A stretch of DNA of 64,000 nt from an uncultured Bacteroidales bacterium (GTDB taxonomy: Bacteria; Bacteroidota; Bacteroidia; Bacteroidales; VadinHA17), in NCBI GenBank assembly GCA_963844935.1, contig CAWJQH010000003.1, forward strand, positions 172,430-236,429, written 5' to 3'. The translations under genes and the position numbers were made by a program. The notes under the pieces are model-generated. The model saw only the letters and a program-made list of their open reading frames with translations. It was not told the DNA's origin and did no database searches. This document shows, in pieces, positions 1-64,000 of the stretch. Numbering within the stretch: position 1 is the first letter of the stretch; every line of letters starts with the position of its first letter.

Positions 1-441
1 AGGCAAAAGGCACGTCCGTACCTCTTTTCAAATACAATCGCACCGGTCATTGTATCAGGCGTGCTGAAGGTATTTGATATCCTCTCATCAAGCACGGAGA
101 GACGCGATAAGCTTGAGAAAAACGCAGCCTACTGGCGGAAAGGACTTACCGAGGCGGGGTTTATCCTGAAAGACGGCAACACACCAATTGTTCCGGTAAT
201 GCTCTTCAATGCAAAACTGTCACAGGACTTTTCAAAGGATCTCTATAATGAGGGTATCTACGCAATAGGTTTCTTCTTCCCCGTTGTGCCAAACGGGCAG
301 GCGAGGATAAGAACCCAGATATCCGCGGGGCACGATATCAGCCACCTTGACAGGGCCCTGTCTGCTTTCATCAAGGTAGGCCTGAAATATGGCATACTCG
401 GACTCACAAAGGAGCAGATTATAGAAAAATACGGCCAGTAA
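1..441 (+). CDS. alpha-oxoamine synthase family PLP enzyme (Kbl / glycine C-acetyltransferase-like), C-terminal part; 5' end outside window
   Basis: Frame 1 is open from base 1 (RQKARPYLFSNTIAPVIVSG...) to the TAA at 439-441. The C-terminus GIYAIGFFFPVVPNGQARIRTQISAGH matches the Kbl/AONS C-terminal signature and aligns by eye with the downstream paralog. Confidence 0.75.
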   Translation, partial: RQKARPYLFSNTIAPVIVSGVLKVFDILSSSTERRDKLEKNAAYWRKGLTEAGFILKDGNTPIVPVMLFNAKLSQDFSKDLYNEGIYAIGFFFPVVPNGQARIRTQISAGHDISHLDRALSAFIKVGLKYGILGLTKEQIIEKYGQ

Positions 442-491
442 CAGCCACCCCGCCGGCAATACAATCCTGTTAATCATTAAGCCGGGATGGA

Positions 492-514
492 TGATTATCA
501 TCATTGGATAATCA
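492..514. promoter_or_regulatory. inverted repeat TGATTATC-N7-GATAATCA, candidate operator (Fur-box-like AT-rich palindrome)
   Basis: Perfect 8-bp inverted repeat with a 7-nt spacer. It lies 12 nt upstream of a near-consensus -7 motif CATCTTTG (526-533) and about 50 nt upstream of the kbl start. Confidence 0.3.
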
Positions 515-562
515 CGCTAAAACACCATCTTTGCATCCGTTTTTGTGAATAACCATAATCAG

Positions 563-1756
563 ATGTATAATAACTACCAGGATTATCTCGGTATTCAGCT
601 CCGGGAAATAAAAGAGGCCGGGCTATATAAGAATGAACGTGTAATTGTGTCGCCGCAGGGTGCTGAGATCACCCTTGACTCCGGTCAGACGGTGCTTAAT
701 TTCTGTGCCAACAACTACCTTGGACTGTCTGCCAGCAAAAAGCTGGTCGAAGCAGCAAAACATGCTCTTGACACACATGGTTACGGCATGTCGTCAGTAC
801 GGTTCATCTGCGGCACGGGGGATCTTCATAAGGAGCTGGAAAAAAAGATAGCTGAGTTTTTCGGCACTGAAGACACAATACTTTACGCGGCATGCTTTGA
901 TGCCAACGGCGGTGTCTTTGAACCGTTGCTTACAAGCGAAGATGCAATAATCTCAGACTCACTGAATCATGCCTCCATCATAGACGGGGTGCGCCTGTGC
1001 AAGGCACAGCGGTACCGGTATGAAAACGCTGACATGGAAGACCTTGAGACACAGCTGCAGCTTGCACAGGAGCAGCGGTTCAGGCTTATAGTCACTGACG
1101 GGGTCTTCTCAATGGACGGCAACGTGGCACCGCTTGACAGGATCTTTGAGCTGGCCAATAAATACAACGCCATGGTCATGGTTGATGAGTGTCATTCAGC
1201 AGGTGTGGTAGGAAAAACTGGTCGCGGTGTTACCGAGCTATATAATCTCAGGGGGAAGATCGAGATAATCACCGGCACCCTGGGCAAAGCCTTCGGCGGA
1301 GCCATAGGAGGATTTACCACCGGAAGGAAAGAGATCATCGAGATGCTTCGCCAGCGCTCAAGACCGTACCTCTTCTCCAACTCCATCCCGCCGACGGTGG
1401 CTGCTGCAGGGATCAGGATGCTCGAGATGATGACGGATACCAATGAGCTGCAGGACAAGCTTCATCTCAATACTGAGTATTTCGTTGAGAAGATGCTGAA
1501 AGCAGGGTTTGACATTAAACCGACACAGTCGGCCATTTGCGCTGTGATGCTCTATGATGCAAAGCTTGCACAGGAAGTGGCCTCAAGATTGCTCGGTGAG
1601 GGTATTTATGTAATAGGATTTTATTACCCCGTAGTGCCCAAAGGCCAGGCACGCATCAGGGTGCAGCTTTCAGCCGCTCATGAGAGAGAACACCTTGACA
1701 AGGCGGTTGCAGCCTTTACAAAAGTCGGGCGTGAGCTGGGCGTTATCAGGCAATAA
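563..1756 (+). CDS. kbl: 2-amino-3-ketobutyrate CoA ligase (glycine C-acetyltransferase)
   Basis: Track ORF is 545..1756 (GTG), but ATG 563 fits the Kbl N-terminus better. NFCANNYLGL, SVRFICGT, ISDSLNHASIIDGVRLCKA, DGVFSMDG, GTLGKAFGG (PLP Lys), RPYLFSNS and YYPVVPKGQARIR closely follow E. coli Kbl as I recall it. Confidence 0.88.
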   Translation: MYNNYQDYLGIQLREIKEAGLYKNERVIVSPQGAEITLDSGQTVLNFCANNYLGLSASKKLVEAAKHALDTHGYGMSSVRFICGTGDLHKELEKKIAEFFGTEDTILYAACFDANGGVFEPLLTSEDAIISDSLNHASIIDGVRLCKAQRYRYENADMEDLETQLQLAQEQRFRLIVTDGVFSMDGNVAPLDRIFELANKYNAMVMVDECHSAGVVGKTGRGVTELYNLRGKIEIITGTLGKAFGGAIGGFTTGRKEIIEMLRQRSRPYLFSNSIPPTVAAAGIRMLEMMTDTNELQDKLHLNTEYFVEKMLKAGFDIKPTQSAICAVMLYDAKLAQEVASRLLGEGIYVIGFYYPVVPKGQARIRVQLSAAHEREHLDKAVAAFTKVGRELGVIRQ

Positions 1757-1825
1757 GGTGCCGCGTTAAACATCATCTGGTTTTTTTATTCTATCTTGTT
1801 CCTTCAAAACAAATAAATCCGGATT

Positions 1826-2131
1826 ATGAAAACTCTGCTCTCACATAGGAATTTCTTGCTTATTGTTTCCGGGGTCATTCTGCTCTCTTTTTCAGGTTGT
1901 GCTCAGTTTGAAGACGTTGGGCAATGTCTTACCGGCCATACTTATGGTTTCTTTGGTGGCTTATGGCATGGATTTATTGCCCCGTTTGATCTTATAGGCA
2001 TGCTTTTCAGTGATAACATCACGATGTATGCCCAGAATAACACCGGTGGCTTCTATGCACTCGGGTTCATTCTTGGCAGCGGTGGCTGGGGCTTCCTCGG
2101 AGGAAGGGGCATCAGGAAAGCCAGAAAATAA
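1826..2131 (+). CDS. small Gly/aromatic-rich lipoprotein or membrane protein, unknown function
   Basis: 101-aa ORF with a signal peptide and lipobox (LLSFSGC), followed by hydrophobic Gly-rich segments (GFFGGLWHGF, GFILGSGGWGFLGG). No family recognised. Confidence 0.5.
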   Translation: MKTLLSHRNFLLIVSGVILLSFSGCAQFEDVGQCLTGHTYGFFGGLWHGFIAPFDLIGMLFSDNITMYAQNNTGGFYALGFILGSGGWGFLGGRGIRKARK

Positions 2132-2257
2132 TTCCGGCATAATTAATTGCCTCTTCTGCAAAAATGTAATGTTTTGATATTAAGCATTATAATAAGGTGC
2201 ATTATTTCTATCCGCCTTGCTTTTTTAATGACGAAATAAAGAAAAATTGACAATTAA

Positions 2258-2287
2258 TTTGATTTGTAATTAAATTATGTACTTTTG
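2258..2287 (+). promoter_or_regulatory. Bacteroidetes-type promoter (TTTG ... TACTTTTG)
   Basis: TACTTTTG at 2280-2287 matches the -7 consensus TAnnTTTG. TTTG motifs sit at 2258-2261 and 2263-2266 in an AT-rich region, 25 nt upstream of the leader ORF. Confidence 0.45.
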
Positions 2288-2312
2288 AACCTCAATTATT
2301 AACGAAAAAGCA

Positions 2313-2366
2313 GTGAAATCTGTATTATATATTATTATCCTCATCATCATTGCCGCAGGCAGCTGA
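2313..2366 (+). CDS. ilv-leu operon leader peptide (MKSVLYIIILIIIAAGS)
   Basis: 17-codon ORF with a GTG start, the only canonical start after the in-frame stop at 2286. It has 6 Ile, 2 Leu and 1 Val, with 9 of these in the 10 codons at positions 4-13. It is followed directly by antiterminator/terminator-capable sequence and then ilvD. Confidence 0.7.
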   Translation: MKSVLYIIILIIIAAGS

Positions 2367-2400
2367 TCCGGGAATAATATGTAACACTATAAGTATACAG

Positions 2401-2433
2401 AAGCTTTCCGGAAATCCGGGAAGCTTTTTTTTT
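2401..2433 (+). terminator. attenuator terminator of the ilv-leu leader
   Basis: 11-bp stem AAGCTTTCCGG (2401-2411) / CCGGGAAGCTT (2416-2426) with one G-U pair and an AAAT loop, followed by a T-run to 2433. The ilvD ATG lies 17 nt downstream. Confidence 0.75.
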
Positions 2434-2449
2434 AATGTGTTTTGAGCCT

Positions 2450-4276
2450 ATGAAGAACCAACTCAGGAGTGCAGCAACGGTAACCGGCAGGAACATGGCC
2501 GGTGCAAGAAGTCTCTGGCGGGCCAACGGCATGAAAGAAGAACACTTCGGTAAACCGGTCATTGCCATTGTCAACTCATTTTCCCAGTTCGTTCCGGGGC
2601 ATGTCCATCTGCACAGTATTGGTCAGGTCATTAAGGAGGAGATCGGGAAACATGGCCTTTTCGCAGCTGAATTCAATACAATAGCCATCGATGACGGAAT
2701 TGCGATGGGCCACGAAGGGATGCTCTATTCCTTACCCTCCAGGGAACTCATTGCCGACAGTGTCGAGTATGTGTGCAACGCCCACCGGGCAGATGCAATG
2801 ATATGTATCAGTAACTGCGACAAGATCACTCCCGGTATGCTGATGGCTGCCATGAGGCTGAACATACCGGCGGTTTTTGTTTCGGGAGGCCCGATGGAGG
2901 CCGGGAATCACAATAACAGGTCGCTTGACCTGATAGATGCGATGGTGTCTGCTGCCGACAGCACCGTGAGTGATTCAGACCTGAATGATATTGAAATGGC
3001 TGCCTGTCCTACCTGCGGGTCATGTTCAGGCATGTTCACGGCGAATTCAATGAATTGCCTGAACGAAGCGCTGGGCCTTGCACTTCCGGGCAATGGAACA
3101 ATAGTTGCCACCCACCGGAACCGCATGAGACTGTTTGAAAGAGCAGCGGGGCTGATTGTGGACCTGGCGAACAGATACTACTCAGAGGGTGATGACACAG
3201 TACTTCCAAGGTCAATTGCAACCAGGGAAGCCTTTAAAAACGCCATGTCGCTTGACATTGCAATGGGAGGATCGACAAACACCGTTCTTCACCTCCTGGC
3301 AATAGCGCATGAAGCCGGTGTTGATTTTTCAATGAAGGATATTGATGAACTTTCCCGGGAAGTCCCCACCATATGCAAAGTCTCCCCCAGTTCACATTAC
3401 CATATCCAGGATGTAAACCGTGCCGGCGGTATTTTTGCCATTCTTGGAGAATTGGAGCGAAACAATCTGATAGACAGCTCTGTAAGAAGGATAGACTATC
3501 CTACTCTTCATGAAGCAATTTCTGAATGGGATATTTCCGGAGATAATGCATTGCCCCTCGCATTTGATTACTGCAAAAGCGCCCCGGGAATGAAGAGAAG
3601 CCTTGAAATGGCTTCGCATGATACTCTTTACGACACGCTTGATACTGACCGGAAAAACGGATGCATAAGAAGTGTAAAATATCCTTATAACAAGGAAGGC
3701 GGCCTTGCTGTCCTTTACGGAAACATTGCGAAAAACGGCTGTATAGTCAAAACCGCAGGCATCGACCCTTCAATGTTTACATTTTCAGGCCATGCGGTGA
3801 TCTTCGAATCCCAGGAAGAAGCCGTGGAAGGAATACTGAATGATACTGTGGGCGCAGGAGAAGTTATCGTGATCAGGTACGAAGGTCCGAAAGGAGGGCC
3901 AGGTATGCAGGAGATGCTTTACCCTACATCATATCTGAAATCCAGGGGGCTTGACAGGAAATGTGCATTGATAACCGATGGCCGCTTTTCAGGAGGCACC
4001 TCGGGATTGTCTGTCGGTCATATCTCTCCGGAAGCAGCAGCAAAAGGAGGAATTGCAATTCTCAGGACAGGTGATCAGGTTGATATTGATATAGCAAACC
4101 GGAAGATAAATGTAAACCTTTCTGATAATGAGATCATTAAAAGGCATCAGGAGGAGGAGGCAAAGGGAGAAATGGCCTACAGGCCGAAAAACCGGCGGCG
4201 TGAAATACCATCTTCGCTGAAAGCTTATGCTGCAACGGTAAGTTCAGCTGACAGGGGGGCGGTGAGGATAATATGA
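2450..4276 (+). CDS. ilvD: dihydroxy-acid dehydratase
   Basis: [42 protein letters not shown] (Fe-S cysteines) and TDGRFSGGT. Track ORF starts at 2435; ATG 2450 (MKNQLRS) is preferred. Confidence 0.95.
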
Positions 4277-4315
4277 AGCATGGGGCATAGGGCAAGGAGC
4301 ATGGGGATTAAATCA

Positions 4316-4394
4316 GGCAATAGGCAGTAGAGGGCCGAGCGTTAAATCCCGACATGTTATGTCGGGATAGCGAAGGAGCCGGTTTGCAGGGGAG
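4316..4394. repeat. structured intergenic repeat, family 1, copy 1 (ilvD-ilvB spacer)
   Basis: The flanks GGCAATAGGCAGTAGAGGGCCGAG and TAGCGAAGGAGCCGGTTTGCAGGGGAG are nearly identical to 34768-34845. The central hairpin is a 9-bp stem with a 3-nt loop (4347-4355 / 4359-4367). Confidence 0.7.
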
Positions 4395-4454
4395 ACAAGG
4401 AGCACGGGGCACGGAGCAAAGAGATAAAAGAATGTGGACTAAGTCAGGATTAAA

Positions 4455-6194
4455 ATGAAGAAAAACAAGGAGTTAAATACAACAGTGGCGACTGGTAAGG
4501 ATCAGGAGCAGATTTCAGGAGCTGAGGCGCTTCTCAGGTGCCTTATCGAGGAAGGTGTGGATACTGTATTCGGTTACCCGGGAGGCGCCATCATGCCTGT
4601 CTATGACAAACTGCTTGATTATGAAGATAAGATCAGGCATATACTCACCCGTCACGAACAGGGAGCTGCACATGCAGCCCAGGCATATGCAATGGTTACC
4701 GGAAAACCCGGGGTCTGTTTCGCAACTTCCGGTCCCGGGGCAACCAACCTGGTAACGGGTATTGCCAATGCTTTCCTTGATTCAGTGCCTGTCGTTTTCA
4801 TCACTGCCCAGGTTGTATCAAACCTGATTGGTACTGACGCATTTCAGGAGACTGACATTCTTGGTGTTTCAATGCCTGTCACAAAATGGAACTGCCAGAT
4901 CAAAAGGCCGGAGGATCTGCCCGACACAATAGCAAAGGCATTCTACATTGCAAAGTCAGGCCGTCCCGGACCGGTGCTGGTTGACGTGGCCAAGGACGCC
5001 CAGATTGAAAAACTCAGTTTCAGGTACAGCAAATGTGAATACCTGAGAAGCTATAATCCCAGGATACCATTGCATACCAGGGAGATAGAGTCGGCAGCCA
5101 TTATGATCAACCATGCCGAGAAACCGTTAATTCTTGCCGGCCATGGTGTCCTGTTGTCGGGTGCCGAGAATGAACTAAAGGAACTGGCCGAGAAAGCCGG
5201 AATTCCTGTTGCCCTTACGCTGCTTGGACTCTCAGCCTTTCCCTACGGTCACAGACTGTATGCCGGGATGCTCGGCATGCACGGAAACCTCGGCCCGAAT
5301 GTTCTCACAAATGAGGCTGACCTGATTATTGCCATCGGAATGCGTTTTGATGACCGTGTGACAGGCAACCTGAAGAAATATGCAAAGAACGCAAGGATAA
5401 TACACATCGAGATAGATGAAGCAGAGATCAATAAGAATGTGCAGGTCGATCTTGAAATAAATAATGATGCCCGTGAAGTGCTGCGTCACCTGATACCGCT
5501 GGTGAAGGAAAATTCTTTTGCAAGATGGATAAGGGAATTCAGGATATGTGATAAAACAGAATATGATAAAGTCATCAGGCCCGAGACAGAACCGGAATCG
5601 GGAGAGATCAGAATGGGGGAAGTAGTACGCCTCGTGTCAGACCTGACCCACGGAGATGCAATAATTGTTACTGATGTCGGGCAAAACCAGATGTCTGCCG
5701 CCCGGTATTATAAATTCAAAAATCCAAACAGCCTGGTGACATCCGGCGGAATGGGAACAATGGGCTTCGGACTCCCGGCTTCTGTAGGCGCCAAGATCGG
5801 AAGACCTGACAAACAGGTTGTGGTTTTCCTTGGTGACGGCGGTTTCCAGATGACAATCCAGGAGCTTGGAACCATCCTTCAGTACCAGGTCCCGGTCAAG
5901 ATAATTATCCTGAATAACAGTTTCCTCGGGATGGTGAGACAGTGGCAGGATATGTTCTACAATAAAAGGTATGCCTCGACTGCCCTTGTCAATCCCGATT
6001 TCCTGAAGATTGCAGAGGGATTTGGGATTAGCTCAAAAAGAGTAACGGAAAGAAAGGATCTTGAAAAAAATCTGGCTGAGATGCTTGCGGCCGATGGGCC
6101 CTACCTGCTTGACGTAACAATAAGCAAGGAGGCAAATGTGCTGCCAATGGTTGAACCGGGTTCATCAGTCTCTGATGTAAGATTGACAAATTAA
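4455..6194 (+). CDS. ilvB: acetolactate synthase, large (catalytic) subunit
   Basis: ThDP-enzyme motifs [38 protein letters not shown] and LGDGGFQM; 579 aa. Confidence 0.93.
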
Positions 6195-6205
6195 ACTGCG
6201 AGAAT

Positions 6206-6766
6206 ATGAAAAACGAATATACCCTGTCACTGTTTACCGAGAATCACATCGGGATACTGAACCAGATAACAATAATCCTTACAAGGAGGCAGATAAACAT
6301 CGAGAGCATAACAGCCTCTGAATCTGCCGTCCCCGGTGTGCATCTGTGGACGCTTGTGGTTATTACATCTCCTGAAATGGTCAGAAAAGTGGCCAGGCAG
6401 ATGGAAAAGCTTGTTGATGTTCTGAAGGTCTTTGTGCACACTTCAGATGAGATAATCTACCAGGAAATCGCGCTGTTCAAGGTTGCCACCCGGGGATTGA
6501 TGTCGGGAAATATAATTGATCATATTGTCCGCGGACACCATGCCCGCATCCTGGAAGTCACTCCGGAATATATCATTGTCGAAAAAACGGGTCACAAATC
6601 AGAAATAGCCGACCTGCTTCGCCAGCTGGAACCTTACGGGGTCCTGCAGTTTGTCAGGTCAGGACGTGTGGCAATCACAAAACAGGTCAAGGAATTAAAT
6701 TCTTACCTGAAGGAAATGGATGAGGCAAAGCGCCCGGAACCGCAGGAAATAGAAATTGACAATTAA
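6206..6766 (+). CDS. ilvN: acetolactate synthase, small (regulatory) subunit
   Basis: N-terminal ACT domain (YTLSLFTENHIGILNQITIILTRRQINIESI). Starts 11 nt after ilvB; 186 aa. Confidence 0.88.
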   Translation: MKNEYTLSLFTENHIGILNQITIILTRRQINIESITASESAVPGVHLWTLVVITSPEMVRKVARQMEKLVDVLKVFVHTSDEIIYQEIALFKVATRGLMSGNIIDHIVRGHHARILEVTPEYIIVEKTGHKSEIADLLRQLEPYGVLQFVRSGRVAITKQVKELNSYLKEMDEAKRPEPQEIEIDN

Positions 6767-6796
6767 GAACTATTAATAATTAAATAATCAGAAATC

Positions 6797-7846
6797 ATGG
6801 CAAAAATCGATTTTGGCGGCGTTACAGAAAACGTTGTAACAAGAGATGAATTCCCGCTTTCAAAAGCCCGCGAAATATTAAAAAGTGAGGTCGTTGCTGT
6901 CATCGGATACGGGGTCCAGGGACCAGCACAGGCATTGAATATGAAAGACAATGGCATCAACGTGATCGTCGGACAGGCCCCTGAATTCAAAGCTGACTGG
7001 GACAAAGCTGTCGCCGATGGTTTTATACCCGGTAAGACACTTTTCGGTGTAGAAGAGGCTGCGAAAAAAGGGACTATCATTCAGTACCTTGTCTCAGATG
7101 CCGCACAGCGAACCCTCTGGCCAAAAATTAAACCATGTCTGGTTAAAGGAGATGCTCTCTATTTTTCACACGGTTTCTCAATAACCTATAAAGAGCATAC
7201 AGGTGTTATTCCTCCGGCTGATGTCGATGTTATCCTCTGTGCCCCTAAAGGTTCAGGTACAAGTGTACGCCGCAACTTTCTTGCAGGTGCGGGGATCAAC
7301 TCAAGCTTTTCGGTATTCCAGAATTATACCGGCAAGGCTGAAGAACGGGCGCTGGCCCTGGGCATTGCCATCGGTTCGGGTTACCTGTTCCCGACCACCT
7401 TCGAGATGGAGGTCTTCAGTGATCTGACAGGGGAACGGGGTGTCCTTATGGGTGCACTTGCAGGAATAATGGATGCACAGTACCAGGTTCTCCGCGAAAA
7501 CGGTCATTCCCCTTCAGAGGCATTCAATGAAACAGTTGAGGAACTGACACAAAGCCTTATCCGCCTGGTGGATGAAAAAGGGATGGACTGGATGTATGCG
7601 AATTGCAGTGCTACAGCCCAGAGGGGAGCGCTCGACTGGCGTCCCAGATTCAGGGAAGCAACTTTGCCGGTCTTCAATGAACTGTATAAAAAAGTGAAAT
7701 CGGGTGAAGAATGTGTCAGAGTACTCAAATCTACCAGTGCTGCTAATTACAAGGAAATACTTGATGCTGAGCTTAAGGAGCTTGGTGATTCAGAGATGTG
7801 GAGAGCAGGGGCTGCCGTAAGAAAGCTCCGTCCGGAAAAGCACTAA
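6797..7846 (+). CDS. ilvC: ketol-acid reductoisomerase (class I)
   Basis: [24 protein letters not shown] Rossmann segment and a conserved C-terminal knotted domain; 349 aa, within the ilv operon. Confidence 0.93.
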
Positions 7847-7863
7847 CATTAAAGTTAATTAAC

Positions 7864-9357
7864 ATGAATGAGAAGATAATTATTTTCGACACCACCCTCA
7901 GGGACGGGGAGCAGGTTCCCGGGTGCCAGCTTAATACAATAGAAAAGATTGAAGTCGCCCAGGCCCTTGAAGCGCTTGGTGTCGATGTCATTGAGGCCGG
8001 ATTCCCTGTCTCAAGTCCGGGTGATTTCAAATCCGTTGTTGAAATCTCGAAAGCAATCTCTGACCCTGTAATCTGCGCATTGACCAGGGCTGTGAAAAAA
8101 GATATTGAGGTGGCCGCAGAGGCTCTTCAGTATGCAAAAAAGAAGCGCATCCATACTGGTATCGGGACCTCCCCTTTTCATATAAAATACAAACTTAAAA
8201 CAACCCCCGAAGAGACGGTCAAAAGAGCTGTGGATGCCGTTAAATACGCAAAAAAGTTTGTTGAGGATGTGGAGTTTTATGCTGAAGATGCGGGAAGAAG
8301 CGAAAACGAATACCTGGCAAGGGTGATTGAAGCTGTGATAAAAGCCGGTGCAACAGTTGTCAATATACCGGACACAACCGGATACTGCCTCCCGGAAGAA
8401 TACGGTGAGAAGATCCGTTTCCTGAAGGAGAATGTACCGAATATCGAAAAAGCAATTATTTCAACCCACTGCCATAATGACCTGGGAATGGCTACAGCAA
8501 ACACAATTATGGGAGTCATTAACGGAGCCAGGCAGGTTGAGGTGACAATCAACGGTATCGGCGAGAGGGCGGGAAACACTTCACTTGAGGAGGTGGCAAT
8601 GATAATCAAAAGCCACCACAGTCTGAACCTGACGACAAACATAGATTCAAAGCTTATCTTCAGCACAAGCCGGCTTGTATCCACCCTGATGAGCATGCCT
8701 GTGCAGGCCAATAAAGCCATCGTAGGCCGGAATGCATTTGCTCATTCATCGGGAATTCATCAGGACGGTGTCATCAAAAACAGGGAGAACTATGAAATAA
8801 TTGACCCTGTGGAAGTCGGTGTAAAGGAATCTTCAATCATCCTTACGGCACGAAGCGGAAGAGCTGCCCTTAACCACCGGCTTGAGTTGCTCGGACTGAA
8901 GTTTGGCAAGGAGGAGCTGGATGACATCTATCATCGCTTCCTGCTTCTGGCTGACAAAAAAAAGGAGATTAACGATGAAGATATCAGGATCCTTTCAGGT
9001 GAAGTTTTCAAGGGAGAAAAAGCGCTTAAACTGGAAAAGCTGCAGGTTACATGCGGAAAATCACTGATACCGGTAGCTACAGTGTGCATCAGGATAAACG
9101 GGGAAATCCATACCTCGACCGCATCAGGCAACGGACCTATCGATGCTGCATTTACGGCAGTAAGGCAACTGATAAGCAAAACAGTGCACCTCGAAGAGTT
9201 TTTAATCCAGGCTATCACAAAGGGCAGCGATGACATCGGAAAAGTACATATCCAGGTTGAGCACCAGGGCAAAACCTTTTACGGTTTCTCTGCCAACACG
9301 GATATAATAACAGCTTCCGTGGAAGCCTTTATTGATGCTATCGATAAGATCAAGTAA
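7864..9357 (+). CDS. leuA: 2-isopropylmalate synthase
   Basis: [26 protein letters not shown] and a C-terminal LeuA dimerisation/regulatory domain. ATG 7864 is preferred because the track ORF from 7798 overlaps ilvC. Confidence 0.9.
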
Positions 9358-9399
9358 CTCCCGGCCCGCTGAAGGGGACTGTTAAATGTAAATAAGAAA

Positions 9400-10803
9400 A
9401 TGGAGGCAAAGACACTTTTTGACAAGATCTGGGATGACCATTTGGTGAGCCATATCGAGGATGGTCCGGATGTGCTTTATATCGATCAGCACTATATTCA
9501 CGAGGTAACCAGCCCCCAGGCTTTCAACGGCCTTCATGAAAGGGGTATAAAGGTTTTCAGACCGGAGCAGACTCTTGCCGTTGCCGACCACAATATCCCC
9601 ACAATCAACCAGGACAAGCAGATAAAGGACGAATTGTCAAGGAACCAGGTTACAAAACTGGCTGAAAACTGTGAGAGATACGGTATTAACATGTTCGGCC
9701 TTAATCACCCCAAAAACGGCATTGTTCATGTAATCGGTCCTGAACTTGGCTATACCCGTCCCGGAATGACTATTGTCTGCGGCGACAGCCACACTTCAAC
9801 GCACGGAGCATTCGGAACTATAGCCTTCGGCATCGGAACCAGCGAGGTTGAAATGGTGCTTGCAACGCAGTGCATCCTTCAGACCAGGCCACTGAAGATG
9901 AGAATAACGGTCAACGGCAGTTTGAATGAGGGGGTCACATCAAAGGATCTTATAATGTATATCATTTCGCAGATCTCTGCCAGCGGAGCCACAGGGTATT
10001 TCATCGAGTACGCCGGACAGGCAATAAGGGATCTGAGCATGGAGGCACGCATGACAGTATGCAACATGAGTATCGAAATGGGTGCGCGCGGCGGACTGAT
10101 AGCTCCCGATGAGACAACATTGAAGTATTTAAAGGGACTTCCCTCCTTTCCCGGAAATTTCAACCCGGGTGATTCTTTAAAAAGATGGGAAAAGCTGAAG
10201 AGTGACCCTGATGCAAAATTCGACAGTGAACTTGAATTCGATGCCGGTAAAATAAAACCCATGATCACCTATGGCACCAATCCTGGCATGGGAATGGCAA
10301 TAGACGGAAAGATCCCGGATGCCGGAGAGACCGGAAGAGATGATTCGGAATCATTCCTTAAGTCTCTCGCCTACATGGGCTTCAAGCCCGGAATGAAGCT
10401 TCTGGGACACCCCGTGGATTATGTATTCGTCGGAAGCTGTACAAACGGAAGAATTGAAGATCTGAGGGCATTTGCCCGGGTGGTCAGGGGAAGGAAGAAG
10501 GCGCCCAACATCACAGCACTGATTGTCCCGGGTTCAAAAATGGTTGAACAGCAGGCAATCAGTGAAGGATTGGTTAAAATCCTTAATGATGCGGGATTTG
10601 AACTGAGACAACCAGGATGCTCTTCATGCCTTGCAATGAATGAAGACAAGATCCCTTCAGGGAAATATGCCGTCTCAACCTCCAACAGGAACTTTGAAGG
10701 AAGGCAGGGCCCTGGAGCAAGGACACTCCTTGCAAGCCCCCTGACGGCGGCGGCGGCAGCAGTCACCGGAGTGATAACCGACCCCGGGGAATTAATCAGC
10801 TGA
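9400..10803 (+). CDS. leuC: 3-isopropylmalate dehydratase large subunit
   Basis: Aconitase-family motifs [34 protein letters not shown] and GCSSCLAMN. Confidence 0.94.
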
Positions 10804-10827
10804 TAAAACTCCATCGAATAAACCGAC

Positions 10828-11442
10828 ATGATGAAAACCAAATTCGATATCCTTAATTCAACCTGCGTTCCGCTGCCTTACGAAAACGTGGATACTGATC
10901 AGATTATTCCCGCAAGATTCCTGAGCTCGACATCCAGGGAAGGCTTCGGGGAGAACCTGTTCCGCGACTGGAGATATGATAAATCAGGAAAGAAAAACCC
11001 GGAATTCAGCCTGAATGACCCTGCATACAGCGGAAAAATTCTTATTGCAGGTAAAAACTTCGGATGCGGCTCAAGCCGTGAACATGCCGTCTGGGCTGTG
11101 TACGACTACGGTTTCAGGGCAGTGATATCAAGCTTTTTCGCTGATATATTCAGGAACAACGCGCTCAACAACGGCCTCCTGCCGGTGGTGATACCCGAAA
11201 AACTGCTGGCAGAGCTTCTGGACCTTATAAAGAAAAGCCCCGGAACCATCGTGAGAATAGACCTCCGGGAACAGCTGGTAACAGTTCCCGCTATGGGAAA
11301 ATCTTCACGGTTTGAGATAAATCCGTATAAGAAGGAATGTCTCCTGAAAGGTCTTGATGATATCGAATACCTTCTGGGTATGCAGGATCTTATAAGAGAC
11401 TATGAAATCAAAACGCATGCAGATGAGAATCGAAATAACTGA
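10828..11442 (+). CDS. leuD: 3-isopropylmalate dehydratase small subunit
   Basis: DTDQIIPARFL and GKNFGCGSSREHA; immediately follows leuC. Confidence 0.92.
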   Translation: MMKTKFDILNSTCVPLPYENVDTDQIIPARFLSSTSREGFGENLFRDWRYDKSGKKNPEFSLNDPAYSGKILIAGKNFGCGSSREHAVWAVYDYGFRAVISSFFADIFRNNALNNGLLPVVIPEKLLAELLDLIKKSPGTIVRIDLREQLVTVPAMGKSSRFEINPYKKECLLKGLDDIEYLLGMQDLIRDYEIKTHADENRNN

Positions 11443-12985
11443 TACAACGCTGAGGGATGGAGAACAGACCCAGGGCGTTTCATATCCTCCCCTCGAAAAA
11501 CTCCATATTGCAACACTTCTGCTTAAAGATGTGAATGTGGATCATCTTGAGGTAGCTTCCGCAAGGGTCTCCTCCGGGGAGTTTGAAGCTATAAGCAGGA
11601 TCACCGAATGGGCCCGCCAGAATGATCTCCTGAGTAAAATCGAGGTCCTTGGTTTTGTTGACGGAGAGGTGTCAGTCAGATGGATCAGCGATGCCGGCTG
11701 CAAGGTTGTCAACCTGCTCTGCAAGGGATCATTGCGTCACCTCGAAAAACAACTCCGCAAAACTCCTGCCCAGCATGTGAGCGACATCAGGGAGATTATT
11801 GCAAAGGCAGGTGAGCTTGAAATGCAGGTCAATATCTACCTGGAAGACTGGTCCAACGGAATGATCCATTCGGAAGATTATGTTTATTTCATGATGGATT
11901 CACTTAAAGATGAGAGGATAAAAAGGTTCATGCTCCCCGATACGCTCGGAATACTTAACCCGGAACAGACCTTCAGTTTCTGCAAAAAGATGATTGATAA
12001 ATATCCTTCACTGCATTTTGATTTTCATGCGCACAACGATTATGACCTTGCCGTTGCAAATGTTTTCGCTGCAGTGCAGGCAGGCATCCACGGAATACAT
12101 ACAACGGTGAATGGCCTCGGTGAAAGGGCCGGCAATGCGCCGCTCTCAAGCGTCATAGGGATACTGCGTGATCATCTCGGAGCAGAGACAGGCGTTAACG
12201 AGTTTGAGATCACCAGGGTCAGCAAGATTGTTGAAACATTCAGCGGGATACGCATACCTGTTAACAAACCCATTATCGGTGAGAATGTGTTTACCCAGAC
12301 ATCAGGCATTCATGCTGACGGCGACAGCAAGGACAACCTTTATTTCAACAACCTGCTTCCTGAACGATTCGGAAGAAAACGGAAATATGCCCTGGGGAAA
12401 CAGTCAGGCAAGGCAACAATCAGGAAGAACCTTGAAGAATTCGGCCTGTTCCTCAATCCCGAATCCCTGAACAAGGTGACTCAAAGAGTGATTGAACTCG
12501 GCGATAAAAAGGAGAATGTAACAACTGATGACCTTCCGTTTATAATAGCGGATGTCCTTGGCAGTGACCCGATCGACTACAGGATCTTCATTAAGAATTA
12601 TTCCCTTTCCCTGTCTTATGGCCTGAAGCCGTTTGCCAGCGTCCAGATAGAGATAAACGGCAATCTTTACCAGGAAACATCCTCCGGTGACGGACAATAC
12701 GATGCTTTTATGAGGGCCATCAGAATTATATATGACAAACTGGGAAAGGAAATTCCTTTGCTCACTGATTACCAGGTGTCCATTCCGCCGGGAGGGAGGA
12801 CTGATGCGCTGGTTGAAACAGTTATAACATGGAATCACCGGGGAAATGAGTTCAGGACAAAAGGCCTCGATGCCGACCAGACTGAGTCGGCGATAAAGGC
12901 AACTGAAAAAATGCTGAATATTATTGAGAAGAATGAAAATGCTTTAAATGGAAAAATACTAATAAACACACCGCATGAAGTTTAA
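11417..12985 (+). CDS. second LeuA-family synthase, probably (R)-citramalate synthase (cimA-like)
   Basis: [26 protein letters not shown] and a C-terminal LeuA-dimer domain. It is distinct from leuA upstream. The start is ambiguous (track 11402; ATG 11417 or 11423) and overlaps the end of leuD. Confidence 0.7.
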
Positions 12986-14042
12986 CATTGCAGTTTTGCC
13001 CGGAGACGGTATCGGCCCGGAGATTATTGAACAGGCAAAGAAAGTTGTACAGGCTGTCTGTAAGCGATTTAACCATTCGGTCGTTTTCAACTTTGGCCTC
13101 GTTGGTGCAATTGCAATTGATCAGACCGGAACTCCCCTGCCTGATAAAACCCTTGAATTGTGCAAATCGTCTGATGCAGTTCTTTTCGGGGCTATCGGTC
13201 ACCCAAAATATGATAATGATCCCTCTGTAAAGGTCCGGCCTGAGCAGGGCCTTCTCGCCATGCGAAAGGAGCTTGGCTTATATGCAAATATCAGACCTGT
13301 AACAACCTTTCCTGCCCTGATAGATAAATCGCCCCTTAAAAGAGAGATCGTGGAGGGAGCAGATATTTTAATAGTCAGGGAACTTACGGGAGGTCTCTAT
13401 TTCGGAAAGCCCCAGGGAAGGTCTGAGGATGGAAACACTGCTTATGATTCTTGTGTCTACAGTCGCTATGAGATTGAGCGTGTTGTAAAACTTGCCTGTG
13501 AATATGCAATGTCACGTACACGCAAACTCACCGTCGTCGACAAGGCTAATGTTCTTGCCACATCACGGTTATGGCGTGAGACTGCAACTGAAACTGCCAA
13601 GGCGTACAAAGATCTTACGGTCGATTTTATGTTTGTCGATAATGCTGCAATGCAGCTGATACAAAATCCGAAAAGATTTGATGTGATTGTAACTGAAAAC
13701 ATGTTCGGGGATATCCTTTCTGATGAGGCAAGCGTCATAACCGGATCGCTGGGACTTTTGCCATCAGCATCTGTGGGATTGTCAACATCGGTATTTGAAC
13801 CGATACACGGTTCCTATCCCCAGGCAGCCGGAAAGAATATTGCAAATCCGCTTGGCACGATACTCTCAGCAGCCATGATGTTCGATATTGCATTCAAACT
13901 CAAAGAAGAGGCTGACACCATAAAAAGGGCCGTTGAAAAATCCCTTGAAGAAAATTTTGTTACTGAAGATCTCAGCAGGACTGATCCAAAATCCACGTCA
14001 GATGTAGGTGACCGGATCAGCCATTTCATTCTTAATAATTGA
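12975..14042 (+). CDS. leuB: 3-isopropylmalate dehydrogenase
   Basis: [19 protein letters not shown] and [12 protein letters not shown]; 355 aa; overlaps the upstream gene by 11 nt. Confidence 0.94.
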
Positions 14043-14127
14043 GAGAATAACAGGTGATGAAGTTTGTGAAAAATTAACAATATCTCATTAATTCATGTCA
14101 TCCGATTGGTTTTGTTTAAAATTCAAT

Positions 14128-14135
14128 TATTTTTG
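14128..14135 (+). promoter_or_regulatory. -7 promoter motif TATTTTTG
   Basis: Exact TAnnTTTG match 20 nt upstream of the aromatic leader ATG, with TTTG at 14111-14114 upstream. Confidence 0.45.
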
Positions 14136-14155
14136 TAAGCCGGTAAGAGAACAAA

Positions 14156-14221
14156 ATGAATAGCTTACACAAGAATTTTAACCTCTATTACTATTTCTGG
14201 TTTTATTTTGAAAGCCGGTAA
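14156..14221 (+). CDS. aromatic amino acid operon leader peptide (MNSLHKNFNLYYYFWFYFESR)
   Basis: 21-codon ATG ORF containing 4 Phe, 4 Tyr and 1 Trp. Eight consecutive aromatic codons (YYYFWFYF) sit at positions 11-18, and a terminator hairpin follows 41 nt later. Confidence 0.75.
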   Translation: MNSLHKNFNLYYYFWFYFESR

Positions 14222-14262
14222 GGGGGATTGTTGTGTACAGATAATAGAAATTATATGAAAGC

Positions 14263-14290
14263 AAGGGCCCCCGGAAAAGGGCCCTTTTTT
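14263..14290 (+). terminator. attenuator terminator of the aromatic leader
   Basis: AAGGGCCC (14263-14270) pairs with GGGCCCTT (14279-14286) across an 8-nt loop, followed by a T-run to 14290. The pheA ATG is at 14307. Confidence 0.7.
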
Positions 14291-14306
14291 GTTAATGAAC
14301 TTTGAG

Positions 14307-15137
14307 ATGAAAATAGCGATACAGGGAGAAAAAGGAAGTTTTCATGATGTGGCTGCAAGGCAATATTTCGGCTCTGATGAGATAGAACTGGTGGAGTGCC
14401 CGACATTTGATATGACTGTCAATGCCGCAAAACAGGGAAGCGCTGATTTTGCAGTAATGGCAATTGAGAATGCACGATCCGGAAGTATCCTTTACAATTA
14501 CACACTTTTAAGGGAATCAGGACTTAAGATTTTCGGTGAGCATAATGTCAGGATAAAGCAGAATCTTATGGCACTTCCCGGCCAGCTGATATCGGAAATC
14601 AGAGAAATAAGGTCACACCCGATAGCGCTTGCCCAGTGCATGGAATTTCTTAACCGGTATCCGGAAATAATGCTTATTGAGAGCGCCGACACTGCAGGCA
14701 GTGCAAGAATTATAAAAGAAACCGGCCTTCACGGGGTCGCTGCAATAGGCCCTTCAACCGCAGCAAAAATTTATGGCCTTAACATACTTGCAGAGGGTAT
14801 TGAGACCTACAAAAAGAATTACACCAGGTTTCTTGTCATCGGGAACAAGAAAAATCAGAACAGGGAAGGAAACAAAATCTCTGTCTGTTTTGCCACCGGC
14901 CACAAACCAGGTTCACTGGCTGCCGTGCTGGTTGTGCTTGCTGAGATGAATATTAACCTCTCCAAGATTCAATCTGTTCCGCGACTGAACGGTGAGTGGG
15001 AATATATGTTCTACCTTGACCTCGAGTTAAGTAATGGCACAAGCGCGGCGATGGTTGAAAAAGCACTGGAGAAACACACAAGCAACCTGGAAGTGCTGGG
15101 AGTTTACAACAAAAACAATACGCTCCATGAAAGTTAA
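14307..15137 (+). CDS. pheA: prephenate dehydratase
   Basis: PDT domain (KIAIQGEKGSFH ...) plus a C-terminal ACT domain (ISVCFATGHKPGSLAAVL). The track ORF starts at 14289 (TTG); ATG 14307 or 14295 is more likely. Confidence 0.88.
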   Translation: MKIAIQGEKGSFHDVAARQYFGSDEIELVECPTFDMTVNAAKQGSADFAVMAIENARSGSILYNYTLLRESGLKIFGEHNVRIKQNLMALPGQLISEIREIRSHPIALAQCMEFLNRYPEIMLIESADTAGSARIIKETGLHGVAAIGPSTAAKIYGLNILAEGIETYKKNYTRFLVIGNKKNQNREGNKISVCFATGHKPGSLAAVLVVLAEMNINLSKIQSVPRLNGEWEYMFYLDLELSNGTSAAMVEKALEKHTSNLEVLGVYNKNNTLHES

Positions 15138-16320
15138 CCCGGCTGACCGCACACTCACTGTGCAGGAATACTATTTCTCCCAGAAACTCCGGCAGATTGA
15201 CCAGATGAGGAAAGCCGGAGCCAGCATCATCAGTCTTGGAATAGGCAGCCCTGATCAGGCTCCGTCAGAGAATACCGTAAGGCGGCTTATTGAAGAAAGT
15301 ACCAGATCAACCTCGCATGGCTACCAGAGCTATATCGGCATTCCTGAACTGCGGAATGCCTTTGCCGGCTGGTATAAAAAATATTTCGGGGTTGAGCTCA
15401 ATCCTGACAATGAGATCATTCCGCTCATGGGCAGCAAGGAGGGTATCATGCACATCAGCATGGCCTTTGTAAACCAGGGCGATGAAGTCCTCATTCCTGA
15501 CCCCGGTTACCCGACCTACTCGTCAGTGACAAACCTTGTCGGCGGAAAAATCAGGTACTATGAGCTTGATGAAAGAACAGGCTGGATGCCTGACCTGCAA
15601 GCCCTTGAGCTTCTTGACCTGAGCAAGGTGAAACTGATGTGGCTCAATTACCCGCATATGCCAACCGGGACGCCCGGGTCAATAAAACTCTTTGAAGACC
15701 TTGTAGCCTTTGCTGACGCTCACTCAATCCTGATCTGCAATGACAATCCATACAGCTTCATACTGAACAGGAATTACCTCAGTCTTTTGTCAGTTGACGG
15801 GGCAAAAGAGGTTGCCCTTGAGCTGAACTCCCTCAGCAAATCCCACAACATGGCCGGATGGCGTGTCGGCATGGTGGCAGGTCACAGTGAGTACCTGAAG
15901 AGCATACTCAGGGTAAAAAGCAATATGGACTCGGGAATGTTCCTCCCCGTACAGAAGGCTGCTGCCGAGGCGCTTAATAATCCGCCGGAGTGGTACGAAC
16001 AGGTTAACCTGGTTTATGAAAAACGCCGCAAAAAAGTCGAAGAGATCATGGACACCCTTGGCTGCAGATATGACAAAAACCAGGTAGGACTGTTTGTCTG
16101 GGGGCGCATACCTGAATCCGTTACCAGCTGCGAGGATTATGTGGAAGGAATTCTTAATGAAGCCGGCGTCTTTATCACCCCGGGATTTATTTTCGGGAGC
16201 AAAGGGGAACGCTATATCCGCATTTCACTGTGCGCCAGTGATGATTTACTTGAAGAAGCTAAAAAGAGAATCTCCTCTTACACTGACATAGTTAACCGGA
16301 CATCAAGAAAAGAAATATGA
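15127..16320 (+). CDS. class I/II PLP aminotransferase (probable aromatic/prephenate aminotransferase by context)
   Basis: NYPHMPTG and the SLSKSHNMAGWRVG PLP-lysine motif. ATG 15127 (MKVNPADR) is preferred over the track start at 15034, which runs inside pheA. Confidence 0.8.
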   Translation: MKVNPADRTLTVQEYYFSQKLRQIDQMRKAGASIISLGIGSPDQAPSENTVRRLIEESTRSTSHGYQSYIGIPELRNAFAGWYKKYFGVELNPDNEIIPLMGSKEGIMHISMAFVNQGDEVLIPDPGYPTYSSVTNLVGGKIRYYELDERTGWMPDLQALELLDLSKVKLMWLNYPHMPTGTPGSIKLFEDLVAFADAHSILICNDNPYSFILNRNYLSLLSVDGAKEVALELNSLSKSHNMAGWRVGMVAGHSEYLKSILRVKSNMDSGMFLPVQKAAAEALNNPPEWYEQVNLVYEKRRKKVEEIMDTLGCRYDKNQVGLFVWGRIPESVTSCEDYVEGILNEAGVFITPGFIFGSKGERYIRISLCASDDLLEEAKKRISSYTDIVNRTSRKEI

Positions 16321-17162
16321 AAATCGCTGTTGTTGGAATAGGTCTTATAGGAGGTTCGATGATGATTGACCTTCGCAAACGTGGTTTTGCCGATAAAATA
16401 ATCGGTGTTGATTCAAATCTTCAGCATCAGAACATAGCAACACTTTGCGGACTTGTCGATGAAATTGATACACTGGAGAATGCGATTGACAGAAGTGATC
16501 TTATCATACTGTCCACTCCGGTCGATGCAAACTGTCAGATGCTGCCGGGTATACTTGACAGGATTGACGGAACTTCCAAAGTTGTGACAGATATGGGTTC
16601 GACTAAAGGAAGCATCTCAAAGATTTCGGAGCACCATCCTAAACGTGGCCGGTACGTAGCCGCCCATCCTATGGCCGGAACCGAATATTCCGGTCCCCTG
16701 GCCGCCATCGGCAGGCTATTCGATTATAAGCCGGCCATCATATGTGATCCTGAACTTTGCGACCATGATGCGCTTGAGCTTGTTGAAAAGATGCTTACGA
16801 CGCTTAATATGCGGATCGTATATATGAAATCGTCAGAACATGACACACATGTCGCTTACGTCTCCCACATTTCGCATATTACTTCATTCTCGCTGGCACT
16901 GACTGTTCTTGACAAGGAGCATGAGGAGCAGAATATCCTGACACTTGCAGGGGGTGGGTTTGAAAGCACGGTGCGTCTGGCAAAAAGCAACGGGGACACC
17001 TGGGCGCCGATCTTTCTTGAGAATTCCAAATTCATCCTTGAAGTAATTGATACATATACTGAAAAAATGAGCCTGTTCAGGAAGATGATTGCCGAAAAAG
17101 ACCTGAATGGCCTGAAGTCACTTATGGATGAGGCCAACAAAATCAGGAAGATACTTAACTAA
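16317..17162 (+). CDS. tyrA: prephenate dehydrogenase
   Basis: KIAVVGIGLIGGSM Rossmann motif, HPMAGTE, and an ATGA overlap with the upstream stop. Confidence 0.85.
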   Translation: MKIAVVGIGLIGGSMMIDLRKRGFADKIIGVDSNLQHQNIATLCGLVDEIDTLENAIDRSDLIILSTPVDANCQMLPGILDRIDGTSKVVTDMGSTKGSISKISEHHPKRGRYVAAHPMAGTEYSGPLAAIGRLFDYKPAIICDPELCDHDALELVEKMLTTLNMRIVYMKSSEHDTHVAYVSHISHITSFSLALTVLDKEHEEQNILTLAGGGFESTVRLAKSNGDTWAPIFLENSKFILEVIDTYTEKMSLFRKMIAEKDLNGLKSLMDEANKIRKILN

Positions 17163-17177
17163 TTAATTTACAGTATC

Positions 17178-18278
17178 ATGGAAACCGCATTAAATACATT
17201 GCCAATACAGGAATGGAGTGGGTATAAAAACCGCCCGTTCCTTATCTCAGGCCCGTGCAGTGCCGAAACTGAGGAACAGGTTATTAAGACAGCCCGTCAG
17301 CTGGCTGAGTTAAAAACAGTGAATATTTTCCGTGCCGGGATCTGGAAACCGCGGACGCGTCCCGATTCATTCGAGGGAGTTGGATCGGAGGGACTGAAAT
17401 GGCTCAGGAGTGTCAAACAGGAAACTGGGCTTCTTGTCGGTACCGAGGTGGCAAATGAAAAGCACGTTTACGAAGCCCTTAAATATGGCATTGATATGCT
17501 GTGGATCGGGGCCAGGACATCTGTAAATCCGTTCACGGTTCAGGAAATATCCGATGCCCTGAAAGGTGTTGATGTGATGGTGCTTGTCAAAAATCCTGTC
17601 AATCCTGAAATCGACCTTTGGATGGGGGCTATTGAACGCATAGCGAAGGCGGGTATCAGGCATCTCGGAGCTATCCACCGCGGTTTTTCCACATATGAGA
17701 AAACAAGCTACAGGAATCAGCCCAACTGGCAGCTTCCCATCGAGCTTCGTCACCGCATTCCTGACCTTCCTCTCATCTGTGACCCAAGCCATATTGCCGG
17801 ATCGAGGGAATTTCTGAGGGAGATCTCCCAGAAAGCTCTTGACCTGAACTTTGACGGCCTGATGATCGAGTCTCATATCGACCCTGATAAAGCTTTGAGC
17901 GATGCGGCACAGCAGGTTACCCCGGATGGTCTCCGGAACCTTTTAAGCAGACTGGTCATTCGTAATCCTGTTGCATCAGATCCGAAGCTGCTTGATATTC
18001 TCGGTGAATTACGCCAGCAGATTGATCTCTTTGATGAACACCTGCTTGATCTCCTGGAAAAGCGCATGAAAGTTGCGGAGACTATCGGGCGGTACAAGAA
18101 GGAGAACAACATCACCATTCTCCAGCCTACCCGCTGGGATGAAATCATAAACAGGGTCATGAGCAAGACGGGGGCCAAGGGACTGAGCGCTGAATTTATT
18201 GATACAATTTTTAAGGCTATTCACCAGGAGTCAATAAATCACCAGATGAAGATAATGAACAACGGAGAGAAAAAATAA
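17178..18278 (+). CDS. bifunctional 3-deoxy-7-phosphoheptulonate (DAHP) synthase type I-beta / chorismate mutase type II
   Basis: The N-terminal ~270 aa form a KDO8P/DAHP-synthase-like TIM barrel (GPCSAE, RAGIWKPRT, CDPSH). The C-terminal ~90 aa form an AroQ chorismate mutase (LRQQIDLFDEHLLDLLEKRMKVAETIGRYK). Confidence 0.85.
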   Translation: METALNTLPIQEWSGYKNRPFLISGPCSAETEEQVIKTARQLAELKTVNIFRAGIWKPRTRPDSFEGVGSEGLKWLRSVKQETGLLVGTEVANEKHVYEALKYGIDMLWIGARTSVNPFTVQEISDALKGVDVMVLVKNPVNPEIDLWMGAIERIAKAGIRHLGAIHRGFSTYEKTSYRNQPNWQLPIELRHRIPDLPLICDPSHIAGSREFLREISQKALDLNFDGLMIESHIDPDKALSDAAQQVTPDGLRNLLSRLVIRNPVASDPKLLDILGELRQQIDLFDEHLLDLLEKRMKVAETIGRYKKENNITILQPTRWDEIINRVMSKTGAKGLSAEFIDTIFKAIHQESINHQMKIMNNGEKK

Positions 18279-18333
18279 TGATACTTGATAAGTGATTATT
18301 ACAGCAATGTTTATGCTATGAACAAATAATTAC

Positions 18334-18341
18334 TATTTTTG
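18334..18341 (+). promoter_or_regulatory. -7 promoter motif TATTTTTG
   Basis: Exact TAnnTTTG match 17 nt upstream of the his leader ATG. Confidence 0.45.
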
Positions 18342-18358
18342 CATCGAACCAGGAAAAC

Positions 18359-18415
18359 ATGTCATTAAACACGTTACATCATCATCATCTTCATACTTGC
18401 ACTCAGGCGAGGTAA
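18359..18415 (+). CDS. his operon leader peptide (MSLNTLHHHHLHTCTQAR)
   Basis: 18-codon ATG ORF in which 5 of 6 consecutive codons are CAT (His). An antiterminator-capable segment overlaps its 3' end and a terminator follows. Confidence 0.8.
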   Translation: MSLNTLHHHHLHTCTQAR

Positions 18416-18446
18416 GAATGGTGTAGTGTAACCATAAATATAACAG

Positions 18447-18478
18447 ACCCGTCTGAGCAGATCAGGCGGGTTTTTTTT
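18447..18478 (+). terminator. attenuator terminator of the his leader
   Basis: 10-bp stem ACCCGTCTGA (18447-18456) / TCAGGCGGGT (18462-18471) with one G-U pair and a GCAGA loop, followed by T8. Confidence 0.8.
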
Positions 18479-18513
18479 CCGTATGGTTTGCTCAGACTAT
18501 AACAAAAGAGAAA

Positions 18514-19371
18514 ATGAGCAAACTGAAAATTGCAATCCAGAAGAGTGGCAGGCTGAGCGAGAGCTCCCGCAAACTGTTCGAAGAATGCGGCATCAAGATC
18601 TCAAACGGTGCAGGAACACTAAAGATCGTAGCCAGTAACTTCCCCATTGAAATACTGTTTCTTCGTGACGATGATATCCCGCAATATGTTGAGCAGGATG
18701 TGGCAGATATCGGGATCGTAGGAGAGAACATGGTTTTTGAAAAAAACAAGGAAGTAGATATCCTTGAACAGCTTGGTTTTGCCGGTTGCAGGCTGAGCCT
18801 GGCCATACCAAAGGAGGATAACTACTCCGGACATGGTTTTTTCATGAACAAGAGAGTGGCAACCAGCTATCCGCGGTTACTGGGTGAATACCTTTTAAAA
18901 AATGATATTACTGCAACGGTTGAAGAGATCAGCGGCAGTGTAGAGATCGCTCCGGGAGTGGGGCTTGCCGATGCAATATGCGATATCGTGAGCTCAGGAA
19001 GCACCCTGCTCATGAACGGGTTAAAGGAGGTGGAGACAATAATGAAAAGCCAGGCAGTAATTATTGCAAACAGGAACATCCCTCCTGATAAAAAGTTAAT
19101 CCTGGAAAAACTGCTCTTCAGGATCAGGGCAGTAAAGAATGCCAGGGAGAACAAGTATATCCTGCTGAATGCTCCCCGTGAGGCCATAACGGAGATCTGC
19201 CAGATTCTGCCCGGCATGAAGAGCCCGACGATACTGCCCCTGGCAGAGGAGGGATGGTGCAGCCTGCACTCCGTAGTGAAAGAGGATGAATTCTGGGATA
19301 GGATAGATCAGCTTAAAAATGCCGGAGCAGAGGGCATCCTCGTAATACCAATAGAAAAAATGGTACTGTGA
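18514..19371 (+). CDS. hisG: ATP phosphoribosyltransferase (long form)
   Basis: 285 aa including the C-terminal regulatory domain; LKIAIQKSGRLSE N-terminus; first gene of the his operon. Confidence 0.92.
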   Translation: MSKLKIAIQKSGRLSESSRKLFEECGIKISNGAGTLKIVASNFPIEILFLRDDDIPQYVEQDVADIGIVGENMVFEKNKEVDILEQLGFAGCRLSLAIPKEDNYSGHGFFMNKRVATSYPRLLGEYLLKNDITATVEEISGSVEIAPGVGLADAICDIVSSGSTLLMNGLKEVETIMKSQAVIIANRNIPPDKKLILEKLLFRIRAVKNARENKYILLNAPREAITEICQILPGMKSPTILPLAEEGWCSLHSVVKEDEFWDRIDQLKNAGAEGILVIPIEKMVL

Positions 19372-20660
19372 TGAAAACAATATTATACCCGCCACAGGAG
19401 GAATGGAGCCTCCTGTGCAGGAGGCCAGGCATAAGCAAAAATGACCTGGAAAACCTTGTTAAAAACATCATAGGCAGAGTAAGAGATGCCGGCGACAATG
19501 CCATCCGTGAATTCTCTGAGCAGTATGACGGTTTTACTCCCAAGGCGTTAAAAGTGGACGAAGAGCAAATAGCGGCTGCAGCAGCAAGCATCCCGGAAGA
19601 ACTGAAAGCAGCCATTGAGATGGCCAGGTTAAACATTGAAAAGTTCCACCTCCTGCCTGATCCTGCAATAAAGGTGACGGAGAGTATCAGGGGTGTGAGA
19701 TGCTGGAGCAGGGAGCTGCCAATAGAAAAAGTAGGGCTCTATATACCCGGAGGAACGGCTCCGCTCTTCTCAACAGTGCTCATGCTTGCCATACCCGCTT
19801 CACTGGCAGGATGCAGGGAGATAATCCTCTGTTCTCCTCCAGGGAAAAACGGTGAGATCGACCCTCTGATCCTTTATGCTGCCTCGGTTTCAGGTGTGAC
19901 TGCAATATACAGGGTTGGCGGTGCGCAGGCAATAGCTGCCATGGCTTATGGCACTGAGACTGTTCCGTCGGTGTATAAGATCTTCGGACCCGGAAATCAG
20001 TATGTAACAAAAGCAAAACAGCTGGTGCAGACTGACGGCATTGCTATTGACATGCCTGCAGGACCAAGCGAGGTGCTGATAATCGCAGATAAAACCTCCG
20101 ACCCCCGGTTTGTAGCCGCTGACCTTCTCTCACAGGCTGAACATGGACCTGACAGCCAGGTAATTATGCTGACAGACAGCAGTGAGTTGATTGACATGGT
20201 AAGAGACGAGGTGGCACTTCAGGTAAAGCAGCTGAAGAGGAGAGATATAGCCTTAAGGGCTCTCGAAAACAGCGCCCTTATTTTACTGAAATCTTCTGAT
20301 GATTGCATCCGTTTCAGCAATATGTACGCCCCTGAACATCTTGTTATTACAGTTTCCAGTCACCGCTCACTCGCAGACAGGGTAATTAATGCTGGGTCGG
20401 TCTTTCTCGGAACATACAGCTGTGAAAGTGTTGGCGACTATGCAAGCGGCCCTAATCACACACTGCCTACAAATGGCTATGCAAAAAGTTTCAGCGGAGT
20501 GTCAACAGAAAGCTTCATGAAGAAGGTCCTTTTTCAGGAGGTCACACCCGAAGGATTAAGAAACCTGGGGCCGGCAGTAGAGTTAATGGCTGAGGCAGAA
20601 ATGCTTGATGCACATAAAAATGCTGTTTCAATCAGATTAAAATCACTGAACAATGAATGA
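19368..20660 (+). CDS. hisD: histidinol dehydrogenase
   Basis: 430 aa; YIPGGTAPLFSTVLM, AGPSEVLIIAD and SQAEHGPDSQ; ATGA overlap with hisG. Confidence 0.94.
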   Translation: MMKTILYPPQEEWSLLCRRPGISKNDLENLVKNIIGRVRDAGDNAIREFSEQYDGFTPKALKVDEEQIAAAAASIPEELKAAIEMARLNIEKFHLLPDPAIKVTESIRGVRCWSRELPIEKVGLYIPGGTAPLFSTVLMLAIPASLAGCREIILCSPPGKNGEIDPLILYAASVSGVTAIYRVGGAQAIAAMAYGTETVPSVYKIFGPGNQYVTKAKQLVQTDGIAIDMPAGPSEVLIIADKTSDPRFVAADLLSQAEHGPDSQVIMLTDSSELIDMVRDEVALQVKQLKRRDIALRALENSALILLKSSDDCIRFSNMYAPEHLVITVSSHRSLADRVINAGSVFLGTYSCESVGDYASGPNHTLPTNGYAKSFSGVSTESFMKKVLFQEVTPEGLRNLGPAVELMAEAEMLDAHKNAVSIRLKSLNNE

Positions 20661-21684
20661 TACTGAAAAACTCGTCAGAGACAATGTCAGAAAACTCATC
20701 CCCTACTCATGTGCAAGGGATGAGTACGGAGGCAGGGAGGGCATCTTTCTTGATGCCAATGAGAATCCCTTCGGCGACCTTAACAGGTACCCCGATCCCT
20801 ATCACAGGGAACTCAGATCGGCGCTCAGCCATCTGAAGGGATTACCTGCAGAAAACATCTTCACCGGAAACGGCAGTGATGAGGTGATTGATCTCTGTTA
20901 CCGTATTTTTTGCAACCCTGGCAGAGATAAAGCGCTGATATTTAATCCTACATACGGTATGTATGAAGTTTCTGCAGCAGCAAATGACATTGAAGTCATA
21001 AAAGTACCGCTTGATGAAAATTTCAATATCAATATCAGTGCTGTTGAGCCATACTTTGATGATGACAGGCTTAAGCTGATCTTCATTTGTTCGCCAAATA
21101 ATCCGACCGGCAACAGCATGAACAGCAACGATATTGAGTTTATAATCCGCAACTTCAGAGGTATCGTAATAATTGATGAGGCATATATCGACTTCAGCGT
21201 GCACCCTTCCTTCAGTCTTAAGATATTGCAGTATCCCAATCTTGTGGTCATGCAGACTTTCAGTAAGGCGCTCGGGCTTGCTGCGGCAAGGATCGGGATG
21301 GCATTTGCAGCTCAGGAAATAATAAAGTACTTCTTCAGGATGAAGCCTCCCTACAATATTAGCACCATAAACCAGGCTGTGGCTTTAAAAAAACTTGATG
21401 AAATAAGTGAAAGCAGGGACCAGGTAAAAAGGATCATTGAAGAGAGGTGCCGGCTGGTCCAGAGCCTGGCAAAACTTAAGGTAGTGGAAAAGATCTATCC
21501 CTCGGATGCCAACTTCCTGCTTATAAAAGTCATGGATGCCGATTACATTTATAACATGCTTCTTGAAAAAGGAGTTATCGTCAGGAACCGGAGCAGGATG
21601 ATCAGCAACTGCCTTCGCATAACAGTAGGTACTGCAGATGAAAACAGCAGGATGATAAGTGAACTTGAAAAAATAACATTATGA
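20653..21684 (+). CDS. hisC: histidinol-phosphate aminotransferase
   Basis: [17 protein letters not shown] and the [17 protein letters not shown]-lysine motif; overlaps hisD and hisB. Confidence 0.92.
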
Positions 21685-22769
21685 AAAAAGTCCTCTTTGT
21701 CGACAGGGATGGAACCATTATCTATGAACCGGCTGACTGGCAGATTGACAGCCTTGAAAAGCTTGAGTTTCTTCCGGGTGTGATAACAGCGCTCTCCCGG
21801 ATAGCGGGTGAGACTGATTATGAGCTGGTAATGGTTACGAACCAGGATGGGCTTGGAACGGACTCCTTTCCTGAGGCTGCTTTCTGGCCGGTACAGAACA
21901 AGATGCTTTCGATACTGAAAGGCGAGGGAATCATCTTCTCTGAGATATTTATAGACAGGTCGCTGCCTGAAGCAAACTCCCCTTCACGCAAACCCGGGAC
22001 AGCCATGCTGACACGCTACCTGGCACAAGGCGTTGACCTTGCTTCATCATATGTCATCGGTGACAGGGAGTCAGATATAAAATTGGCAGAGAATCTGGGC
22101 TGCAGGGCTATTTATCTGTCAGATAAAAGGGATGACCGTGCAGCTCTGACCACAAAAGACTGGAATGAGATCTTCAGGTTTCTGAAGAGCATACCCAGAA
22201 CTTCATCCGTAACAAGAGAGACAAAGGAGACCAGGATCCGGGTAGAACTGAGTCTTGACGGCTCAGGAAAATGCTCCATAAAAACAGGTATCGGGTTCTT
22301 CAACCATATGCTTGAGCAATTTGCAAAACACAGCGGAACAGATATTTATCTCGATGCAGAAGGAGATATTGATGTAGATGAACATCATCTGATTGAAGAT
22401 GTGGGAATAGTCCTCGGAACAGCATTCAGTAACGCACTCGGCGGCAAAAGGGGTATTGAAAGATATGGCTTCACACTCCCGATGGATGATGCCCTGGCAC
22501 AGGTGGCAATTGACTTCGGAGGCAGGCCTTGGCTTGTATGGGATGTGGATTATAAATCAGGGAGCATAGGCAGTATGCCGGCTGAAATGGTTTATCATTT
22601 TTTTAAATCATTCTCTGACAACGCAAAGTGCAACCTTAATATGAAAGCAGAAGGACAGAATGAGCACCATAAAACGGAAGCTCTGTTCAAGGCATTTGCC
22701 AGAGCAGTGAAAATGGCATTGAAACATTCAGGCAGCTATGACCTGCCGTCAACCAAAGGGATACTATGA
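21681..22769 (+). CDS. hisB: bifunctional histidinol-phosphatase / imidazoleglycerol-phosphate dehydratase
   Basis: N-terminal HAD phosphatase ([16 protein letters not shown]). C-terminal IGPD ([28 protein letters not shown]). Confidence 0.93.
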
Positions 22770-23347
22770 TAGCAATACTGAAATACAATTCCGGCAATAT
22801 TAAATCCGTCCAGACAGCGCTCGACAGAGAGGGGTGCAGAAGTCTCATCACCGACAAACCTGATGAGATCGCCGCAGCTGACAAGGTAATCATCCCGGGA
22901 GTAGGGGAAGCACGGTCGGCAATGCAGTACCTGAAAGAGAGGGAGCTTGATGTTTTGATCCGCTCGCTGAGACAGCCCGTGCTCGGGATCTGCCTGGGAC
23001 TTCAACTGTTGACAAAACACTCGGATGAAGGTGATACTGAGTGCATTGGCATCTTTGACACAATTGTAAAGAGGTTTCCTCCCGGCGACAAGGTCCCTCA
23101 CATGGGATGGAACAATTTCATATCGCTGAATCAAAAGGATCTGTTCCGGGGGATCAGGATCGAAGACAACGTCTATTATGTGCACAGCTACTATGCAGAT
23201 GTAAATTCTGACACCGTTGCCGCATGCGATTATATACTCCCGTTCAGTGCGGCAATGAGAAAAAATAACTTTTATGCGACCCAGTTCCATCCTGAAAAAT
23301 CGGGAGCAACAGGTGCCCTGATCCTGAAAAACTTCCTCGAACTATGA
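22766..23347 (+). CDS. hisH: imidazole glycerol phosphate synthase, glutamine amidotransferase subunit
   Basis: Class I GATase with GICLGLQLL (nucleophile Cys) and FHPEKS. Confidence 0.93.
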
Positions 23348-24069
23348 GAATAATTGCAGCCATTGATATCCTTGACGGAGAGTGCGTACGGCTTATCCAG
23401 GGAGATTATGAAAAAAAGAAGACGTATGACAGGGATCCGCTAAAGGTTGCAAGGCAGCTCGAAGATCATGGAATAAAACACCTGCATCTGGTTGACCTTG
23501 ATGGTGCACGAACTAAAAAGATTGTGAATTACAGCGTGCTTGAATTTATTGCAGGATCAACGTCACTAAGGATCGATTTCAGCGGAGGGATAAGGTCTGA
23601 TGACGACTTAAGAAGAGCGTTTGATAGTGGCGCCTCTCAGGTAACCTGCGGCACTGTTGCTGTTACTGACCCTCCTCTCTTCCTTGAATGGTTGAGAGCC
23701 TGGGGCCCCGAAAAGATAATACTCAGCGCCGATTTCAGGTACAGGAATATTGCCACCGGGGGGTGGACAGAAAAAACGGAGATTGATATAATCACCTTCC
23801 TGAAGAAATACCGGGCTGAGGGTGTTATATATACAGTATGTACCGACATTGAAAAGGATGGCATGCTTAAGGGCCCCTCTCTTGACATGTACAGGGAGAT
23901 AGTTACGATAACCGGGCTGAAGCTTATTGCCAGCGGAGGCATAACAACGGCCGATGAGATAAATAAATTGAAGGAGACTGGATGCGAGGGGGCAATTATC
24001 GGCAGAGCCCTCTATGAAGGAAAAATAACATTAAAGGAACTCCGGGAGCTATGCTTAAGAAACGAATAA
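23344..24069 (+). CDS. hisA: 1-(5-phosphoribosyl)-5-[(5-phosphoribosylamino)methylideneamino]imidazole-4-carboxamide isomerase
   Basis: [15 protein letters not shown] and SGGI motifs of HisA; operon position between hisH and hisF. Confidence 0.92.
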
Positions 24070-24806
24070 TACCATGCCTTGACATCAAGGACGGACGCAC
24101 TGTCAAAGGGATCAACTTTATCAGCATCAGGGATGCAGGTGACCCCGTTGAACTTGCCAGAGTTTATATGGATCAGGGGGCGGATGAGCTTGTCTTCCTC
24201 GACATAACCGCAACTGTTGAGAAGAGAAAGACACTTGCATTGCTTGTTGAACGTATAGCCTGTGAAATCAGTATTCCATTCACTGTCGGCGGCGGTATCA
24301 GCTCACTTGATGACGTTTCCATGCTTATCAGGTCGGGAGCTGACAAGGTGAGTATCAACACCGCGGCAGTGGATGATCCCAGCCTGATTTCCGGTATTGC
24401 AGGAAAATTCGGAAGCCAGTGTGTGGTGGTGGCCATAGACACACAGCTGGTCAATGACAGATGGATGGTGTTTGTTAACGGCGGAAGAACGGCAACAACC
24501 CTGAAAGCTGTTGAATGGGCTGAGAAAGCAGAAAAAAATGGTGCCGGCGAGATACTGCTTACCTCAATGAACTCTGACGGTACAAAAGCCGGATTCTCAA
24601 TAGATATTACCCGTGAAATAAGCCACAATGTAAATATTCCTGTCATTGCTTCCGGCGGAGCAGGTTGCATGGAACATTTCAGGGAGGTCTTCAAGGAAAC
24701 AGAATGCAGCGCCGCACTCGCAGCCAGCATATTTCATTTTAACGAGATTTCAATCCCTGACCTTAAAGACTATTTGTCAAAGAATAACATAAACATAAGA
24801 TGGTGA
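24051..24806 (+). CDS. hisF: imidazole glycerol phosphate synthase, cyclase subunit
   Basis: [32 protein letters not shown] and ASGGAG. Confidence 0.94.
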
Positions 24807-25393
24807 ATATAGATTTTAAAAAGGGTAACGGTCTTGTTCCTGTTATCATTCAGGACAACACGACCATGCAGGTACTCATGCTCGGGTTTATGAATGAAGA
24901 GGCTCTTTCAAAAACAGAGCAGGAGGGCAGGGTCACATTCTTCAGCAGGAGCCGCAATATGCTGTGGACCAAAGGAGAAACATCAGGCAACTACCTCTAT
25001 GTAAAAGAGATACGCACCGACTGCGACAGTGATTCAATTCTTATCCTGGCTGATCCGGCAGGCCCGGTATGTCATACCGGATCATTCTCATGCTTCGGAG
25101 ATGATACTGCCAGGGGATTTTTATATAAGCTGGAAGGGATTATCAGTCAAAGAATTGATAATGATACGGAAGGTTCGTATACAAATAAAATCTTCCGGAA
25201 GGGAATCAACAGGATTGCACAGAAGGTGGGCGAGGAAGCGGTGGAGCTGGTAATAGAAGCCAAGGATGATGACACCGGTCTGTTCAAAAACGAAGCCGCC
25301 GACCTGCTGTATCATCTGCTTATTCTTCTGAAGGCTAAATCAGTAAGCCTGTCAGATATAGAAAAAGTATTGTCTGAAAGGCACAGGAAATAA
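24800..25393 (+). CDS. hisIE: bifunctional phosphoribosyl-AMP cyclohydrolase / phosphoribosyl-ATP pyrophosphatase
   Basis: N-terminal HisI ([28 protein letters not shown]). C-terminal HisE ([22 protein letters not shown]). Confidence 0.92.
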
Positions 25394-25463
25394 CAGTTTT
25401 GGGCCTCGTGTCGGTAAAAGGTTAAAAAAATAAATACCGGACTTTATATTTATGAATAATTGT

Positions 25464-25471
25464 TATATTTG
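25464..25471 (+). promoter_or_regulatory. -7 promoter motif TATATTTG
   Basis: Exact TAnnTTTG match only 6 nt upstream of the trp leader ATG, which implies a very short or absent 5' UTR. Confidence 0.4.
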
Positions 25472-25477
25472 CATCAG

Positions 25478-25522
25478 ATGAAGACAAAAATATTATATAC
25501 CTGGCGCTGGTGCAGCTCATAA
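25478..25522 (+). CDS. trp leader peptide (MKTKILYTWRWCSS)
   Basis: 14-codon ATG ORF with two TGG codons separated by one codon (W-R-W). Alternative pairings and a terminator follow, then the TrpB-like gene. Confidence 0.7.
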   Translation: MKTKILYTWRWCSS

Positions 25523-25575
25523 GATGAAGCTGTGATTCAAGCCATTATATAATATCATAAGATAATTATGCATAG

Positions 25576-25604
25576 AGGCACGCTGATCACAGCGTGCCTT
25601 TTTT
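25576..25604 (+). terminator. attenuator terminator of the trp leader
   Basis: Perfect 10-bp stem AGGCACGCTG (25576-25585) / CAGCGTGCCT (25590-25599) with an ATCA loop, followed by T6. Confidence 0.8.
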
Positions 25605-25629
25605 ATTTATTAACCTTAATTAAACAGCT

Positions 25630-26994
25630 ATGGAAAAGATTACCAAAATTCTGTTAAGCGAAAACGAAATGCCCCGGCAGTGGTACAATATTGTTGCTGA
25701 TATGCCAAACAAGCCGTTGCCGCCGCTGAACCCCGCCACCGGTAAGCCGGTGGGCCCGGAAGATCTGTCGGTCATTTTTCCGATGGAGCTTATAAAACAG
25801 GAAGTATCGGCTGAGAGATACATTGATATCCCTGATGAGGTACTCGATCTGTACAGGACCTTTCGCCCCTCACCTCTTTTCCGGGCACGGAACCTTGAAA
25901 AGGCCCTGGGAACAAAGAGCAGGATATACTACAAATATGAGGGCGGTAATTATTCAGGCTCTCATAAGGCAAATACTGCCATCCCGCAGGCATATTACAA
26001 TAAAATGGAAGGCGTAAGGCGGATAACAACAGAGACAGGAGCCGGTCAGTGGGGAAGCGCAATGAGCTTCGCATGCAACCACTTCGGACTTGAACTGCTT
26101 GTATTCATGGTAAAAGTCAGTTACAATCAGAAACCCGGGCGCAAGCTCTTAATGAATACTTACGGTGCCAGGGTCGTTCCGTCGCCAAGCACAATGACCG
26201 CTGCCGGAAGGAGGGTGCTTGAACTCGATCCTGAGTCACCGGGAAGTCTTGGCATCGCCATTTCCGAAGCAATGGAGATTGCTGCACAGGATCCGTACAC
26301 AAAATACTCGCTCGGCAGTGTGCTTAACCATGTTATTCTTCATCAGACCATTATAGGTCAGGAGGCATTGCTCCAGATGGAAAAAACCGGTGACTACCCC
26401 GATGTGGTGATCGGATGCTTCGGCGGGGGATCAAATTTCTCCGGAATTGCATTTCCATTCCTGCGCGAAAACCTGAATAACGGGAAAAAGACTAGGCTTG
26501 TAGCTGTCGAACCTTCCTCCTGTCCCAAGCTGACAAAAGGAAAATTCACGTACGATTTCGGTGATCAGTCAGGCATGACTCCTCTATTGCCCATGTACAC
26601 GCTGGGTCATAATTTCATTCCGGACAAGATCCATGCGGGGGGTCTTCGTTATCATGGTGCCGGCGTCCTCGTCAGCCAGCTGCGCAAGGACGGATTTGTC
26701 GAGGCAAAAGCCAAGCAGCAGCGTGAATGCTTCGAAGGAGGTATTCTCTTCGCCAGAACGGAAGGTATCCTTCCTGCACCTGAATCGTCATATGCCATTG
26801 CCGGCGCTCTTGATGAAGCAAGGAGAGCGGACATTGAAGGTGTGTCAAAGACAATTCTTTTCAATCTCAGCGGCCACGGTCATTTTGACATCTCTGCCTA
26901 TGAGAAGTATTTCGAAGGCAACCTGCCTGACCATGAAACCACGGCAGAGGAGATAGAAAAGTCCCTTTCGGAGCTGAAACTACCTGTTACCTGA
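25630..26994 (+). CDS. trpB2: TrpB2-type tryptophan synthase beta-like PLP enzyme
   Basis: 454 aa with the N-terminal extension typical of TrpB2 (MPRQWYNIVADMPNKPLPPLNP), the GSHKANTA PLP-lysine motif, and GCFGGGSNFSG. No trpA or other trp genes are adjacent. Confidence 0.85.
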   Translation: MEKITKILLSENEMPRQWYNIVADMPNKPLPPLNPATGKPVGPEDLSVIFPMELIKQEVSAERYIDIPDEVLDLYRTFRPSPLFRARNLEKALGTKSRIYYKYEGGNYSGSHKANTAIPQAYYNKMEGVRRITTETGAGQWGSAMSFACNHFGLELLVFMVKVSYNQKPGRKLLMNTYGARVVPSPSTMTAAGRRVLELDPESPGSLGIAISEAMEIAAQDPYTKYSLGSVLNHVILHQTIIGQEALLQMEKTGDYPDVVIGCFGGGSNFSGIAFPFLRENLNNGKKTRLVAVEPSSCPKLTKGKFTYDFGDQSGMTPLLPMYTLGHNFIPDKIHAGGLRYHGAGVLVSQLRKDGFVEAKAKQQRECFEGGILFARTEGILPAPESSYAIAGALDEARRADIEGVSKTILFNLSGHGHFDISAYEKYFEGNLPDHETTAEEIEKSLSELKLPVT

Positions 26995-27014
26995 ACGGAC
27001 GGGTGAGTGATACA

Positions 27015-27048
27015 AGAAGAGAGGCATCATCGCTAATGCCTCTCTTCT
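27015..27048. terminator. 13-bp perfect hairpin between convergent trpB2 and nrdJ (no clear U-tract)
   Basis: AGAAGAGAGGCAT (27015-27027) pairs with ATGCCTCTCTTCT (27036-27048) across an 8-nt loop. It sits between two convergent genes. Confidence 0.45.
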
Positions 27049-27070
27049 CATTTGATAATGATTTAAAAGT

Positions 27071-27120
27071 TCCCCCTTGATAAGGGGGAGTATCCCGGCC
27101 ATAGGTCGGGAGGAGGGGGT
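27071..27120. repeat. structured intergenic repeat, family 2, single-arm copy
   Basis: Two hairpins, CCCCCTT-GAT-AAGGGGG (27072-27088) and CCCGGCC-ATA-GGTCGGG (27094-27110), followed by the purine tail AGGAGGGGG. It is collinear with 49871-49920. Confidence 0.65.
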
Positions 27121-27131
27121 TATAAAATCTG

Positions 27132-29771
27132 TCAGCTGCACTTAGATGTGCCGCAGTCGCTGCAGATGAGGCAACCCTCCTGGTAAACCAGGTTGGTGGA
27201 ACCGCATGTGCCGCACTTGCCCTTGGCCTTTGTTCCGTTGGGGATGTAACGCTTCAGCGAGCGCTCAATTCCGTTCTTCCATGTGTTGATGGATTCGCTG
27301 TCGAGCTTCATCGATGACACCAGCTCGACCACATCCTTGGCCGGCATCCCGTAGCGCAGCACACCTGATATCAGCCTGGCGTAATTCCAGAACTCAGGCT
27401 TGAACATATGAGACAGTCCCCCGAGAGTGTTCTTGTAACCGTACTTATCGGTGTACTGGAAGTCGTACCGGGTATTACCCGCATCGTCCTTGTTCTTGAT
27501 GATCTTTCCCTTGACAATGCTCTTGGGTATTGGGAACATCTCGTCATCCTGGAGGCCCGTGAAGATCTCATAAGGTACACCGTCCTTCAGCCCCACAAAG
27601 GCAATCCACTTCTCTTCATTATTCTGGAAGCGGAGTACGTCGGCCTCAAGCACCTTGGGCCTGATCGGGGACCAGTCCTGTTTCTTGTCCTCCTTGTTCG
27701 ATACAAGCACTCCTGCCCTCGAGCCGTCGCGGTAAACCGTTGCTCCCTTGCATCCTTCCTTCCACGCAGTTAGATAGAGCTCGGAGACAAGCTCTTCCTT
27801 TGCATCTGCAGGAAGGTTGATTGTCACGCTGATCGAGTGATCCACCCATTTCTGAATGGCTCCCTGCATGCGCACCTTGGCCATCCAGTCAACATCATTG
27901 GAGGTGGCCTTGTAGTAAGGCGATTTCTCAACAATTGTATTGATCTCCTCTTCGGTCATGCTCCTTACCTGTTCGTAGTCATAACCGTTCTGCTTCATCC
28001 ACTCGATGAACTTATGATGGAATACCACAAATTCTTCCCAGTGGTCGCCCACCTCGTCGGTGAAGCTCACCGTCACATCCTTGTCATTCGGATTCACCTT
28101 GCGGCGCCGCTTGTAGAAAGGCAGGAACACCGGTTCAATACCCGATGTTGTCTGGCTCATCAGGCTTGTTGATCCTGTCGGAGCGATTGTCAGCAGGGCA
28201 ATGTTGCGTCTGCCGTGTTTTTCCATCTCGGCGTACATCTCAGGATCAGCCTCGCGGAGACGGTTGATGAAAGGATTGTTACGTTCTCTTTCCTTGTCGT
28301 ACATCGGGAAAGCACCCCGCTCCTTTGCCATCTCGGTGGATGACCTGTATGCTTCAATGGCAAGTGTACGGTGCACACCGACTGAAAACTCTGTTGCCTC
28401 GTCGGTTCCGTACCGCAAACCCAGGGCAGCAAGCATGTCTCCCTCGGCGGTGATGCCGATGCCGGTACGTCTTCCTTCCTCGGTCTTATGCCGTATATTT
28501 TCCCACAGGTTCCGTTCAACAAGTTTCAGTTCCGCAGGTTCAGGATCATTGTCGATCTTGGCTATGATGGAATCTATCTTCTCCTGCTCAAGGTCGATGA
28601 TGTCATCCATGATCCTTTGTGAGAGATGTACATGCTCCCTGAACAGCTTATAGTCAAATGAGGCTTTTGGGGTAAAGGGGTTCTTGACATACCCGAAGAG
28701 GTTGATTGCAATCAGCCGGCAGCTGTCGTACGGGCAGAGCGGGATTTCGCCGCACGGATTCGTTGATACTGTCTCATAGCCCAGGTCGGCATAGCAGTCA
28801 GGCACGCTCTCGCGCTTGATTGTATCCCAGAAGAGCATCCCAGGCTCAGCTGATTTCCACGCATTATGGACTATCTTGTTCCAGAGCTTGCGTGCATCAA
28901 TCTCCTTAACGAATTTCGGATTTTCTGATTTGATCGGATACTGCTGGCGGAAGCTTCTGCCTTTGATCACCGACTCCATGAAGTCGTCTGTTATCTTCAC
29001 CGAGACGTTTGCGCCCGTGACTTTTCCTGCCTCAAGCTTAGCGTCGATAAAACTTTCGGCATCAGGATGCTTGATTGATATTGACAGCATGAGTGCGCCG
29101 CGGCGGCCGTCCTGGGCCACCTCGCGGGTTGAGTTTGAATAGCGCTCCATGAAAGGCACCACGCCCGTTGAGGTGAGCGCGCTGTTGAGCACCGGCGAGC
29201 CCTTGGGGCGTATGTGCGAGAGATCATGACCGACTCCGCCTCGGCGTTTCATGAGCTGCACCTGCTCCTGGTCGATCTTCATTATCCCGCCGTAGGAATC
29301 GGAATCGCCTTTGTTGCCTATGACAAAGCAGTTCGACAGCGAAGCGATCTGGTAGTCATTGCCTATTCCGGTCATCGGTCCGCCCTGCGGAATAATATAT
29401 TTGAAATCCTTAAAAGCCTTATAGATGGTTTCTGCCGGAAGCGGATTCGGGTACTTCAGTTCAATGCGGTGTATCTCTGAAGCAAGGCGACGGTGCATGT
29501 CGTCCGGAGTTTTTTCGTAGAGATTTCCAAATGAATCCTTCAGGGCATACTTGCTTGCCCATACCTTGGCTGCCAGGTCGTCACCGCCAAAGTACTCGCG
29601 TGTTGCCTTTATAGCATCCTCATAGAGGTAAGTGGTTTGTTCACTTGTCCCTTCCGGCATGGTCTCCTTCTCCGCCAATGTCTCTTCCTTTTTCAACTTC
29701 TTCTCCTCTTTTTTAATCATCTCCTTCTCGTTAGGGGCGACGGATGGCATGTGGACAAATGAATCTCCCAT
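27132..29771 (-). CDS. nrdJ: class II (adenosylcobalamin-dependent) ribonucleotide reductase
   Basis: 879-aa RNR core with TNPCGEIPL (active-site Cys-Glu) and YDSCRLIAINL. It lacks a class I partner beta subunit nearby. The C-terminal Cys-rich zinc ribbon CGTCGSTNLVYQEGCLICSDCGTSKC is typical of many class II enzymes. Confidence 0.85.
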   Translation of the reverse strand: MGDSFVHMPSVAPNEKEMIKKEEKKLKKEETLAEKETMPEGTSEQTTYLYEDAIKATREYFGGDDLAAKVWASKYALKDSFGNLYEKTPDDMHRRLASEIHRIELKYPNPLPAETIYKAFKDFKYIIPQGGPMTGIGNDYQIASLSNCFVIGNKGDSDSYGGIMKIDQEQVQLMKRRGGVGHDLSHIRPKGSPVLNSALTSTGVVPFMERYSNSTREVAQDGRRGALMLSISIKHPDAESFIDAKLEAGKVTGANVSVKITDDFMESVIKGRSFRQQYPIKSENPKFVKEIDARKLWNKIVHNAWKSAEPGMLFWDTIKRESVPDCYADLGYETVSTNPCGEIPLCPYDSCRLIAINLFGYVKNPFTPKASFDYKLFREHVHLSQRIMDDIIDLEQEKIDSIIAKIDNDPEPAELKLVERNLWENIRHKTEEGRRTGIGITAEGDMLAALGLRYGTDEATEFSVGVHRTLAIEAYRSSTEMAKERGAFPMYDKERERNNPFINRLREADPEMYAEMEKHGRRNIALLTIAPTGSTSLMSQTTSGIEPVFLPFYKRRRKVNPNDKDVTVSFTDEVGDHWEEFVVFHHKFIEWMKQNGYDYEQVRSMTEEEINTIVEKSPYYKATSNDVDWMAKVRMQGAIQKWVDHSISVTINLPADAKEELVSELYLTAWKEGCKGATVYRDGSRAGVLVSNKEDKKQDWSPIRPKVLEADVLRFQNNEEKWIAFVGLKDGVPYEIFTGLQDDEMFPIPKSIVKGKIIKNKDDAGNTRYDFQYTDKYGYKNTLGGLSHMFKPEFWNYARLISGVLRYGMPAKDVVELVSSMKLDSESINTWKNGIERSLKRYIPNGTKAKGKCGTCGSTNLVYQEGCLICSDCGTSKCS

Positions 29772-29928
29772 TATAGTGCAAGAATATTACAGTTTGAAAA
29801 TAAGCTACTTAATCTACCTTCGATAAAAATGAACGGGTTTTGCTAAAATAGACTAGTAAGTGAGAGGAGACAAGAATAAAAGTTCTCTTTTATCAACATA
29901 CATATTAACTTTATAAACCGCTGTGGTG

Positions 29929-29959
29929 AAAAAAAAGAGGCCGGTTCCCCGGCCTCTTT
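29929..29959 (-). terminator. rho-independent terminator downstream of the TonB receptor gene
   Basis: On the minus strand: GAGGCCGG-GGAA-CCGGCCTC stem-loop (extendable by A-T pairs) followed by T8; 22 nt after the receptor stop. Confidence 0.8.
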
Positions 29960-29980
29960 AAACAACTGAAAATAAGCCGT

Positions 29981-32900
29981 TTAGAAGATGAGACGAATAC
30001 CCAGCAGGCAACCCCATGTACTTGAGGTACTTAAGCTCTTGCTGAGAGTGGTCTTATTAGTAAAATCTTCCAGAGATGTGGCATTGAGCCTGTATGTCGG
30101 AGCCGCAGTTGCGCTGCCCCTGTTGACAACTGTCAGCGGGCGAACGTTTTCATAGCTGGCCAGGGGGTTGTATGTGTATGTGCCCCAGCTGTCATTTATC
30201 ATGTTGCCCACATTCAGGAGGTCGACGCTGAACTGGAGAGTATACTTGCGCTCTGACCCGAAGTTTGTAAAGAGATCCTGAATGATTTTGGCGTCAAACC
30301 TGTGCATCCAGGGCTGAATTTCGCCGTATCTTTCAGCGTACTGACCCTTGCGGCTGCTGAGATATTCATTGCGGTTGACATATTCCCAGAATGCATTCTG
30401 CTGTTCTTCTGCAGTCATTAATGTTCCTCCGGATGGAGTATAATTTACAAAGGTAATTTCAGATGCAGTTTCCGGGATATACATAATGTCAGCTGTTATT
30501 CCATCGCCGTTAAGGTCGTTGGAATATGTGTATGTCCACCTTCCTGTCTGATAACCCTGGTATACCAGCGAGAATGTGGTTGCAAAGTGTTTAGCATATT
30601 CAATCTTGTATGATACACTACCGATAAGTTTGTGAGGAGTGGAGAAAAGTGAATAGCTCATTTCAGGATCGTTCAGACTTCCGATAGAAGTATTGGATGA
30701 ATAAGCTGAATAAGCTGACGAACCTGGGTTGGCGCTGATGTCTTTTGCCTCAGTAAAAGTATATGCAAACATACCGGACAGACCTTTGGTGAAGTTCTTG
30801 GTCAGCATTGCAGTAACCGAATACTGGTAACCCTGCTTGGTATTTCTCAGCTCCGTAGCTGCACTGACAGTACTGACAACCTTGGCTGCAGTGCTGTTTG
30901 ACCAGAACATACGGTTATCCGGGCCGGCCAGCGTTCCTGTTGGATCCGACAGGTTTATGTTTATCTGCTGGACTGCATTGATATCCTTTGAATACATGCC
31001 CTCCAGAGTAAATATCATACTCCACGGCAGTTCAACGTCAACAGCTAAGTTAGAGCGCCATATCTGCGGGAATTTAAATTTCTTGCCGACCTGGGTAAGT
31101 GTAGAATTGTTCGGCAGCGTGCTTGGACTCTGCGGGAAAAGAGTGGGATCGCTTGCTATGTACTCTTTAAAATCAGGATTGAATTCCAGTCCCACAAGGT
31201 TTGGATTACCCGGGCCCCAGCCAATTTCAGGCGACTGAATAACGCCGGAGTTGGTTGGCTGGTTGGTGAACCATACAAACGGAAGCATACCGGTAAAGAC
31301 ACCTGTTCCTCCGCGAACCTGCAGAGAGCGGTCTCCTCTTACATCCCAGTTAAATCCGAGGCGCGGTGAGACAACAAGCTGGCTCTCGGGCCATGTGCCA
31401 ACGTCCATTTTCTGGCCGCCGTAAAAAGTGAGGGCTGCGATGGCAGGGTTATCCTGCAGTTCTTCCAGGTACAGCGGTAGTTCCAGGCGAACACCGTAGG
31501 TAAGTTTAAGTTTGGGCACAACTGCCCACTCATCCTGTGCATAAACCGATGCAAACCCAAAGGTTGCAGTTGCACCCGGTGCATCCTCACCGTTATAACC
31601 GTAAGTAACCCCAAACCCGCTGGGATCAGCACCATTTAAGAAATCATCCACAGAGGCATAACGGTAATAGGAGGTACCTTCGCGGATATATGAATTACGG
31701 AACCAAAGACGGTCAAATGAGATACCTGCGGTAAGAGTGTGGTTATTAAGGTTTATTGAGAGGTTATCAGTAAATGTCATTGTCTTGTTCTGGACATCAT
31801 TGTTATATGAGAAGAGCTCATAGCCGAATGACATGTACTGATCACCGCCTTCCCAGATGTCAACAAAGGGGAAAAGGTCCGAATTGCTGGTACGGGTATC
31901 CTGTATAAAAGTATAGCTGGCAAGGAACTTGTTCGAGAACTTGCTTCCGAAACTGCTGTTAAGTTCACCGGTGATTGAACGCACTGTGTTCTTAAACCCG
32001 TAGAATGCATTCGAGAAAGCCATTGACTGGCTGCTGATACGGCCGGAGTTTCTTGCGTTGTTTGGCGGGCCGCTGGTAGGATTGGTTTGCTGGTCTGAGG
32101 TACCGACAACATCATTGTAACGGATAGTGAATTTGTGATCCTTGTTGATGTTCCAGTCGAGGCGGGCAAGTATTTTAGTATTTATATTTTTGAAGGGATC
32201 ATAGTCCTTGTATTTGCCCGGATCGTAGTTATATGTTTCAAGCAGGTGATCTCTGACTGCGACCATGTCTGATTCAAGTGTTCTTGAGATCATCAGGTCC
32301 TGGTTGGCTACGCCGTCTGTACTTGGTTTCCACGTAACTCCCGGAATAGTCTCGGTACCATACTCACCGCTGAGGAAGAAGAAGAGTTTGTTCTTGATGA
32401 TGGGTCCGCCGATGCGTCCGCCGAAGTTAAGTGAACTTCTGGAGTTTGCTCCAACAACTTCCTTTCCGTCAACAGTGTTTCCGGTAAATAATTCCGGACG
32501 AATGTATGTATAAACTGATCCCTTGAACTCATTGTCACCGCTGCGTGTGACGGCGTTGATACTGGCGCCTGTGAACTGTGACATACGCACATCATAGGGT
32601 GCCATACTTACTGAAATTTCCTCAATGGCATCAAGTGCGATCGGTTGTGATTCGCCGCCGGGGAGAGGATTGCTGCTCAGTCCGAAGTTGTTGTTGAAAG
32701 CGGCGCCGTCAATTGTAATGGTGTTGAAACGTCCGTCCCTTCCTCCGAATGAGTTACCCTGTGCCTGGGGAGTAAACTTGGTGAAATCGGTGATACTCCT
32801 GCTGATCGACGGCATGCTTGCCAGCTCACGTCCGCTGACGTTGGTCTGGGTACCTGCACGCTCTGAACTGAGGATTGAGTTCTTGAGCCCAGCCGTAACA

Positions 32901-33259
32901 ACAACTTCCTGCAATGCCGTAGTAGTTTCAGTCAGCTGGCCGTTCTGAACATAGTTTTCACCAAGCTTGAGATAAATATCAGTGTAGGTGTTGGCTGAAT
33001 AACCCACGAAGGAGACATCAACCTTGTAAGGACCGCCGATACGCATGTTCTGGATCCTGTAGTTGCCGGAATTATCACACAGTGCTGCGTACTGCGTTCC
33101 TGATGGAACGTGCACCGCAACAACGGTAGCACCCGGAAGAGATTCTCCGTTCGAGTCGGTAATTTTTCCACTTAGTGAAGAGGTCGTCACCTGGGCCATC
33201 AGGGTCATTGACCCCAGGAACAGCGACAACAGAATGAAAGTGAACTTAAGTTTTCGCAT
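29981..33259 (-). CDS. TonB-dependent outer-membrane receptor with N-terminal CarboxypepD_reg domain (Oar-like; no SusD partner)
   Basis: 1092 aa. Signal peptide (MRKLKFTFILLSLFLGSMTLMAQ), then a carboxypeptidase-regulatory-like fold (GKITDSNGESLPGATVVAV...GNYRIQNM), a plug, a long beta-barrel, and a C-terminal ...GIRLIF ending in the terminal aromatic residue. Confidence 0.85.
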   Translation of the reverse strand: MRKLKFTFILLSLFLGSMTLMAQVTTSSLSGKITDSNGESLPGATVVAVHVPSGTQYAALCDNSGNYRIQNMRIGGPYKVDVSFVGYSANTYTDIYLKLGENYVQNGQLTETTTALQEVVVTAGLKNSILSSERAGTQTNVSGRELASMPSISRSITDFTKFTPQAQGNSFGGRDGRFNTITIDGAAFNNNFGLSSNPLPGGESQPIALDAIEEISVSMAPYDVRMSQFTGASINAVTRSGDNEFKGSVYTYIRPELFTGNTVDGKEVVGANSRSSLNFGGRIGGPIIKNKLFFFLSGEYGTETIPGVTWKPSTDGVANQDLMISRTLESDMVAVRDHLLETYNYDPGKYKDYDPFKNINTKILARLDWNINKDHKFTIRYNDVVGTSDQQTNPTSGPPNNARNSGRISSQSMAFSNAFYGFKNTVRSITGELNSSFGSKFSNKFLASYTFIQDTRTSNSDLFPFVDIWEGGDQYMSFGYELFSYNNDVQNKTMTFTDNLSINLNNHTLTAGISFDRLWFRNSYIREGTSYYRYASVDDFLNGADPSGFGVTYGYNGEDAPGATATFGFASVYAQDEWAVVPKLKLTYGVRLELPLYLEELQDNPAIAALTFYGGQKMDVGTWPESQLVVSPRLGFNWDVRGDRSLQVRGGTGVFTGMLPFVWFTNQPTNSGVIQSPEIGWGPGNPNLVGLEFNPDFKEYIASDPTLFPQSPSTLPNNSTLTQVGKKFKFPQIWRSNLAVDVELPWSMIFTLEGMYSKDINAVQQININLSDPTGTLAGPDNRMFWSNSTAAKVVSTVSAATELRNTKQGYQYSVTAMLTKNFTKGLSGMFAYTFTEAKDISANPGSSAYSAYSSNTSIGSLNDPEMSYSLFSTPHKLIGSVSYKIEYAKHFATTFSLVYQGYQTGRWTYTYSNDLNGDGITADIMYIPETASEITFVNYTPSGGTLMTAEEQQNAFWEYVNRNEYLSSRKGQYAERYGEIQPWMHRFDAKIIQDLFTNFGSERKYTLQFSVDLLNVGNMINDSWGTYTYNPLASYENVRPLTVVNRGSATAAPTYRLNATSLEDFTNKTTLSKSLSTSSTWGCLLGIRLIF

Positions 33260-33425
33260 AATTTGATTGAGTTAGAATGTTTATGGTTATAGTTGGTTGT
33301 AATAAATTGAATGTCAGTGACTTATAAATGCGGTTCTCTCCGGGTAAGGCAGAGCGTTAAATTACATTTCCGGTCAGACTTTCTTTGGATTTGGCATTTC
33401 GTAATTATGAACAAGTTTTTAACGT

Positions 33426-33445
33426 GTTATCAATAAGTTATCAAT
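33426..33445. promoter_or_regulatory. direct repeat GTTATCAAT-AA-GTTATCAAT (11-bp period), candidate regulator binding site
   Basis: Two perfect 9-mers one helical turn apart, about 170 bp upstream of the TonB receptor start and overlapping the stop of the small minus-strand ORF. Confidence 0.3.
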
Positions 33446-33680
33446 CAGGTGTTTTGAATACACAATTCAATTACATTGCATGTAACGCCCTTATTTTCTG
33501 CAAGATACAAATAGCCGTCCTCTCTGGCAGAGCTAAGCGCCGCATTGTCAGACAGATACTTTTCAACAGATGCATAATCTGACCCGGAATTGTCAAAAAA
33601 ACCGTTCCGCCATGCCTGCCAGGGTCCTCTGCAAAATGAAATTTATTTAAGCCCTGGTCAGTCAACACGTCCAAAGTCAT
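33445..33680 (-). pseudogene. small ORF (about 78 aa if repaired) interrupted by a 1-nt frameshift at a C-run; unknown function
   Basis: ATG 33680 gives MTLDVLTDQGLNKFHFAEDP. A second frame then continues with no start codon as WQAWRNGFFDNSGSDYASVEKYLSDNAALSSAREDGYLYLAENKGVTCNVIELCIQNT*. The frames join at CCC (33622-33624, minus strand). Confidence 0.35.
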
Positions 33681-33782
33681 TTTTATACCTTAATTATAAT
33701 ACTCCTGTACGCTTTCCTTCCTTAACAGGAGACAAAATGAGCAACATTAATTCATTTTGGCGTCGCAAAGGTAATAAACTCA

Positions 33783-33790
33783 TAATTTTG
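33783..33790 (+). promoter_or_regulatory. -7 promoter motif TAATTTTG
   Basis: Exact TAnnTTTG match 22 nt upstream of the histidine kinase ATG. Confidence 0.4.
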
Positions 33791-33812
33791 TACGAATTAA
33801 ATTTTTGTTACA

Positions 33813-34760
33813 ATGGTACGTCTGATCGCCCTCATCATTTCAATAGCGCTGCAGATTATTGCTGCCGTCATCGCCCTCCGCTTCATGAAGATGACAAGGT
33901 ACAGGCTCTCCTGGATACTGCTCTCCATCTCCTTCGTGCTGATGTCGCTGCGAACGATGATCCAGCTGATAGAGTACTTCCAGGGCAAGCCGTCCTTTGA
34001 GCTCACAATGATGGATGACTGGATGAATGTGCTGATATCTGTGTTGATTATTTCCGGCGTAGTTCTTATAAGGGAACTCTTCACATCTCTCAAGCGGGCT
34101 GAGACCGACAGGATGCGGTCTGACCGCAGGCTGCTCAACGCCATCATCACCACCGAGGAGACAGAGAAGAAGAGGTTTGCCAAGGATCTGCACGACGGGC
34201 TCGGACCTCTTTTATCCACCGTGAAAATGTCGCTCTCGGCTCTTACACCCATGGTGTCTGATGCCGTGGGCAAGGAGATTCTCGGCAACACCAACCATGT
34301 TGTCAACGAGGCTCTCAGTACAATCAAGGAGATAGCAAACAACATGAGCCCTCATGTGCTGACAAACCTCGGTGTTGCCAGCGCCATTAGCACCTTCGCT
34401 GCAAAAGTGAACCAGACAAGGAGCGTCAGCATTGATTTCCGGACAAACATGGAAGGTGAACGGTTTGACACGGACAAGGAGGTGGTGATCTACAGGGCAG
34501 CCTGCGAGCTGATCAACAACGGAATGAAACACTCGGGAGCATCGAAGATTGAAATGGATCTGCACCGCCATCAAAAAATTATTACCTTGCAGTATCTTGA
34601 TAACGGGAGGGGATTTGACACAGAGATGCTGACCTCGGAAGAAGCTGTGGGCATGGGAATTCCGAACATCGAGACAAGGGTGAGGGCAGTGGACGGAGTA
34701 TTCCTGATAGAGAGCTCGAAGGGTAAGGGAACAAGCGCACTGATCAGGGTCAATTATTAA
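33813..34760 (+). CDS. membrane sensor histidine kinase (HisKA_3 / NarL-partner type)
   Basis: Three N-terminal TM helices, the H-box FAKDLHDGLGPLL, and HATPase_c boxes (ELINNGMKHSGA, DNGRGF, GMGIPNI). Confidence 0.85.
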   Translation: MVRLIALIISIALQIIAAVIALRFMKMTRYRLSWILLSISFVLMSLRTMIQLIEYFQGKPSFELTMMDDWMNVLISVLIISGVVLIRELFTSLKRAETDRMRSDRRLLNAIITTEETEKKRFAKDLHDGLGPLLSTVKMSLSALTPMVSDAVGKEILGNTNHVVNEALSTIKEIANNMSPHVLTNLGVASAISTFAAKVNQTRSVSIDFRTNMEGERFDTDKEVVIYRAACELINNGMKHSGASKIEMDLHRHQKIITLQYLDNGRGFDTEMLTSEEAVGMGIPNIETRVRAVDGVFLIESSKGKGTSALIRVNY

Positions 34761-34767
34761 GGCAGTA

Positions 34768-34845
34768 GGCAATAGGCAGTAGAGGGCCGAGAGTAAATAA
34801 TTTGCCCGGTGGGCAAATTTAGCGAGGAGCCAGATTGCAGGGGAG
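34768..34845. repeat. structured intergenic repeat, family 1, copy 2 (kinase - regulator spacer)
   Basis: Same flanks as 4316-4394. The central hairpin AATTTGCCC-GGT-GGGCAAATT (34799-34819) has the same 9-bp stem and 3-nt loop geometry but an unrelated sequence. Confidence 0.7.
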
Positions 34846-34914
34846 GTAAAGGGTAAGTGCAGAGGGCATGGATAAAAATATATTGCCCGCAGGGCATTAA
34901 GTATTGCAGAAAAA

Positions 34915-35556
34915 ATGGATAAAATAAGAATTGCACTCGCTGATGACCATCAGCTGTTCAGGAACGGACTGAAGATTTTACTGGGTAGCTTCAGTGAGTT
35001 TGAGGTGGTAGCCGAAGCTTCCAACGGCAATGAGATTCTGAGAGCCATGGAGACCAGCCCCTCCGATATCGTACTCATGGATATAAGCATGCCGGAGATG
35101 GACGGAGTGGAGGCAACGGGCATACTGTCGCGTCAGTTTCCCGGTACAAGAGTGATTGCTCTTTCAATGTACGGCGAAGAAGAATATTACTACAGGATGA
35201 TTGATGCCGGCGCAAAGGGCTTTATCCTCAAAGACTCAGACATAACCGACGTGCATGACGCAATCATCGCAGTATTCAAAGGCGGCAATTACTTCTCCCA
35301 GGAACTGCTCTACCATGTAATCAACCGCATCAAGAACAGGGAACAGGAGGTAAAGAGCTCAAGCCTCTCGAAACGTGAGAAGGAGATACTGCTGAAGATC
35401 TGTGAAGGACTTTCAAACCATGAAATTGCCGACACACTCTTCATAAGCAAACGCACCGTCGACAAGCACCGTGCCAACCTCCTGGCAAAGACGGGCTCAA
35501 AGAATACAGCCAGCCTCATTCTGTACGCCATAAAAAACAGGCTGATAGAGATCTGA
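34915..35556 (+). CDS. NarL/LuxR-family response regulator
   Basis: REC domain (IALADDH, VLMDISMPEMDG) plus a C-terminal LuxR HTH (LSKREKEILLKICEGLSNHEIADTLFISKRTVDKHRANLLAK). Confidence 0.9.
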   Translation: MDKIRIALADDHQLFRNGLKILLGSFSEFEVVAEASNGNEILRAMETSPSDIVLMDISMPEMDGVEATGILSRQFPGTRVIALSMYGEEEYYYRMIDAGAKGFILKDSDITDVHDAIIAVFKGGNYFSQELLYHVINRIKNREQEVKSSSLSKREKEILLKICEGLSNHEIADTLFISKRTVDKHRANLLAKTGSKNTASLILYAIKNRLIEI

Positions 35557-35557
35557 C

Positions 35558-35920
35558 ATGAGCGATAAGACATCGCTGGGCATCAGGGGCGAAGAGATGG
35601 CTGCCGGCTGGCTCAGTCAGAAGGGTTACACCATACGCGACAGGAACTGGAGGTCAGGACGGACAGAGATCGATATCATTGCAGAGACCAGTGACTGTAT
35701 AGTCTTTGTGGAGGTAAAGACAAGATCAGCCGGTTACCAGGTCAGTCCTGCCGATGCCGTCAACGTACCCAAACAACGGACAATAATCTTTGCCGCATCG
35801 AACTATTTAAACCAGTACAGCCTTAATAAGGAAGCGAGGTTCGATATTATCACCCTCATTTCAAACGGATCCGAATGGGAAATAGATCATATTGAAAATG
35901 CCTTTTATCCTACGATGTGA
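35558..35920 (+). CDS. yraN: YraN-family (UPF0102) predicted endonuclease
   Basis: 120 aa; GEEMAAGWLSQKGYTIRDRNWR, EIDIIA and VFVEVKTR, characteristic of the family; starts 1 nt after the regulator stop. Confidence 0.8.
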   Translation: MSDKTSLGIRGEEMAAGWLSQKGYTIRDRNWRSGRTEIDIIAETSDCIVFVEVKTRSAGYQVSPADAVNVPKQRTIIFAASNYLNQYSLNKEARFDIITLISNGSEWEIDHIENAFYPTM

Positions 35921-35975
35921 CCGGCAGGATTTACTGCAGCTGCTTAAAAACATTTTTCTGACCGGATATTTTGAA

Positions 35976-35983
35976 TATTTTTG
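35976..35983 (+). promoter_or_regulatory. -7 promoter motif TATTTTTG
   Basis: Exact TAnnTTTG match 36 nt upstream of the pepC ATG. Confidence 0.4.
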
Positions 35984-36019
35984 ACCTGAACCCAATCATT
36001 AATTAACAATTATACAAAA

Positions 36020-37225
36020 ATGAAAAACTTACTTTTCGCCGTGGTGGCACTTAGCCTGTTAACAGCACCACTGTCAGCACAGAAAAAAAATAAGGAAACT
36101 GCAGTCACTCCTGAAGGATATAAATTCACCACCGTTGTCTCATTGCCAGCCACACCGGTCAAGAACCAGTCCGCCACAGGCACATGCTGGTGTTTTGCCA
36201 CAACATCATTCATGGAATCGGAACTGCTCCGTCTCGGCAAGGGCGAGTATGATCTTTCCGAGATGTTTGTCGTAAGGAATACTTACCAGAACAGGATATG
36301 GGACAACTACCTGAGGGAGGGCCGTGGCAACATTAATGAAGGAAGTCTTTCGCCCTCATGGATAAGGGTTTTTAATAAATCAGGGATAGTGCCTCAGGAG
36401 GTGTACTCCGGAATAAGTTACAGTTCCCCGGTACATAATCACCGTGAACTTCAGGCATATATCGAGGCTGTAACAGCAGTGCCGTTAAAGAACAGGCAAA
36501 TGAGCGCTGAATCGCAGGAGGTTACAGATGCAATTCTTGATATCTACCTCGGCGAGGTACCCGGGACTTTTATCTACAAAGGAGAGACCTATACACCAAA
36601 ATCGTTCGCTGCCAGCCTCGGCCTGGACATGAACAACTACGTGAATATCACCTCTTTTATGCATTTCCCATTCTACACCCAGGGAGTTCTTGAGGTGCGT
36701 GACAACTGGGAGATGACACGATTCTATAACGTTCCTCTTGATGAACTGATAATGATAACGGACAATGCGCTTTCAAAGGGTTTCACTGTTGACTGGGATG
36801 GTGACGTCAGCGAGAAGGGCTTCTCGCACTCAAAGGGAGTGGCTGTCAATCCTGATGTAACGAATATTGATAATTTTTCAGTCACTGACCGTGCACGCTT
36901 TGAGAAGATGCCTGTTCAGGAGCGTATGGCAGAGGTTTACAAATTTGAAAAACCCTGGCCTGAGATTGCTGTCACCCAGGAGATACGTCAGAAAGGATAC
37001 GAGACGTTTGTGACAACGGATGATCACCTGATGCATCTCACTGGTATTGTAAAAGACCAGAACGGTACGAAATACTACGTTACGAAGAACTCCTGGGGCA
37101 CGGAAAGGAATCCGTTCGGCGGTTACCTGAACATGTCGGAGAGTTTCGTCAGGGCAAAGACCATATATATTATGGTGCACAAGGATGCTGTTCCGGCTGA
37201 TATCAGGCAGAAGCTCGGGTTTTAA
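36020..37225 (+). CDS. pepC: aminopeptidase C / bleomycin hydrolase family cysteine peptidase (C1B)
   Basis: Signal peptide followed by QSATGTCWCFATTSFMESE (catalytic Cys) and a C-terminal NSWG segment (VTKNSWG); 401 aa. Confidence 0.85.
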   Translation: MKNLLFAVVALSLLTAPLSAQKKNKETAVTPEGYKFTTVVSLPATPVKNQSATGTCWCFATTSFMESELLRLGKGEYDLSEMFVVRNTYQNRIWDNYLREGRGNINEGSLSPSWIRVFNKSGIVPQEVYSGISYSSPVHNHRELQAYIEAVTAVPLKNRQMSAESQEVTDAILDIYLGEVPGTFIYKGETYTPKSFAASLGLDMNNYVNITSFMHFPFYTQGVLEVRDNWEMTRFYNVPLDELIMITDNALSKGFTVDWDGDVSEKGFSHSKGVAVNPDVTNIDNFSVTDRARFEKMPVQERMAEVYKFEKPWPEIAVTQEIRQKGYETFVTTDDHLMHLTGIVKDQNGTKYYVTKNSWGTERNPFGGYLNMSESFVRAKTIYIMVHKDAVPADIRQKLGF

Positions 37226-37231
37226 TCCGGG

Positions 37232-38815
37232 TCAGTAAACGAACCCCGGTTCTTTTTTCAGCAAGGGATAAAACCAGGCGTAGAACAGCGAAAAGAAAAC
37301 AAAAAGATTCTGTCCTGACTGTGACTCAAAGGAATTGTTGCCGGTGAAATTTACCAGGAAAACAATGAGGAACAGGATGAACATGAAAGATTCATGTGCC
37401 CTGTTCTTCACAAGGAAATAACCGTACAGCGCCGCAATGATTATCATTCCGGCAATCCCCAGGGTAAGCAGGATGTAGAGGAACTGATTGTGCGGCCTCA
37501 TATTCAGCCCTGCAAGGGTGGAGCCATTCTTTTTAATGCCATAATCCACAGCCTTCAGGATGCTGCCGGTGCCCCAGCCCAGAACAGGGTGCTCTTTAAA
37601 GGCCTCCCGTGAAGCTCTCCATACATCAATTCTTTTTGTCAGGGAACCCCACGAGGTAACTTTACGCGAACTCTGATAATAGATCTGCAGGCTCATTATC
37701 TCTTCATAAGCTCTTATATAAAATCCGGGCCTTTTGATATTCAAATAATTGGTTGTTCCTCTTTCAATTGCCCTTATCTCACTGCCGGCAAGTTGCATCA
37801 AACCTTCCCTGTCCTTTTTAAGGCTCCGCGAAGACATATACCTGTACAATGTGGCCCTGAGCTCCTGGTTCATTAAATCATTTCCGTCAAAATCCAGGTC
37901 GCTCCTTTCATTCCAGGCATCCCTCAGTTCGTCGTCAGCAATATAGATATAGACCGGATTACCGTTCTCTCTTATCCTGTTTATGGTGTCATGCAGGTAT
38001 GGAGTGCCATGGACGGTGTACTTCTCAAGCGTCCTGAAATCAGTCGGTGTTTCGGCATGAGTCTGCTTATAGATACTGACCATCGGCCATATTGCCAGTC
38101 CTGTCATAAGAATAACAAGGGCCGGCACTGAAACTTTAAGAAGCAAGCTTTTTACCCTGGTGACAAAAATCACTGTCACGAAGACCATTACAGCAGCAAA
38201 AGAAGCAATGGCTGACAGGGCCCTCAGGTAGAACAGGAAAAAGATAAGCCAGGCAGATATTGCCAGGCTCAGGTAAAGTAACATCCTGTTGCCGGTCATC
38301 TGTCTTACGAGCAAAGGCAACTGAAAGGCTGCAATAATCAGCATTATTCCAAGATAGGCACCCGGGATAAAGGGTGAGGCTTCACGGAAGAAAGGATTTG
38401 ACTGGAAAACCCTGCTGAAGAACCCAATAAATGATACCACCAGAACCGATGATATGAACAGCAACAACAGCACCCTTATTTTGTTCCTGTCTGGCAGCGG
38501 CGATGTGGCAAGGATTAGCGGCAGGAACAGCGTGGGAGATTTATGAAGCAGGTCATTCTTGAATGCATATCCTGTATCCTGCGTCCATATCAGCCCGATT
38601 ACGTTCAGGATATAAATCAGCATTAAAGCAACAGCAGATTTGTCAGACCGCAGTTTATTGAACTTCGCTTTAAAATCAGCTTCTGCCAGCCAGTTACATA
38701 AAAGAAGGATCTCGCTTATCGTCAAAAAATACCTTGACGACGGCAGGGAGACCACAAAAAGACACAAAGAAGCAAAATATACGAGTTGATGTACTGATTT
38801 CCTGGTTATGGGCAT
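37232..38815 (-). CDS. O-antigen ligase / Wzy-like polytopic membrane protein
   Basis: 527 aa with at least 10 predicted TM helices. A large soluble loop precedes the Wzy_C-type motif RPHNQFLYILLTLGIAGMII. Confidence 0.65.
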   Translation of the reverse strand: MPITRKSVHQLVYFASLCLFVVSLPSSRYFLTISEILLLCNWLAEADFKAKFNKLRSDKSAVALMLIYILNVIGLIWTQDTGYAFKNDLLHKSPTLFLPLILATSPLPDRNKIRVLLLLFISSVLVVSFIGFFSRVFQSNPFFREASPFIPGAYLGIMLIIAAFQLPLLVRQMTGNRMLLYLSLAISAWLIFFLFYLRALSAIASFAAVMVFVTVIFVTRVKSLLLKVSVPALVILMTGLAIWPMVSIYKQTHAETPTDFRTLEKYTVHGTPYLHDTINRIRENGNPVYIYIADDELRDAWNERSDLDFDGNDLMNQELRATLYRYMSSRSLKKDREGLMQLAGSEIRAIERGTTNYLNIKRPGFYIRAYEEIMSLQIYYQSSRKVTSWGSLTKRIDVWRASREAFKEHPVLGWGTGSILKAVDYGIKKNGSTLAGLNMRPHNQFLYILLTLGIAGMIIIAALYGYFLVKNRAHESFMFILFLIVFLVNFTGNNSFESQSGQNLFVFFSLFYAWFYPLLKKEPGFVY

Positions 38816-38818
38816 GTC

Positions 38819-39667
38819 TTACACCAGATGTCTGAACCGTTCCGGAATTCTTATAACCGGTTTCTCAAGGAGCATCCCCGGCTTATTAAGCGCAAACAGC
38901 GGACGAAAAAGGTTTTCTCTTCTTCTTGCCTGCTTAAAAAACGCATCGCCGTCAACAGGGGTCTTTTTCGTGATCAGGTCAAACAATTCAAACCTTCTGT
39001 CGAGGTGACCCTGCCAGCCGGCATGAAGCAGCAACTCGTCTTCCATTTTCCCCTTTGAAATCGCGTAATCAACCATTCCAAAATGAAACAGGAACAGATT
39101 CGGATCTATATGAAAGTTTTTGAACCTCACCCTGTGAAACCCCGACCCCCAGGTAAGAGGACGGGTTGCAACAATTGCCTTTGTATATCGTGCCGATACA
39201 TGGGCAAAACTCCTTTGCTCAAGGAAGGGGCGCGCAGGATCGATAGGCTGTTCGAGGTCGAGATGCTGTCCCACATCCAGTCCGAGTGCCGAGAGTGATG
39301 CGGATCGCACATGACGCTGAAGGTAATCGGCCAGGCTGAGATTTTGTCTGGGATCTGCCACAAGAATTTCATCTATATCATGTGCAATGATCAGGTCATA
39401 CCTTTGGAACAATGCCTTCACAAAGTAGGAGATCACATCTATGCGGTTCCTGTCTCCCCGGTCCCTGTTCAGCTTGACCCGGGGAATCCTTATTACATTA
39501 ATTGATCCATTGCCTTCAGGAAAAGCCTGATCGTGTCCGTCCAGGATAAGAAAGAGATTTTCATAACCAAGCTGCGTTCCATAATATTCTATCCACTTCG
39601 GGATAAAGAACCGGTCATTTCTGACCATGGATACAACTCCGATCTTTTTGCGACTGTTTCCGGACAT
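38819..39667 (-). CDS. putative glycosyltransferase (GT2/GT92-like fold)
   Basis: 282 aa; N-terminus IGVVSMVRNDRFFIPKWIEYY and ILDGHDQ resemble stand-alone GT-A glycosyltransferases; 3 nt upstream of the Wzy-like gene. Confidence 0.5.
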   Translation of the reverse strand: MSGNSRKKIGVVSMVRNDRFFIPKWIEYYGTQLGYENLFLILDGHDQAFPEGNGSINVIRIPRVKLNRDRGDRNRIDVISYFVKALFQRYDLIIAHDIDEILVADPRQNLSLADYLQRHVRSASLSALGLDVGQHLDLEQPIDPARPFLEQRSFAHVSARYTKAIVATRPLTWGSGFHRVRFKNFHIDPNLFLFHFGMVDYAISKGKMEDELLLHAGWQGHLDRRFELFDLITKKTPVDGDAFFKQARRRENLFRPLFALNKPGMLLEKPVIRIPERFRHLV

Positions 39668-39732
39668 CCGTCTCTGTTTTTCAGGCTAAAATTGTAAAAA
39701 ATTATTTAATACAGTAAATTTACAATAAAACT

Positions 39733-40755
39733 ATGTCAGATAACACCGCTTCTGCCCACGGAAATCCTATCGATGCGGTAATCCTGTGGGTTGACGGCAA
39801 TGACATCAGGATTACAGAAAAAAGGAATCATTACCTTTCTCTGGAAAATAAAGCCGGTGCCCACCAGGGAGCTCTTCCGACACGTTTCGCATCATCAGAC
39901 GAAATAAGGTATTGTGTCCTGTCAATTTTAACCTTTGCTCCTTTTATCAGGAATATATTCATTGTCACCGATGAACAGGACCCTGATCTTTATGATGATG
40001 TCAGGGCCAGGTTTCCCGAAAAGGCGGACTGTCTGAAAATCGTTGACCACAAGGAGATCTTCAGGGGTTACGAGCAGTATCTTCCGACTTTCAACAGCTC
40101 GTCAATTCAGGCTCTGATCTGGAGAATTGAAGGGCTCTCAGAAAGATTCATCTATTTTAATGATGATGTGATTCTTATAAGGGAAACAAAGGCCGGGGAC
40201 TGGTTTGCAGGTGAGAGCCCGGTTCTGATGGGCAAGTGGCTGTTCCCTCCCTACAGGAGGATCGCCGGAATTAACCTGAAAGCCTTAATAAACAAATATA
40301 TACTGAACAACAAGGATCACCAGCCCAGGATCTCATTTTATATCCGCCAGTGGAAGAGTGCGGTTGTGCTGGGGATGAAAGGGCGGTATTTTTTCCATGA
40401 TCACACACCTCATCCGATGAGGATAAAAACGCTTGAGAATTTTTTCGCAGCGAACAGGGAGCTGCTTGAAAAAACCATTTCATACCGCTTCAGGGATTCC
40501 GGGCAGATAATTGCCCCCTCTGTAGCCTATCATCTTGAGATCCTAAACGGCAACAGAAATTATGGAAAACTCAGGCTGGGGTATTTCCATCCTTACTATT
40601 CGGAGAATCGACTGAACAGAAGAATCAAACGCTGCATGAGTGACTCCCGGATTAAATTTATCTGCATTCAGAGCATAGAGCTGCTCAGCAGCAGGCAGCG
40701 GGAAAAAATTTTCAGGTGGATGGATACAATTTTAAATTTGCAACCAAAAACATGA
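39733..40755 (+). CDS. Stealth-family hexose-1-phosphoryltransferase (capsule phosphotransferase-like), paralog 1
   Basis: Stealth conserved regions: DAVILWVDGND (CR1), TRFASSDEIRYCVLSILTFAPFIRNIFIVTDEQ (CR2), and LPTFNSSSIQALIWRIEGLSERFIYFNDD (CR3). Confidence 0.8.
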   Translation: MSDNTASAHGNPIDAVILWVDGNDIRITEKRNHYLSLENKAGAHQGALPTRFASSDEIRYCVLSILTFAPFIRNIFIVTDEQDPDLYDDVRARFPEKADCLKIVDHKEIFRGYEQYLPTFNSSSIQALIWRIEGLSERFIYFNDDVILIRETKAGDWFAGESPVLMGKWLFPPYRRIAGINLKALINKYILNNKDHQPRISFYIRQWKSAVVLGMKGRYFFHDHTPHPMRIKTLENFFAANRELLEKTISYRFRDSGQIIAPSVAYHLEILNGNRNYGKLRLGYFHPYYSENRLNRRIKRCMSDSRIKFICIQSIELLSSRQREKIFRWMDTILNLQPKT

Positions 40756-41771
40756 TTTCCATGACAAGCAACAGACCTTCTGAAGCCAATCCTCCCATTG
40801 ATGTGGTGATAGCCTGGGTTGACGGCGATGACCCTAAACTGGCACAGAAGAGAAGCAATTATATTCATGGGACAGACATTCCCTTGGGGTCAGGTGCGCA
40901 CTCAACGCGTTTTGCCTCGTCGAATGAAATCCGTTATTGCGTCCTGTCTGTCCTGAGATTTGCCCCGTTTGTCAGGAACATCTTCATTGTCACCGATGAG
41001 CAGGATCCCGGAATCCATGATGACGTGCGAAAATATTTTCCTGAAAGGCTTGAATCAATAAGGATAGTTGATCATAAAGAGATCTTTGAGGGATACGAAA
41101 ACTGTTTGCCGACCTTCAACAGCATCTCCATTGCGAATATGATATGGAGAATAAAAGGCCTCTCTGAAAATTTTGTCTATTTCAATGATGATACTTTCCT
41201 GATAAGCAGCATAAAGCCCGAAGAGTGGTTCGTTAACGGCAGGCCTGTATTACGTGGCAGATGGGTCGCGGCAACAACTCCAAGGGCAATGTGGAACAGC
41301 ATCAGGATTGCATTCAACAGGCGTCTTCTCGGTAAAAAAGACTTTGAACCAAGGGCTTCCTTCCATCTGGGTCAGTGGAATGCTGCTGCATTGCTCGGAT
41401 TTAAATTCAGGTATTTCACAAACAGCCACACGCCGCACTCAGTCAACCGGAAGCTGGTTGAAGATTATTTCAGCAAAAACGACTCGGTCCTCAGGAAAAA
41501 CATTTCATTTCGTTTCCGCGACCATTCACAGTTCACTTTCATCTCACTTTCAAATCATCTGCAGCTTCTTGCCGGCAACAGGCATATTGCCGGACCGGCC
41601 CTGGCTTACCTTAAACCTCAGGGCCATGCAGATGATTACGTGGACAGGAAAATAGCTCTGTGTGAAAACAACCCGGTCATCAGGTTCATGTGCATTCAGG
41701 GCCTTGAAATGTGCAGAAATGAAGACCGGGAGAAGCTGTTCAGTTGGCTCGACAGGAGACTGGAGCTTTGA
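40752..41771 (+). CDS. Stealth-family hexose-1-phosphoryltransferase, paralog 2
   Basis: Same CR1-CR3 motifs (DVVIAWVDGDD; TRFASSNEIRYCVLSVLRFAPFVRNIFIVTDEQ; LPTFNSISIANMIWRIKGLSENFVYFNDD). It is collinear with paralog 1, and ATG 40752 overlaps the paralog 1 stop (ATGA). Confidence 0.8.
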   Translation: MISMTSNRPSEANPPIDVVIAWVDGDDPKLAQKRSNYIHGTDIPLGSGAHSTRFASSNEIRYCVLSVLRFAPFVRNIFIVTDEQDPGIHDDVRKYFPERLESIRIVDHKEIFEGYENCLPTFNSISIANMIWRIKGLSENFVYFNDDTFLISSIKPEEWFVNGRPVLRGRWVAATTPRAMWNSIRIAFNRRLLGKKDFEPRASFHLGQWNAAALLGFKFRYFTNSHTPHSVNRKLVEDYFSKNDSVLRKNISFRFRDHSQFTFISLSNHLQLLAGNRHIAGPALAYLKPQGHADDYVDRKIALCENNPVIRFMCIQGLEMCRNEDREKLFSWLDRRLEL

Positions 41772-41794
41772 AAGCCTGAAGCTTTAAATAATAA

Positions 41795-42793
41795 CTAAGT
41801 CACCATCAGGCTGCATCCCCTGATATCGGAATTATCAAACCTCCCCAGGACCTCAAACGTGCCACCTTCGCTCATCCTTCCAATGTCGGAGGTGGCGATG
41901 AATGAACATGACCATATGTTCGCCAGGTCTATGATGCTTATGCCTCCTGACGCCCCGGCCTCAGTTGTATGTGATGACGGATCATGGCTGTCGCGCATCA
42001 GCACTTTCATCCATGGCGGTGCAGTGAAAAGACCGTCCGCCGCAGAGTAAGCCTGGCTCAGCAATTCGGTCATACCGTACTCAGAATGTACTGCACTTAC
42101 GTTAAATGCTGCCTTAAGTTTTCCGTGCAGCTCTTCCCTTATCATCTCCTGCCTTCTCCCCTTCATGCCTCCCGTCTCCATAATGATAACGTCACTCAGA
42201 TCGCAGGGGTGCTTTTCCGCCAGGTCAAGCAGTGCAAAGGTCACTCCGAAAAGAAGAACCTTCAGCTTCGCCCGGCGAGCCTTGCCGACAGCCCTTAGCA
42301 AGCCCTCGGAATCATACAGGAAGAAGCCGCCGCTAGTATTTCCCGAGAGGTCAATTAGTGTTTTCACCATATAGACCAGTGACGACCCGTCGCGTTCAAG
42401 ATATGAGGGAAGGAGGCCCATTATTGCATACTGTGAAGGATCGCCGTAGAAGCGTCTGAAAGTACGTGCCAGGCTCTCGTCGCAGAGGGCAAGGCTTTTC
42501 ACTGCATGCCTGCTTTGCCGCATACCGGCGGTGCCGCTGCTGAGAAAGATCTTCTCCGGTTCACCGCCGCCGGTAATGACAGGGTGATCCCTGAAAAAGG
42601 AAACAGGCAGGAAAGGGATCTTAAGAATGCCATCAACCTTCTGCGGGTCAATTCCAAGGAGGTTTATATACTGGCTGTAAACAGGACACTCATGTGCCTG
42701 AAAACGGAAGATCTCCAGCGCCAGCTTTTCAAACGATTTATTATCAGCAACACTGAAGATCTCTTCCGGCAACGGCGGCTTCATCACTGTCAC
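41795..42793 (-). CDS. LuxE/PaaK-like acyl-protein synthetase / adenylate-forming enzyme
   Basis: 332 aa; FRFQAHECPVYSQY, IPFLPVSFF and SSGTAGMRQSRH resemble the LuxE-like proteins common in Bacteroidetes. The start is either GTG 42793 or ATG 42784. Confidence 0.6.
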   Translation of the reverse strand: MTVMKPPLPEEIFSVADNKSFEKLALEIFRFQAHECPVYSQYINLLGIDPQKVDGILKIPFLPVSFFRDHPVITGGGEPEKIFLSSGTAGMRQSRHAVKSLALCDESLARTFRRFYGDPSQYAIMGLLPSYLERDGSSLVYMVKTLIDLSGNTSGGFFLYDSEGLLRAVGKARRAKLKVLLFGVTFALLDLAEKHPCDLSDVIIMETGGMKGRRQEMIREELHGKLKAAFNVSAVHSEYGMTELLSQAYSAADGLFTAPPWMKVLMRDSHDPSSHTTEAGASGGISIIDLANIWSCSFIATSDIGRMSEGGTFEVLGRFDNSDIRGCSLMVT

Positions 42794-43314
42794 GGGAACT
42801 GCGTTGAGCCGTCAGGCTGAAAAACCCACTCGAATTTGCAGGTGGCGTAGGGAGCTTCTCCTGAAAGGTCAAGGGTCACATCGATGATCCTGATCTTGGC
42901 GTACCTTTCATCTTCAGTCCTTACCACCCACACCTGGTTTTCCTTCAGCGGTGCAGCCAGCTCGATATATGCAGCGGCTCCAACAGAGCTAAGGGCATCG
43001 AAAGCGCTTTTGGCAGCACTCTCGGTGCCGTATTCGCCCTTGAGGGCGAACGACGGCTCAAGAGTGTTAGCCGATAAAAATGCTTCGGTGGGGCCTCCGG
43101 TGGTCAGTGATCCTGCCTGAATATCAATATCATAAGGTTCAGTGAGCGTTGAAACCAGGTCGGCTGCAGCAAATGAAAATCCCAGCGCATAGTACGGACC
43201 ACTGCCAAAGAGTTCATTCGTCACCGTTATTGTGCCTGATGTCGGAACATCATCGCCGCCGCACCCCGGAAGAAGGAGCAGGACAGCCAGTGCCGGTATG
43301 AGCCGCAGTTTCAT
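42790..43314 (-). CDS. lipoprotein of unknown function
   Basis: 174 aa with a signal peptide and lipobox (LLLLPGCGG). Its start overlaps the pgk stop (TAATG) and its stop abuts the LuxE-like start. Confidence 0.6.
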   Translation of the reverse strand: MKLRLIPALAVLLLLPGCGGDDVPTSGTITVTNELFGSGPYYALGFSFAAADLVSTLTEPYDIDIQAGSLTTGGPTEAFLSANTLEPSFALKGEYGTESAAKSAFDALSSVGAAAYIELAAPLKENQVWVVRTEDERYAKIRIIDVTLDLSGEAPYATCKFEWVFQPDGSTQFP

Positions 43315-44576
43315 TACTCTCCCCTTATTGCTGTTATGCCGGGCAGTTTCTTGCCTTCCATATACTCAAGCATTGCACCGCCGCCGGTCGACACGTAACT
43401 CACCTTGTCTGCCAGGTTATTCTTGTTGATGGCTGCAACAGAATCACCTCCGCCGATGAGCGAGTAGGCTCCCTTTTCTGTTGCCGCAGCCACTGCTTTT
43501 GCTATGGCCGTGGTGCCTGCAGCAAACTTCTCCATTTCAAAGACACCCATCGGGCCGTTCCAGAGAATAGTCTTTGAATCCATTATAACCTTCTCGAAAA
43601 GTGCGATGCTCTTTGGCCCTATGTCAAGTCCCATCCATCCGTCCTTCACATCATCTATTGCTGACAAATAAGTATTTGCTTCGGCATCAAACTTGTCGGC
43701 GTTGATCCCGTCAACCGGGAAGATAAGATTTACTCCCCTGGCTTTTGCTTTTTCAATGACGGCCCTTGCGATATCCAGCTTGTCTTCCTCACACAGTGAA
43801 TTGCCTATCCTGCCTCCCTGTGCCTTTATGAAAGTATAGGTCATCCCACCGCCGATGATCAGGTTGTCAACCCTGTCAAGGAGGTTCTCGATGATGAGTA
43901 TCTTGTCGGATACCTTTGCTCCTCCCATTACTGCAGTGAACGGTTTGCCGGGGTTCTTCAGCACCTTGTCCATGGCAGCCAGCTCGCTGTTGATGAGGAA
44001 GCCGAACATCCTTTTATCTTCCGGAAAATAATCAGCCATCACCGCGGTGGTTGCATGGGCCCTGTGTGCCGTGCCGAAGGCATCATTGACATATATGTCG
44101 GCATACCCCGAAAGTTTTTTGGCCATCTCTTTCTGCTTTACCTTCAGTGCAGCTTTGGCGGCTTTCTTCTCCTCGTCCGTGGCTGTTTCGGGAAGTATAG
44201 GCTTACCCTCTTCCTCCGGATAGAACCTGACGTTTTCAAGCATCATCACCTCTCCGGGTTTCATGGCAGCAGCCAGGGCTGCGGTCTCCTCACCGAGAGC
44301 GTCGGGAGCAAAGGCTACCTTCATGCCAAGTAGATTCTCGAGCACCGGCATGACAGGTTTGAGCGAGTATTTCTCCTGAACCCCTTCCGGGCGTCCCAGG
44401 TGCGACATCAGTATTGCCGATCCGCCATCGCTGACGATCTTTTTTATTGTTTTCAGCGCACCGCGGATACGTGTGTCGTCAGTGACCTCTCGTGTCTTCT
44501 TATCCAGCGGAACGTTGAAATCAACCCTTACAATGGCCTTGTGGCCTTTGAAATCGAAATTGTCAATTATTTTCAT
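43314..44576 (-). CDS. pgk: phosphoglycerate kinase
   Basis: 420 aa; [30 protein letters not shown] and STGGGA. Confidence 0.95.
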
Positions 44577-44611
44577 AGTTTATCTGTTTATGGTTTTCAT
44601 CAACCGGAATA

Positions 44612-44619
44612 CAAAGTTA
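44612..44619 (-). promoter_or_regulatory. -7 promoter motif TAACTTTG (minus strand) for pgk
   Basis: The reverse complement of CAAAGTTA is an exact TAnnTTTG match, 35 nt upstream of the pgk ATG. Confidence 0.4.
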
Positions 44620-44684
44620 ATCAATTTGAAAAACCCTGCTGTCTCCTGGTTGCACTCTGATCAGAATCATTCACTTTAAATTGC

Positions 44685-44692
44685 TAATTTTG
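44685..44692 (+). promoter_or_regulatory. -7 promoter motif TAATTTTG for holB
   Basis: Exact TAnnTTTG match 23 nt upstream of ATG 44716. Confidence 0.4.
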
Positions 44693-44715
44693 CTTTCCGT
44701 CACCAGCAAGCCAGG

Positions 44716-45843
44716 ATGAATTTTTCAGAGATACCCGGACAAAAAGCAGTTATCGACAGATTAAGGAGTTCTGTTGCTGAGAACCGTGTCAGCCACGCAT
44801 TGCTTTTTAACGGTCCGGAAGGAAGCGGCAAGTTCGCTATCGCCCTGGCATTTGCGCGTTATATCAGCTGTGAAAAACGCACTGCCGAAGATGCCTGCGG
44901 CGTCTGTCCGTCATGTGCCAAATACAACAAGCTTATACATCCTGACCTTCACTTCGTTTTTCCCGTTATAAAAAAGAAGGCCGGGACCGAACCGGTGAGT
45001 GACACATTCATTGCGCAATGGCGTGAGATGGTGCTCCGTTCACCGTGGTTCTCACTGAGCACCTGGACTGAAGCGATGGAAGTGGCGAACGAACAGGCGC
45101 TGATCCCGGTAGCCGAAGCTGCCGAGATAATAAAGAAGCTGAGTCTCAAATCGTTTGAGTCCGACTTTAAGATCATGATCATCTGGTTGCCGGAAAAGAT
45201 GAATGCCGAGACGGCCAACAAGCTCCTGAAGATTATAGAGGAACCGCCGGAAAGGACACTCTTCATTCTTGTCACCGAGGAGGAGGACAGGCTTCTGCCG
45301 ACAATCACCTCGCGCTGCCAGCATATAAGGATACCTGCCATATCTGCAGAAGACCTGAGTCTTTACCTTGAGACTAAGCTTGGCCTGGAGCGTGCCCGGG
45401 CAGCAGCAATAGCCGGCATTGCGAACGGCAATATGGTCAGGGCAATGGAGCTGGCCCGCGAAGACGACAACAGCATCCTCCACCTTGACCGGTTCACCAG
45501 GCTGATGCGGACAGCATATACCCGTGACATACAGACCATTGTTTCCTGGTCGGAGGAAACGGCAGCCCTGGGAAGGGAGAGACAGAAGAGTTTCCTTTCA
45601 TATTCGCTGCGTATGATCCGTGAAAACCTCATGCTCAACCTCGGCGGCAGGGAAAATAATTTTGTCTACCTCACACAGGATGAGGACGATTTCTCCAGAA
45701 AATTTCATCCGTTCATAAACGAAAAGAATATCAATGCCCTTGACCGTGAGTTCAACCTGGCGTATGCTCACATCGAAAGCAACGGTAACACCAAAATGAT
45801 CTTCCTCGATCTTGCCCTCAGGACAATGAGGCTCATCAGGTAA
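44716..45843 (+). CDS. holB: DNA polymerase III subunit delta-prime
   Basis: AAA+-like GPEGSGKFAIALAFARYISC, the zinc module CGVCPSCAKYNKLIHPDLHFVFP, and SRCQHIRI. Confidence 0.85.
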   Translation: MNFSEIPGQKAVIDRLRSSVAENRVSHALLFNGPEGSGKFAIALAFARYISCEKRTAEDACGVCPSCAKYNKLIHPDLHFVFPVIKKKAGTEPVSDTFIAQWREMVLRSPWFSLSTWTEAMEVANEQALIPVAEAAEIIKKLSLKSFESDFKIMIIWLPEKMNAETANKLLKIIEEPPERTLFILVTEEEDRLLPTITSRCQHIRIPAISAEDLSLYLETKLGLERARAAAIAGIANGNMVRAMELAREDDNSILHLDRFTRLMRTAYTRDIQTIVSWSEETAALGRERQKSFLSYSLRMIRENLMLNLGGRENNFVYLTQDEDDFSRKFHPFINEKNINALDREFNLAYAHIESNGNTKMIFLDLALRTMRLIR

Positions 45844-45879
45844 GTGTTCAGAGACTGTTGAAAATAGCTCTTTTATTCC

Positions 45880-45887
45880 TAAATTTG
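45880..45887 (+). promoter_or_regulatory. -7 promoter motif TAAATTTG
   Basis: Exact TAnnTTTG match (followed by CAT, as at the his and trp leaders) upstream of the PSP1 gene. Confidence 0.35.
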
Positions 45888-45948
45888 CATTCTCGTACCG
45901 GGCAGCCGTTAATTTTTAACCGTCATCCGGGAAATATTATATGTCACA

Positions 45949-47091
45949 ATGGTAAACGAAGATATACAGGCACACACAGGTGAAGAACCTTCTGAACCTG
46001 CAATAAAATATAAAAGGGGCGCAAACAAGCTTGATGAATTCAACTGGCTTGCAGGTCTTCCGTACGACCCCCGGTACAATGAAGTAGTCGAAGTCCGGTT
46101 TAAGAATACCCGGAAGGGATTCTACCGCAACGTCAATGACCTGAGGCTTGAGGTGGGAGACCTGGTTGCCGTCGAAGCTTCTCCCGGCCATGATATCGGC
46201 CACGTATCCATGACCGGTTTCCTTGTCCTTGAACAGATAAAGAAGATGAAGGTCAAACCTGTCATCGAGGAGATGAAGAAGGTTTACAGGAAGGCAAGGA
46301 CTGTTGACCTGCAGAAGTGGGAGGAGGCGCGGAAGCAGGAGGTTCACACAATGCTCAGGTCAAGAAAAATTGCAGAGGACATCGGGCTCGCAATGAAGAT
46401 AGGCGATGTGGAGTACCAGGGAGACAAAACAAAAGCGATCTTCTACTATCTCGCCGACGAGAGGGTGGACTTCCGTCAGCTGATCAAACTTCTGGCAGAA
46501 GAGTTCCATATCCGTGTCGAGATGAGGCAGATAGGCGCCCGCCAGGAAGCGGGGCGCATCGGCGGCATTGGTACATGCGGACGTGAGCTCTGCTGCTCTA
46601 CCCATGTCACCAACTTCGTCTCGGTGACCACATCCCATGCCCGTTACCAGGATTTGTCACTGAACCCGCAGAAGCTGGCGGGACAGTGCGGGAAACTCAA
46701 GTGCTGCCTCAACTATGAACTTGACTGTTATATCGATGCGCAGAAGGATTTCCCCTCGAGAGAGATACCTCTTGAACTGGCTAACGGTACAGCCTGGTTC
46801 ATGAAAATGGAAGTACATACCGGCATCTACTGGTATTCGAGTGACCAGCGCATGGCTGTGAACCTGACTGCGGTGCCGGTTGCGAGAGTGCGCGAAATAA
46901 TACAGCTTAACAGGAAAGGCATAAAACCCGATAATCTGCTGGCCGGTGCAGGCGCCAACGCACCTGAAAAGGGCAATGACCTCCTGCTGCAGAACAGCGG
47001 TCTGACAAGGTTTGAGACTAAAAGCAACCCGCGCCAGCCGAGAGGAAGGCGCAGACCTTACAACAAGAAAAATGAGGGAACCCGGAAATAA
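45949..47091 (+). CDS. PSP1-domain protein (RicT/YaaT-like)
   Basis: PSP1 C-terminal domain with GRELCCSTH and GKLKCCLNYE Cys motifs. The conserved holB-PSP1-gldH order is seen in Bacteroidetes. Confidence 0.8.
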   Translation: MVNEDIQAHTGEEPSEPAIKYKRGANKLDEFNWLAGLPYDPRYNEVVEVRFKNTRKGFYRNVNDLRLEVGDLVAVEASPGHDIGHVSMTGFLVLEQIKKMKVKPVIEEMKKVYRKARTVDLQKWEEARKQEVHTMLRSRKIAEDIGLAMKIGDVEYQGDKTKAIFYYLADERVDFRQLIKLLAEEFHIRVEMRQIGARQEAGRIGGIGTCGRELCCSTHVTNFVSVTTSHARYQDLSLNPQKLAGQCGKLKCCLNYELDCYIDAQKDFPSREIPLELANGTAWFMKMEVHTGIYWYSSDQRMAVNLTAVPVARVREIIQLNRKGIKPDNLLAGAGANAPEKGNDLLLQNSGLTRFETKSNPRQPRGRRRPYNKKNEGTRK

Positions 47092-47551
47092 AATACTTGC
47101 TGTCAGTGCACTGATCATGCTCATCACCCTGTCATGCGACAGGGGTACCTACTACGCTGACAGTGTTAAAATGCAGGGCGATTCATGGAGCATGTACGAT
47201 CCATGCAAGTTTTCATGCCAGATCGATGACACGGTAAGTGTGTATAATTTTGACCTCTCAATCCGGACATCAACAGGATACCCGTACCGTAACCTGTACC
47301 TTTTTGTCGTTACTTCATTCCCTTCAGGAAACACGGTCACTGATACCGTACAGGCTATTCTCGCAAATGAAAAAGGCGACTGGCTCGGCAAGGGCGCGGG
47401 CGATCTCCGTGAGCTGACAATACCTTATAAATCGAATATTTACTTCCCCGAAAAAGGCGAATATCATTTTAAGGTGATACACGGAATGAGAGATACCGTT
47501 CTGAACGGGGTATATGACCTCGGCATGAGGATATCACTGAAGCAGAAGTAA
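47072..47551 (+). CDS. gldH: gliding motility lipoprotein GldH
   Basis: About 160 aa from ATG 47072; lipobox LITLSCD; family-like YPYRNLYLFV core. The track ORF from 47012 overlaps PSP1. Confidence 0.7.
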   Translation: MREPGNKILAVSALIMLITLSCDRGTYYADSVKMQGDSWSMYDPCKFSCQIDDTVSVYNFDLSIRTSTGYPYRNLYLFVVTSFPSGNTVTDTVQAILANEKGDWLGKGAGDLRELTIPYKSNIYFPEKGEYHFKVIHGMRDTVLNGVYDLGMRISLKQK

Positions 47552-47568
47552 TACAAATTATTCCGGTA

Positions 47569-48267
47569 TTGGGCAAGAACAAACTGGCACGGTGGGCTGA
47601 GATGAAAGGCTTTGACCATGTAATCGAGCCTTCGTTTGATGATGTTTTCGGACATGATTTCCACCTTAAGGGGAAATGGCACAGCGACTGGTTCGGAAAC
47701 AGTAATCCGATCGTTCTTGAGCTGGGATGCGGCAAGGGTGAATATACAGTAAGGCTTGCTGAGATCTCTCCGCAGAAAAATTTCATCGGCATTGACATCA
47801 AGGGTGCACGGATGTGGAAAGGTGCAAAAGAATCGCATTATATGAAACAACAGAATGCGACATTCCTCCGAACCAGGATTGAGCTCCTCGGATCGTTCTT
47901 TGCTGCCGGCGAGACAGATGAGATATGGCTCACCTTCCCTGACCCTCAACCGAAATGGAAAAGAGAGAAGAAGAGGCTGTCAGGCCCTGTCTTTCTGAAC
48001 CTCTACAGAAATTTCCTGAAAGACAACGGGATCGTGCACCTCAAGACCGACAGCAGGGAGCTGTATGATTACACCCTTTCCCTGGCGCAGACAAACAACC
48101 TTGAAATCATTACCTCTGTCACTGACCTGCACGGTCAGATGCCCGGCGATCCGCTGCTGTCGATCAGAACCCATTATGAGGAGATCTTCCTGAAACAGGG
48201 GATCCCTATCACTTACCTTGCATTCAGACTGCCAAATGAAAAGGAGATCATCAGTCCCGGACAATAA
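47569..48267 (+). CDS. trmB: tRNA (guanine-N7)-methyltransferase
   Basis: N-terminus MGKNKLARWAE (TTG start), the SAM site LELGCGKGEYT, and FPDPQPK. Confidence 0.88.
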   Translation: MGKNKLARWAEMKGFDHVIEPSFDDVFGHDFHLKGKWHSDWFGNSNPIVLELGCGKGEYTVRLAEISPQKNFIGIDIKGARMWKGAKESHYMKQQNATFLRTRIELLGSFFAAGETDEIWLTFPDPQPKWKREKKRLSGPVFLNLYRNFLKDNGIVHLKTDSRELYDYTLSLAQTNNLEIITSVTDLHGQMPGDPLLSIRTHYEEIFLKQGIPITYLAFRLPNEKEIISPGQ

Positions 48268-48592
48268 AAATGAGGGCTTCTTCAGCCGGGTGTACGATGT
48301 CACCCGCCTGATACCTTACGGAAGGATCACGTCATACGGTGCAATTGCCAGGTACCTCGGCACTGCCGGCTCTGCCAGGATGGTTGGCTGGGCGCTTAAC
48401 TCATCGCACACCCTTCCTGAATTTATTCCCGCACACCGTGTTGTCAACCGCAACGGAATGCTCACCGGCAAATTTCATTTCGGCAATTCATCAACGATGC
48501 AGCAACTGCTGGAAAACGAAGGATTTATTGTCAGGGATGACCGGGTCATTGACTTCAGCCAAAAATTCTGGGATCCGGCTGTTGAACTTTGA
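48236..48592 (+). CDS. alkyltransferase-like (ATL) protein: MGMT DNA-binding fold lacking the acceptor cysteine
   Basis: IPYGRITSYGAIARYLG helix-turn-helix. The active-site motif reads PAHRV instead of PCHRV, so Cys is replaced by Ala. Confidence 0.75.
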   Translation: MKRRSSVPDNKNEGFFSRVYDVTRLIPYGRITSYGAIARYLGTAGSARMVGWALNSSHTLPEFIPAHRVVNRNGMLTGKFHFGNSSTMQQLLENEGFIVRDDRVIDFSQKFWDPAVEL

Positions 48593-48649
48593 TACGGGAA
48601 GGATGTTCTGTATTAAACTGATCTGAGAAAAAGGATTAACAAATAAATT

Positions 48650-49750
48650 ATGCATACAAAACAACAAGTCCTTGAAGCGCTGAAAAAGGTTTCCCATCCG
48701 GAAAAGGGAAGTGATATCGTTACACTGGGCATCGTAAGCGATGTTACTGTGACGGAGGAAGGAATAAATATCCTGCTTACCCCCGAAAAATCTAACGATC
48801 CGTTCCTCTCGTCCATAAAGAGCAACTGCGTAAGGGCAGTAAAGGATGCACTAGGGCCCGATGCAGTGATCACATCGATAGATGTCAGGCCAAAAATAGT
48901 TGTGTCTAAAAAGAAAGAACCGAAGAGGGATGTTCTTCCGGGAGTAAAAAACATCATAGCCGTTTCATCGGGCAAGGGCGGCGTTGGCAAATCGACTGTG
49001 GCAGTGAACCTGGCTGTGGCACTGGCCCGCAAAGGTTATGCAACCGGTCTGCTCGATGCAGACATCTTCGGGCCATCGGTGCCCCGTATGTTCAATGCAG
49101 AACAATACAAGCCTGATGTTCACAGTGAGAACGGCAGTGACAGGATCATTCCGATGAAGAAATATGGTGTCAGCATTCTGTCAATCGGCTTTTTTGTCAA
49201 AGATTCCGAAGCGGTTATATGGAGAGGTCCCATGGCAAGCAGCTTTCTCAAGCAGCTAATCAACCAGGGCGACTGGGGTGAGCTTGACTATCTCATCTTT
49301 GACCTTCCTCCCGGTACCAGTGATATTCATCTGACGCTGGTGCAGGAGGTGCCCGTTACCGGTGCCCTGGTGGTTACCACACCTCAGGAGGTAGCTCTTG
49401 CCGATGCCCGGAAAGGCATAGCCATGTTCCGCAGTGAGGCTATCAATGTCCCGGTTCTGGGTCTGGTTGAAAATATGTCATTCTTTATAGCTCCCGAGCT
49501 GCCAGGAAGACGGTATTACATCTTCGGCAAGGAGGGCGGAAGCAGGCTTGCCGCAGAGGCCGGCGTTGAGCTTCTGGGACAGATCCCCATTGTGGAGAGC
49601 ATCTGTGACGGCGGCGATGCCGGTACCCCTGCCGCCCTGAGCGACAATGAGACAGGCCAGGCTTTCCTCAGGCTGGCGGAAACCGTCGTCAGGCAGGTTG
49701 AGAAACGCAATTCCGAACAGGCCCCTACAAAAAGAGTTGAGATGAAATAG
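48650..49750 (+). CDS. apbC: Mrp/ApbC/NBP35-family Fe-S cluster carrier ATPase
   Basis: N-terminal DUF59-like domain, deviant Walker A VSSGKGGVGKST, and a CxxC-type region (ESICDGGD variant); 366 aa. Confidence 0.88.
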   Translation: MHTKQQVLEALKKVSHPEKGSDIVTLGIVSDVTVTEEGINILLTPEKSNDPFLSSIKSNCVRAVKDALGPDAVITSIDVRPKIVVSKKKEPKRDVLPGVKNIIAVSSGKGGVGKSTVAVNLAVALARKGYATGLLDADIFGPSVPRMFNAEQYKPDVHSENGSDRIIPMKKYGVSILSIGFFVKDSEAVIWRGPMASSFLKQLINQGDWGELDYLIFDLPPGTSDIHLTLVQEVPVTGALVVTTPQEVALADARKGIAMFRSEAINVPVLGLVENMSFFIAPELPGRRYYIFGKEGGSRLAAEAGVELLGQIPIVESICDGGDAGTPAALSDNETGQAFLRLAETVVRQVEKRNSEQAPTKRVEMK

Positions 49751-49771
49751 GTCTCCCGTCGGCATAAAGCA

Positions 49772-49931
49772 GTCTCAAAAGTATATTTACCACCCCGTCC
49801 CGACCCTTCGGTCGGGGCACCCCTCCTTAAAAAAGGAGGGGAAATGTCTGAATTTAAATATTTTAACTTTCTCCTCCTTGATAAGGAGGAGTACTCCCGC
49901 AGAGCGGGAGGGAGGAGGTGACTTTTGAGAC
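49772..49931. repeat. ~160-bp composite palindromic element (family 2, two inverted arms, four local hairpins)
   Basis: The outer 11-bp inverted repeat is perfect: GTCTCAAAAGT (49772-49782) / ACTTTTGAGAC (49921-49931). The arms 49791-49841 and 49871-49920 are imperfect reverse complements of each other. Each arm carries two hairpins, and the spacer is 29 nt and AT-rich. Confidence 0.7.
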
Positions 49932-49950
49932 ACGTTTATCCTCTTTTTAG

Positions 49951-49958
49951 TACCTTTG
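49951..49958 (+). promoter_or_regulatory. -7 promoter motif TACCTTTG
   Basis: Exact TAnnTTTG match 48 nt upstream of the TTG start at 50007. Confidence 0.35.
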
Positions 49959-50006
49959 GATACTTTTAACTGCCCTTGGCAGTTATAGAGTATATACCAC
50001 TCTTTC

Positions 50007-52664
50007 TTGAGTTCACGGCACTCAGTATATTATGTCGCGATGACCCTGGTGCTCACCGCACTTATAACCGGTTGTTCTGTTGAGAAGAACACCGGGGCGA
50101 GCCGTTTTTACAACTCCCTCGTAGCAAAATACAACGTATGGTTCAACGGCAATGAAGCCTATAAGGCCGGCGTTGAAAAGATACAGCAGTCACACCGTGA
50201 TGATTACAGCGTTCTGATCCCTGTTTTTGAATACACCTCGGATGAATCTGTTGCGGCGGCTGCCTCAGACATGGAACGTGCCGCCCAGAAAGCATCGAAG
50301 GTTATTGCGCTCTACTCAATCACCGCCAAACCGAAAGAGAAGAGTAACAGGAGAGATGATGCCCGTGACGAGGAATTCTACAACCGCCGGGAATACAACG
50401 AGTGGGTGGACGATGCCTACCTTCTTCTTGCCAAAGCACAGTTCATGCTTAAAAACCTCCCGGCATCACGGTCCGCCTTTTCCTATACGGTAAGTATAGC
50501 CACAGACCCTGATCTTATTAGCGAAGCAAATATCTGGATGGCCAGGATACAAACTGAAGAGGGCAATTATTCAGAAGCATCACGCATACTGCAGGGTTTC
50601 AATGACATTGACGGCCTGCCGAAATCACTCAAGCCAATGTTCTACTCAACCATGGCTGATGTCGCCCTCAGGCAGAAACGCTACAATGATGCGGTCAGTC
50701 CCCTTACAATGGCCGTTGAGAACAGCACCAACAAGCATTTCAGGGTGCGCCTGACATACCTGCTGGCACAGGTGTGCAAAACAACCGGCGACAACGCTCT
50801 TTCCACACGTTATTTCCGGGATGTGATCAGGATGAACCCGGCTTATGAGCTTGAGTTCAATGCCGCCATTAACCTTGCCGGTGTAACTGATTTATCTCAC
50901 GGTGATGCCGAAGATCTGATAAAATCGCTTCGCAGGATGCTGCGTGACTTAAAGAACAAGGATTATCTTGATCAGATCTACTTCGCACTCGGTGAGCTCG
51001 AGATGCGGATGGGAAACACCGCTGAGGCCCTTGATCTCTGGATCCAGTCTGCCAGGAGCAGCACAGTGAACACCAGGCAGAGGGCAAGGGCATACCTGGC
51101 ACTCGGGGAATACTATTATGCACAGCCTGAATACATGACGGCATTTCTTTACTACGACACTGCCACCTACCTTATTGATGAACGTTTTCCCGACTATAAT
51201 CTTATCAGCCGCAGGACAAGTGACCTGGGTGAGTTTGCAGACTTCCACCGTGTGGTGATGACTGAGGACAGCCTTCGCAGGGTGGCCATGATGAGCAGTG
51301 CGGAACGTGATGCCCTGATTGCAGAAATGATCCGTGCTTATGAGCAGGAACAGACAAAGGCAGTGCAGGGTGATGGCAGCGAAAGGTACAATATGGGGCT
51401 TTATTACGAGAATGAGCAGCGTTCCGCCGGAGCCATATCTGCTGAAGGAGGATGGTATTTCTACAACCAGTCGGCGCTTACATTCGGCCGTACGGAGTTC
51501 AAACGCCGCTGGGGCGACAGGAGACTTGAGGATAACTGGCGGCGGTCGAACAAGGCACGCGCTGCATTCACTGCCCCCACCGCTGCCGAGAACGGGGAGG
51601 AACAACAGGCCGGCGACAGTACGGCAACGGCTCCTGAGCGGACAAAGGAATACTATCTCCGCAATCTCCCGCTTACTGATTCGCTTATGAGCCTCTCTGC
51701 AAGTAAAAGCGCCAACGCCTTGCTGGGTGAAGGAAAGATACTTGCCTCACGCCTTGCTGACACTCTTATGGCGGCGAAGTCTCTTGAAGAGGCTGCGGCA
51801 CGGGGTAACAGTGACAATATCAGGACTGAAGCTCTCTATGAGCTCTACAGGCTGCTCCGCAACTACGACCCGTCCCGGGCGGAGGTTTTCAGGGCAGAGC
51901 TTCTGTCATCATTCCCCAATTCAGAATACTCACTTATACTCTCCGACCCTGACTATGTCAGAAAACAGCTGGAGATGGCAACGAGGGCGAGGACAACATA
52001 TGAGGCCGCCTATGAAGCCTTCATGTCACAGAGTTACGTCGAGACTCAAAACATTTGCAGGGAAGCCGCCGGCCTGTTCCCGGGTGACGGTCTTTTGCCG
52101 AAATTCATGCTTCTTGACGCCATGGCCACCGGCGCTACGGACGGTGAAGTTGCCTACAAGGAAAAACTTGATTCCCTTACGGCAAAATATCCTGAAACTC
52201 CTGAGGGCATAAGAGCAGCAGAGATAACCGCATTCCTGAAAAGGGAGATACCTGAACTGCAGATTGCAGAAGATACCCGCATAGCTGAAGAACTTTATGA
52301 GCCAGATACAATCCAGCCGCATTTTGTCATTGTAGTGGCAGAAAACATACAGGCGAACATGAACCAGATGGTCTTCGATGTTATCAACTATAACCTCGAT
52401 AACTTTACCGACAAAAATTACCGTACTGAAGGAAAAGCGGTTGACAATGAGTATATCCTTATCACAGTCGGTCCTTTTGAAAATGCTGCAGAGGCAGGCA
52501 ATTGGCTCAGCTCATTCGATCCTGCTGCAAATATCAGGGGATCTGAAAATGCAGGTATTTCGCTCTATGCGATCAGCCGTGACAACCTGGAAAAACTCAC
52601 CACTGACAAGAATATTAACCGGTACCGGATCTTCTATGAGACTGCTTACAGCAGCAAAAAATGA
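50007..52664 (+). CDS. TPR-repeat lipoprotein, SprE/PorW-like (tentative)
   Basis: 885 aa; lipobox LITGCS; N-terminal KNTGASRFYNSLVAKYNVWFNGNEAY resembles my memory of the SprE/PorW N-terminus; multiple TPR-like repeats; next to porX. The ortholog assignment was not verified. Confidence 0.55.
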   Translation: MSSRHSVYYVAMTLVLTALITGCSVEKNTGASRFYNSLVAKYNVWFNGNEAYKAGVEKIQQSHRDDYSVLIPVFEYTSDESVAAAASDMERAAQKASKVIALYSITAKPKEKSNRRDDARDEEFYNRREYNEWVDDAYLLLAKAQFMLKNLPASRSAFSYTVSIATDPDLISEANIWMARIQTEEGNYSEASRILQGFNDIDGLPKSLKPMFYSTMADVALRQKRYNDAVSPLTMAVENSTNKHFRVRLTYLLAQVCKTTGDNALSTRYFRDVIRMNPAYELEFNAAINLAGVTDLSHGDAEDLIKSLRRMLRDLKNKDYLDQIYFALGELEMRMGNTAEALDLWIQSARSSTVNTRQRARAYLALGEYYYAQPEYMTAFLYYDTATYLIDERFPDYNLISRRTSDLGEFADFHRVVMTEDSLRRVAMMSSAERDALIAEMIRAYEQEQTKAVQGDGSERYNMGLYYENEQRSAGAISAEGGWYFYNQSALTFGRTEFKRRWGDRRLEDNWRRSNKARAAFTAPTAAENGEEQQAGDSTATAPERTKEYYLRNLPLTDSLMSLSASKSANALLGEGKILASRLADTLMAAKSLEEAAARGNSDNIRTEALYELYRLLRNYDPSRAEVFRAELLSSFPNSEYSLILSDPDYVRKQLEMATRARTTYEAAYEAFMSQSYVETQNICREAAGLFPGDGLLPKFMLLDAMATGATDGEVAYKEKLDSLTAKYPETPEGIRAAEITAFLKREIPELQIAEDTRIAEELYEPDTIQPHFVIVVAENIQANMNQMVFDVINYNLDNFTDKNYRTEGKAVDNEYILITVGPFENAAEAGNWLSSFDPAANIRGSENAGISLYAISRDNLEKLTTDKNINRYRIFYETAYSSKK

Positions 52665-52679
52665 AATGAGAGACTGACG

Positions 52680-54233
52680 ATGCGACAGGTAAGAATATTA
52701 TGGGTTGATGATGAGGTCGGGGTTCTGCGGTCTCATATTCTCTTTTTGCATGAGAAGGGTTTTGAAACCGATACATGTCCTTCCGGCAATGATGCCATAC
52801 GTATGGTGAAGGAAAAACCTTATGACATCATTTTTCTTGACGAGCATATGCCCGGGCTCAGCGGCATCGAGACACTGCGGCGCATCAAGGCGATCAAGCC
52901 ATCCATCCCGATAGTGATGATCACCAAGAGCGAGGAGGAGGAGATAATGGATGCTGCCATTGGATCACAGATAGCTGATTACCTGATCAAGCCCGTAAAG
53001 CCGCAGCAGATACTTCTCGCCCTGAAGCGTATCCTTGACATAGGAGATATAGTAACGCGGCAGACAACGACAATATTCAGGGAGGAGTTCGGTTCAATAT
53101 CGGATATGATATCTGCAGCCTCCACTTTTGAGCAGTGGTGCGAAGTGTACCGCAGGCTTGTCTTCTGGCAGGGTGAACTCATCAGGTCATCAGATCCCGG
53201 CATGAGGGAGGTTCTGCGCATGCAGGAGGCTGATGCCAACAGGGCTTTTGGAAAATACATTTCAAAAAACTATACAGGGTGGATGGCTTCCGATGCCGGT
53301 GACAAGCCGCTTCTTTCGCCGTCGGTGATGTCAAAACGCATATTCCCGCTCATCAAAAGCGGATCGTCACTCTTCATTATCATAATTGACAACATGCGCC
53401 TCGATCAGTGGCAGACGATATCGGCTGATCTCAGTCCTTTCCTGCGGAATGTTTCAGATGAAATTTATATGAGCATCCTTCCCACCGCAACGCAGTTTTC
53501 ACGTAACGCACTCTTCGCGGGACTGATGCCTGCGGCGATAGGTGACCTGATGCCGGAATACTGGATAAATGACACTGAGGATGAAGGCAAGAACCTCCAT
53601 GAGGAAAAACTGCTCGGCAAGCACCTGCAGAGAGCCGGCATCAACTGCAAATGGAGCTACAGCAAGATAAGCTCTGACGCGGAAGGCAAGACCCTTAACG
53701 ACAGGCTCCCGCAGCTTCTTACAAATGACCTGAACGTTCTTGTCTATAACTTTGTCGATATGCTCAGCCATGCCCGGACAGAAGTCGGCGTTCTGCGTGA
53801 CATGACCGGTGATGAGGCGTCATGGCTCTCATTCACACATTCATGGTTTATCCATTCACCTCTCTTTGAGCTTCTCAGGGCTGTGGCTGTAAAAGGATCA
53901 CGCGTGGTGATAACAACAGACCACGGTTCTGTCAGGGTCCAGAAACCTGTCAGGGTTGTAGGCGACAGGCAGACATCAATGAACCTGCGTTACAAGTCCG
54001 GAAAGAACCTTGACTACAATCCGCGTGAGGTATTTGAAATCACTGTTCCCTCAAAGGCAGGGTTGCCAATGACCAACCTCTCGTCCAAGTATATATTTGC
54101 CTGCGGAAATGATTTCCTGGTCTATCCGAATAATTTCAACCATATTGTGTCGTATTACCGTGATTCATTCCAGCACGGAGGGGTTTCGTTGCATGAGATG
54201 ATGCTTCCTCTCGCCTTTCTTGAGCCCGTATAA
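52680..54233 (+). CDS. porX: PorX-type response regulator (REC + PglZ/alkaline-phosphatase-like domain), T9SS regulator
   Basis: 517 aa; RILWVDDE..., IIFLDEHMPGLSG, ITKSEEEEIMDAAIGSQIADYLIKPV, and a PglZ core (IIIIDNMRLDQW, TTDHGS). This closely parallels P. gingivalis PorX as I recall it. Confidence 0.85.
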   Translation: MRQVRILWVDDEVGVLRSHILFLHEKGFETDTCPSGNDAIRMVKEKPYDIIFLDEHMPGLSGIETLRRIKAIKPSIPIVMITKSEEEEIMDAAIGSQIADYLIKPVKPQQILLALKRILDIGDIVTRQTTTIFREEFGSISDMISAASTFEQWCEVYRRLVFWQGELIRSSDPGMREVLRMQEADANRAFGKYISKNYTGWMASDAGDKPLLSPSVMSKRIFPLIKSGSSLFIIIIDNMRLDQWQTISADLSPFLRNVSDEIYMSILPTATQFSRNALFAGLMPAAIGDLMPEYWINDTEDEGKNLHEEKLLGKHLQRAGINCKWSYSKISSDAEGKTLNDRLPQLLTNDLNVLVYNFVDMLSHARTEVGVLRDMTGDEASWLSFTHSWFIHSPLFELLRAVAVKGSRVVITTDHGSVRVQKPVRVVGDRQTSMNLRYKSGKNLDYNPREVFEITVPSKAGLPMTNLSSKYIFACGNDFLVYPNNFNHIVSYYRDSFQHGGVSLHEMMLPLAFLEPV

Positions 54234-54251
54234 AAATATTATTTTTGCTGC

Positions 54252-54669
54252 ATGAAGGTAATTATTCCGGATAAAAGCCATCTTAAGGAAGCGGCGAGGC
54301 ATTTTCTCAGGGAGACGGCAGGATCGCGGATCTTTGCCTTTTACGGGCAGATGGGTTCCGGGAAAACCACCTTCATAAAGGCTCTGTGCAAAGAGCTGGG
54401 GGTGACCGATACGTGTGACCAGCCCTTCCTTCACCCTGATAAATGAGTACCGTCGGCCCGGCGATGTGCCAGTTTATCATTTTGATTTTTACAGGATAAG
54501 GAAAATCTCGGAAGTACTTGATTTCGGTATTGAGGAGTATTTTGATTCAGCCTCGCCCTGCTTCATGGAGTGGCCGGAGCTGATTGAACCGCTGCTCCCT
54601 TCCGAAACACTGAGAGTATCTGTCACAGTAATGCCTGACGGAAGCAGGGTCATCGAAGACCGCCAGTGA
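54252..54669 (+). pseudogene. tsaE: tRNA t6A37 biosynthesis ATPase TsaE, split by a frameshift near 54414
   Basis: ORF 54252-54446 carries the P-loop GQMGSGKTTF...GVTDT. ORF 54415-54669 continues as VTSPSFTLINEY...YHFDFYR...EW. The reading GAT ACG T GTG ACC implies one extra base (or two missing bases). Confidence 0.8.
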
Positions 54670-54732
54670 ATTGCAGATAATTTATCCCGTCGAATAATAA
54701 GGCTTCAGACATAATCTCTCCGATTAAAATCT

Positions 54733-54740
54733 TAATTTTG
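54733..54740 (+). promoter_or_regulatory. -7 promoter motif TAATTTTG
   Basis: Exact TAnnTTTG match 46 nt upstream of ATG 54787. Confidence 0.4.
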
Positions 54741-54786
54741 ATCTGAGTATTGCTGTTCCTTTGTTAAATCCTTAAAACGAAGCCAC

Positions 54787-55983
54787 ATGAATCAACCTGC
54801 CAGAAGTGCATTCATGCCGCGTGAAGAGCTTATAGAAAAAGCAGTGAGCAGGCGACAGATTTCAATTGGCATCCCGCATGACATCCATGATGATGAAAAG
54901 CGTGTTGCCCTCACTCCTGAGGCCGTAAAGATCCTGACAGACACGGGAAATGAAGTCTTTATCCAGACCAATGCCGGCCTGGGTGCCGGTTTCCCTGACA
55001 GGGATTACAGCGAAAACGGTGCAGTTGTGGCCGATACTCCGCAGAAAGTGTACGAGTGCGACATAGTCATCAAGATTGCCCCTTTCACCGAAAAGGAGGC
55101 CGGGCTGCTTAAGGGTAACCAGATTGTAATATCGTTCATGAATGCGGCCACGATGGGCGAGGATACGCTCTCGGCACTGACGCGCAAGCGTGTGACGGCA
55201 ATTGCGGCTGAAAGGATTAAGGACAATGACGGAATATTGCCGGTCGTTGAATCAATGAGTGAAATCAGCGGTATTACATCGGTGCTTATTGCATCGGAGT
55301 ACCTGAGCAACACCTCAGGCGGCAAGGGGGTGATGCTTGGCGGAGTGACCGGCGTTACGCCCACGGAAGTTGTAATCATCGGAGCCAACACGGCAGGAGA
55401 ATATGCCGCACGTGCTGCGCTCGGCCTGGGTGCAATAGTGAGGGTGTTCGACAGCTCCGTTCACCGCCTGCGCCTCTTCCAGGATCTTCTTGGCCAGAGG
55501 CTCTACACCTCGACTTTCCACCCGCAGGTGCTGCAGAAAGCGCTTAAGTCAGCCGACGTGCTCATCGGTGCACTGTCAACAGATGATCTTAGACCCTGGT
55601 TTTATGTCAGTGAGGAGATGGTACAGGGAATGAAGCGCGGATCGGTTATAATCGATCTGAGTGTTGATACCGGCGGCTGCGTGGAAACAACAGAACCCAG
55701 GGCAATAAAAGACCCGATCTATGAAAAACACGGGGTGCTGCACTACTCGGCCTGGAACCTTCCTTCAAGGGTACCCAAGACGGCCTCAATCGCCCTGAGC
55801 AATGTCTTCAGACCTCTTATGCAGGATATAGCAGATTCTGGTGGGATAACACCTATGCTCAAGTTCAACACCGGTCTCCGCCATGGCGTTTATATTTACA
55901 ACGGTATCCTCACCAATGAGATGCTCGCCCAGAAATTCGGGATCCTTTCAAAAGATATCAACCTGCTGCTTGCAGCTTTCTGA
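54787..55983 (+). CDS. ald: alanine dehydrogenase / PNT-alpha family NAD-dependent dehydrogenase
   Basis: 398 aa; N-terminal AlaDh_PNT domain (EKRVALTPE) and a Rossmann segment VVIIGANTAGEYAARAALGLGAIVRVFD. Confidence 0.7.
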   Translation: MNQPARSAFMPREELIEKAVSRRQISIGIPHDIHDDEKRVALTPEAVKILTDTGNEVFIQTNAGLGAGFPDRDYSENGAVVADTPQKVYECDIVIKIAPFTEKEAGLLKGNQIVISFMNAATMGEDTLSALTRKRVTAIAAERIKDNDGILPVVESMSEISGITSVLIASEYLSNTSGGKGVMLGGVTGVTPTEVVIIGANTAGEYAARAALGLGAIVRVFDSSVHRLRLFQDLLGQRLYTSTFHPQVLQKALKSADVLIGALSTDDLRPWFYVSEEMVQGMKRGSVIIDLSVDTGGCVETTEPRAIKDPIYEKHGVLHYSAWNLPSRVPKTASIALSNVFRPLMQDIADSGGITPMLKFNTGLRHGVYIYNGILTNEMLAQKFGILSKDINLLLAAF

Positions 55984-55989
55984 GGCTGA

Positions 55990-56901
55990 TCACAGGTAGC
56001 TCAGGGACGCTTCGGAACCATTTTGCGTCAGTCGTGCCCTGCGGCCGAGGTAAATGGCCCTGTTGTCTGTTATATGGCCGGCCGGGAAGTTGAACAGTAC
56101 CGGGTATCCGTACCTGCCGGCAACATTCATCACAACCTCTTCTACGCTCTGGTTAAATACGTGTTCGCCTTCGGTAATCTTCTCCATTCCTCCCACAATC
56201 AGCGCGGACAGGTTGTTCAGCATGCCCGTCATACGCATTGATGTAAGCATACGGTCGAGGTGATAGAATTGCTCTCCTATCTCTTCCATAAACAGTATCG
56301 CCCCTTCAGTGTCCGGCTGGCCCGGTGTGCCGTTCAGACTGTAAATAAGCGATATGTTGCCCCCCAGGACAGTCCCTTCCGCAGTGAAGGATGCTTCCCG
56401 GGAACTCTTCCATACTACCGGCTCCTGCTCGCCCTTAAGGGCTTTGATCATCGTGTCATAGCAAAGAGGAGAGCATTCCGGATTGGAATAATTGATCGGC
56501 ATCTCTGCATGAAGCGATGCAATGCCGCATACTTTATTGAGCCACAGATGGAGCGAAGTTATGTCACTGTACCCCACATACCACTTCGGATACTTTTTCA
56601 GGGCTGAATAATCCACCCTGTCAACAATCCTTGATATGCCGTAGCCTCCCCGTGAGCATAACACAGCCTTTACCGAAGGGTCATCGGTGGCTTGCTGCAG
56701 ATCATGGAGGCGCTCATCGTCGCTTCCTGCAAAAGGACCGTCTGCCGAGAAGACATGCTCACCAAGAACAACATCAAATCCGGATGCTCTCAGCAATTTC
56801 TCCGCATTCAGCACAAGCTTTCCGTCAATATGACTTGCCGGGGAAACAATGGAGATCCTGTCTCCTTTCTTAAGATAGGGTGGTATGGTAAGAGCTTTCA
56901 T
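55990..56901 (-). CDS. ldcA: LD-carboxypeptidase (peptidase S66)
   Basis: From ATG 56901 (MKALTIPPYLKKGDRISIVSPAS); nucleophile motif GYSDITSLH; the C-terminal HIT (GHITDN) motif region. The 5' 231 nt of the track ORF overlap the upstream gene and are rejected. Confidence 0.8.
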   Translation of the reverse strand: MKALTIPPYLKKGDRISIVSPASHIDGKLVLNAEKLLRASGFDVVLGEHVFSADGPFAGSDDERLHDLQQATDDPSVKAVLCSRGGYGISRIVDRVDYSALKKYPKWYVGYSDITSLHLWLNKVCGIASLHAEMPINYSNPECSPLCYDTMIKALKGEQEPVVWKSSREASFTAEGTVLGGNISLIYSLNGTPGQPDTEGAILFMEEIGEQFYHLDRMLTSMRMTGMLNNLSALIVGGMEKITEGEHVFNQSVEEVVMNVAGRYGYPVLFNFPAGHITDNRAIYLGRRARLTQNGSEASLSYL

Positions 56902-56941
56902 AGTTGATCCTTCTCTGATGACAGGATCAAAAGTAGCAATT

Positions 56942-58096
56942 TCAGGAAAGAAACGAGGCAGCAGTGGTGAACAGTCTGTCAAAAGTACCGTCCACTTCAT
57001 CCGACAGGTTGCCTGCCAGCACCGGAAATGGATTTTCATGCGTACAGGGATATCCGGGAGACCATATCTCAAGGTCGGCACCCTGAAGCGTTGCCGATAC
57101 AGCCCCAGATGGTATGACAGAATCGCTTTCAAAGGAGACTGCCATGAGCTTACCCCCGGTATTCATGAATGGTGTGCCGGTGACATCCTTCAGCCGGTTC
57201 AGGGAGGTCATTGCATAAAACGCCTCGCCTTCAGGGGTGTCATTCATTATCTTCATTAACCTGCCGTCATCACTGTCTGTATTCGCTCCCGGCCATTCAA
57301 GATAGAATGCCATAAGTCTTTCAAAGGCCCTGCTGTCCATTATAAGTTTTGATGTGCCGTTCATCAGGCTGAAGGCGCTTCCTCCGCAGAACAGTATCAC
57401 ACGGCTGTCATCAGGCAGAACGGAGGGTTTCGAAAGCATCATAACCTGGGTGGCCAGTGCCCCGATCGAATAGGCGAATATATCAACCGGGCCGCCTCCC
57501 GGCAGGTCAGGATGGGTCCCGTCACGAATGGAACCGATGAGCACTTTCAGGTCATTTATTGTCTGGTATCCGGAAAGTAAAAACCGCTGGGGTGATAATG
57601 ACATCCGCGTGCTCAGGGCCACATTGACAAAGGTCGACAATTGCGTGTCAGGCACGAGGGCCGTGCGCGCTGCCACAAGCGGCATCATCAGATGCCTGTC
57701 GATCCAGCTGCGGGGTGAACGGTTCATGTGATAGGCGCTGGGAAAAAGCACAACAGGCCTTCCGGTGTCAGCCGCCAGCCTCATACCCCACTGCAGGTAC
57801 TTGTTCCAGCTGCGTTCATTGAGGCCGTGAAGGAGAATGATCGCACCCCTGCCGCTGCTGTTACCGGGAATTAATAAATAATAACGGAAATCACTGTTGG
57901 ACTGCTCAAGCTCCCTGGATTTAAAGATAGAACGGAAGACGCCGGCCACACTCCTGCTGTCAGGTACGGAATAGCCGTTCGGGGAGTGAAACAGTGCGCT
58001 TACAATCCTTACTCCCGTGCCCGGAATAAAACCATCGGTCAGTCCCCCCCTGAAAATTCCGGCCAGTTGCCTCTCCTGAGCTGTGTATCCCATCAT
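56942..58096 (-). CDS. alpha/beta-hydrolase fold protein, uncharacterised
   Basis: 384 aa; IILLHGLNE oxyanion region and a nucleophile elbow variant FAYSIGA. No specific family recognised. Confidence 0.55.
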   Translation of the reverse strand: MMGYTAQERQLAGIFRGGLTDGFIPGTGVRIVSALFHSPNGYSVPDSRSVAGVFRSIFKSRELEQSNSDFRYYLLIPGNSSGRGAIILLHGLNERSWNKYLQWGMRLAADTGRPVVLFPSAYHMNRSPRSWIDRHLMMPLVAARTALVPDTQLSTFVNVALSTRMSLSPQRFLLSGYQTINDLKVLIGSIRDGTHPDLPGGGPVDIFAYSIGALATQVMMLSKPSVLPDDSRVILFCGGSAFSLMNGTSKLIMDSRAFERLMAFYLEWPGANTDSDDGRLMKIMNDTPEGEAFYAMTSLNRLKDVTGTPFMNTGGKLMAVSFESDSVIPSGAVSATLQGADLEIWSPGYPCTHENPFPVLAGNLSDEVDGTFDRLFTTAASFLS

Positions 58097-58258
58097 GTTT
58101 TTCCTGCAAACAAAACAGATACACTGCGTCTGTCCAAATAATAGGTTCTGACCGGGTGCCCAGGGGCCTTAATCCCTTTATCCGGGGTAAAAAAGCCAAT
58201 GCAGGGGTAAAATGTGCCGTATGAAATCCCGGAAAAATCCTTCAGACATGAAAAATAC

Positions 58259-58266
58259 TAATTTTG
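58259..58266 (+). promoter_or_regulatory. -7 promoter motif TAATTTTG
   Basis: Exact TAnnTTTG match 16 nt upstream of ATG 58283. Confidence 0.4.
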
Positions 58267-58282
58267 TAACGGGACATACTGA

Positions 58283-59134
58283 ATGAATATTGATCTGCAT
58301 AAAAAGCTGCCTGGTTACCTTACAGAGAAAGGAAACATAGTAACACATATCCTGTTCACTGCAGGATTTTCACTCCTGTTCCTCAACCTCTACACGCCGT
58401 TCGGTGCCTTGACCTTTTCCGAGGTATCCAAACCGACACTTTTCCTTTATACGAGCGGGGTAATCCTGACCGGTATGCTGACCGTCGCAGTGAGCCGTAT
58501 CATCATGTACCTCCTGTTGCGCAGGGGAATGGAGCTTGTCATCTGGCAGTACCTTGCCTGGGTGGCAGCTGAAATAGTGGCGATGGCTCTCTTCTTTGCA
58601 TTTTTTGAGATTGTGATCCTTGATGACCGGCGAAGCTTCCCTGACCTCCTTGGAAAATCTGTTGTGAATACTTCGCTTACACTGCTCCTCCCTTATGCAA
58701 TGCTCTGGCTTTATTTTTCGTGGCGTGACAACAAGATTAAGCTTGCTGAGCTGAAGGAACAGCCTGACGGTGCAGGACAAAAACCGATGATACCATTCCG
58801 GGATGAGAAAGGGGTGCTGCGCCTCTCGCTAAAGAGATCAGATATTCTTTATCTTCAGGGAAGCGACAACTATGTCACAGTATGGTACCAGTCGCAGAGC
58901 CGGATCACGAAGTTCATGCTGCGCACCACCTTAAGAATGATGGAGGATGAGCTGAGGCAGGAAGGCATAAAGAGATGCCATCGGTCGTATCTTGTAAATA
59001 TTGAGCGGGTTAAACTCATCCGAAGGGAGAAGGACGGACTGCAGCTCGAGCTTGACAGCACCCCTCCTTCAACAGTGCCTGTCTCAAGGACATATATGCA
59101 CGAAGTGCTCTCTGCCTTCGGCCAGGAGAGCTGA
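58283..59134 (+). CDS. membrane-anchored LytTR-domain DNA-binding protein
   Basis: Four N-terminal TM helices, then a LytTR domain (ILYLQGSDNYVTVWY...CHRSYLVNIERV). Confidence 0.8.
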   Translation: MNIDLHKKLPGYLTEKGNIVTHILFTAGFSLLFLNLYTPFGALTFSEVSKPTLFLYTSGVILTGMLTVAVSRIIMYLLLRRGMELVIWQYLAWVAAEIVAMALFFAFFEIVILDDRRSFPDLLGKSVVNTSLTLLLPYAMLWLYFSWRDNKIKLAELKEQPDGAGQKPMIPFRDEKGVLRLSLKRSDILYLQGSDNYVTVWYQSQSRITKFMLRTTLRMMEDELRQEGIKRCHRSYLVNIERVKLIRREKDGLQLELDSTPPSTVPVSRTYMHEVLSAFGQES

Positions 59135-59163
59135 CAGGCCTTAGCGCAGTTTCCTGAAATCAT

Positions 59164-59171
59164 TATCTTTG
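59164..59171 (+). promoter_or_regulatory. -7 promoter motif TATCTTTG
   Basis: Exact TAnnTTTG match 34 nt upstream of the metG ATG. Confidence 0.4.
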
Positions 59172-59205
59172 CCGCACCAGCATCAGAAACAAGCTTTTAT
59201 TACAG

Positions 59206-61240
59206 ATGAAGAAGTTTAAACGCCACCTTATCACCTCTGCCCTGCCTTATGCAAACGGTCCTATTCATATAGGACATCTTGCCGGGGTCTACGTACCGTC
59301 GGATATCTATGTACGCTACCTCCGGATGAAGGGTGCCGATGTGATATCAATATGCGGTTCCGATGAGCATGGCGTGCCCATCACTCTCAAGGCGAGGAAA
59401 GAGGGCATCACCCCGCAGGAGGTTGTTGACCGCTATCATGAGATGAACAAAAAAGCCTTTGAGGAGTTCGGCATTTCTTTCGACATCTATTCGCGCACCT
59501 CGAACAAAATACACTACGAGACCGCCTCGGCATTCTTCCGCAAACTATATGACCAGGGCGAATTCATAGAGAAGAGTGCCAGCCAGTATTATGATGAGGA
59601 GGCGGGGTGTTTCCTTGCTGACAGGTACATCACAGGCACCTGTCCGTTCTGCGGAAATGAAAATGCCTACGGTGACCAGTGCGAGAAATGCGGCACGTCA
59701 CTCAGCCCCACAGACCTGATCAATCCGCGGTCGACAATCAGCGGCAGCGCACCGGTGATGCGTGAAACACTGCACTGGTACCTTCCTCTTGACAGGTATG
59801 AATCGTGGATCAGAAAATGGATACTGGAAGATCATGCCGACTGGAAGACAAACGTGTACGGCCAGTGCAAGTCGTGGCTCGACCAGGGCCTGCAGCCCAG
59901 GGCTGTGAGCCGTGACCTCGACTGGGGAGTTCCTGTACCCGTTGAGGGCGCTGAGGGCAAGGTTCTTTATGTGTGGTTTGATGCTCCCATCGGATATATT
60001 TCGGCAACACGTGAACTGACTCCCGACTGGGAAAAATACTGGAAAGACCCGGAGACACGCATGATACACTTCATCGGCAAGGATAATATCGTGTTTCATT
60101 GCATCATCTTCCCTGCGATGCTGAAGGCAGAAGGGAGCTATATCCTTCCTGACAACGTACCGGCAAACGAGTTCCTTAACCTGGAGAACGAAAAAATATC
60201 AACCTCAAGGAACTGGGCTGTCTGGCTGCATGAATACCTGGCTGACTTCCCGGGGAAGCAGGATTCGCTCCGCTATGCCCTGTGCGCCAGCGCACCCGAG
60301 ACAAAAGACAACGACTTTACATGGAAAGAGTTCCAGGCCAGGAACAACAATGAGCTGGTGGCTATTCTCGGGTAACTTCGTCAACCGGACACTGGTGCTG
60401 ACAAACAACTATTACGGAGGCACAGTTCCCGTTCCCGGTGAAATGAACGAATATGATAAGTCAACTGTAAATTCAATCATGACATGCCGGGAAGGCACTG
60501 AGAGCAACCTCGAGGCTTTCCGCTTCCGGCAGGCGCTTGCCGAAGCAATGAACCTGGCACGTCTTGGCAACAAGTACCTGGCAGACACCGAGCCCTGGAA
60601 AGTGATTAAAACCGATCCTGAGCGGGTTAAGACAATCATGTTCATTTCGCTTCAGATATCTGCCAACCTCGCGATAATACTTGAGCCTTTCCTCCCCTTC
60701 TCGATGAATAAGCTGAGAAGCTGGCTGAATATCGCCGATCTCAGCTGGGACAAGGCCGGCAGCGCTGAACTTCTGAAGCCGGGTCACAAGGTCTCCGCCG
60801 GAGAACTGATGTTCAGCAAAGTTGAGGATGCCGAGATAGAAAAGCAGGTAAAGAAGCTGCTTGATACAAAACAGGCGAATGAGAAAGTTACGGCACCGGT
60901 AATTGCCGCGAAAAATGATGTCAGCTTCGAGGAGTTCACCGCGATGGATATACGCACAGCGACCATCCTGGAAGCACAAAAAGTGCCAAAGACCACCAAA
61001 CTCATAAAGCTGAAGGTTGATACCGGAATAGATGTACGGACCATCGTGTCAGGCATCGCTGAGCAGTTCACTGCAGAAGAGCTCCCGGGAAAGCAGATCT
61101 CCGTGATTGTGAATCTCGCACCGCGAAACATCAAGGGAATAGAATCAAGGGGAATGGTTCTGCTGGCAGAAGATGAGAACGGCAAGCTGACCTTTATGGT
61201 GCCCGAAACGGCAATAAAAAACGGAAGCCCCGTTAAATAG
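59206..61240 (+). pseudogene. metG: methionyl-tRNA synthetase, reading frame broken by one extra G at 60370-60372
   Basis: HIGH (PIHIGHLAG), zinc knuckles ([18 protein letters not shown]) and KMSKS-like KISTSR lie in ORF 59206-60375. The anticodon-binding and C-terminal EMAP/Trbp111-like domains lie in ORF 60230-61240. Removing one G from CTC GGG TAA C restores ...[16 protein letters not shown]... Confidence 0.9.
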
Positions 61241-61248
61241 GTCTTCCG

Positions 61249-61280
61249 GATTTGCGATTTGCGATTTGCGATTTGCGATT
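61249..61280. repeat. heptamer tandem array (GATTTGC x 4.6)
   Basis: GATTTGC is repeated perfectly four times plus a partial copy, starting 8 nt after the metG stop. Confidence 0.9.
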
Positions 61281-61321
61281 AAATGCTTCCGATGACTGAC
61301 TTGCGAATTAGCTGACCCTTA

Positions 61322-61356
61322 AATTCTTAATTCTTAACTCTTAATTCTTAATTCCC
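61322..61356. repeat. heptamer tandem array (AATTCTT x 5, two variant units)
   Basis: AATTCTT AATTCTT AACTCTT AATTCTT AATTCCC, abutting the stop codon of the convergent SPOR gene. Confidence 0.9.
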
Positions 61357-61357
61357 A

Positions 61358-62392
61358 CTATTGCCTGCTCTTATGTATCCAGGCTCCCGGAAAGTTTTTG
61401 ATTATCCTGCTATGGGCAGCCTTTGCCTCCTCAACCGAGTCAAATGATACAGCGCTGACGCGAAGGAAGCCGTCCGGCCCGCCGGTCATTTCAGGGTCAT
61501 AACCGATCTTCCTTAGCTTTTCTATCATTGTCAGTGCATTATCTTCCGTCTTGAAGCTTCCGATAATCAGCAAATACCTGTATTCATGGACAACCACCGC
61601 CTGCTGTACAGGTTTTACCGGTTCAGGATCAGGAGCAGGAACAACGGCGGCAACAGGCGGCTCAGGAACCGGTTGTTCGGCTACCGCCGCTGCGGTGTCA
61701 GCGGTCTCTATGACTGTCGTTTCAGGCTCAATATATGCCGTGTCTGCCACAATCTGTTCCCGGTTGAACTCCAGCTCGGCATTGGCCAGCGGATTAAGGG
61801 TGGATTCCTCCATCCTGCCCCTGAACAGGTTATCATTGAAAGGAACAAGGGCAAGGGCTATCAGCACCGGTACTATTACAGCTGCCCTGGTCAGAAGTCG
61901 CTTCATCGAAGGCTGGCTTACGGCAGGTTCATGGTGATGTTCAAGCATCTTCTTCCGTACGTCGAAGTCGCTTACCGGTCTCCTCTGGTAAGAGGTAAGC
62001 CCGTATGAAGAAAGGAGATAATTTACTGTGTTGTCAGGTTCAAAGATTACAGTCCCTTCGCGGTTGAGCGAAAAGGTTCCGAGATGATCAAGGTTCAGAA
62101 TGGTCCCGGCCATTATTTTGCCCCTGAGTTCTTCAGCCCAGGTGCCGATCATATCACGTGACTCACTGTAGGAGATCTTCAGGTGCGAGGAGACATGCCC
62201 TATCAGCAGACCGTCATTGCCGGTGAGATGGCGGTTGAAAGTTATCCGTCTTACAGGGGGGTAAAAAAGCCCCTCGTTACGGTCAATATGCGAAGGAAAA
62301 TAGTTCCCGATAAATGCACCAAACCCCGGTATAATGACACAATCGTGTTTGAAAAGCAGTTCCCTGATGTGTACGCTGATATCCTTCGCCAT
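61358..62392 (-). CDS. HU-like N-terminal domain / C-terminal SPOR (peptidoglycan-binding) domain protein
   Basis: N-terminus HIRELLFKHDCVIIPGFGAFIGNY (HU-CCDC81-like), a central TM and Pro/Ala-rich linker, and a C-terminal SPOR domain (YLLIIGSFKTEDNALTMIEKLRKIGYD...). Confidence 0.75.
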   Translation of the reverse strand: MAKDISVHIRELLFKHDCVIIPGFGAFIGNYFPSHIDRNEGLFYPPVRRITFNRHLTGNDGLLIGHVSSHLKISYSESRDMIGTWAEELRGKIMAGTILNLDHLGTFSLNREGTVIFEPDNTVNYLLSSYGLTSYQRRPVSDFDVRKKMLEHHHEPAVSQPSMKRLLTRAAVIVPVLIALALVPFNDNLFRGRMEESTLNPLANAELEFNREQIVADTAYIEPETTVIETADTAAAVAEQPVPEPPVAAVVPAPDPEPVKPVQQAVVVHEYRYLLIIGSFKTEDNALTMIEKLRKIGYDPEMTGGPDGFLRVSAVSFDSVEEAKAAHSRIIKNFPGAWIHKSRQ

Positions 62393-62496
62393 GAAGATGC
62401 AATAATGAACAAAGATACAAAACCGGCAGGACTATATGAAGGAAAAAAGGTTAAAATAAATTGTGCTATCTTCGCTTTCGAGAGACGAAACAGCCC

Positions 62497-63624
62497 ATGA
62501 AAAAAATCGAAATGGTTGACCTCCGGTCACAGTATGAAAGGCTTAAGGCTGATATTGACAGATCGATTTCCGGAGTGCTTGATTCGACTGCTTTCATCAA
62601 GGGGCCTGATGTCCGTCTTTTCGAAGAGGAGCTGCAGCGTTACCTGGGCATAAGGAATGTAATAGCATGTGCCAACGGCACTGATGCCCTGCAGATAGCC
62701 ATGATGGCACTGGGGCTGAAACCGGGTGATGAAATCATAACAACAAATTTTACATTCATTGCTACAGTGGAGGTGATTGAGCTCCTCGGGCTTAAGCTGG
62801 TGCTTGTTGATCCGGAAAAAGATACATACAACATCAGTGTCGAAGCGATCAGGAAAGCAATAACGCCCCGCACCAGGGCTATCGTGCCGGTCCACCTCTT
62901 CGGCCAGTGTGCTGATATGGAACCCATAACGGAAATGGCAGGGCAGCACGGGATACATATCATAGAGGATGTTGCCCAGGCAACCGGGGCAGAATACACT
63001 TTCAGCGACGGAAGGGTAAAGAAAGCCGGTACGATGGGTACAATCGGATGCACTTCCTTTTTCCCTTCAAAGAACCTGGGATGCTACGGTGACGGAGGCG
63101 CGCTGTTCACTGACAATGATGAACTGGCAGCACTTATCAGGAGCATTACCAACCATGGCATGAAGGTCAGGTATTATCATGACACAATAGGGGTCAACTC
63201 GCGTCTTGATACAATTCAGGCAGCAGTCTTAAGGGTCAAGCTCCGCCACCTTGATGCCTTCAACGAAGCGCGGCAGCAGGCTGCTGCACACTATGACACT
63301 GAACTGTCAGGTCTGAAGGGTATCACAATACCGGCCAGGGCAGGAAATTCAACACATATATTTCACCAGTACACTTTGCGCGTGGCTGACGGTGCCAGGA
63401 ACAGGCTGCGCGAGTGTCTTGAGAATGAGGGAGTACCTTCAATGATCTACTATCCTGTGCCTCTTCACATGCAAAAAGCTTATGCTCACCTGGGGTACGG
63501 ACCTGACGACTTCCCGGTTACAACGGAACTTACAAACGAGGTGCTTTCGCTTCCGATGCATACCGAGCTTGACAGGGAACAGCTCGAATATATTACCGGG
63601 TGCATCAGGTCAGAATTCAAATGA
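62497..63624 (+). CDS. DegT/DnrJ/EryC1/StrS-family sugar aminotransferase
   Basis: From ATG 62497 (MKKIEMVDL); CANGTDALQIA, HLFGQ, and the SFFPSKNLGCYGDGG PLP-lysine motif. Confidence 0.88.
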   Translation: MKKIEMVDLRSQYERLKADIDRSISGVLDSTAFIKGPDVRLFEEELQRYLGIRNVIACANGTDALQIAMMALGLKPGDEIITTNFTFIATVEVIELLGLKLVLVDPEKDTYNISVEAIRKAITPRTRAIVPVHLFGQCADMEPITEMAGQHGIHIIEDVAQATGAEYTFSDGRVKKAGTMGTIGCTSFFPSKNLGCYGDGGALFTDNDELAALIRSITNHGMKVRYYHDTIGVNSRLDTIQAAVLRVKLRHLDAFNEARQQAAAHYDTELSGLKGITIPARAGNSTHIFHQYTLRVADGARNRLRECLENEGVPSMIYYPVPLHMQKAYAHLGYGPDDFPVTTELTNEVLSLPMHTELDREQLEYITGCIRSEFK

Positions 63625-63633
63625 AAAAAAGAG

Positions 63634-64000
63634 ATGGAAAAAGAGTTTTATGCACATGAGACAGCAGTAATTGATGAGGGGTGCACAATAGGCAAAGGCA
63701 GTAAAATATGGCATTTCAGTCATATCATGAAGGACTCCGTCATAGGTGAAAAGTGCAATATAGGGCAGAACGTAGTCGTCTCTCCGGGTGTCAGGCTGGG
63801 GAATAATGTCAAAGTGCAGAACAATGTATCGATCTACACGGGCGTTATCTGTGAAGATGATGTTTTCCTTGGCCCTTCGATGGTATTCACCAATATTATA
63901 AACCCCCGCAGTGCAGTCATCAGGCGTGACCTGTATGTAAAAACCATGGTCAGGCGCGGCGCTTCCATCGGAGCCAACGCAACAATCATCTGCGGAAATG
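63634..64000 (+). CDS. hexapeptide-repeat (left-handed beta-helix) sugar N-acetyltransferase, WbpD/WlbB-like; 3' end outside window
   Basis: Open frame from ATG 63634 to the window end: MEKEFYAHETAVIDEGCTIGKGSKIWHFSHIM...IGQNVVVSPGVRLGNNVKVQNNVSIY...GASIGANATIICGN. It shows hexapeptide periodicity and is not in the ORF track because there is no stop. Confidence 0.75.
   Translation, partial: MEKEFYAHETAVIDEGCTIGKGSKIWHFSHIMKDSVIGEKCNIGQNVVVSPGVRLGNNVKVQNNVSIYTGVICEDDVFLGPSMVFTNIINPRSAVIRRDLYVKTMVRRGASIGANATIICGN

Follow-up and report, generated by a model that had tools for sequence, protein, structure and literature searches.

What is the structured stretch that lies between ilvD and ilvB in this genome, and why do its flanks recur elsewhere in the same sequence around a hairpin of unrelated sequence? 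In the window, by which we mean the whole 64,000-nt stretch of DNA analyzed, from an uncultured Bacteroidales bacterium, copy 1 (4315-4394) follows ilvD (2435-4276) and precedes ilvB/ilvN, and copy 2 (34760-34846) lies between a HisKA_3 kinase gene (33813-34760) and a gene for a LuxR-type response regulator (34915-35556). In both, shared arms enclose a perfect 9-bp stem with a 3-nt loop (4347-4367 and 34799-34819), and the two stems are unrelated. The initial annotation had quoted the strings and coordinates of both copies correctly, including these stems and the heptamer units at 4278-4305 and 4395-4422, except that the left-arm identity spans 25 nt and not 24 (25/25, 4315-4339 against 34767-34791; blastn-short E = 1e-8, within the window). 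The right arms (4368-4394 and 34820-34845) differ by one indel and two substitutions, as it had stated. The parts are as follows.

4278-4305, plus strand: left degenerate heptamers GCATGGG GCATAGG GCAAGGA GCATGGG, read directly
4306-4314, plus strand: linker GATTAAATC from the GCAYGGR array to the element, from spacer comparison
4315-4346, plus strand: copy 1 left arm, AGGCAAT AGGCAGT followed by AG-AGGGCCGAG-CGTTAAA
4347-4367, plus strand: copy 1 stem-loop, TCCCGACAT-GTT-ATGTCGGGA, 9 bp with a triloop
4368-4394, plus strand: copy 1 right arm, TAGCGAAGGAGCCGGTTTGCAGGGGAG, kept in 13 of 13 genome loci
4395-4422, plus strand: right degenerate heptamers ACAAGGA GCACGGG GCACGGA GCAAAGA, from TRF and direct reading
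34760-34798, plus strand: copy 2 left arm, AGGCAGT AGGCAAT AGGCAGT followed by AG-AGGGCCGAG-AGTAAAT
34799-34819, plus strand: copy 2 stem-loop, AATTTGCCC-GGT-GGGCAAATT, identical in loci L031, L058, and L123
34820-34846, plus strand: copy 2 right arm, TAGCGA-GGAGCCAGATTGCAGGGGAGG, from blastn-short and direct reading
61322-61371, minus strand: core-less relative, GAGCAGGCAATAGTG and then (GGAATTA)n heptamers, with the core-less form at 61355-61371

Both copies begin close to a stop codon. The array at 4278-4305 starts 2 nt past that of ilvD (4274-4276), and the first base of the copy 2 left arm is the last base of the kinase stop codon (34760). The array at 4395-4422 continues the GCAYGGR array of relatives, which fills the ilvD-ilvB spacer free of any core in L135 and L136; at the site of the linker, L138 has TAAATC and L134 has TAATTA. 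Within the left arm of copy 1, the AGGCAAT and AGGCAGT units are specific to one subfamily (A, defined below), and AG-AGGGCCGAG-CGTTAAA is the family-wide core arm. Its hairpin type is also found in L004, L064, L138, and many copies of subfamily D, and copy 2 has orthologues in L031 and L058. TRF reported arrays at 4399-4418, 34760-34782, 61249-61280, and 61322-61354, only the first two of them around the copies because the arrays there are degenerate. The heptamer locus at 61249-61371 consists of GATTTGC x4.6 (61249-61280) and AATTCTT x4.7 flanking a 41-nt center; on its minus strand, GAGCAGGCAATAGTG lies directly 3′ of an apparent stop codon (TAA, read by eye), and the form at 61322-61371 is the same (AGGCART)n-AGTG that occupies the core-less spacers of L134, L139, L141, and L143. 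A further "shorter related stretch" had been proposed at 33342-33362, which we discard as a chance 11-nt exact match (E = 2.3) that the covariance model missed.

No terminator is predicted on the plus strand at either window hairpin, and no T-run follows either of them on that strand; from this and from their position, we infer that both copies are transcribed. The window genes are devoid of Shine-Dalgarno (SD) sequences (6-mer, 0 of 47 long ORFs) and AAGGAG occurs three times in the first spacer against 0.24 expected, in agreement with what had been noted. Two other features of the window were recorded. Upstream of the start of the response-regulator gene, TGCCC-GCA-GGGCA forms a small hairpin with an AT-rich run after it (34884-34896); it is kept in L031 and L058 and has a terminator-like score on the minus strand. 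At 39765-41099, direct repeats about 1025 nt apart with 74-78% identity (39880-40001 and 40905-41026, among others) are probably tandem paralogous genes.

The element is far from confined to this genome. A search with the exact left-arm 20-mer returned 13 loci, spread over about 10 species-level MAGs that bear the labels Bacteroidales, Rikenellaceae, or 'Rikenella', and in all 13 the right arm, which was no part of the search pattern, is conserved and the hairpin is different. A looser pattern fixing only GGGCCGAG...GGAGCCNGNTTGCAGG matched at least 120 metagenome contigs, and nhmmer extracted 149 copies among the matches listed. Since the same element recurs in about 10 independent MAGs and at least 120 metagenome contigs, the similarity is neither due to chance nor an artefact of assembly duplication, which had been raised as a concern about the two window copies. 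Genes typical of Bacteroidota (PorP/SprF, CHU_C, a SusC-like receptor) adjoin the subfamilies other than A, the RelA neighbor of one copy is closest to proteins of Bacteroidia/Bacteroidales MAGs, and genes of Bacteroidia type stand beside all subfamilies. The initial annotation had recognized no described family, and neither did we: Rfam gave no match across the whole window at gathering thresholds and, with E<=10 as the cut-off, only two nonsense matches of 8.7 bits for 4250-4470; matches to the element were likewise lacking in plasmids, viral contigs, and phages; and it was not found in the searchable literature by sequence strings and keywords. A known RNA family and a phage or plasmid origin were therefore set aside. 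The window stretches are copies of a widespread, undescribed family of small repeats in environmental Bacteroidales.

One unit is about 85-100 nt long and consists of a left arm, a stem-loop, and a right arm. The left arm is invariant and purine-rich, ending in AG-AGGGCCGAG-CGTTAAG, of which GGGCCGAG-CGTTAAG is present in all subfamilies; the stem has 9-10 bp and an NGT triloop (66 of 104 unique copies), and its sequence is free provided that pairing is kept; the right arm, TTTAGCGA-AGGAGCC-NGNTTGCAGGGRAGG, is again invariant. The family-wide core is thus GGGCCGAG-CGTTAAG-[stem-loop]-TTTAGCGA-AGGAGCC-NGNTTGCAGGG, and the subfamilies are set by the sequence outside it. Subfamily A, to which the window copies belong, has (AGGCART)n before the core and often GGCAATAGTG after it; its unit forms the 3′ end of an (AGGCART)n array that starts at or just past the stop codon of the upstream gene, and often terminates in a second AGGCAATAG(TG). 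In subfamilies B and C, an upstream pyrimidine run is complementary to the purine run after GCA, and subfamily D/E has a sharp left border at TAAC and a conserved right extension of about 500 nt.

When 111 distinct copies were aligned to the covariance model (R1), the central helix showed double changes at 9 of 9 pairs, with 97.8% of cells paired against 27-47% in slid controls, and none of 500 shuffles reached the observed covariation of the structure as a whole. The structure-preserving variation suspected from two copies is thus borne out, with 61 distinct stems among the 104 unique copies. Beyond this helix, the inner flank helices are uninformative because they never vary, and a GCAG/UUGC helix, 87.6% paired, hardly covaries at all. 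Arms of the same copy have no pairing advantage over arms taken from other copies in subfamily A (-11.5 vs -12.4 kcal/mol), so that no outer pairing is seen; such pairing appears in subfamily C (z = -1.95) and part of B. A long hairpin closed by the outer arms was consequently rejected for subfamily A. For these reasons, only the central stem-loop is structurally proven, and what is conserved in the arms is their sequence. The stem has G:T and A:C mispairs in about equal number (7 vs 6), apart from one fixed G.T pair, so that they pick out no strand.

Several copies depart from this plan. Both arms are kept and the stem-loop is lost in L011:3625-3693 (CGTTAAGAAA joined directly to TAGCG) and L012:4607-4672 (CGTATTTTAGCG), both from one MAG, Salar de Ascotan ASE9. 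At L001:7233-7474, two tandem copies lie 155 nt apart with a masked N run between them, amid long GGCAGTC/AGCAGCC heptamer arrays. In L116, 11.5 kb contain three copies (819-905, 1842-1928, and 6012-6096) that share longer identical flanks (TTTCCGTAAGGGATGCACTGAAGAG ... GGAGTGGTGTGAGCGG), which points to the element being part of a larger repeat or of duplicated genes at this locus.

Comparison with relatives indicates how stable the window copies are. We read the ilvD-ilvB spacers along a graded series of IlvD homologues. At 97% IlvD identity (L138), the spacer has the same element with the same hairpin; at 96% (L139 and L134), it has only (AGGCART)n and then AGTG; at 93% and 91% (L135 and L136), only GCAYGGR heptamers; and at 92% and 89% (L140 and L137), it is bare. 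The kinase-regulator spacer has a similar record: L031 and L058 carry the window's element; L063, with genes about 78% identical, carries an element with another hairpin type and different outer flanks; L141 and L143 have core-less (AGGCART)n-AGTG arrays; and L142 has a spacer of just 30 nt in which GCAGTAGAGG from the edge of the left arm remains. The core is thus missing at the same sites in relatives with 89-96% IlvD or 85-96% response-regulator identity, and the number and type of heptamer units vary among L134-L143 at these sites. Because close relatives lack the core at the same sites, the cores of the window copies would be recent and dispensable for both operons, and the core is apparently gained, lost, or replaced on short evolutionary time scales. 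As its presence fluctuates between close relatives, the family appears to behave as a mobile passenger and not as an ilv regulator. AGGCARTAG direct repeats bracket the core in 21 of 35 A copies, compared with 7% in the control. The two differ systematically, however, with AGGCAGTAG on the left and AGGCAATAG on the right, so we regard them as fixed parts of the element and reject a fresh target-site duplication; at the ilv site, a 15-nt duplication can be suspected, but the periodicity of the array makes it ambiguous.

The core sequence is highly constrained where it is present. Between the window and L058, it is identical at 62 of 62 positions, whereas third codon positions of the adjacent genes agree at 70% (n = 214), and drift alone would give this identity with a probability of about 0.7^62 = 2.5e-10. 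The same comparison gives 61 of 62 against 84% for L031 and 62 of 63 against 95% for L138. As core identity far exceeds that of third codon positions, the core appears to be either under strong purifying selection or recently homogenized. A degenerate copy at L134:51-126 (minus strand) has an intact hairpin of the TCCCGACAT type and two diverged arms (GAAGCGAC for GGGCCGAG and GGAGCTG for GGAGCC), showing that the arms can apparently decay once a copy is, presumably, inactive.

The genes beside the element are diverse and share no function; no protein family, transposases included, recurs next to it, and no protein gene travels with it, which led us to reject a gene-specific riboswitch or leader. 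All examined copies are intergenic, at a median of 28.5 nt from the end of the upstream ORF. Across 127 loci after dereplication, with genes called by a crude ORF heuristic, 23 flanking gene pairs are convergent and 7 divergent. With the same gene calls, subfamily A has the orientation of its upstream gene in 25 of 33 cases (25 vs 8, p = 0.005), and subfamily D/E has the opposite polarity, with 1 of 15 (1 vs 14, p = 0.001). In two different MAGs (L008:56-218 and L009:3608-3775), an element starts a few nucleotides past the 3′ terminus of tRNA-Thr(CGT), and the genes upstream are the same in both, so that its position there is conserved.

Loci of subfamily D/E, such as L125, L066, L093, and L060, are unidirectional runs of unrelated single genes with a layout resembling a cassette array. 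Of the 53 ORFs in these loci, 47 share one orientation, opposite to that of the element, and the encoded products include ParE toxins, ankyrin, Kelch, and serpin proteins, DUF5128 lipoproteins, hydrolases, an FGE-sulfatase, and a DDE transposase. Repeats follow each other every 1.5-2.3 kb in several loci, and some spacings reach 4-7.5 kb; no integrase was found in the sampled D-locus fragments. D elements have a sharp outer border with TAAC...GTTA at the two ends, which fits the full R''/R' consensus in part. At L033:1392-1900, a conserved non-coding stretch about 500 nt long has the D core as its sharp left end (TAAC, immediately followed by GGCCCGGCAAT), and this stretch is also present in L024, L060, L062, L084, L091, L093, L122, and L125. 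Its modules are GTGTCGCGGTACAA, GTCACGGTGCAAGGAGG, and GC-rich hairpins with GAAGCGAAGCG loops; Rfam gave no match for the stretch, which is a mosaic of small repeats or else a long RNA. Locus L026 has a bona fide group II intron with an RVT_1 + GIIM maturase (845-2696, locus minus strand; 64.8 bits for RF00029 and 59.3 bits for RF01999). It lies about 0.7 kb away from a D-type element and on the same strand as that element, and its 5′ exon is cut off, as the contig ends 23 nt upstream of the intron.

We favor the explanation that the element is a non-autonomous structured repeat of the REP/BOX kind, spread and lost at the DNA level, with the window copies as co-transcribed passengers in two operons, and we give it about an even chance of being correct. 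A trans-acting factor would recognize the arms together with the extruded hairpin, the unit would spread and be lost as DNA, and recombination between the bracketing AGGCARTAG repeats would produce core-less arrays; the minus-strand form at 61355-61371 matches the product expected from such recombination. The window copies would be dispensable passengers co-transcribed in the ilv and kinase-regulator operons, and their sole likely effect would be a stable intercistronic RNA stem-loop, for example as a barrier to 3′-exonucleases. A miniature mobile insertion with a replaceable hairpin was among the original suggestions, and mobile insertion is the best-supported candidate because close relatives have these spacers without the core, because the L063 copy in the same spacer has a different hairpin, and because hairpin types are shuffled across the arm subfamilies. 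The hairpin is not an independent mobile cassette, however, as it was almost never found without arms. Against a mobile repeat, we found neither a mobilizing enzyme nor terminal inverted repeats nor a clean target-site duplication, and the arms hardly differ between subfamilies, or between loci with genes of only about 78% identity. Such invariance exceeds what is usual for selfish DNA and would be compatible with a functional RNA or a protein-binding site as well; the sense bias of subfamily A would also be predicted by a role at the RNA level. A disseminated, functional cis-acting RNA module, transcribed with the upstream gene and kept invariant in its arms by selection on the RNA, is the main, if rather improbable, alternative. 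In it, a conserved protein or the ribosome would bind the stem-loop and its conserved single-stranded arms (including GCGAAGGAGCC), or these would fix a point of mRNA processing or 3′-end stability. The sense bias (25 vs 8), the short distance of all copies from the stop codon (median 28.5 nt), core conservation far above that of neighboring synonymous sites, the strong covariation with its NGT loops, and the conservation of AAGGAG in a genome whose genes lack SD sequences all agree with such a module, and with no plus-strand terminator, read-through is expected. However, the ilv operon does without the element in close relatives (89-96% IlvD identity), the kinase-regulator pair of L142 runs with a 30-nt spacer, and the polarity of subfamily D is reversed (1 vs 14). 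The symmetry of the stem mispairs (one fixed G.T pair aside), the outer helices of subfamily A, which do not covary, the lack of an Rfam match, and flanking genes that share no function also argue against it.

An attC-like site, folding as single-stranded DNA and recognized by a tyrosine recombinase, with D elements marking cassettes and the window A copies as degenerate solo sites, seems unlikely. The hallmark of attC, a shape that is kept while the sequence is free, is present, and the D/E loci supply co-oriented ORFs (47 of 53) of unrelated single-gene functions, repeats every 1.5-2.3 kb in several loci, sharp outer borders with TAAC...GTTA ends, and a group II intron in one case. Yet the window's subfamily A has no such ends and does not occur in arrays, A and D are oppositely oriented relative to genes, and the sampled D loci revealed no integrase. 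Moreover, the invariant inner arms sit where attC sites vary, the conserved non-coding extension of D units is absent from attC sites, and some distances between repeats (4-7.5 kb) are too long for cassettes. We consider it very improbable that the element is an intrinsic terminator or attenuator with a conserved context, ending or dampening transcription after the upstream gene. Many copies do combine an A-run, a GC-rich stem, and a T-run, as in GAAATTGCCC-GGT-GGGCAATTTT, and the family prefers the 3′ ends of genes (convergent vs divergent, 23 vs 7), but neither window hairpin has a plus-strand T-run or a terminator call, the second most common hairpin type (TCCCGACAT) is without any U-tract, and the hairpin-less L011 and L012 copies keep their arms. 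A terminator would also leave 50 nt of invariant arm sequence unexplained, and both window copies lie between adjacent, co-oriented genes that resemble single operons. More speculatively, the arms and the free stem could together be the site of an uncharacterized recombination or transposition system of Bacteroidia or, equally, a mobile RNA module with a cellular partner, a proposal that we find doubtful. In the former version, a unit of about 80 nt would be inserted and excised at heptamer arrays just past stop codons, and the unidirectional single-gene arrays of subfamily D would be integron-like cassettes with a new type of site. In the latter, insertion would provide genes with a ready-made 3′-UTR signal whose arms bind a conserved cellular partner.

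The family also explains spacer differences of more than 100 nt inside conserved operons of near-identical MAGs, and it is abundant in uncultured lineages of sediment, wetland, and digester. Its design is unusual, with invariant arms, a free stem, and a tie to fast-evolving heptamer arrays beginning at stop codons, and if the arms are the site of a recombinase or an RNA-binding protein, they would offer a direct handle on an unknown system of mobility or post-transcriptional control. The covariance model and about 150 aligned copies provide a starting point. Annotators should be cautioned that its purine-rich AAGGAG tracts are not to be read as ribosome-binding sites.

In well-studied bacteria, small structured repeats such as REP, BOX, and Correia influence how operons are expressed and how plastic genomes are, and in the searchable literature nothing comparable was found described for Bacteroidales. 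Like the RAYT-mobilized REP/BIME of Enterobacteria and Pseudomonas, the element is short, non-coding, multi-copy, hairpin-forming, and gene-less. Both are extragenic, favor gene 3′ ends and intercistronic spacers, are co-transcribed, and vary in presence among related strains; in our family, all examined copies are intergenic, with the preference for convergent pairs (23 vs 7) and the median of 28.5 nt given above. What is conserved in REPs is the sequence of the palindrome, which differs from one species to another. In our element, by contrast, the stem is free (61 variants, and unrelated in the two window copies) and the arms are invariant across many species; GTAG is confined to the heptamer of subfamily A, and REPs are without flanking heptamer arrays.

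Integron attC sites (59-base elements) share with the element conserved ends around an imperfect palindrome of variable sequence and kept structure, here with covariation at 9 of 9 hairpin pairs, and subfamily D occurs in a similar setting of unidirectional runs of unrelated small genes that include toxin-antitoxin pairs. Unlike attC sites, which close promoterless cassettes at their 3′ ends in arrays beside intI, the window copies are solitary in the ilvD-ilvB and kinase-regulator spacers of housekeeping operons. In place of the R'' (RYYYAAC) and R' (GTTRRRY) boxes, subfamily A has AGGCART heptamers at its left end and GCAGGGGAGG at its right. The element also holds about 50 nt of invariant inner sequence, and attC sites are variable where these inner arms lie.

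BOX of Streptococcus pneumoniae and Correia/NEMIS of Neisseria resemble the element in being modular, structured, non-autonomous, intergenic, and transcribed with their neighbors, and they can alter mRNA stability and processing. Their sequences and host phyla are unrelated to it, however, and BOX modules are conserved in sequence throughout. Correia has terminal inverted repeats and a TA duplication, and our element has neither: its arms are not mutual inverted repeats, and the flanking direct repeats belong to the element itself, which also sets it apart from MITEs. The T-run of an intrinsic terminator is missing from the window copies, and TTTT follows the stem in many other members of the family.

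The flanks have parallels of their own. TAACTGA repeats have been described in Beggiatoaceae, Cyanobacteria, and some Bacteroidetes (MacGregor 2015, PMC4679880), and heptamer simple-sequence repeats by Mrazek et al. 2007 (as cited in PMC4679880). Like these and the cyanobacterial STRR, the window arrays are 7-nt direct intergenic repeats, oriented to genes and quickly variable in copy number between relatives, and they belong to this known but unexplained class (MacGregor 2015, PMC4679880). The likeness extends to the flanks and not to the core, as the repeats reported in PMC4679880 and, as cited there, in Mrazek et al. 2007 are arrays only, with no stem-loop core and with different heptamers. 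The core itself departs from the defining features of REP, attC, MITE/Correia, and intrinsic terminators, and it behaves like REP and attC.

Follow-up and report, generated by a model that had tools for sequence, protein, structure and literature searches.

A predicted ribosome-mediated Phe/Tyr leader-peptide attenuator ahead of the pheA operon in an uncultured Bacteroidales bacterium

Introduction

In Flavobacterium psychrophilum, pheA-aspC3 is preceded by a leader-peptide attenuation element with the leader MNTNNTFYSNNSFYFYWNIGRDCYMVI. The transcription start of this 5' region has been mapped, and its read-through varies with the conditions (Guérin et al. 2021, PMC9723704). For Bacteroides thetaiotaomicron, an attenuator was predicted before pheA > hisHb > aroA(I-beta)-aroQ > tyrA, based on Merino's attenuator database (Song et al. 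2005, PMC1173090, Table 7). The Bacteroid-trp leader (RF01692) is another leader-peptide motif, specific to Bacteroidota (Weinberg et al. 2010, PMC2864571). In E. coli, the pheL-pheA leader (RF01859; PMC3082878) has an ORF with a codon run, 1:2, 2:3 and 3:4 hairpins and an intrinsic terminator before pheA, a layout which is also found in the locus described here.

In this study, we analysed a stretch of 64,000 nucleotides from an uncultured Bacteroidales bacterium (this whole stretch is called the window below), in which a short ORF rich in aromatic codons precedes pheA, an aminotransferase gene, tyrA and a gene for DAHP synthase/chorismate mutase. Judging from sequence comparison and RNA folding, the region is very probably a ribosome-mediated leader-peptide transcription attenuator of these four genes, which would respond mainly to charged tRNA-Phe and tRNA-Tyr. 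A leader attenuator controlling this operon had already been proposed in an initial annotation of the window, and the proposal is now backed by conservation, codon pattern and alternative structures.

Results

Leader ORF, promoter and operon

The features of the locus are collected in Table 1. The peptide encoded by 14156-14221 reads MNSLHKNFNLYYYFWFYFESR and contains 4 Phe, 4 Tyr and 1 Trp, and all codons of the regulatory run (8 of 8 consecutive codons) are aromatic. No other ATG ORF of 8-40 codons on either strand of the window reaches 6 aromatic residues in any stretch of 8. The start codon lies in the A-rich context AACAAAATG without a Shine-Dalgarno sequence, the absence of which is usual in Bacteroidota.

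The promoter box is highly conserved, with TAnnTTTG present in 71 of the 72 aligned leaders; in 58 of them, 20 nt separate its end from the leader ATG. Because such a box occupies positions -12 to -5 (PMC9723704), transcription probably starts near 14140, about 5 nt past the box. The upstream gene leuB ends at 14042, and the conserved box stands between leuB and the leader. No promoter box is present in the roughly 15 nt separating the terminator from the pheA ATG at 14307. Besides, a TAnnTTTG-like candidate for an internal promoter at GGGGATTTTTG was considered unlikely, as its first position is mismatched and the stretch is accounted for by two pairing partners.

Most elements of this arrangement had been listed in the initial annotation, namely the 21-codon ORF with its YYYFWFYF run and aromatic composition, the preceding element at 14128-14135, the GC-rich terminator at 14263-14286 with its T-run, and the order pheA-aminotransferase-tyrA-DAHP synthase/chorismate mutase. 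Translation reproduces the ORF in every detail, the box is indeed TATTTTTG, a terminator scan agrees on the hairpin, and Pfam and NCBIfam agree on the four genes.

Three further short ORFs with runs of regulatory codons (Ile-rich, His and Trp) were found in the window before other amino-acid operons, and each of them is followed by a terminator-like hairpin and a T-run. Because of these additional ORFs and hairpins, the source organism appears to use the codon-run leader strategy generally. The pheA leader sits together with the Ile-rich, His and Trp ORFs in a 25-kb block.

Table 1. Features of the pheA leader region and operon in window coordinates
Feature	Position	Strand	Remarks
Promoter -7 box TATTTTTG	14128-14135	+	Matches Bacteroidota sigma-A consensus TAnnTTTG
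AAGCCGGTAAG copy 1	14137-14147	+	Spans predicted transcription start; not conserved as a repeat
Leader ORF	14156-14221	+	21 codons + TAA; product MNSLHKNFNLYYYFWFYFESR (translation of window)
Segment 1, 5' arm of anti-antiterminator	14164-14186	+	Inside leader codons 3-11; paired 14166-14172, 14174-14177, 14182-14186
Regulatory codon run	14186-14209	+	Codons 11-18, TAT TAC TAT TTC TGG TTT TAT TTT = YYYFWFYF
Local hairpin in leader ORF	14197-14218	+	CUGGUUUU 14197-14204 (holds UGG) with AAAGCCGG 14211-14218
AAGCCGGTAAG copy 2	14212-14222	+	Last leader codons, stop codon and first G of segment 2; lineage-specific
Segment 2, AGGGGGAUUGUUGUGUACAG	14221-14240	+	Begins at last stop-codon base; partner is segment 1 or segment 3
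Antiterminator hairpin, segment 2 with segment 3	14222-14272	+	Minimum-energy fold -16.4 kcal/mol
Intrinsic terminator	14263-14292	+	Stem AAGGGCCC 14263-14270 with GGGCCCUU 14279-14286, 8-nt loop, U-run 14287-14292
pheA, prephenate dehydratase + ACT domain	14307-15137	+	Pfam PDT 1.7e-57 + ACT; NCBIfam prephenate dehydratase
Class I/II aminotransferase	15127-16320	+	Pfam, NCBIfam; start 15127 predicted, longest ORF from 15034
tyrA, prephenate dehydrogenase	16317-17162	+	Pfam PDH_N + PDH_C; NF006307 326 bits, cut-off 295
Bifunctional DAHP synthase / chorismate mutase	17178-18278	+	Pfam DAHP_synth_1 + CM_2; NCBIfam

Conservation in related Bacteroidales

For comparison we used 80 related Bacteroidales loci with a PheA identity of 68-92%, and 72 leaders were aligned. 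A protein search with PheA returned close relatives only, with 71-99% identity among the 120 matches listed. Most of the 80 loci have a short ORF rich in aromatic codons about 150 nt ahead of pheA. With a covariance model built for the RNA downstream of the ORF, 76 of these loci and the window each gave a single match, always at the same position. Three relatives (L004, L015 and L016) lack the leader altogether and carry pheA directly after leuB, indicating that some lineages can do without the leader.

An orthologous ORF of 19-22 codons is found in 70 of the 72 aligned leaders, and in 54 of the 72 it has exactly 21 codons. Its ATG is invariant, and GGGG or AGGG follows immediately 3' of the stop codon in most leaders. 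It turned out that the aromatic run is conserved in the relatives, as had been suggested for checking by an alignment of pheA upstream regions: in the best 8-codon window across the 72 leaders, 546 of 576 codons (94.8%) encode Phe, Tyr or Trp. Most relatives have Phe and Tyr codons in nearly perfect alternation (FYFYFYF). The second positions of the run switch freely between T and A, while the third positions are T (380) or C (189), with G in 7 codons, each of them TGG, and A in none; insertions and deletions within the run are multiples of three. The third-position pattern points to selection on the encoded amino acids of the run, and the leader itself is presumably translated. At the N-terminal side, by comparison, codons 3-7 change in amino acids (IVY, SLH, IVC, ICK) with the pairing of the RNA preserved.

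Alternative structures of the leader RNA

Three mutually exclusive helices were found in the leader RNA, and all of them show covariation. The terminator has an energy of about -15 kcal/mol, and its 3' arm reads GGGCCCTT as DNA (14279-14286) followed by TTTTTT. The hairpin and T-run are present in all 72 leaders, with 93.1% of the terminator paired and compensatory changes in 5 of 9 pairs.

The antiterminator consists of GGGGG 14222-14226 with CCCCC 14268-14272, UU 14228-14229 with GG 14266-14267 and UUGU 14231-14234 with GCAA 14261-14264, around an inner hairpin at 14238-14257. It shares 14263-14270 with the 5' arm of the terminator, so the two are predicted to exclude each other. Folding of the segment 2-3 stretch gave it as the minimum-energy structure in all 72 leaders, with a mean of -15.5 kcal/mol and a mean z of -4.4. 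The model-guided alignment, which leans towards the model structure and was needed to obtain antiterminator covariation (the plain MAFFT alignment gave none), has 91.3% of the antiterminator cells paired and 7 pairs changed on both sides; none of 500 shuffles reaches the observed covariation score, which is above all slid controls as well. The outer helix is 95.7% paired and nearly invariant, with few compensatory changes, and both arms changed together in the divergent lineages L021/L050, L053/L054, L073 and L070. The antiterminator of the window has two internal mismatches relative to the family consensus.

Segment 2 has a second partner within the leader ORF. Comparative folding pairs leader codons 3-10 with the GGGGAUUUUUGUAUAC-type segment just past the stop codon, and in the minimum-energy fold, both of the full leader and of nascent RNA, 14166-14172 pairs with 14231-14237, 14174-14177 with 14226-14229 and 14182-14186 with 14221-14225. 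For 66 of the 72 leaders, 10 nt or more of segment 2 were paired to leader codons 2-11 when nascent RNA was folded. The corresponding family helices are about 84% paired, and 6 of 11 and 2 of 6 pairs, respectively, are altered on both sides. At pair 36/103, for instance, 54 sequences have U-A and 11 have C-G. Segment 1 precedes the codon run and is not part of it, and a ribosome stalled on the final codons of the run would leave it physically uncovered. The local hairpin in the ORF makes up the top of the extended stem-loop of segments 1 and 2, and its counterpart in the relatives joins the U-rich F/Y run with A-rich Lys/Asn/Arg codons. The relatives also share two long near-invariant nucleotide stretches, GGGGATTTTTGTATAC and GCAAGGGTCCC, which we explain by the two pairing partners that each of them has.

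The leader of the window folds into segment 1:2 plus terminator at -39.8 kcal/mol, and masking of codons 11-13 gives the antiterminator. Computational folding, which the initial annotation had recommended, thus yielded both states. That annotation had placed the GGGGG and CCCCC blocks correctly and regarded them as a weak antiterminator; they turned out to be the outer end of a conserved one of -16.4 kcal/mol. It had also left the switching mechanism open, for which the conserved alternative 1:2 and 2:3 pairings now offer an explanation.

In equilibrium folds of the full leader with one masked ribosome, the terminator persisted at 96% of the stall positions; adding a trailing ribosome lowered this to 87%. 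Thermodynamics alone was rejected as the explanation of switching, since the terminator is still the best fold at 96% of these positions, and the switch must therefore rest on co-transcriptional kinetics and sterics. After these equilibrium masks, the analysis relied on folds of nascent and truncated RNA and on covariation.

Comparison with described systems

We searched Rfam with the whole window at gathering thresholds and at E up to 1, and no match was obtained, with T-box, riboswitches, Phe_leader and Bacteroid-trp included. A 301-nt search scored 21.5 bits (E 0.21) against Phe_leader RF01859, below the gathering score of 55. Membership in a curated Rfam family was rejected, as no match was above threshold.

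The F. psychrophilum element is similar in many respects. It comes from the same phylum and stands ahead of pheA and an aminotransferase gene, with a sigma-A promoter of the TAnnTTTG type, a 5' region of about 170 nt and a mixed aromatic run, FY...FYFYW. When we folded the published sequence, the same three helices were obtained: codons just upstream of the run pair with GGGAUUGUU, and the alternative partner ACAAUCCC overlaps the 5' arm of the terminator, which is followed by a U-run. However, the F. psychrophilum ORF is annotated with 27 codons and continues through segment 2, whereas the window ORF stops just before it. It has 7 aromatic codons in two groups compared with 9 in the window, the primary sequences are largely different, and the window operon adds tyrA and DAHP synthase/chorismate mutase behind the leader. 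The traits of a Bacteroidota pheA leader, that is, the codon mix, the position at the operon head, the promoter box and an alternating segment of the GGGAUU...-type, are all found in the window, and this likeness reflects either homology or convergence.

For B. thetaiotaomicron the comparison is one of descriptions. The same four-gene aromatic operon of a Bacteroidales species has a terminator/antiterminator attenuator predicted at its head, but tyrA is last there and third in the window, and the source gives a predicted attenuator and no leader peptide. In the supplements of a B. thetaiotaomicron transcriptome paper, neither F/Y-rich small ORFs nor BT_3936 were found.

Unlike the window leader, pheL of E. 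coli contains Phe codons only and controls one chorismate mutase-prephenate dehydratase gene. The two also differ in promoter type and translation-initiation signals, and they show no detectable homology (21.5 vs 55 bits). In E. coli, tyrA and aroF are under TyrR control. Multivalent leaders are known in this species for thr (Thr + Ile), ilvGMEDA (Ile/Leu/Val) and ilvBN (Val/Leu), in which, as proposed for the window, one leader mixes codons for the amino acids of its operon and shortage of any of them relieves termination; the amino acids, taxa and sequences are different, and the window leader family alternates Phe and Tyr. Bacteroid-trp is likewise a leader-peptide RNA of Bacteroidota in an aromatic amino acid pathway, but it has Trp codons, lies upstream of trp genes and had no match in the window at E up to 1. 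The attenuator survey of Vitreschak from 2004 reportedly mentions Bacteroidetes/Chlorobi.

In general, the locus shows what is expected from the attenuator class: an ORF with a cluster of cognate codons, an intrinsic terminator and a predicted antiterminator that excludes it. A sequestering segment is also present near the regulatory codons, although segment 1 is just upstream of the run, and the stop codon abuts segment 2 in most leaders. The class is also expected to translate its leader and to read through more when the cognate charged tRNA is in short supply, for which the synonymous third positions and the read-through published for F. psychrophilum speak indirectly.

Discussion

Proposed mechanism

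In the mechanism we propose, transcription would start near 14140, and the 21-codon leader would be translated as RNA polymerase advances. Segment 1 (codons 3-10) could pair with the G-rich/U-rich segment 2, which begins at the stop codon, or segment 2 could pair instead with segment 3, the 5' arm of the terminator, to form the antiterminator. With plentiful Phe and Tyr, the ribosome would reach the stop codon and its footprint would lie over the start of segment 2; after its release, segments 1 and 2 would pair. In both cases segment 3 would be free, the terminator (14263-14286) with its U-run would form, and transcription would end about 15 nt before pheA. With scarce Phe-tRNA or Tyr-tRNA, the ribosome would stall in the eight aromatic codons just downstream of segment 1 and keep segment 1 off segment 2, for which a queued ribosome would help. 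The exposed segment 2 would then pair with segment 3 once this is made, no terminator would form, and the operon would be transcribed. If the leader were not translated at all, segments 1 and 2 would pair and the terminator would form, leading to termination. In this scheme, the areas covered by ribosomes, the order in which the RNA folds over time and the response of the cell are predictions.

Alternative explanations

The leader might respond to a third amino acid. UGG at 14198-14200 would add a response to tryptophan starvation and make the leader a trivalent Phe/Tyr/Trp attenuator, fitting the common-pathway DAHP synthase. The Trp codon is mid-run and at the same place throughout the clade of the window (window, L001, L003, L005, L007, L008), and Trp arises independently in L070 at another position and at the end of the F. 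psychrophilum run FYFYW; moreover, two mutations are needed to reach TGG from TTY or TAY, which makes its origin by drift under pure F/Y selection unlikely. The initial annotation had assumed that all three aromatic pools are sampled, which holds for the conserved Phe and Tyr codons, but the Trp codon is clade-specific; as 65 of the 72 aligned leaders have none, it cannot serve as a defining trait. Only one Trp codon is available for this response, and in the window it is base-paired in the local hairpin (14197-14204/14211-14218), while Cys codons also occur in the run of this clade; the pairing and the Cys codons suggest relaxed or RNA-level constraints. Besides, a separate short ORF of the window with two Trp codons and a terminator-like hairpin lies before a TrpB-like gene. 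Judged by these sequences, Trp sensing by the pheA leader is possible, and we regard the trivalent reading as rather doubtful.

Other explanations give up the role of the codon run or its link to pheA. The initial annotation had considered that the AAGCCGGTAAG direct repeats take part in switching, for which CCGG-core pairing or factor binding could be imagined. Its two copies are real, with the second at 14212-14222 and not, by an error of one base, at 14211-14221; these are the only copies in the 64-kb window, where chance would give 0.02, and GCCGGU 14139-14144 pairs with GCCGGU 14214-14219 in some constrained folds. The repeat, however, is complete (11/11) only in the window; L001 and L007 match it at 9/11 positions and the remaining 69 leaders at no more than 8/11. 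Its 5' copy extends across the predicted start near 14140, leaving at most CCGGUAAG in the RNA, and its 3' copy already serves as the 3' arm of the local hairpin. Such a role is very unlikely, and the repeat was rejected as a switch element on account of its lack of conservation and the position of the 5' copy on the predicted start. It is highly improbable, too, that a metabolite riboswitch, a T-box-like element or a protein-binding RNA switches independently of translation and that the aromatic ORF is a by-product of U-rich sequence. Near-invariant stretches such as those of the relatives are typical of ligand-binding RNAs, and in Bacteroidota, which lack Shine-Dalgarno sequences, translation of an ORF cannot be read from the sequence; but these stretches are explained by two pairing partners each, and the third positions of the run vary only synonymously. 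Frame, ATG and the placement of the stop codon beside segment 2 are all conserved, indels in the run come in steps of three, Rfam gave no riboswitch or T-box match even at E up to 1, and further short ORFs of the window show the same arrangement with codon runs for different amino acids. Hardly credible, finally, is the idea that the hairpin at 14263-14292 terminates the upstream ilv-leu operon or a stable small transcript, with the ORF encoding a functional hydrophobic peptide unrelated to pheA. Short hydrophobic peptides exist, and the end of leuB is only about 220 nt upstream of the hairpin, but a conserved promoter box separates leuB from the leader and none is located between the terminator and pheA. 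Furthermore, the N-terminal residues of the peptide vary with the RNA pairing kept, antiterminator and terminator overlap in every relative, and pheA is directly behind leuB in the leaderless variants.

Significance

In conclusion, the Phe/Tyr leader is a genuine and ordinary case of an already known kind of attenuator. It changes no principle, as the mechanism is a textbook one and a like leader is known in F. psychrophilum and predicted in B. thetaiotaomicron. It provides a clean and well-conserved example of classical attenuation outside Proteobacteria, in a phylum with another promoter type and no Shine-Dalgarno sequences, and from the almost strict alternation of Phe and Tyr codons one can see how a single leader fits an operon with two amino acids as products. 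From the alignment of 72 leaders we obtained a four-segment model open to testing, together with a covariance model that could annotate this un-catalogued leader, which gene callers currently miss, in Bacteroidales genomes. It is conceivable, and we put it forward only tentatively, that a Phe/Tyr leader family not yet curated extends through the phylum Bacteroidota and that the clade of the window gained a Trp codon, giving an attenuator with three inputs (Phe, Tyr and Trp) that controls the entry enzyme of aromatic biosynthesis. If this is true, the 25-kb block would offer a compact, natural system for studying ribosome-mediated attenuation in bacteria whose translation starts without Shine-Dalgarno sequences.

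Genomic context and leader conservation

The leader lies between an ilv-leu cluster, whose last gene leuB ends at 14042, and an aromatic operon followed by hisG at 18514 (gene identities from Pfam and NCBIfam). The initial annotation had placed here a leader ORF with the run YYYFWFYF behind a TATTTTTG box, and a terminator with a T-run before the pheA ATG, and all of these are present as it described them. Among all short ATG ORFs on both strands of the window, only the leader ORF contains an 8-residue stretch with 6 or more aromatic residues. In the window, the longest ORF of pheA begins at TTG 14289, and several of the close PheA relatives in the database (P0001-P0005) have 292-294 aa against 276 aa; such extended starts, which would fall inside the terminator/attenuator, are probably over-extended gene calls.

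Features of the pheA leader, the aromatic operon and the further candidate leaders
Feature	Position	Strand	Description
Promoter box	14128-14135		TATTTTTG, read from the sequence
Leader ORF	14156-14221	+	translates to MNSLHKNFNLYYYFWFYFESR
Regulatory codon run	14186-14209		codons 11-18, YYYFWFYF
Antiterminator hairpin	14222-14272		predicted; -16.4 kcal/mol; outer end GGGGG:CCCCC
Terminator stem	14263-14270 / 14279-14286		AAGGGCCC / GGGCCCTT, then TTTTTT
pheA	14307-15137		prephenate dehydratase with ACT domain, ATG at 14307
Aminotransferase	start likely 15127		class I/II; Pfam and NCBIfam
Prephenate dehydrogenase	16317-17162		Pfam and NCBIfam
DAHP synthase/chorismate mutase	17178-18278		Pfam and NCBIfam
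Candidate branched-chain amino acid leader	2313-2366	+	(M)KSVLYIIILIIIAAGS; assumed GTG start; IIILIII run
Candidate His leader	18359-18415	+	MSLNTLHHHHLHTCTQAR; 5 His codons in 6
Candidate Trp leader	25478-25522	+	MKTKILYTWRWCSS; two Trp codons

We scanned for PheA with one genome per species and got 80 loci, mostly labelled Bacteroidales, with PheA identities of 68-92%. In most of them a short aromatic-rich ORF lies about 150 nt 5' of pheA (typical peptide MNIVYKYFISFYYFYFYFKNR), and a covariance model of the RNA after the stop codon finds one copy per locus, at a constant position, in 76 of 80 loci and in the window. For the 72 aligned leaders, we took the best 8-codon stretch of each; Phe, Tyr and Trp account for 546 of the 576 codons, and the aromatic run is conserved in orthologous leaders. 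At second positions T (333) and A (215) interchange freely, while the third position holds T (380), C (189) or G (7, every one in TGG) and never A. A third-position A or G would turn a codon into Leu or a stop. The pattern is as predicted for selection on the encoded amino acids, and differs from the one predicted for an RNA that is just rich in U. Besides, the leader ATG is invariant, the ORF has exactly 21 codons in 54 of 72 leaders, and GGGG or AGGG directly follows the stop codon as a rule. A TAnnTTTG box is found in 71 of 72 leaders, with its end 20 nt 5' of the ATG in 58. In Flavobacterium this box spans -12 to -5 (PMC9723704), from which a transcription start is predicted near 14140, with a 5' UTR of about 16 nt.

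The leader is absent in three related loci, L004, L015 and L016, where pheA comes directly after leuB without promoter box, leader or antiterminator (L004 2840-3003; L015 and L016 upstream of 3001). L004, of the window's own clade, has just the T-run and what lies 3' of it, which would fit the loss of some 200 nt by deletion. In the leaderless loci pheA is presumably transcribed by read-through from the leu operon. At L023, no upstream sequence is present.

Alternative pairings of the leader RNA

Besides the codon run, two stretches are near-invariant in the alignment: segment 2, GGGGATTTTTGTATACAG, which directly follows the stop codon, and segment 3, GCAAGGGTCCC, which is the terminator 5' arm. 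Folding and sequence comparison give three mutually exclusive helices in the canonical 1:2, 2:3 and 3:4 arrangement.

In the 1:2 helix (anti-antiterminator), segment 1 lies in leader codons 3-10, and its family sequences ATTGTATACAAA and ATCTCC pair with TTTGTATACAG and GGGGAT; for the window fold the pairs are 14166-14172/14231-14237, 14174-14177/14226-14229 and 14182-14186/14221-14225. These helices are about 84% paired, with both-side changes in 6 of 11 and 2 of 6 pairs, and at one pair 54 sequences have U-A and 11 have C-G. When nascent RNA was folded to the end of segment 2, 66 of 72 leaders gave a pairing of this segment with codons 2-11 of 10 nt or more. Codons 3-7 encode different amino acids (IVY, SLH, IVC, ICK) while the pairing is retained, so this part of the peptide is constrained as RNA.

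The 2:3 hairpin (antiterminator) is the minimum-energy fold of its stretch in 72 of 72 leaders (mean -15.5 kcal/mol, mean z -4.4). The initial annotation had seen the GGGGG:CCCCC pairing as a weak antiterminator; the pairing stands as the outer end of this hairpin, continued inward by UU:GG, UUGU:GCAA and an inner hairpin, but "weak" does not fit its folding energy. With a model-guided alignment, pairing reaches 91.3% and 7 pairs are changed on both sides, a covariation unmatched by any shuffle or slid control, while on a plain alignment covariation was nil. The outer stem is almost invariant, which is expected where a sequence has two partners, and direct covariation evidence is therefore modest. 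The terminator (3:4) occurs in 72 of 72 leaders, 93% paired, with compensatory changes in 5 of 9 pairs. In the full-length fold, AACAAAA (14150-14156) in the A-rich translation-start region pairs with the terminator tail UUUUGUU (14287-14293); in terminated transcripts this predicted pairing would occlude the leader start site.

A ribosome at the stop codon would hide 10-12 nt at the start of segment 2, while one stalled in the F/Y run would sit just 3' of segment 1 and leave segment 2 free. When codons 11-13 are masked, the best fold of the window changes from 1:2 plus terminator to the antiterminator. A ribosome stalled late in the run would not cover segment 1 directly, and would have to act through steric exclusion or a queued ribosome. 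Family-wide, when the complete leader was folded at equilibrium with stall positions masked, the terminator survived at 96% of them. It is the more stable structure, as it is in the E. coli trp leader, so the antiterminator would have to win kinetically, by forming first. In L035 (2850-2936), a single-base difference in the A-run ahead of the stop codon lengthens the leader to 28 codons (…FKKNKGIFVYR), so that translation would continue across segment 2, as in the F. psychrophilum leader; the difference could be a homopolymer sequencing error.

Trp codon and direct repeat

The initial annotation had the leader sampling all three aromatic pools. The Trp codon is present, but it is not conserved: UGG occurs in 7 of 72 leaders, six from the window's own clade (the window, L001, L003, L005, L007 and L008) and, at another position, L070. 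In the window it lies in a local hairpin (14197-14204 / 14211-14218). The published Flavobacterium leader likewise has a W, last in the run (PMC9723704). Trp sensing is possible but not conserved.

The repeat AAGCCGGTAAG, proposed as a possible part of the switch, does occur twice in the 64-kb window (0.02 expected), with the second copy at 14212-14222, one base from where it had been placed. It matches 11/11 in the window only and at most 9/11 elsewhere; the 5' copy lies across the predicted transcription start and the 3' copy is the 3' arm of the local hairpin. With this poor conservation and the position of the 5' copy, we rejected a role in the mechanism.

Further candidate leaders in the window

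Three other short ORFs with regulatory-codon runs, each with a hairpin and T-run on the 3' side, precede ilvD (an Ile-rich run), hisG (His) and a TrpB-like gene (Trp). The branched-chain candidate lies behind a TACTTTTG box, and its hairpin (about 2401-2426) is directly 5' of ilvD (2435), which is followed by the ilvB-ilvN-ilvC-leu cluster. The His candidate, behind a TATTTTTG box (18333-18340), has a 12-bp GC-rich hairpin (18445-18473) just 5' of hisG and hisD. The Trp candidate, behind a TATATTTG box, has the hairpin GGCACGCUG/CAGCGUGCC (25577-25598) before a TrpB-like PLP enzyme (25630-26994; NF009057, 710 bits), and does not match Rfam Bacteroid-trp. The antiterminator model also gave a weak match at 29928-29984 (-) (21.6 bits, E 0.0086), between genes 27132-29771 and 29981-33259, which is most likely an unrelated hairpin.

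Relation to known attenuators

Leaders mixing codons for several amino acids precede the E. coli thr and ilv operons. No Rfam family matched the leader, and the whole window gave nothing at E up to 1; Phe_leader reached 21.5 bits against a gathering score of 55. Song et al. (2005) list a predicted attenuator before B. thetaiotaomicron pheA > hisHb > aroA-aroQ > tyrA (PMC1173090, Table 7). For the Flavobacterium leader, Guérin et al. mapped the transcription start and reported read-through in specific conditions (PMC9723704). We folded their published sequence and found the same design as in the window: the codons directly 5' of FYFYW pair with GGGAUUGUU, GGGAUUGU...ACAAUCCC forms an antiterminator (-14.8 kcal/mol), and AAUCCCGUCU...AGGCGGGAUU with a U-run forms a terminator.

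In conclusion, on the evidence of folding and comparison, the pheA leader, an element that no curated RNA family covers yet, is real, and its reading as a predicted attenuator is right.

Follow-up and report, generated by a model that had tools for sequence, protein, structure and literature searches.

A putative tryptophan attenuator with a predicted near-leaderless leader peptide upstream of trpB2 in uncultured Bacteroidales

Introduction

How might expression of trpB2 be matched to the supply of tryptophan in an uncultured Bacteroidales bacterium, where a short ORF with two Trp codons and an intrinsic terminator stand directly before the gene, and where would the transcript that carries this ORF begin? 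Going by what is established for its family, the product, TrpB2, probably makes tryptophan from indole and serine without TrpA; its function in bacteria is still debated. Translation initiation is atypical in Bacteroidota, a phylum that does without Shine–Dalgarno pairing. Literature searches combining TrpB2 with Bacteroidetes found no prior description, and none of leaderless leader peptides was found for Bacteroidetes or Bacteroidota.

An earlier note on this DNA had taken the interval ahead of trpB2 for an attenuator with a Trp-codon leader peptide, carried on a transcript with almost no 5' UTR. Here we examine that reading in the window (the whole 64-kb stretch of DNA analysed) and in related loci from genomes and metagenomes.

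Results

A conserved leader ORF directly upstream of trpB2

The leader ORF and the genes that follow it are:

25478–25522, + strand: leader ORF of 14 codons, encoding MKTKILYTWRWCSS*, with ATG at 25478 and TAA at 25520–25522 (read directly from the sequence).
25630–26994, + strand: trpB2, encoding a TrpB-like PLP enzyme of 454 aa (NF009057, 710 bits with a cutoff of 366; TIGR01415, 625.9 bits).
27132–29771, convergent to trpB2: nrdJ, the next gene downstream.

The trpB2 gene starts 25 nt after the T-run of the leader and, as nrdJ is convergent to it, is monocistronic here. Upstream of the leader lie hisB-H-A-F-IE, with the hisIE stop at 25393. A terminator scan found no + strand terminator between this stop and the leader, and the leader terminator probably also ends his-operon transcripts that arrive from upstream.

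Conservation was followed in a set of one genome per species with TrpB2, which gave 80 loci from MAGs of uncultured Bacteroidales, Bacteroidota or Rikenellaceae. The leader element is found directly upstream of trpB2 in 73 of these loci, and hisIE precedes it in only 14 of the 73, leaving 59 without hisIE. We therefore assign the element to trpB2 rather than to the his operon.

An alignment of 74 leader sequences (A1) showed which parts of the ORF are kept. The two Trp codons (TGG at 25502–25504 and at 25508–25510), both of which the earlier note had pointed out, form a TGG-NNN-TGG motif that is invariant in A1 and in frame with a kept start and stop. The codon between them varies in genome and metagenome leaders (S, R, C, W, L, T, P or A), while the TGGs never do. 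In 73 of the 74 leaders the distance from the start codon (ATG in 71, GTG in two) to the first TGG is exactly 24 nt, so that the spacing from ATG to first UGG is fixed at eight codons in this trpB2-leader clade. Every aligned leader has an in-frame stop, and two stop-codon classes give ORFs of 14–16 codons or of about 24 codons; a ribosome terminating in either class would cover the antiterminator strand described below. Three further elements show no change in A1: the G of the start codon, CTGTG and the core of the terminator.

A covariance model built from A1 scored the window's leader at 144.8 bits and found one copy per locus. It detected no second copy in the 64-kb window, and no extra copy within the 3-kb flanks of any of the 80 genome loci, for example ahead of the aro genes in L002, L074 and L078, whose trpB2 has no leader. 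Matches of this model on the minus strand of genome loci were set aside as the palindromic terminator.

Because the genome loci had been chosen through TrpB2, an unbiased scan of metagenome contigs was run with a DNA pattern made of the leader ORF and CTGTG only, ignoring the downstream gene. The pattern was present on 119 contigs, 107 of which have trpB2 starting 155–190 nt after the leader ATG; the protein identity of these 107 TrpB2 sequences to that of the window ranges from 95% down to 55%. Among the other 12 contigs, eight end too soon and four are high-G+C chance matches. As far as sampled, this leader subtype thus appears to be specific to trpB2.

A promoter box at a fixed distance from the leader ATG

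Two promoter features precede or overlap the start codon:

25464–25471, + strand: Bacteroidetes sigma-A '-7' promoter box, TATATTTG (consensus TAnnTTTG), ending 6 nt before the ATG.
25476–25478, + strand: predicted transcription start, placed from the position of the box and giving a 5' UTR of 0–2 nt.

The box is, as noted earlier, the only exact TAnnTTTG at this site: there is no second one in 25300–25700, and the interval from the hisIE stop to the trpB2 ATG contains no other. A sigma-70 promoter scan, which is irrelevant for Bacteroidota, returned two sites, no more than shuffled sequences give, and was disregarded.

The distance from the end of the box to the ATG is 5 nt in 61 of the 74 genome leaders and 6 nt in two, namely the window and L003. 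A proximal box is absent from the remaining 11, seven of which have an exact box 17–41 nt upstream. Metagenome leaders (n=108) gave a similar picture, with the box 5 nt before the ATG in 90, at 4 or 6 nt in five more, and no proximal box in 13. The five spacer bases between box and ATG are unconserved. TTG is enriched at positions -34 to -32 relative to the A of the leader ATG in the genome leaders. Exact boxes of other genes in the window lie 11–81 nt before their ATG, and for the window's his and aromatic leaders the distance is 17 and about 19 nt.

Mapping by dRNA-seq in F. psychrophilum places the sigma-A box at -12 to -5 (PMC9723704), and the classical Bacteroides promoter elements are numbered '-7' and '-33' (PMC7366714). 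By either numbering the leader transcript would start at the A of the ATG or 1–2 nt before it, and the spacing of 6 nt rather than 5 in the window predicts 1–2 extra 5' nucleotides there. The fixed spacing in most genome and metagenome leaders means that a leaderless transcript, or one with a 5' UTR of 1–2 nt, is a well-supported prediction from promoter geometry. A leaderless or near-leaderless leader ORF is therefore predicted to be a conserved and unusual feature of this element, since leaderless mRNAs make up 3.7–5.5% of mRNAs in two mapped Bacteroidota (PMC9723704, PMC7366714). Leaderless initiation would not be obligatory, because some lineages place the box 17–41 nt upstream. The near-leaderless transcript proposed earlier is thus supported by the box–ATG spacing of 63 of 74 genome and 95 of 108 metagenome leaders, with the start itself a prediction.

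Mutually exclusive helices in the leader RNA

The structural features of the leader RNA are:

25490–25505, + strand: 5' strand of outer helix P1, AUAUUAUAUA..UGGC, which holds the first UGG (MFE and consensus folds).
25541–25555, + strand: 3' strand of P1, GCCA.UAUAUAAUAU, in which GCC 25542–25544 pairs with the first UGG.
25512–25533, + strand: inner hairpin P2, GCAGCUCAU with loop AAG and AUG.AGCUGU (MFE and consensus folds).
25529–25537, + strand: 5' strand of the antiterminator, GCUGUGAUU, with CTGTG invariant in 74 sequences.
25575–25604, + strand: intrinsic terminator with an 11-bp G+C-rich stem and loop AUCA at 25586–25589 (terminator scan and fold).

The interval 25472–25612 folds at -45.3 kcal/mol, compared with -27.1 +/- 3.6 kcal/mol for shuffled sequences (z = -5.05), and none of 200 shuffles was as good. 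P1 (A1 columns 34–48 : 82–96) has 13 pairs, is 87.9% paired across the alignment and includes five pairs changed on both sides. This helix was absent from the earlier note, as was the GCC:GGC clamp described below. P2 had been recognized as nine pairs with one bulge and is present as such: GCAGCUCAU at 25512–25520 pairs with AUG.AGCUGU at 25524–25533 around one bulged A, the ninth pair (G25512–U25533) lying one base past the range given before. Over A1 (columns 53–61 : 67–76) the nine pairs of P2 are 89.6% paired, with four changed on both sides. The leader stop UAA (25520–25522) sits at the apex of P2, and the 3' strand of P2 overlaps the antiterminator strand.

Taken jointly, P1, P2 and the terminator are 91.4% paired, and 16 of their pairs are changed on both sides, a number reached by one of 500 shuffles. 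Controls in which the partner strands were slid gave 25–51% paired. The covariation score of 0.220 compares with 0.04–0.09 for slid partners and was reached by none of 500 shuffles. As a separate observation, the stretch GAUAU at 25561–25566 is conserved in sequence more than pairing alone would need.

The terminator stem joins 25575–25585 to 25590–25600 in 11 pairs; its columns (123–135 : 140–151) are 96.5% paired, with seven pairs changed on both sides. The earlier description of a terminator followed by T6 was right in that a strong terminator is present. The run of six U (25599–25604) includes the last stem base, however, so that the tail is not T6 and reads T5-A-T3 after 25599. TCAC in the terminator loop is nearly invariant; it covaries with its partner GTGA, which is likewise conserved.

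The antiterminator previously proposed, in which GCUGUGAU pairs with AUCACAGC through eight pairs into the loop and right arm of the terminator, was recovered with one further G-U pair: GCUGUGAU(U) at 25529–25537 pairs with (G)AUCACAGC at 25585–25593 through eight Watson–Crick pairs and one G-U. Its 3' strand (25586–25593) is made up of the terminator loop together with the four bases that open the 3' arm. Across A1 (columns 71–78 : 136–143) the helix is 96.3% paired, and A-U to U-A switches occur at two positions, in three and nine sequences. The antiterminated fold also contains a clamp of GCC 25542–25544 with GGC 25577–25579, which is 98.6% paired; GCC and GGC are almost invariant, and the clamp is therefore without covariation support. 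A search for an E. coli-like antiterminator against the 5' arm of the terminator gave only this 3-bp GCC:GGC and nothing longer that was convincing.

The 1:2, 2:3 and 3:4 pairings outlined in the earlier note thus correspond to helices that are 90–97% paired over 74 sequences and carry compensatory changes. P2, antiterminator and terminator are mutually exclusive through successive strand overlaps, as a trpL-type attenuator needs.

A stalled ribosome was modelled by masking the RNA upstream of 25524 and truncating the 3' end to mimic the nascent transcript. The consensus fold of the masked and truncated RNA is GCUGUGAa:uUCACAGC plus GCC:GGC, an antiterminator that is 96.9% paired, compared with 26–46% for slid controls. 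For the masked window sequence, the antiterminator is the MFE structure up to a 3' end at 25596 (-20.5 kcal/mol), and the terminator wins at 25599 (-23.4 kcal/mol). Among the 74 sequences, 70 have the antiterminator helix in their MFE fold when masked and truncated, and 66 have the terminator in it once that is complete. Masking at equilibrium without 3' truncation returned the terminator in the consensus fold, so the antiterminator appears only in the co-transcriptional view. By this model, and with a standard footprint, a stalled ribosome would be positioned to select the antiterminator in the manner of trpL. The complete terminator is thermodynamically favoured by 3–5 kcal/mol, which means that the attenuation model relies on kinetics. 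The antiterminator leaves part of the terminator 5' arm free, and a lower stem of 6 bp (GGCACG/CGUGCC) might persist around it, which makes the efficiency of antitermination uncertain.

Discussion

Proposed mechanism

We consider it very probable that the element is a ribosome-mediated attenuator that senses charged tRNA-Trp and gates read-through into trpB2, as a divergent member of the Bacteroid-trp class. The comparative data support the leader-peptide attenuator that had been proposed from this one sequence. Judging by promoter geometry, transcription would begin at, or 1–2 nt before, the AUG of the 14-codon leader ORF. When no ribosome is present, or when one has run through to the stop at 25520–25522, P1 would form with the first UGG paired to GCC; P2 would form too and hold GCUGUGA, the terminator would fold and transcription would end near 25604. 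The helices of this OFF state are the conserved, covarying structure.

When tryptophan is scarce, the ribosome would stall with UGG 25502 or UGG 25508 in its A site. A ribosome of standard footprint covers the mRNA to about 25515–25521 at either stall. The stalled ribosome would thus melt P1 and unwind P2 on its 5' side, leaving GCUGUGAU and GCC free. As the terminator loop and the start of the 3' arm come out of the polymerase, GCUGUGAU could pair with them, and GCC could pair with the GGC at the base of the terminator 5' arm. Formation of the full terminator stem would be delayed, and polymerase would read into trpB2. The pairing of this ON state is conserved; stalling, footprint and kinetic competition are what we infer from the classical trpL model. 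The leader start site, the 3' end and the response to tryptophan are predictions of the same scheme.

Alternative explanations

The hairpin and T-run could be merely the intrinsic terminator of the his operon, with the W-R-W ORF and the upstream pairings arising by chance. The leader terminator is indeed the first after hisIE, and three loci (L028, L031 and L032) have a similar terminator directly after the upstream gene and no leader ORF. However, ORF and helices are kept, and covary, in 73 genome and more than 100 metagenome loci, 59 of the 73 genome loci have no hisIE upstream, and a plain terminator does not need the conserved and covarying TCAC/GTGA; we regard this account as barely credible. 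It is also very improbable, if slightly less so, that tryptophan is sensed without translation, by a TRAP-like protein, a T-box-like recognition of uncharged tRNA or direct ligand binding, the ORF being incidental. Such sensing would suit an RNA that is highly structured and conserved. Against it, the invariant positions are the start codon, two in-frame UGGs and the in-frame stops while the middle codon is free, no Rfam T-box or riboswitch matched 25300–25800 even at E <= 10, and no array of (G/U)AG triplets is visible by eye in 25478–25604.

Two further possibilities leave the attenuator in place. An additional action in trans, in the way of rnTrpL/peTrpL of Sinorhizobium, may be exerted by the 14-aa leader peptide or by the terminated transcript (about 127 nt) and would be compatible with a cis attenuator. 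S. meliloti offers a precedent (PMC6614838, PMC7298713), and some sequence, such as GAUAU at 25561–25566, is conserved beyond the needs of pairing; the conserved stretches are nevertheless mostly explained by overlapping alternative helices, and the weak matches to the Bacteroidetes sRNA families GibS and FopS come from the terminator and the AU-rich flanks only. We think an added role of this kind improbable. Somewhat less improbable, yet still unlikely, is that the attenuator is real and most translation of the leader ORF uses leadered transcripts, produced by his read-through or from an upstream start, the ATG-proximal box being no working promoter or the transcript starting inside or beyond the ATG. 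With no + strand terminator from the hisIE stop to the leader, his transcripts must enter it and carry the ORF internally. The 11 leaders that lack a proximal box (seven of them with an exact box 17–41 nt upstream), the Bacteroides and Parabacteroides Bacteroid-trp seeds with 5' UTRs of about 20 nt, and the rarity of leaderless mRNAs in the phylum (3.7–5.5%) point the same way. This explanation does not sit well with a box that keeps a single distance to the ATG in independent leaders (61 of 74 and 90 of 108) across a freely varying spacer, with a TTG at -34 to -32 as expected if transcription starts at the A of the ATG, or with loci of which only 14 of 73 have hisIE upstream and an intergenic region here that has no other exact box.

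Implications for TrpB2 and for leaderless translation

Leaderless initiation of the leader peptide may be more than an accident of promoter placement. A tentative proposal, which we hold to be possible and not the likelier case, is that it has been selected in many Bacteroidota as a functional component of Trp attenuation. A 5'-terminal AUG at a fixed 24 nt from the first UGG would let the first ribosome load once the RNA leaves the polymerase, and the pioneer ribosome, not a later one, would then read the Trp codons during synthesis of the terminator. If true, the trpB2 subfamily would provide a natural handle on leaderless translation and on transcription–translation coupling in Bacteroidota, as well as in vivo evidence that TrpB2 is an enzyme induced by Trp starvation, probably for indole salvage.

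The conserved spacing between promoter and AUG offers a clean, testable case of regulatory leaderless translation in Bacteroidota, and the fixed link of leader and trpB2 supports a role of TrpB2 in tryptophan supply. There is also a value for annotation, since RF01692 misses a large and well-conserved subfamily that spans no fewer than 73 genomes at species level and over 100 metagenome contigs; this Rfam Bacteroid-trp model also misses two other attenuators in the window. Current understanding is not overturned by these results, which describe an unannotated subfamily of a known attenuator class that is otherwise ordinary.

Comparison with known leader families

A scan of the whole window with Rfam at gathering score gave no matches at all, and neither did one of 20 related loci. 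At E <= 10, matches in 25300–25800 to sau-6072, GibS, FopS and other sRNA families were rejected as driven by the terminator hairpin and AU-rich flanks; those to GibS and FopS reach 22–23 bits, with gathering scores of 56–115. The Trp_leader model RF00513 matches 25501–25605 weakly (21.1 bits, E = 0.077), below its gathering score of 41, and relatives reach up to 31.7 bits. Membership of RF00513 was rejected because these weak matches reflect a common UGG..UGGCGCA motif and the terminator.

The predicted near-leaderless start of the trpB2 leader recalls systems in Deinococcus deserti, Corynebacterium and Mycobacterium, in which the leader ORF begins at, or 1 nt from, the 5' end of the transcript. 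In D. deserti, 14 leaderless leader-peptide attenuators have been predicted, including that of trpEGD with a start site at -1 (PMC4007540). Further leaderless leader-peptide cases are the C. diphtheriae ilvB leader (PMC5784534) and mycobacterial Cys leaders (bioRxiv 10.1101/834739). The start sites were measured in those organisms, whereas that of the trpB2 leader is derived from promoter geometry. Leaderless mRNAs are common there, as opposed to 3.7–5.5% in Bacteroidota, and the promoter type differs.

The trpL leader of E. coli has in common with the trpB2 leader two Trp codons followed by Arg (WWRTS* in E. coli, W.W(R/C)SS* here), alternative 1:2, 2:3 and 3:4 pairings and an intrinsic terminator. 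It comes from another phylum, and its ORF is Shine–Dalgarno-led. Its antiterminator pairs with the 5' arm of the terminator, whereas that of the trpB2 leader pairs with the loop and 3' arm, plus GCC:GGC, and the trpB2 leader has the extra outer helix.

The closest comparison is with Bacteroid-trp, originally described as a motif that precedes trpB and trpE, contains at least two UGG codons and forms 'a loosely conserved hairpin' (PMC2864571). The earlier note had asked whether the present leader fits this motif. The model itself is silent: RF01692 gave no match in the window at its gathering score (49 bits), none in 25300–25800 at E <= 10, and, again at gathering score, none in any of 20 related loci. 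The architecture of the Bacteroid-trp seeds and the alignment of one of them speak for the assignment. One trpB2 leader of the WWW type (L129) reaches 36.8 bits against RF01692 over the full model length, below the 49-bit threshold. The A1 sequence profile aligns end to end with the Microscilla seed NZ_AAWS01000005 in nhmmer (34.7 bits, from a database so tiny that the E-value is uninformative), and four other seeds match it weakly over the part from ATG to UGG.

Like the trpB2 leader, Bacteroid-trp seeds come from Bacteroidetes and stand 5' of a tryptophan-synthesis gene. Both have a short ORF that begins MK(T) or MR(T) (AUG AAA/AGA ACA) and contains at least two UGG codons, which lie on the 5' side of a long, AU-rich outer hairpin enclosing an inner hairpin; an intrinsic terminator beginning AAAGGC... 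comes next. In the seeds as well, the terminator loop and the start of the 3' arm have their complement in the 3' strand of the inner hairpin, by pairings such as GUCGUGAC with GUCACGAC, CUGUGAA with UUCACAG and, in Parabacteroides, GUCGUAAG with CUUGCGGC. Seeds from Bacteroides and Parabacteroides have 5' UTRs of about 20 nt, and many from Flavobacteriia and Cytophagia have TAnnTTTG 4–8 nt before the AUG. A near-leaderless layout, which had been called unusual for an attenuator, is thus not unusual within the Bacteroid-trp family, to judge from the box position in these many published seeds.

The trpB2 clade differs in having mostly W-x-W in place of WWW and GCUGUGA in place of GUCGUGA, in its fixed distance of eight codons from ATG to first UGG, and in regulating, as proposed here, a stand-alone trpB2 and not trpE or canonical trpB operons. 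On sequence and architecture, the trpB2 leader is thus best placed as a divergent member of the known Bacteroid-trp class that lies beyond the reach of the current RF01692 model.

Further candidate attenuators

Besides the predicted Trp attenuator upstream of trpB2, two further candidate leader-peptide attenuators, each consisting of a leader ORF and a terminator, were found in the window:

14129-14291, plus strand: second candidate, upstream of pheA
18334-18480, plus strand: third candidate, upstream of hisG

The ORF of the second candidate (14156-14221, plus strand) encodes MNSLHKNFNLYYYFWFYFESR*, a peptide with many aromatic residues, and is followed by the terminator GGGCCCCCGGAAAAGGGCCC with T6 and by an operon of pheA (PDT), an aminotransferase gene, tyrA (PDH) and a DAHP synthase/chorismate mutase gene. 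As a TATTTTTG box lies approximately 19 nt upstream of its ATG, this leader is not leaderless. In the third candidate, the ORF (18359-18415, plus strand) encodes MSLNTLHHHHLHTCTQAR* with five His codons and precedes the terminator CCCGTCTGAGCAGATCAGGCGGG with T8, a TATTTTTG box is located 17 nt upstream of the ATG, and the hisGDCBHAF-IE operon, starting with hisG (18514), follows directly. An Rfam search of the window gave no match at either candidate.

Transcriptional context of the trp leader

No intrinsic terminator was detected on the plus strand between the hisIE stop codon (25393) and the trp leader (region considered, 25394-25604). Thus, transcripts of the his operon should enter the trp attenuator, either ending at its terminator or, under Trp scarcity, reaching trpB2.

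Among the related Bacteroidales loci, the leader has been lost from some. In L002, L074 and L078, trpB2 lies directly downstream of a DAHP synthase/chorismate mutase gene without leader or terminator (approximately 2900-3001), while in L028, L031 and L032 the terminator alone is kept, downstream of another gene (approximately 2870-2980). This loss indicates that expression of trpB2 is also possible from the final position in an operon for aromatic amino acids.

Conserved leader elements

A GAUAU/GAUAA stretch is kept between the outer helix P1 and the terminator (columns ~104-112 of A1, the 74-sequence leader alignment; window 25561-25570) and is accounted for by none of the four helices. No consensus pairing of this stretch was found in A1; folds of single sequences gave small hairpins that differ between sequences.

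The residues following the Trp codons of the window leader (25502-25522), W.W(R/C)SS*, resemble those of unrelated trp leaders, namely WWRTS* in E. coli, WWWRA in C. diphtheriae and WWWRP in B. thetaiotaomicron. The weak matches to the proteobacterial Rfam model RF00513 (Trp_leader) are due to a shared UGGCGCA, and the recurrence of an Arg codon after the Trp codons may be either functional or a by-product of pairing.

Follow-up and report, generated by a model that had tools for sequence, protein, structure and literature searches.

A putative tryptophan attenuator conserved upstream of stand-alone trpB2 genes in uncultured Bacteroidales

In a 64-kb stretch of DNA (the whole stretch that was analyzed, designated here as the window), a single trpB2 gene lies behind a short leader open reading frame (ORF) with two Trp codons, followed by sequences that can form alternative RNA hairpins. 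The best explanation of this arrangement, and one that we hold with fair confidence, is that a ribosome-mediated leader-peptide attenuator senses charged tRNA-Trp and controls only trpB2, whose product would make Trp from indole independently of TrpA. Debate over the physiological role of TrpB2 dates back to 2002, and the proposals include indole salvage, serine deamination, and an ancestral synthase. The Trp leader is kept with trpB2 in more than 70 species-level genomes and in several gene contexts, and it provides independent regulatory evidence on the role of TrpB2. Both components are of known kinds, namely a TrpB2 enzyme and a leader-peptide attenuator; modestly unusual are an antiterminator that uses the loop and 3' arm of the terminator and a leader ORF that is probably leaderless. 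We found no description of Trp-leader control of trpB2 (or trpEb_2), Bacteroidetes included, in the searchable literature, in which subscription journals are thinly covered.

The trpB2 transcription unit is defined by the following features.

25630–26994, + strand: trpB2, a TrpB-like PLP-dependent enzyme of TrpB2 type (family models and solved-structure matches)
27016–27047, + strand: 12-bp hairpin 3' of trpB2, a probable transcript end with a weak U tract (−25.7 kcal/mol, z = −4.0)
27132–29771, − strand: nrdJ, an adenosylcobalamin-dependent ribonucleotide reductase gene, convergent with and bounding the trpB2 unit (TIGR02504, 572 bits)

The original prediction described the product as a TrpB2-type protein of 454 aa with an N-terminal extension and a GSHKANTA motif, and each of these points was borne out. 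In NCBIfam scans, the protein scored 710 bits with NF009057 (cut-off, 366) and 626 bits with TIGR01415 (trpB_rel; cut-off, 519), and it did not pass the TrpB1 model TIGR00263 (138 bits vs. a cut-off of 392). Its best solved-structure matches were three Sulfolobus TrpB2 chains, 6hul_B (442 bits), 4qys_B (391 bits), and 6hte_B (390 bits), with full-length alignments beginning at residues 6–11; TrpB1 chains reached at most 133 bits and aligned only from residue 77. The N-terminal extension, MPRQWYNIVADMPNKPLPPLNP, occupies residues 14–35, and GSHKANTA occupies residues 110–117, with K113 as the catalytic Lys. The PLP-phosphate loop GGGSN is also present, within GCFGGGSNFSG, and this stretch and TETGAGQWG align with the solved TrpB2 chains. 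Judged from its amino acid sequence, the protein is a TrpB2-type PLP enzyme.

The TrpB2i and TrpB2a proteins of Sulfolobus solfataricus (PDB 6HUL, 4QYS, and 6HTE) resemble the window protein over its full length (390–442 bits) and have in common with it the motifs GSHK(I/A)NTA, TETGAGQWG, GGGSNF, and AGGLRYHG, but they are archaeal, and TrpB2i is operon-encoded and binds TrpA, whereas the window trpB2 lies outside a trp operon. The TrpB2 proteins of T. maritima, T. kodakarensis, and B. thetaiotaomicron (BT_RS23500) belong to the same family as the window protein (TIGR01415 / NF009057 / COG1350) and have the N-terminal extension, and their genes, like the window gene, are unlinked from trpA. 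The window trpB2 differs from these three in its dedicated, putative Trp leader attenuator and its site in or beside aromatic or histidine operons; no Trp-specific regulation was found for the other three genes in the searchable literature.

All genes from 2435 to 26994 are on the + strand. The first block is ilvD-ilvB-ilvN-ilvC-leuA-leuC-leuD-cimA-like-leuB, the second is pheA-aminotransferase-tyrA-DAHPS/chorismate mutase (CM), and the third is hisG-D-C-B-H-A-F-IE, after which come the leader and trpB2. As had been claimed, trpB2 is the only gene behind the leader: it is monocistronic, and the hairpin and the convergent gene expected on its downstream side are those listed above. A terminator-like hairpin that belongs to nrdJ itself is located at 27089–27071. 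A large gene beyond trpB2, other than nrdJ, which was initially guessed to encode an outer-membrane receptor, gave no NCBIfam match. The remaining genes are the T9SS genes porW and porX, which place the organism in Bacteroidota, together with housekeeping genes.

Neither TrpB1 nor any of trpA, trpE, trpG, trpD, trpC, and trpF was detected by NCBIfam among the 51 longest gene-candidate ORFs of the window, drawn from a list of ORFs of at least 120 aa. To extend this search, we used 80 related loci obtained by a scan of species-representative genomes, all of them from uncultured Bacteroidales metagenome-assembled genomes with TrpB2 proteins 81–97% identical to that of the window. With E. coli TrpA and TrpB as probes (the former validated as TIGR00262), TrpA and a second TrpB were absent from the window and from these loci, which included flanks of up to 10 kb per side, or fewer at contig ends. 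Within this range, the claim that no trpA is nearby holds, and trpB2 lies outside a trp operon and not beside trpA. Merkl is said to have divided TrpB2 in 2007 into subgroups o, i, and a, with trpB2_o denoting genes outside the trp operon to which trpA is not adjacent.

The gene order encountered most often in the relatives is pheA-aat-tyrA-DAHPS/CM-aroA-[leader]-trpB2, with unrelated convergent genes beyond it, and the gene of 416 aa before the leader was confirmed as aroA. The order of the window, with the his operon in front of [leader]-trpB2 and a convergent nrdJ behind it, is found in a subclade, and in still others the genes read pheA-[leader]-trpB2 or DAHPS/CM-[leader]-trpB2. Because the same module stands behind four different genes (hisIE, pheA, DAHPS-CM, and aroA), the leader and trpB2 move together as a unit. 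In the relatives, trpB2 invariably comes last, most commonly next to genes of the aromatic pathway. The original prediction that trpB2 ends an amino-acid biosynthesis supercluster is correct for the window, where it follows the his operon, but it does not extend to most relatives, in which the order is aroA-[leader]-trpB2; the his-operon context is a lineage-specific rearrangement.

This genomic setting bears on whether TrpB2 acts without TrpA. TrpB2 could be the only or main β subunit with a partner TrpA encoded elsewhere, in which case it would catalyze the ordinary final step within a dispersed trp regulon and would not be a salvage enzyme, and the attenuator would represent Trp control of that step. 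Some archaea use TrpB2 alone (PMC1854888). Moreover, the best structure match of the window protein is the TrpA-complexing S. solfataricus TrpB2i (6hul_B, 442 bits vs. 390 bits for other TrpB2 chains), and most relatives have trpB2 within the aromatic biosynthesis operon, with co-transcription of the two in three genomes. However, trpA is absent from the 64-kb window and from the flanks of the 80 relatives, B. thetaiotaomicron has a canonical trp operon, and Hettwer and Sterner reportedly found in 2002 that the TrpB2 of T. maritima does not bind TrpA. TrpB2 genes outside trp operons, including those of 'Bacteroides', have long been known and, as a rule, coexist with an operon-based trpB1 (14 of 16 non-operon TrpB2 genes are from such species; PMC1854888). 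We regard a TrpA-dependent TrpB2 as unlikely.

The same setting could alternatively mean that trpEGDCFA was lost from, or never present in, this clade. The attenuator-controlled TrpB2 would then be the sole route to Trp, community indole or Trp uptake would be needed, and the leader would turn on indole capture. Consistent with this, the cluster unites ilv/leu, phe/tyr, and his operons that have their own leaders, the Trp branch is represented by trpB2 only, and the same is true of the 80 relatives. TrpB2 is also more conserved than its biosynthetic neighbors, although the loci had been chosen by their TrpB2 identity, which biases this comparison, and we dropped it as strong evidence. On the other hand, the trp operon of Bacteroidales is usually unlinked from other amino-acid operons, and bacterial TrpB2 is found in the literature alongside a canonical operon. 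Our prior expectation is that these genomes also have a canonical trp pathway, and we consider its complete absence decidedly unlikely. If it were nevertheless absent, widespread Bacteroidales of soil, sediment, and digesters would be obligate indole (or Trp) cross-feeders, in which Trp-tRNA charging would be sensed and a high-affinity, indole-capturing synthase would be switched on.

Our preferred reading, a Trp-sensing attenuator in front of a TrpA-independent trpB2, involves the following elements of the leader region.

25464–25471, + strand: candidate −7 promoter box of Bacteroidetes type, TATATTTG, separated by 6 nt from the leader ATG that follows it
25478–25522, + strand: in-frame leader ORF of 14 codons, MKTKILYTWRWCSS, plus a stop codon, with 2 Trp codons
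25502–25510, + strand: putative regulatory codons TGG-CGC-TGG (Trp-Arg-Trp), with both TGG invariant among the aligned leaders
25490–25555, + strand: long 1:2 hairpin (predicted anti-antiterminator) with the Trp codons inside (minimum free energy (MFE) fold and covariation)
25529–25536, + strand: segment 2, GCTGTGAT, predicted 5' strand of the antiterminator (GCUGUGAU in RNA; core GCUGUGA), with invariant CTGTG
25541–25543, + strand: GCC clamp, pairing in the antiterminated fold with GGC at 25577–25579, the base of the terminator 5' arm
25574–25601 (25574–25604 with the T run), + strand: predicted intrinsic terminator hairpin with the core GGCACGCTG-ATCA-CAGCGTGCC, a 12-bp GC-rich stem (−20.1 kcal/mol), and a T run
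25586–25593, + strand: segment 3, ATCACAGC, made up of the loop of the terminator and the upper part of its 3' arm; predicted to supply the antiterminator's 3' strand, with conserved loop bases that covary with segment 2
25599–25611, + strand: T-rich tract TTTTTTATTTATT after the terminator stem

The MFE fold of the leader (25470–25615; −45.4 kcal/mol, z = −5.2) contains the long hairpin over the Trp codons and the terminator. In the 1:2 hairpin, segment 1 (GUGCAGCU, 25510–25517) is paired with segment 2 through AGCUGUG. When a ribosome footprint is masked at the Trp codons, segment 2 is able to pair with AUCACAGC (25586–25593). Even so, the terminator state of the window leader is thermodynamically favored (−26.6 vs. 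−20.5 kcal/mol for the antiterminator state), and antitermination must therefore be kinetic. In folds of the window leader, segment 2 has already captured the 5' arm of the terminator by the time the 3' arm is made; for some relatives, the MFE structure computed with a stalled ribosome is the antiterminator. The antiterminator thus predicted is unusual in that its partner is the loop and 3' arm of the terminator instead of the 5' arm. Pairing of segment 2 with the 5' arm was also considered as an antiterminator register and rejected: it is 81% paired in the relatives, lacks covariation, and is broken by a change at alignment column 146. This register is a possible early co-transcriptional intermediate.

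The proposed mechanism is as follows. Transcription would start just 5' of the 14-codon leader ORF. When Trp-tRNA is plentiful, the ribosome would reach the leader stop codon and cover segment 2, or the 1:2 hairpin would form; in either case the GC-rich terminator would fold, and transcription would end before trpB2. When Trp-tRNA is scarce, the ribosome would stall on the two UGG codons and mask segment 1, and segment 2, left free, would pair with the loop and the upper 3' arm of the terminator, aided by the GCC:GGC clamp on the 5' arm. Formation of this antiterminator would block the terminator and allow trpB2 to be transcribed. The TrpB2 product would then condense free indole with L-serine or O-phospho-L-serine to give Trp without TrpA, and indole capture would thus be switched on when Trp is short. 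A leader with these properties would constitute a compact Trp-responsive RNA part.

Sufficient upstream sequence was available for 79 of the 80 related loci, and the leader module was present upstream of trpB2 in 73 of them, whatever the upstream gene; in these 73, TGG-NNN-TGG occurs within an ORF approximately 150 nt upstream of trpB2, with a GTG start in two. Such recurrence of the codon pattern together with an in-frame ORF is more than chance. The 74 distinct leaders could be aligned without difficulty. Their peptides are 13–24 aa long and variable at most positions, but all 74 have exactly two Trp residues, at codons 9 and 11, with Ser, Arg, Cys, Leu, Thr, or Pro encoded between them. Between the start and the second TGG, only one stop codon occurs in the leader frame over the 74 sequences, vs. 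20 and 102 in the other frames.

The three helices are similarly maintained in this alignment. In the terminator, 97.7% of the cells are paired, with compensatory changes in five of nine pairs, and pairing reaches 84% and 83% in the two helices of the 1:2 hairpin, where compensatory changes affect 11 pairs. The antiterminator is paired in about 96–96.9% of the cells, vs. 26–46% in slid controls, and has three compensatory pairs, including two positions that are terminator-loop bases. The conservation and covariation of these loop bases would be hard to explain unless they pair elsewhere. The GCC:GGC clamp is 98.6% paired over the 74 sequences and was also seen in constrained folds. Apart from one alignment outlier, every leader has its stop codon between −10 and +20 nt relative to the segment-2 core, so that a terminating ribosome would mask segment 2. 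A profile search with nhmmer over the window and the related loci (1.4 Mb) gave no second copy of the leader, the only other hits being reverse-strand self-matches of the palindromic terminator. The leader ORF is missing in six relatives: in three, trpB2 is fused directly behind DAHPS/CM without a leader, and the other three have the hairpin only, retained after aroA.

The last three relatives, and the lack of a convincing separate terminator after hisIE in the window, are what would be expected if the hairpin were a mere terminator of the upstream operon, with a fortuitous short Trp-containing ORF and with trpB2 expressed from its own unregulated promoter. This is very improbable, given that 74 distinct sequences have retained the ORF, its two Trp codons, and, with covariation, three helices that exclude one another, that conservation of the leader is independent of the upstream gene, and that the conserved promoter-like box precedes the ORF instead of following the hairpin. 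The Trp leader postulated upstream of trpB2 in the original prediction is thereby substantiated, at the level of sequence comparison, as a conserved Trp-codon attenuator with a leader ORF, a terminator, and an antiterminator.

The window leader resembles the enterobacterial trpL attenuator (Rfam RF00513) in its short leader ORF with two Trp codons near the stop, a 1:2 hairpin over the Trp codons, an antiterminator as the alternative fold, and an intrinsic terminator that is GC-rich and followed by a U run. The Rfam Trp_leader model aligned end to end at 25501–25605 on the correct strand, but with 21.1 bits (E = 0.018–0.042) vs. a gathering score of 41, and the whole window gave no Rfam matches at the gathering threshold. 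The window leader has the Trp_leader architecture but is not a member of RF00513. Its Trp codons are spaced as W-x-W, whereas those of trpL are in tandem; unlike in trpL, its antiterminator would use the terminator loop and 3' arm; and its target is one stand-alone trpB2 instead of trpEDCBA. A further difference from trpL is that the leader ORF is probably leaderless, or nearly so, behind the Bacteroidetes-type −7 box. The TA and TT positions of this candidate box are at least 90% conserved over the 74 leaders; Bayley et al. reportedly gave TAnnTTTG in 2000 as the Bacteroidetes −7 consensus. Within Bacteroidota, the leader appears to be a clear, covariation-supported case of classical attenuation whose leader ORF is probably leaderless.

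In Actinobacteria, leader peptides with Trp codons, accompanied by a terminator and an antiterminator, were predicted by comparative genomics, some of them before non-canonical targets such as trpS2 or a second trpB-A pair (Seliverstov et al. 2005, PMC1262725). Those leaders are from another phylum and have unrelated sequences, and their targets are trp operons or trpS, in contrast to the monocistronic TrpB2-type gene described here.

Retention of the attenuator module with trpB2 in 73 genomes and in several upstream contexts argues for Trp-responsive expression and hence for a real role of the enzyme in Trp supply, as originally suggested: a conserved Trp leader implies that TrpB2 is wanted precisely when charged tRNA-Trp is low, and that the enzyme would serve to supply Trp. 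The accompanying suggestion of indole scavenging fits the finding that the B. thetaiotaomicron TrpB2 homologue rescues an E. coli ΔtrpA strain via indole cross-feeding (PMC11535334). In addition, PMC11917138 cites Hettwer & Sterner 2002 and Busch et al. 2014 for a high indole affinity of TrpB2 and its use of O-phosphoserine, and PMC11085991 cites Hiyama et al. 2014 for action of the T. kodakarensis TrpB2 in both Trp synthesis and indole salvage. These publications on homologues speak for a conversion of indole to Trp that does not depend on TrpA. A different main reaction of TrpB2, either serine deamination, a role formerly proposed for it (mentioned in PMC1854888), or another β-substitution, with only incidental Trp control, is scarcely credible, as a gene whose function had nothing to do with Trp would hardly be expected to have a Trp-specific leader, and characterized TrpB2 enzymes form Trp from indole. 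Putatively Trp-controlled trpB2 genes of this kind open a simple test of indole cross-feeding in anaerobic communities.

The other operons in the cluster are likewise preceded by leader ORFs, which are rich in Ile/Leu, Phe/Tyr/Trp, and His codons; leader-peptide control is therefore probably in general use in the source organism.

In alignment A1, which comprises 74 distinct trpB2 leaders from the window and related Bacteroidales, most leader peptides are either 14–16 or 23–24 aa long, which gives two main length classes. The outer helix has the conserved TTATATAA as its 3' strand, and in the long-class (23–24 aa) leaders this segment also contains the stop codon. The 5' strand of this helix consists of the conserved Leu-Tyr-Ile codons (TTATATATC), so that base pairing in the RNA dictates some of the peptide's residues.

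The start of the leader is preceded by a candidate −7 promoter box that is conserved in A1 and lies 5–6 nt 5' of the start codon. Its motif matches TAnnTTTG, the Bacteroidetes-type −7 consensus.

Window 25464–25477, + strand: −7 box region, conserved in A1 (columns about 21–36)

Given this spacing, the mRNA carrying the leader ORF would have little or no 5' untranslated region, making its translation leaderless or nearly so. From the hisIE stop codon to the start of the trpB2 leader region (window 25394–25463), folding revealed no convincing terminator (−5.6 kcal/mol, z = +1.1), and thus transcripts reading through from the his operon would next meet the Trp attenuator. The attenuator may also insulate trpB2 from his transcription.

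Candidate leader peptides also precede the other biosynthetic operons, and leader-peptide attenuation appears to govern the entire amino-acid cluster.

Window 2313–2366, + strand: candidate leader peptide (V)KSVLYIIILIIIAAGS, preceding the ilv/leu operon
Window 14156–14221, + strand: candidate leader peptide MNSLHKNFNLYYYFWFYFESR, preceding the phe/tyr operon
Window 18359–18415, + strand: candidate leader peptide MSLNTLHHHHLHTCTQAR, preceding the his operon

Six related Bacteroidales loci deviate from the trpB2 leader module. Three of them keep the terminator hairpin between aroA and trpB2 and have lost both the leader ORF and the antiterminator; here, an intact trpB2 would be left behind an unconditional terminator. 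The remaining three carry trpB2 directly after the DAHPS/chorismate mutase gene, with neither leader nor hairpin, and in these relatives trpB2 presumably shares a transcript with the aromatic operon and comes under the control of that operon's own leader.

L028 9050–9250, L031 2320–2516 and L032 9800–10000 (locus coordinates): hairpin without leader ORF or antiterminator
L002 9740–10000, L074 4020–4284 and L078 3130–3388 (locus coordinates): trpB2 directly behind the DAHPS/chorismate mutase gene

A citramalate synthase-like gene (window 11402–12985, + strand), which matches the CimA model at 671 bits, under the 950-bit cut-off, is located between leuD and leuB; this position suggests that the leu operon has a built-in citramalate route to isoleucine. 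Immediately 5' of the cluster are tandem glycine C-acetyltransferase (kbl) frames (window 61–441 and 545–1756, + strand), the first of which starts close to the window start, its match to the family model being confined to the C-terminal part (positions 282–393). The methionine–tRNA ligase gene, metG, is present as two overlapping ORFs in different frames (window 59206–60375 and 60230–61240, + strand), covering the N-terminal (3–387) and C-terminal (388–676) parts of the model, respectively; this split is a frameshift, an assembly error or a pseudogene.
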